A DNA stretch of 8,453 nucleotides from Naegleria gruberi (lineage: Eukaryota), in the NCBI GenBank assembly GCA_000004985.1, contig GG739068.1; one strand, 5' to 3'. A program made the translations under genes and the position numbers. The stretch's first letter is position 1. Each line of letters starts with the position of its first letter. The notes beneath the pieces are model-generated. The model saw nothing but the letters and a program-made list of their open reading frames with translations. It made no database searches and was not told the origin of the DNA. Shown in pieces: positions 1-8,453 of the stretch.

Positions 1-897
1 CACACCAGTAACTGTACTGGAAGTTAAATTCAATCCAGCAACAAACAATAATTGATTCACAACTGCCAAAGCTCCACACCAAGCCAATTGTTTTGATTGT
101 TTGAAACTTGGCAATCTGGCCAAAACAAACGAAGGTATCACTGCCTTATCATTATAGAATATAGAATAAATCCATCCCCAATATTTGCTTCCATAAATAG
201 ATGGATACTTTTTCCTAAATGCAAATGCTCGATTAATAAGTTTAGTTTCTGATTTAAATTTGAATTTTCTATCCACAAATAACATGATTGGAAAGAGTGA
301 AATAACCAAAACAACTCCTCTAAAGAAGGAAAATATAATTGGATTATAAATCTTCAAGCCATAGGGCGAGAGAATGAGAAATCCAGAAAATAATGTCAAA
401 TTGGTCCAAATCATCAAGTGTGCAATAACATTACCAGTTAGGAAATTCCAAATTCTTAATGGAATTGAAGTTGGTTTCTTATTGTTCCCTCCAACAACAC
501 CATTTTCAATATTATTATTATCCATTATATTATCTTGTTCTTCATCAATACTCATTGAATCGATTGTCGGGCCAGAATGTATAGAGGCTAACAAATCATG
601 ATGAGCAAAACCCGACGGTGAAGAAGGTGAAATTATTTGACTATTTCCTTCATCATTATTAATACCAATAGTACTACCATTATTATTACTATTAATATTA
701 TAACCGTCGTTACTCGAATGAAATGGGAAACTCGATGAAAAAGAGTGAGGTAAATGATCATTTTCCAACTCTCCATTATCCACCTCCTCTTCTTCTAATA
801 AATTAACATTACTACTCGTATAGTAAATTTCCTCATCCAATTCTTCTGCTTCTTCATAATTCATCAACCTCCGAATATTCTTCTTTTGTTGCTGCAT
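1..897 (-). CDS. Partial CDS for a predicted multi-pass membrane protein with an acidic, Asn/Ser-rich low-complexity N-terminus. It holds the N-terminal 299 codons, and the ORF continues past the window start. Protein family unassigned.
   Basis: I translated the reverse complement in 60-nt blocks. It reads as one continuous open frame from the ATG at 897-895 to position 1, with no stop codons. The first Met follows an in-frame TAA at 906-904. The translation begins MQQQKKNIRRLMNYEEAEELDEEIYYTSSNVNLLEEEEVDNGELENDHLPHSFSSSFPFHSSNDGYNINSNNNGSTIGINNDEGNSQIISPSSPSGFAHHDLLASIHSGPTIDSMSIDEEQDNIMDNNNIENGVVGGNNKKPTSIPLRIWNFLTGNVIAHLMIWTNLTLFSGFLILSPYGLKIYNPIIFSFFRGVVLVISLFPIMLFVDRKFKFKSETKLINRAFAFRKKYPSIYGSKYWGWIYSIFYNDKAVIPSFVLARLPSFKQSKQLAWCGALAVVNQLLFVAGLNLTSSTVTGV. 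Residues 1-145 are hydrophilic and low-complexity. They are followed by at least two clear hydrophobic helices (about aa 152-176, nt 370-444; and aa 185-208, nt 274-345), then a basic loop (DRKFKFKSETKLINRAFAFRKK) and further hydrophobic segments. Purely by chance, a 299-codon open frame is very unlikely in AT-rich DNA. The ORF is missing from the supplied track, probably because it runs off the window edge. I found no recognisable family motif by eye. Confidence 0.7.
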   Translation of the reverse strand, partial: MQQQKKNIRRLMNYEEAEELDEEIYYTSSNVNLLEEEEVDNGELENDHLPHSFSSSFPFHSSNDGYNINSNNNGSTIGINNDEGNSQIISPSSPSGFAHHDLLASIHSGPTIDSMSIDEEQDNIMDNNNIENGVVGGNNKKPTSIPLRIWNFLTGNVIAHLMIWTNLTLFSGFLILSPYGLKIYNPIIFSFFRGVVLVISLFPIMLFVDRKFKFKSETKLINRAFAFRKKYPSIYGSKYWGWIYSIFYNDKAVIPSFVLARLPSFKQSKQLAWCGALAVVNQLLFVAGLNLTSSTVTGV

Positions 898-1219
898 CAA
901 GTAGTTATTATTATTTAATTATTTAACTATCCAATTCACCACAGATTTTGTGAGAGCCAATTATGTCTCGAGTCGAGGCAATTTAGGTGAATTTTTTGAA
1001 CAAGACAAATTGAGGACTCCTTTGAATTTCCTCTACCGGACCAATATAATATTGCGTCCTTCATTATTCTTAAAGAATATTCATAGTGGAGTCCATTAGT
1101 ATGCAATTTTGGCTTCGATTCTGGGAGGTGGAAGTGAAATATTTTTTTCAAACTTGATTATACCTTAGTGCAAAGCTGTAGAACCGATTGAGAGAGTTGG
1201 TAAATGGAAACGGGTAAAT

Positions 1220-1251
1220 GTCATACGATCGTACATTTACTTTCGTATGAC
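1220..1251. repeat. Inverted repeat (hairpin) in the 5' flank of the minus-strand gene
   Basis: gtcatacga (1220-1228) pairs with tcgtatgac (1243-1251) as an exact 9-bp inverted repeat around a 14-nt loop. Nested inside is a perfect 10-bp palindrome, tacgatcgta (1224-1233). Read directly from the sequence, about 320 nt upstream of the ATG at 897. Confidence 0.6.
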
Positions 1252-1606
1252 TAGATTGACCTGGAATATTCGAAACTGTTAAATAACCAAACAATTTAGC
1301 AGATCTACAGTAGTCAGGAGTGAGGCAAAGAGATTAAATAAAGTAGAACGAAATATTAAAAAACAACCCTTACTGAAAAAAGTAAGGAAACAAAAACCAA
1401 TCATGGCCTTTGAATATTTTCTTGTCATCCTAGAAATGAACAATTGCAACTTTCGAGGAGATTAAAACAGCAGATATCAGGTTAACAAATCCTCATGTCA
1501 AAGGGCCAAACGTCACATCGGCATCAGCTGTCCATAAAATAAAATTTAATTAAAAAAAAGAAGCCCAACAATAATATTAAAACGCGTTGTACTCCGTGTG
1601 TGTCTG

Positions 1607-1642
1607 CAACAACAACATCATCATTAACAACAACAATAACAA
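1607..1642. repeat. Trinucleotide-periodic simple sequence, (CAA/CAT/AAT)n
   Basis: The tract is caacaacaacatcatcattaacaacaacaataacaa, 60 nt from the left gap edge. In the plus frame that opens at ATG 1587 it reads NNNIIINNNNNN (MYSVCVCNNNIIINNNNNNLWTIC...). This may be either a low-complexity coding start or a non-coding microsatellite. Confidence 0.8.
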
Positions 1643-1701
1643 TTTGTGGACAATTTGTGTGATCAACACATTGAAGAAAACATTGCGCGCCTTTTTTGCA
1701 A

Positions 1702-4700
1702 NNNNNNNNNNNNNNNNNNNNNNNNNNNNNNNNNNNNNNNNNNNNNNNNNNNNNNNNNNNNNNNNNNNNNNNNNNNNNNNNNNNNNNNNNNNNNNNNNNN
1801 NNNNNNNNNNNNNNNNNNNNNNNNNNNNNNNNNNNNNNNNNNNNNNNNNNNNNNNNNNNNNNNNNNNNNNNNNNNNNNNNNNNNNNNNNNNNNNNNNNNN
1901 NNNNNNNNNNNNNNNNNNNNNNNNNNNNNNNNNNNNNNNNNNNNNNNNNNNNNNNNNNNNNNNNNNNNNNNNNNNNNNNNNNNNNNNNNNNNNNNNNNNN
2001 NNNNNNNNNNNNNNNNNNNNNNNNNNNNNNNNNNNNNNNNNNNNNNNNNNNNNNNNNNNNNNNNNNNNNNNNNNNNNNNNNNNNNNNNNNNNNNNNNNNN
2101 NNNNNNNNNNNNNNNNNNNNNNNNNNNNNNNNNNNNNNNNNNNNNNNNNNNNNNNNNNNNNNNNNNNNNNNNNNNNNNNNNNNNNNNNNNNNNNNNNNNN
2201 NNNNNNNNNNNNNNNNNNNNNNNNNNNNNNNNNNNNNNNNNNNNNNNNNNNNNNNNNNNNNNNNNNNNNNNNNNNNNNNNNNNNNNNNNNNNNNNNNNNN
2301 NNNNNNNNNNNNNNNNNNNNNNNNNNNNNNNNNNNNNNNNNNNNNNNNNNNNNNNNNNNNNNNNNNNNNNNNNNNNNNNNNNNNNNNNNNNNNNNNNNNN
2401 NNNNNNNNNNNNNNNNNNNNNNNNNNNNNNNNNNNNNNNNNNNNNNNNNNNNNNNNNNNNNNNNNNNNNNNNNNNNNNNNNNNNNNNNNNNNNNNNNNNN
2501 NNNNNNNNNNNNNNNNNNNNNNNNNNNNNNNNNNNNNNNNNNNNNNNNNNNNNNNNNNNNNNNNNNNNNNNNNNNNNNNNNNNNNNNNNNNNNNNNNNNN
2601 NNNNNNNNNNNNNNNNNNNNNNNNNNNNNNNNNNNNNNNNNNNNNNNNNNNNNNNNNNNNNNNNNNNNNNNNNNNNNNNNNNNNNNNNNNNNNNNNNNNN
2701 NNNNNNNNNNNNNNNNNNNNNNNNNNNNNNNNNNNNNNNNNNNNNNNNNNNNNNNNNNNNNNNNNNNNNNNNNNNNNNNNNNNNNNNNNNNNNNNNNNNN
2801 NNNNNNNNNNNNNNNNNNNNNNNNNNNNNNNNNNNNNNNNNNNNNNNNNNNNNNNNNNNNNNNNNNNNNNNNNNNNNNNNNNNNNNNNNNNNNNNNNNNN
2901 NNNNNNNNNNNNNNNNNNNNNNNNNNNNNNNNNNNNNNNNNNNNNNNNNNNNNNNNNNNNNNNNNNNNNNNNNNNNNNNNNNNNNNNNNNNNNNNNNNNN
3001 NNNNNNNNNNNNNNNNNNNNNNNNNNNNNNNNNNNNNNNNNNNNNNNNNNNNNNNNNNNNNNNNNNNNNNNNNNNNNNNNNNNNNNNNNNNNNNNNNNNN
3101 NNNNNNNNNNNNNNNNNNNNNNNNNNNNNNNNNNNNNNNNNNNNNNNNNNNNNNNNNNNNNNNNNNNNNNNNNNNNNNNNNNNNNNNNNNNNNNNNNNNN
3201 NNNNNNNNNNNNNNNNNNNNNNNNNNNNNNNNNNNNNNNNNNNNNNNNNNNNNNNNNNNNNNNNNNNNNNNNNNNNNNNNNNNNNNNNNNNNNNNNNNNN
3301 NNNNNNNNNNNNNNNNNNNNNNNNNNNNNNNNNNNNNNNNNNNNNNNNNNNNNNNNNNNNNNNNNNNNNNNNNNNNNNNNNNNNNNNNNNNNNNNNNNNN
3401 NNNNNNNNNNNNNNNNNNNNNNNNNNNNNNNNNNNNNNNNNNNNNNNNNNNNNNNNNNNNNNNNNNNNNNNNNNNNNNNNNNNNNNNNNNNNNNNNNNNN
3501 NNNNNNNNNNNNNNNNNNNNNNNNNNNNNNNNNNNNNNNNNNNNNNNNNNNNNNNNNNNNNNNNNNNNNNNNNNNNNNNNNNNNNNNNNNNNNNNNNNNN
3601 NNNNNNNNNNNNNNNNNNNNNNNNNNNNNNNNNNNNNNNNNNNNNNNNNNNNNNNNNNNNNNNNNNNNNNNNNNNNNNNNNNNNNNNNNNNNNNNNNNNN
3701 NNNNNNNNNNNNNNNNNNNNNNNNNNNNNNNNNNNNNNNNNNNNNNNNNNNNNNNNNNNNNNNNNNNNNNNNNNNNNNNNNNNNNNNNNNNNNNNNNNNN
3801 NNNNNNNNNNNNNNNNNNNNNNNNNNNNNNNNNNNNNNNNNNNNNNNNNNNNNNNNNNNNNNNNNNNNNNNNNNNNNNNNNNNNNNNNNNNNNNNNNNNN
3901 NNNNNNNNNNNNNNNNNNNNNNNNNNNNNNNNNNNNNNNNNNNNNNNNNNNNNNNNNNNNNNNNNNNNNNNNNNNNNNNNNNNNNNNNNNNNNNNNNNNN
4001 NNNNNNNNNNNNNNNNNNNNNNNNNNNNNNNNNNNNNNNNNNNNNNNNNNNNNNNNNNNNNNNNNNNNNNNNNNNNNNNNNNNNNNNNNNNNNNNNNNNN
4101 NNNNNNNNNNNNNNNNNNNNNNNNNNNNNNNNNNNNNNNNNNNNNNNNNNNNNNNNNNNNNNNNNNNNNNNNNNNNNNNNNNNNNNNNNNNNNNNNNNNN
4201 NNNNNNNNNNNNNNNNNNNNNNNNNNNNNNNNNNNNNNNNNNNNNNNNNNNNNNNNNNNNNNNNNNNNNNNNNNNNNNNNNNNNNNNNNNNNNNNNNNNN
4301 NNNNNNNNNNNNNNNNNNNNNNNNNNNNNNNNNNNNNNNNNNNNNNNNNNNNNNNNNNNNNNNNNNNNNNNNNNNNNNNNNNNNNNNNNNNNNNNNNNNN
4401 NNNNNNNNNNNNNNNNNNNNNNNNNNNNNNNNNNNNNNNNNNNNNNNNNNNNNNNNNNNNNNNNNNNNNNNNNNNNNNNNNNNNNNNNNNNNNNNNNNNN
4501 NNNNNNNNNNNNNNNNNNNNNNNNNNNNNNNNNNNNNNNNNNNNNNNNNNNNNNNNNNNNNNNNNNNNNNNNNNNNNNNNNNNNNNNNNNNNNNNNNNNN
4601 NNNNNNNNNNNNNNNNNNNNNNNNNNNNNNNNNNNNNNNNNNNNNNNNNNNNNNNNNNNNNNNNNNNNNNNNNNNNNNNNNNNNNNNNNNNNNNNNNNNN

Positions 4701-6497
4701 NNNNNNNNNNNNNNNNNNNNNNNNNNNNNNNNNNNNNNNNNNNNNNNNNNNNNNNNNNNNNNNNNNNNNNNNNNNNNNNNNNNNNNNNNNNNNNNNNNNN
4801 NNNNNNNNNNNNNNNNNNNNNNNNNNNNNNNNNNNNNNNNNNNNNNNNNNNNNNNNNNNNNNNNNNNNNNNNNNNNNNNNNNNNNNNNNNNNNNNNNNNN
4901 NNNNNNNNNNNNNNNNNNNNNNNNNNNNNNNNNNNNNNNNNNNNNNNNNNNNNNNNNNNNNNNNNNNNNNNNNNNNNNNNNNNNNNNNNNNNNNNNNNNN
5001 NNNNNNNNNNNNNNNNNNNNNNNNNNNNNNNNNNNNNNNNNNNNNNNNNNNNNNNNNNNNNNNNNNNNNNNNNNNNNNNNNNNNNNNNNNNNNNNNNNNN
5101 NNNNNNNNNNNNNNNNNNNNNNNNNNNNNNNNNNNNNNNNNNNNNNNNNNNNNNNNNNNNNNNNNNNNNNNNNNNNNNNNNNNNNNNNNNNNNNNNNNNN
5201 NNNNNNNNNNNNNNNNNNNNNNNNNNNNNNNNNNNNNNNNNNNNNNNNNNNNNNNNNNNNNNNNNNNNNNNNNNNNNNNNNNNNNNNNNNNNNNNNNNNN
5301 NNNNNNNNNNNNNNNNNNNNNNNNNNNNNNNNNNNNNNNNNNNNNNNNNNNNNNNNNNNNNNNNNNNNNNNNNNNNNNNNNNNNNNNNNNNNNNNNNNNN
5401 NNNNNNNNNNNNNNNNNNNNNNNNNNNNNNNNNNNNNNNNNNNNNNNNNNNNNNNNNNNNNNNNNNNNNNNNNNNNNNNNNNNNNNNNNNNNNNNNNNNN
5501 NNNNNNNNNNNNNNNNNNNNNNNNNNNNNNNNNNNNNNNNNNNNNNNNNNNNNNNNNNNNNNNNNNNNNNNNNNNNNNNNNNNNNNNNNNNNNNNNNNNN
5601 NNNNNNNNNNNNNNNNNNNNNNNNNNNNNNNNNNNNNNNNNNNNNNNNNNNNNNNNNNNNNNNNNNNNNNNNNNNNNNNNNNNNNNNNNNNNNNNNNNNN
5701 NNNNNNNNNNNNNNNNNNNNNNNNNNNNNNNNNNNNNNNNNNNNNNNNNNNNNNNNNNNNNNNNNNNNNNNNNNNNNNNNNNNNNNNNNNNNNNNNNNNN
5801 NNNNNNNNNNNNNNNNNNNNNNNNNNNNNNNNNNNNNNNNNNNNNNNNNNNNNNNNNNNNNNNNNNNNNNNNNNNNNNNNNNNNNNNNNNNNNNNNNNNN
5901 NNNNNNNNNNNNNNNNNNNNNNNNNNNNNNNNNNNNNNNNNNNNNNNNNNNNNNNNNNNNNNNNNNNNNNNNNNNNNNNNNNNNNNNNNNNNNNNNNNNN
6001 NNNNNNNNNNNNNNNNNNNNNNNNNNNNNNNNNNNNNNNNNNNNNNNNNNNNNNNNNNNNNNNNNNNNNNNNNNNNNNNNNNNNNNNNNNNNNNNNNNNN
6101 NNNNNNNNNNNNNNNNNNNNNNNNNNNNNNNNNNNNNNNNNNNNNNNNNNNNNNNNNNNNNNNNNNNNNNNNNNNNNNNNNNNNNNNNNNNNNNNNNNNN
6201 NNNNNNNNNNNNNNNNNNNNNNNNNNNNNNNNNNNNNNNNNNNNNNNNNNNNNNNNNNNNNNNNNNNNNNNNNNNNNNNNNNNNNNNNNNNNNNNNNNNN
6301 NNNNNNNNNNNNNNNNNNNNNNNNNNNNNNNNNNNNNNNNNNNNNNNNNNNNNNNNNNNNNNNNNNNNNNNNNNNNNNNNNNNNNNNNNNNNNNNNNNNN
6401 NNNNNNNNNNNNNNNNNNNNNNNNNNNNNNNNNNNNNNNNNNNNNNNNNNNNNNNNNNNNNNNNNNNNNNNNNNNNNNNNNNNNNNNNNNNNNNNNN
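1702..6497. other. Assembly gap (4796 consecutive N)
   Basis: The N run spans 1702-6497 without interruption. It is 56.7% of the window. No biological inference is possible inside it. Confidence 0.99.
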
Positions 6498-6686
6498 AAG
6501 TCTAAATCAAGATATCATCCAATTATCGCAGTTGACTATTCAACATGGCGATCAAGTAATAGTGTTGAAATTTGTGAGCTTTCCGAGAGAACTGCTCAGA
6601 TCTTACATGTTTGCACATCAATTTTGAAACCAATAACAGAGCTTGACGGATCAGAAAAGCAATTATTCAAGATTATTATCGAATGA
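6498..6686 (+). CDS. Probable C-terminal coding fragment of a gene whose body lies in the gap. Stop is TGA at 6684-6686. The frame upstream of 6600 is ambiguous, and a 44-nt intron at 6556-6599 is possible.
   Basis: Frame 0 is open for 62 codons from the gap edge to TGA 6684-6686 (KSKSRYHPIIAVDYSTWRSSNSVEICELSERTAQILHVCTSILKPITELDGSEKQLFKIIIE*). Frame 1 is also open for 42 codons, reading SLNQDIIQLSQLTIQHGDQ and continuing to TGA 6625-6627. A GTAATA donor at 6556 and a ctgctcAG acceptor at 6598-6599 would join frame 1 (ending on codon CAA 6553-6555) to frame 0 (starting ATC 6600) exactly in phase. Either reading ends at the TGA at 6686. I could not identify a family. Confidence 0.4.
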   Translation, partial: KSKSRYHPIIAVDYSTWRSSNSVEICELSERTAQILHVCTSILKPITELDGSEKQLFKIIIE

Positions 6687-6744
6687 ATGGGCAAAGTATT
6701 GAGAGAAATAAGAGCAAGCTTACCAAGTACAAGAATGTTTTTAG

Positions 6745-6906
6745 AACAATCAAGAGCAAAGCAAAAGCAAATTGGAGGGTGAGAATTCAAATGGTGAATC
6801 CACTGCAAGTGTAGTTGAAGAGATCCCTAGGAAGAAATCGAAGAAGGGTGATAATGATGTATCAAAGGAGAATGAAAAGAATAACAGTACTTCTGATTCT
6901 GATTAA
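6745..6906 (+). CDS. Candidate terminal coding exon encoding a Lys/Glu/Asp/Ser-rich C-terminal tail, ending at TAA 6904-6906
   Basis: A 53-codon open frame (NNQEQSKSKLEGENSNGESTASVVEEIPRKKSKKGDNDVSKENEKNNSTSDSD*) begins immediately after an acceptor-like gtttttAG at 6739-6744 and ends at TAA. AATAAA lies 33 nt downstream. The frame has no ATG, so it is absent from the ORF track. Possible upstream partners are ATGGGCAAA|gtattg (6687-6695, 49-nt intron, in phase) or a weak donor CAT|gtttgc at 6609 (136-nt intron, in phase with frame 0). Alternatively, this region is simply the 3' UTR of the gene ending at 6686. Confidence 0.3.
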   Translation, partial: NNQEQSKSKLEGENSNGESTASVVEEIPRKKSKKGDNDVSKENEKNNSTSDSD

Positions 6907-6938
6907 TTATTGTAAACAATCCTTTCGGAATTTAATTT

Positions 6939-6944
6939 AATAAA
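6939..6944 (+). terminator. Polyadenylation signal AATAAA
   Basis: A canonical AATAAA hexamer sits 33 nt after TAA 6904-6906 and about 253 nt after TGA 6684-6686. An A-rich run follows (taaaaaaaatggg). It is consistent with the 3' end of a plus-strand gene. Confidence 0.4.
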
Positions 6945-7045
6945 AAAAATGGGACACATTTTAACTTCCTTGCAACAATTTCGGTTAGTTGTTTTATTTG
7001 TATTGGTAATTGTTATTATGTAAAATTGAATGTGAAGAGAGCCCA

Positions 7046-7420
7046 AAGTAATGGTAATTTGTTATTTAATTTATTTATGTAGGTTGATTTGATGAAGATT
7101 TTAATGCAATAGGTGAGTCGGAGTACTACAATAATTTAATGGTAATTTGTTTAATTTATTTACAATTATTCAATTTAAATACAATAATATTAATTGATAT
7201 TCAACAATTTAATTAATCAGCAATGGTATTTGCAGAGGTTGATTTGATGAAGATTTTAATTCAATCGGGTGAGTCACGAGTATTACAATAATTTAATGGT
7301 AATTTGTTTAATTTATTTAATTTATTTAATTTATTTACAGTTATTCAATTTATTTACAGTTATTCAATTTAAATGCAATAGATTTATTGGATAATGATGA
7401 ATAATTTAATGGTAAGTAGC
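7046..7420. repeat. Degenerate tandem duplication with a ~155-bp unit and about 2.5 copies, plus internal micro-expansions
   Basis: Copy A spans 7081-7190 and copy B spans 7236-7380. Both begin aggttgatttgatgaagattttaat[g/t]caat[a/c]gggtgagtc and continue tacaataatttaatggtaatttgtttaatttattta...ttattcaatttaaat[a/g]caata. A partial copy lies upstream at 7046-7080 (agtaatggtaatttgttatttaatttatttatgt). A partial downstream echo, ataatttaatggtaa, lies at 7401-7415. Copy B carries an extra 3x aatttattta and a duplicated cagttattcaatttattta. All of this was aligned by eye. Confidence 0.75.
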
Positions 7421-7581
7421 TTGTTGGTGTTTCATTTCTGATGAATTAGATGAGAGGAAGTGAACGCTTTTAGTTGGAAGCAGGAAGTGAGTGAGTATAT
7501 TTTTTTCATATGGATTTAGTCGGAATTTCGGAACTTGGATTGACGACAACTCGACTTGGAATTTTATTAGAGTTGTGTGTA

Positions 7582-7609
7582 AATCATTAACAGTTTTTCG
7601 TTAATGATT
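7582..7609. repeat. Perfect 10-bp inverted repeat (hairpin)
   Basis: aatcattaac (7582-7591) pairs with gttaatgatt (7600-7609) as exact reverse complements around an 8-nt loop, agtttttc. Confidence 0.7.
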
Positions 7610-7640
7610 GATGACAATTATGAGTCAAATTTTATTGTGA

Positions 7641-7734
7641 AATATTGACGATTTTTCGCTAATGATTAACGTTTTTTGATAACAATTTTTCAATAATATT
7701 TAACGTTAAACATTATTGAAAAATCGTCAATAAT
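7641..7734. repeat. Imperfect ~94-bp palindrome (foldback or MITE-like element) sharing the TAATGATTAACG core
   Basis: The left arm is aatattgacgatttttcgctaatgattaacgtt (7641-7673). Its reverse complement matches the right arm, aacgttaaacattattgaaaaatcgtcaataat (7702-7734), at about 29 of 33 positions. The spacer is 28 nt and AT-rich. The core c[g/c]taatgatt[a/g]a also occurs in the neighbouring hairpin (7599-7609). Related fragments occur at 7751-7760 and 7822-7842. Confidence 0.65.
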
Positions 7735-8335
7735 TTACGATAAAATTTAGCGTTAATTTACCTGTAAATTTGAAATTTTTTTCCCAACAAACGTTTACGT
7801 TTTTATTTCGTTTTTTTTGTTAATTATTAACGAAAATCAATAAAGTTTGACTTGAATTTTTGTTAACAAAAGTGCGAAAAAATTAATGAAAAAATAAAAA
7901 TATTTACGTGGAAATATTTTAGCGGGCTGTTTTTGGCAAATTTTAAAATTTTTGAAAATATTAAAAATTGCTAGAGAGAATTACAAAATACTTGGATATA
8001 GAGACAACTTAATTGGTATAGGTATTGTACCTTTCATATAGGAGGTGAATATTCATTGTTTACTCCATTATTTTAATGATGGTTCAGCTCAATTCAAACA
8101 ATTTTCAAACAGGAGGTATTATTCTGCAAATTTTGAAAAGAATATGCAACAAACAAGAATGGGAAACTACTACAGTGAAGTTCAATCACCATTAGATGTT
8201 GTTTTTTGTCCAACTTTCATTGAAAAGTAGCAACAACAACAAAAAACTAAAGAGAATAAGAAATTTGAATTATCAGATGGACTTTTGTTAAAATAGGTGA
8301 AAAAAAATGACAGAACCATGTTAAGCAAGTATCTT

Positions 8336-8347
8336 TATATATAAATA
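8336..8347 (+). promoter_or_regulatory. TATA-like element (TATATATAAATA), speculative
   Basis: A strong TATAAATA-type match lies near the window end. No downstream gene is visible inside the window, and an AT-rich genome produces such matches by chance. Confidence 0.15.
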
Positions 8348-8453
8348 GTTTGTTGTTTCGAACCAATACTAATTTTCAACCTATCCGATAGTTCTCCACC
8401 AAACTAATATTTTGAAAATTTTTTAAAATATTAATAAATTGAAATTTTTAGAA

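What the first reader, a model, noticed from the sequence alone, without database searches (positions are those of the whole stretch)
7046..7420. Tandem ~155-bp duplication carrying repeated consensus splice-donor and acceptor-like motifs
Each copy contains an acceptor-like ...tatgtAG or tttgcAG, then a 30-31-nt segment GTTGATTTGATGAAGATTTTAAT.CAAT.G, then a perfect donor (A/G)G|GTGAGTC at 7113 and at 7269. About 50-70 nt further on come acceptors tttatttacAG at 7340 and 7359. Copy A has caa in place of cag at that position. A further perfect donor, aatG|GTAAGTAg, sits at 7412. The segment between acceptor and donor has stops in every frame in copy A. In copy B it encodes only M-V-F-A-E-V-D-L-M-K-I-L-I-Q-S. 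It is therefore not convincing coding sequence. Candidate explanations are a duplicated non-coding or UTR micro-exon cassette, part of a repeat-derived ncRNA, or a satellite that happens to mimic splice signals. The internal 10-mer (aatttattta) and 19-mer expansions show the array is actively slipping.
Basis: seen in the sequence. Interest (0 to 1): 0.5.

Follow-up and report, generated by a model that had tools for sequence, protein, structure and literature searches.

The report
Ordinary tandem duplication in Naegleria spacer
This is a real but young and probably functionless two-copy duplication of about 155 bases in AT-rich non-coding DNA of the amoeba Naegleria gruberi, lying just downstream of a broken gene copy, and its splice-site look-alikes were mostly multiplied by the duplication itself.

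Summary
The window is a whole 8453-bp scaffold of Naegleria gruberi NEG-M. It has a 4.8-kb N gap at 1702-6497 and looks like a haplotig.

Bases 7068-7411 form a 2.2-copy tandem array of period 155-157. The two copies are about 89% identical over aligned columns. Copy B also carries 9-nt and 19-nt slippage arrays. A further GTGAGTGAGT lies at 7487-7496, outside the finding.

The array lies 140-510 nt downstream of the stop codon of a decayed + strand copy of the Naegleria-specific gene family NAEGRDRAFT_54818. That copy has at least three frameshifts and one nonsense codon.

- **Not coding:** copy A has stops in all frames, and a 1-nt indel separates the two "exons".
- **No RNA structure:** all fold z-scores are positive, and Rfam finds nothing.
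- **No selection visible:** "exon" and "intron" parts have diverged alike.
- **One residual signal:** strong donor hexamers are enriched on the + strand (5 against 0.8 expected). Collapsing the duplication and the overlapping pair leaves three independent sites (P about 0.05).

My best reading is a neutral duplication by slippage or unequal exchange. A spliced non-coding transcript is not excluded, because RNA data and the rest of the genome were out of reach. Interest is low.

The parts
7046..7080 (+). Leading partial copy of the head motif (TAATGGTAATTTGTT.ATTTAATTTATTTA) that recurs inside each unit
   Evidence: the repeat finder D6/D7 gives 7049-7063 = 7137-7151 = 7294-7308 at 100%. AATGGTA occurs at 7050, 7138, 7222, 7295 and 7408.
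7081..7235 (+). Unit A of the tandem duplication (155 nt)
   Evidence: Period 155-157.
7236..7420 (+). Unit B of the tandem duplication (185 nt, which is 155 nt plus 37 nt of internal expansion minus small deletions)
   Evidence: It is 89.5% identical to unit A over aligned columns.
7083..7112 (+). 'Exon-like' 30-nt segment of unit A (GTTGATTTGATGAAGATTTTAATGCAATAG); stops in all three frames
   Evidence: Read from the sequence.
7236..7268 (+). 'Exon-like' 33-nt segment of unit B; open in one frame only (VDLMKILIQS); differs from A by G>T, A>C and a 1-nt insertion
   Evidence: Read from the sequence and from the alignments.
7112..7119 (+). Donor-like GGTGAGTC, copy A
7268..7275 (+). Donor-like GGTGAGTC, copy B (a duplicate of the copy A site, not an independent event)
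7300..7337 (+). 9-nt slippage array (TAATTTATT) present in copy B only
   Evidence: TRF reports period 9. AATTTATTTA starts at 7310, 7319 and 7328.
7310..7371 (+). 19-nt slippage array (AATTTATTTACAGTTATTC), 3.3 copies at 93% match; its duplication created the two TTTACAG acceptor-like sites ending at 7340 and 7359
   Evidence: TRF. CAGTTATTCAATTTA occurs at 7338 and 7357.
7400..7422 (+). Third copy of AATAATTTAATGGTAA..., here ending GGTAAGTAG (donor-like, GT at 7412); it marks the start of a truncated third unit
   Evidence: the repeat finder D3 gives 87% identity to 7130-7152 and 7287-7309.
7487..7496 (+). Additional donor-like GTGAGTGAGT just outside the array
6505..6906 (+). Context: decayed copy of the NAEGRDRAFT_54818 gene family (matches P0004 residues 95-231 only by hopping frames 2>1>3>2); TGA at 6684-6686 where P0004 has Cys; stop TAA at 6904-6906
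   Evidence: Sequence read.
6939..6944 (+). Context: AATAAA hexamer 33 nt after the stop codon, a possible polyadenylation signal that would end the upstream transcript before the array
   Evidence: Read from the sequence. Its function is inferred.

Best explanation
The feature is a young, selectively neutral local tandem duplication in AT-rich, C-poor non-coding DNA of Naegleria gruberi. It has about 2.2 copies of a 155-nt unit. It lies 140-510 nt downstream of the stop codon of a frameshifted copy of a Naegleria-specific gene.

The most likely origin is replication slippage or unequal exchange between short direct repeats already present there, the AATGGTAATTTGTT... motif that recurs five times. 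One copy has kept slipping since, through its 9-nt and 19-nt internal arrays. One GGTGAGTC and one TTTACAG were copied by these events, which gives the look of an ordered exon and intron cassette.

Shown: the duplication, the slippage, the lack of coding capacity, the lack of RNA structure, and the decayed upstream gene. Inferred: the mechanism of origin and the absence of function.
For: Organism and context:
- The minus-strand ORF 1-897 is 100% identical to a N. gruberi protein whose contig is 8453 bp long.
- It is 98% identical to NAEGRDRAFT_62140 on a 941,567-bp scaffold.
- N. gruberi is 33% GC and 57.8% coding, with 5.1% repeats (PMC8296547; PMC9928731).

Duplication and slippage.

Signs of neutral divergence:
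- Differences are spread over both the 'exon' and the 'intron' parts.
- A 1-nt indel lies inside the 'exon'.
- Copy A has stops in all three frames.

No RNA structure: z from +0.27 to +1.96 on both strands. Rfam finds no match in the region even at E<=10.

The upstream gene is decayed. Window 6505-6888 matches P0004 (NAEGRDRAFT_54818) only across three frame changes and one TGA. An AATAAA follows its stop, ahead of the array.

The donor count shrinks to about three independent sites once the duplication and the overlapping pair are collapsed.

No other copy of the unit occurs in the window.
Against: - All five GTRAGT hexamers of the window lie on the + strand within 7113-7496. That is the strand of the upstream gene, and none lies on the other strand or in the left arm. 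The enrichment is P=0.0005 raw and 0.008 with the duplication collapsed.
- The region shows G>C and T>A skew (C 6%, G 15%, T 43.5%). This is compatible with a transcribed sense strand.
- Donor and acceptor pairs would give intron-like lengths of 62-123 nt with yUnAy motifs.
- No transcript data and no genome-wide copy count could be obtained, so absence of function is inferred and not shown.
Confidence: 0.72

Rival explanations
1. The array is part of an unannotated spliced, non-coding stretch of a + strand transcript. This could be a 3' UTR extension of the NAEGRDRAFT_54818-like gene or a separate lncRNA. The 30-33-nt segments would be duplicated non-coding micro-exons, and 7113-7235, 7269-7340/7359 and 7412-7473 would be real introns.
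For: - GTRAGT occurs only on the + strand and is clustered at 7113-7496. The count is 5 against 0.80 expected, P=0.0005, and still P=0.008 after collapsing the duplication.
- Candidate introns are 62-123 nt long, with YAG acceptors and yUnAy motifs at 8-45 nt. TopHat mapping in Naegleria uses a minimum intron of 30 bp, and the mean N. gruberi intron is 203 bp (PMC8296547).
- The G>C and T>A skew is on the same strand as the upstream gene.
Against: - The upstream gene copy is frameshifted and carries a nonsense codon.
- AATAAA lies between its stop and the array.
- The 'exon' is no better conserved between copies than the 'intron', and it carries an indel.
- Poly-pyrimidine content before the acceptors is only 0.35-0.65.
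- Counting independent loci, the enrichment is only 3 against 0.8, P about 0.05.
- yUnAy and YAG are near-ubiquitous in 80% A+T sequence.
Confidence: 0.15
2. The unit belongs to a dispersed repeat family of N. gruberi, such as a MITE-like or introner-like element or a subtelomeric or unplaced-scaffold repeat. The two copies here would be neighbouring members, not a local duplication.
For: - The window is a small unplaced scaffold. Its + strand gene has a paralogue on another small (8000-bp) contig.
- A strong 122-nt inverted repeat (z=-7.3) lies 200 nt downstream. This shows that repeat-type DNA is nearby.
- The 'intron-like' part begins GTGAGT and ends ACAG, as introners do.
Against: - The copies are strictly head to tail and share their flanking head motif, as expected of a local duplication.
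- No terminal inverted repeats or target-site duplications bound the unit.
- No further copy occurs in the other 3.3 kb of the window.
- The conserved 23-24-mers have no exact matches in the metagenome, viral or prokaryotic collections. Those collections do not hold the Naegleria genome, so this evidence is weak.
Confidence: 0.08
3. The units are small RNA genes of the spliced-leader or snRNA type. Each would have a short leader followed by a GT donor and an Sm-like site (AAUUUGU in GGTAATTTGTT), and they would be arranged in tandem as SL RNA genes often are.
For: The layout resembles one superficially: about 30 nt, then GGTGAGT, then a U-rich AAUUUG motif about 30 nt downstream, all in tandem copies. 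Euglenozoa, which belong with Heterolobosea in Discoba, use SL trans-splicing (own knowledge).
Against: - No Rfam family matches, SL RNA or snRNA families included, even at E<=10.
- Folds are weaker than shuffled controls.
- The Sm-like motif lacks the flanking stem-loops and the purine expected after the G.
- The putative leader is not better conserved than the rest.
- A full-text search for Naegleria with 'spliced leader' and 'trans-splicing' listed 15 papers. No title or abstract among them reports SL trans-splicing in Naegleria, and only one was opened.
Confidence: 0.01

Closest known systems
Local tandem duplication or minisatellite formed by replication slippage or unequal exchange in non-coding DNA
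   Same: It has head-to-tail copies, short direct repeats at the unit junctions, nested shorter slippage arrays, divergence spread evenly along the unit, and no coding or structural constraint.
   Different: There are only about 2.2 copies, so it is not an array of satellite size. Copy-number polymorphism between haplotypes could not be checked.
Tandemly duplicated (mutually exclusive) exon cassettes
   Same: A short segment flanked by AG and GT is duplicated in tandem together with its flanks.
   Different: The segments do not keep a common open frame. Copy A is closed in all frames and a 1-nt indel separates the copies. They lie downstream of a stop codon and an AATAAA, not inside a coding gene.
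Rogers' tandem-duplication model of intron gain (duplication of an AGGT-containing segment creates a donor and an acceptor one unit apart)
   Same: Copy A carries ATAG|GTGAGT. A perfect duplicate would provide a donor in copy A and an AG one unit (155 nt) downstream.
   Different: At the equivalent position copy B reads TCGG|GTGAGT, so there is no AG and the exact one-unit intron cannot form. There is no host exon to restore.
Introner elements (repeat families that carry their own splice sites)
   Same: A repeated segment starts GTGAGT and ends ...TTTACAG, with a length of 72-123 nt.
   Different: Only two adjacent copies are seen, and they do not lie inside coding exons. Genome-wide copy number could not be tested.
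Spliced-leader RNA gene arrays
   Same: Tandem units carry a short segment followed by a consensus donor.
   Different: There is no Rfam match, no stable stem-loops and no proper Sm site. The unit is far more A+T-rich than known SL RNAs.

Membership tests
Tandem duplication / minisatellite | Two or more head-to-tail copies of one unit with a constant period | tested here: met
   Period 155-157, 2.2 copies over 7068-7411. The copies are 89.5% identical over aligned columns.
Tandem duplication / minisatellite | Signs of ongoing slippage (nested shorter arrays, copy-specific expansions) | tested here: met
   9-nt and 19-nt arrays at 7300-7371 occur in copy B only.
Satellite / dispersed repeat family | Many copies, either at one locus or dispersed through the genome | not testable with these tools
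   The N. gruberi assembly is not in any searchable collection. The look-up of encoding contigs has no record for P0001, P0002 or P0004. Exact-pattern scans elsewhere gave 0 hits. Within the window there is no further copy.
Duplicated coding (mutually exclusive) exons | Both copies keep an open reading frame in the same phase | tested here: not met
   Copy A 7083-7112 has a stop in every frame. Copy B is open in one frame. A 1-nt indel lies between them.
Duplicated coding (mutually exclusive) exons | Location inside a protein-coding gene | tested here: not met
   The array lies 140 nt or more downstream of the TAA at 6904-6906 of a frameshifted gene copy. The C-terminal peptide of P0004 has no match downstream (P=0.98).
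Spliced non-coding exons (UTR or lncRNA) | Transcription and splice junctions observed in RNA | not testable with these tools
   No RNA-seq or EST resource was available. Look-ups of window ORFs in the assembly index found nothing.
Spliced non-coding exons (UTR or lncRNA) | Splice-site motifs beyond chance | tested here: inconclusive
   GTRAGT occurs 5 times against 0.80 expected (P=0.0005). With the duplication collapsed the count is 4 (P=0.008). As independent loci it is 3 (P about 0.05).
Structured ncRNA / SL RNA / snRNA | A stable or conserved secondary structure, or a match to a curated family | tested here: not met
   Fold z-scores run from +0.27 to +1.96 for both units on both strands. 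Rfam has no match in 7046-7420 at E<=10.
Introner / MITE-like element | Terminal inverted repeats or target-site duplications bounding the unit | tested here: not met
   The repeat finder reports only short AT-rich palindromes inside the units and no bounding inverted repeats.

The most novel reading that the evidence does not exclude
The cluster of strong U1-type 5' splice-site motifs on the + strand (7113, 7269, 7412, 7487/7491) may be functional. In that reading the tandem duplication has multiplied a small non-coding exon and intron cassette in the 3' region of a Naegleria-specific multi-copy gene. That would give alternative spliced 3' ends, and it would be a live example of splice-site or intron creation by tandem duplication in a heterolobosean.
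Probability: 0.06. Interest if true: 0.4.

Novelty: new member of a known kind. Interest (0 to 1): 0.1.

Why it matters
It matters little. The finding shows how a single duplication plus micro-slippage in 80% A+T DNA can create what looks like an ordered set of splice donors and acceptors. That is a useful caution for reading raw sequence and for gene prediction in AT-rich protist genomes. If RNA data showed the sites to be used, it would be a modest case study of splice-site birth by tandem duplication in Naegleria.

Tried and rejected
1. **Protein-coding micro-exons: rejected.** Copy A has stops in all frames, and an indel separates the copies.
2. **Joining the upstream ORF or the small ORF starting at ATG 6949 to the 'exons': rejected.** Every phase I worked out by hand from the sequence hits a stop within a few codons.
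3. **Structured RNA or SL RNA: rejected.** Rfam finds nothing and the folds are no better than shuffles.
4. **Fetching the allelic or paralogous loci: failed.** P0001, P0002 and P0004 are not on record in the look-up of encoding contigs. Window ORFs are not on record either.
5. **Exact-pattern scans of the 24-mer 'exon' core and the 23-mer head motif: 0 hits.** I scanned the metagenome and prokaryote-genome collections with both patterns and the viral collection with the 24-mer only. These collections do not contain Naegleria, so the result says little.
6. **Word-index protein searches with chimeric ORF queries: nothing found.** The exhaustive HMMER search then found P0004, so those two negatives are unreliable and I do not use them.
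7. **P0003 and P0005: dismissed.** They are low-complexity repeat proteins (one is from a newt), and I treat the matches as spurious.
8. **The idea that the C-terminal DAIRIGASGFN of P0004 corresponds to the read-through frame NAIGESEYYNN of copy A: rejected.** Its best score is below the mean for shuffled peptides (P=0.98).
9. **Viral origin of the P0004 family: no relatives in IMG/VR.**
10. **Literature:** no paper mentions the locus tags. No paper links introners or SL trans-splicing to this kind of element in Naegleria. The Cell 2010 genome paper is not held.

Full report
**What the window is.** The window holds real sequence only at 1-1701 and 6498-8453. Bases 1702-6497 are a run of N. 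The minus-strand ORF 1-897 is 100% identical to 'predicted protein, partial [Naegleria gruberi]' (XP_002668429), whose contig is 8453 bp long. The window is therefore a complete small scaffold of N. gruberi NEG-M. The same 90% cluster holds the full-length 587-aa EamA-family protein NAEGRDRAFT_62140 on a 941,567-bp scaffold. That protein is 98% identical, with one 4-aa indel and one substitution. The left arm thus looks like a haplotig or a very recent duplicate of a main-scaffold region. For background, N. gruberi is 33% GC and 57.8% coding, has 1.7 exons per gene and a mean intron of 203 bp (PMC8296547), and carries 5.1% repeats (PMC9928731).

**Checking the observation.**
- The repeat finder pairs 7072-7113 with 7227-7268 (86%) and 7121-7162 with 7278-7319 (98%), at spacing 155-157.
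- TRF with stringent penalties reports only the internal 9-nt and 19-nt arrays at 7300-7371.
- TRF with relaxed penalties reports 7068-7411, period 155, 2.2 copies, 76% matches and 7% indels.
- A global alignment gives 136 matches and 16 mismatches (89.5%). The main gap is a 37-nt expansion in copy B, made of two extra 9-nt units and one extra 19-nt unit.
- The 'aatttattta' repeat steps by 9 nt, not 10.

The array has a higher-order build. A head motif (AATGGTAATTTGTT.ATTTAATTTATTTA) occurs at 7050, 7138 and 7295, in shortened form at 7222, and as GGTAAGTAG at 7408. It alternates with two kinds of body. These short direct repeats are the kind of substrate on which slippage or unequal exchange acts.

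**What surrounds it.** The + strand upstream (6498-6906) is purine-rich like coding sense strand. No single frame stays open. An exhaustive HMMER search with the 62-aa frame-1 ORF found P0004, 'hypothetical protein NAEGRDRAFT_54818, partial [Naegleria gruberi]'. It is 242 aa long and sits on another small 8000-bp contig.

Mapping P0004 back shows that window 6505-6888 covers its residues 95-231 only by hopping frames:
- frame 2 over 6505-6570
- frame 1 over 6567-6695
- frame 3 over 6692-6769
- frame 2 again over 6766-6888

TGA at 6684-6686 stands where P0004 has Cys. Two of the shifts look like the loss of one A from an A-run (6693-6695 and 6769-6771). That is inferred from the protein alignment and the sequence. 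The first shift is a deletion of about 19 nt relative to P0004.

The gene upstream of the array is therefore a decayed paralogue, or less likely poor sequence beside the gap. Its stop is TAA at 6904-6906, and an AATAAA follows at 6939-6944. The array starts about 140 nt after the stop. P0004 has no Pfam domain above threshold and no relatives in IMG/VR.

Downstream (7561-8453) is A+T-rich with no convincing ORF. It contains a strong 122-nt inverted repeat.

**Is it coding?** No. The 30-nt segment of copy A is closed in all three frames. Copy B is open in one frame. The copies differ by two substitutions and a 1-nt indel inside the 'exon'. No phase that I worked out by hand from the sequence, joining the upstream ORF or the small ORF at ATG 6949 to the 'exons', stays open. 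The 42-44-codon read-through ORFs (7088-7213 and 7260-7391) are about what chance gives at this composition, by my own estimate of roughly one per region. The C-terminal 11 residues of P0004, which the window lacks, have no match downstream (P=0.98).

**Is it a structured RNA?** No. Both units, on both strands and with two choices of boundaries, fold no better than dinucleotide shuffles (z from +0.27 to +1.96). Rfam at E<=10 gives nothing in the region, and ARAGORN finds nothing. An SL-RNA-like reading fails on structure and on the Sm site.

**Are the splice-like motifs more than chance?** Partly.
- GGTRAGT occurs 3 times against 0.42 expected.
- GTRAGT occurs 5 times, all on the + strand between 7113 and 7496. 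None occurs elsewhere on either strand. The expected number is 0.80, giving P=0.0005.
- 7113 and 7269 are copies of one site, and 7487 and 7491 overlap.
- With the duplication collapsed the count is 4 (P=0.008). As independent loci it is 3 (P about 0.05).
- The two TTTACAG acceptors are copies made by the 19-nt slippage.
- Candidate introns of 62-123 nt can be drawn with yUnAy motifs. Such motifs are nearly unavoidable in 80% A+T DNA, and the poly-pyrimidine content is modest.

A weak residual signal remains: strand-specific donor enrichment, with G>C and T>A skew on the gene's strand. It keeps a spliced non-coding transcript alive as a rival at about 15%.

**Verdict.** The best-supported account is a neutral, recent tandem duplication with continuing micro-slippage in non-coding DNA downstream of a pseudogene-like gene copy (confidence 0.72). 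The duplication, the slippage, the lack of coding capacity, the lack of structure and the decayed neighbour are shown. The mechanism of origin and the lack of function are inferred.

Two decisive tests could not be run, because no tool gave access to the N. gruberi assembly or its transcript data (scans cover other collections). They are a genome-wide BLASTN of the unit and RNA-seq junction analysis.

The feature is an ordinary instance of a known kind and interest is low. The most novel reading not excluded is that the duplication has multiplied a functional non-coding exon and intron cassette. I give that about 6%.

Noticed in passing
window 7627-7748: A near-perfect 122-nt inverted repeat has 47-nt arms that are 87% complementary and a 28-nt loop. 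It folds as a DNA hairpin of -31.2 kcal/mol (z=-7.3, 0 of 200 shuffles as stable). Related CGTTAATGATT-type motifs occur in both orientations over 7590-7840. The only Rfam match is a sub-threshold MIR861-like hit (22.9 bits against a gathering score of 70). It looks like a MITE or a hairpin-RNA precursor.
   Followed up: partly
window 6505-6906 (+): This is a frameshifted copy of the Naegleria-specific gene family NAEGRDRAFT_54818 (P0004, on another 8000-bp contig). The frame order is 2>1>3>2, and TGA at 6684-6686 replaces a Cys codon. Two of the shifts look like single-A losses in A-runs. It is either a pseudogene or error-prone sequence next to the gap.
   Followed up: yes
window 1-897 (-) and the whole scaffold: The window is an entire 8453-bp N. 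gruberi scaffold with a 4796-nt N gap (1702-6497). Its EamA-family gene fragment is 98% identical to NAEGRDRAFT_62140 on a 941-kb scaffold and differs by a 4-aa SIGI repeat indel. The scaffold is therefore probably a haplotig.
   Followed up: partly
window 7412-7496: GTAAGT at 7412, CTTTTAG ending at 7473, a 13-nt stretch TTGGAAGCAGGAA, and then GTGAGTGAGT at 7487-7496 together form one more intron-like and micro-exon-like arrangement. It lies outside the duplicated units, in a locally G-rich stretch (28% G over 7421-7560).
   Followed up: partly
The word-index protein search missed P0004, even though the queries contained stretches that match it closely, one of about 25 residues exactly. The exhaustive HMMER search found it. 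Negatives from the word-index tool with short or chimeric queries should not be trusted.
   Followed up: yes
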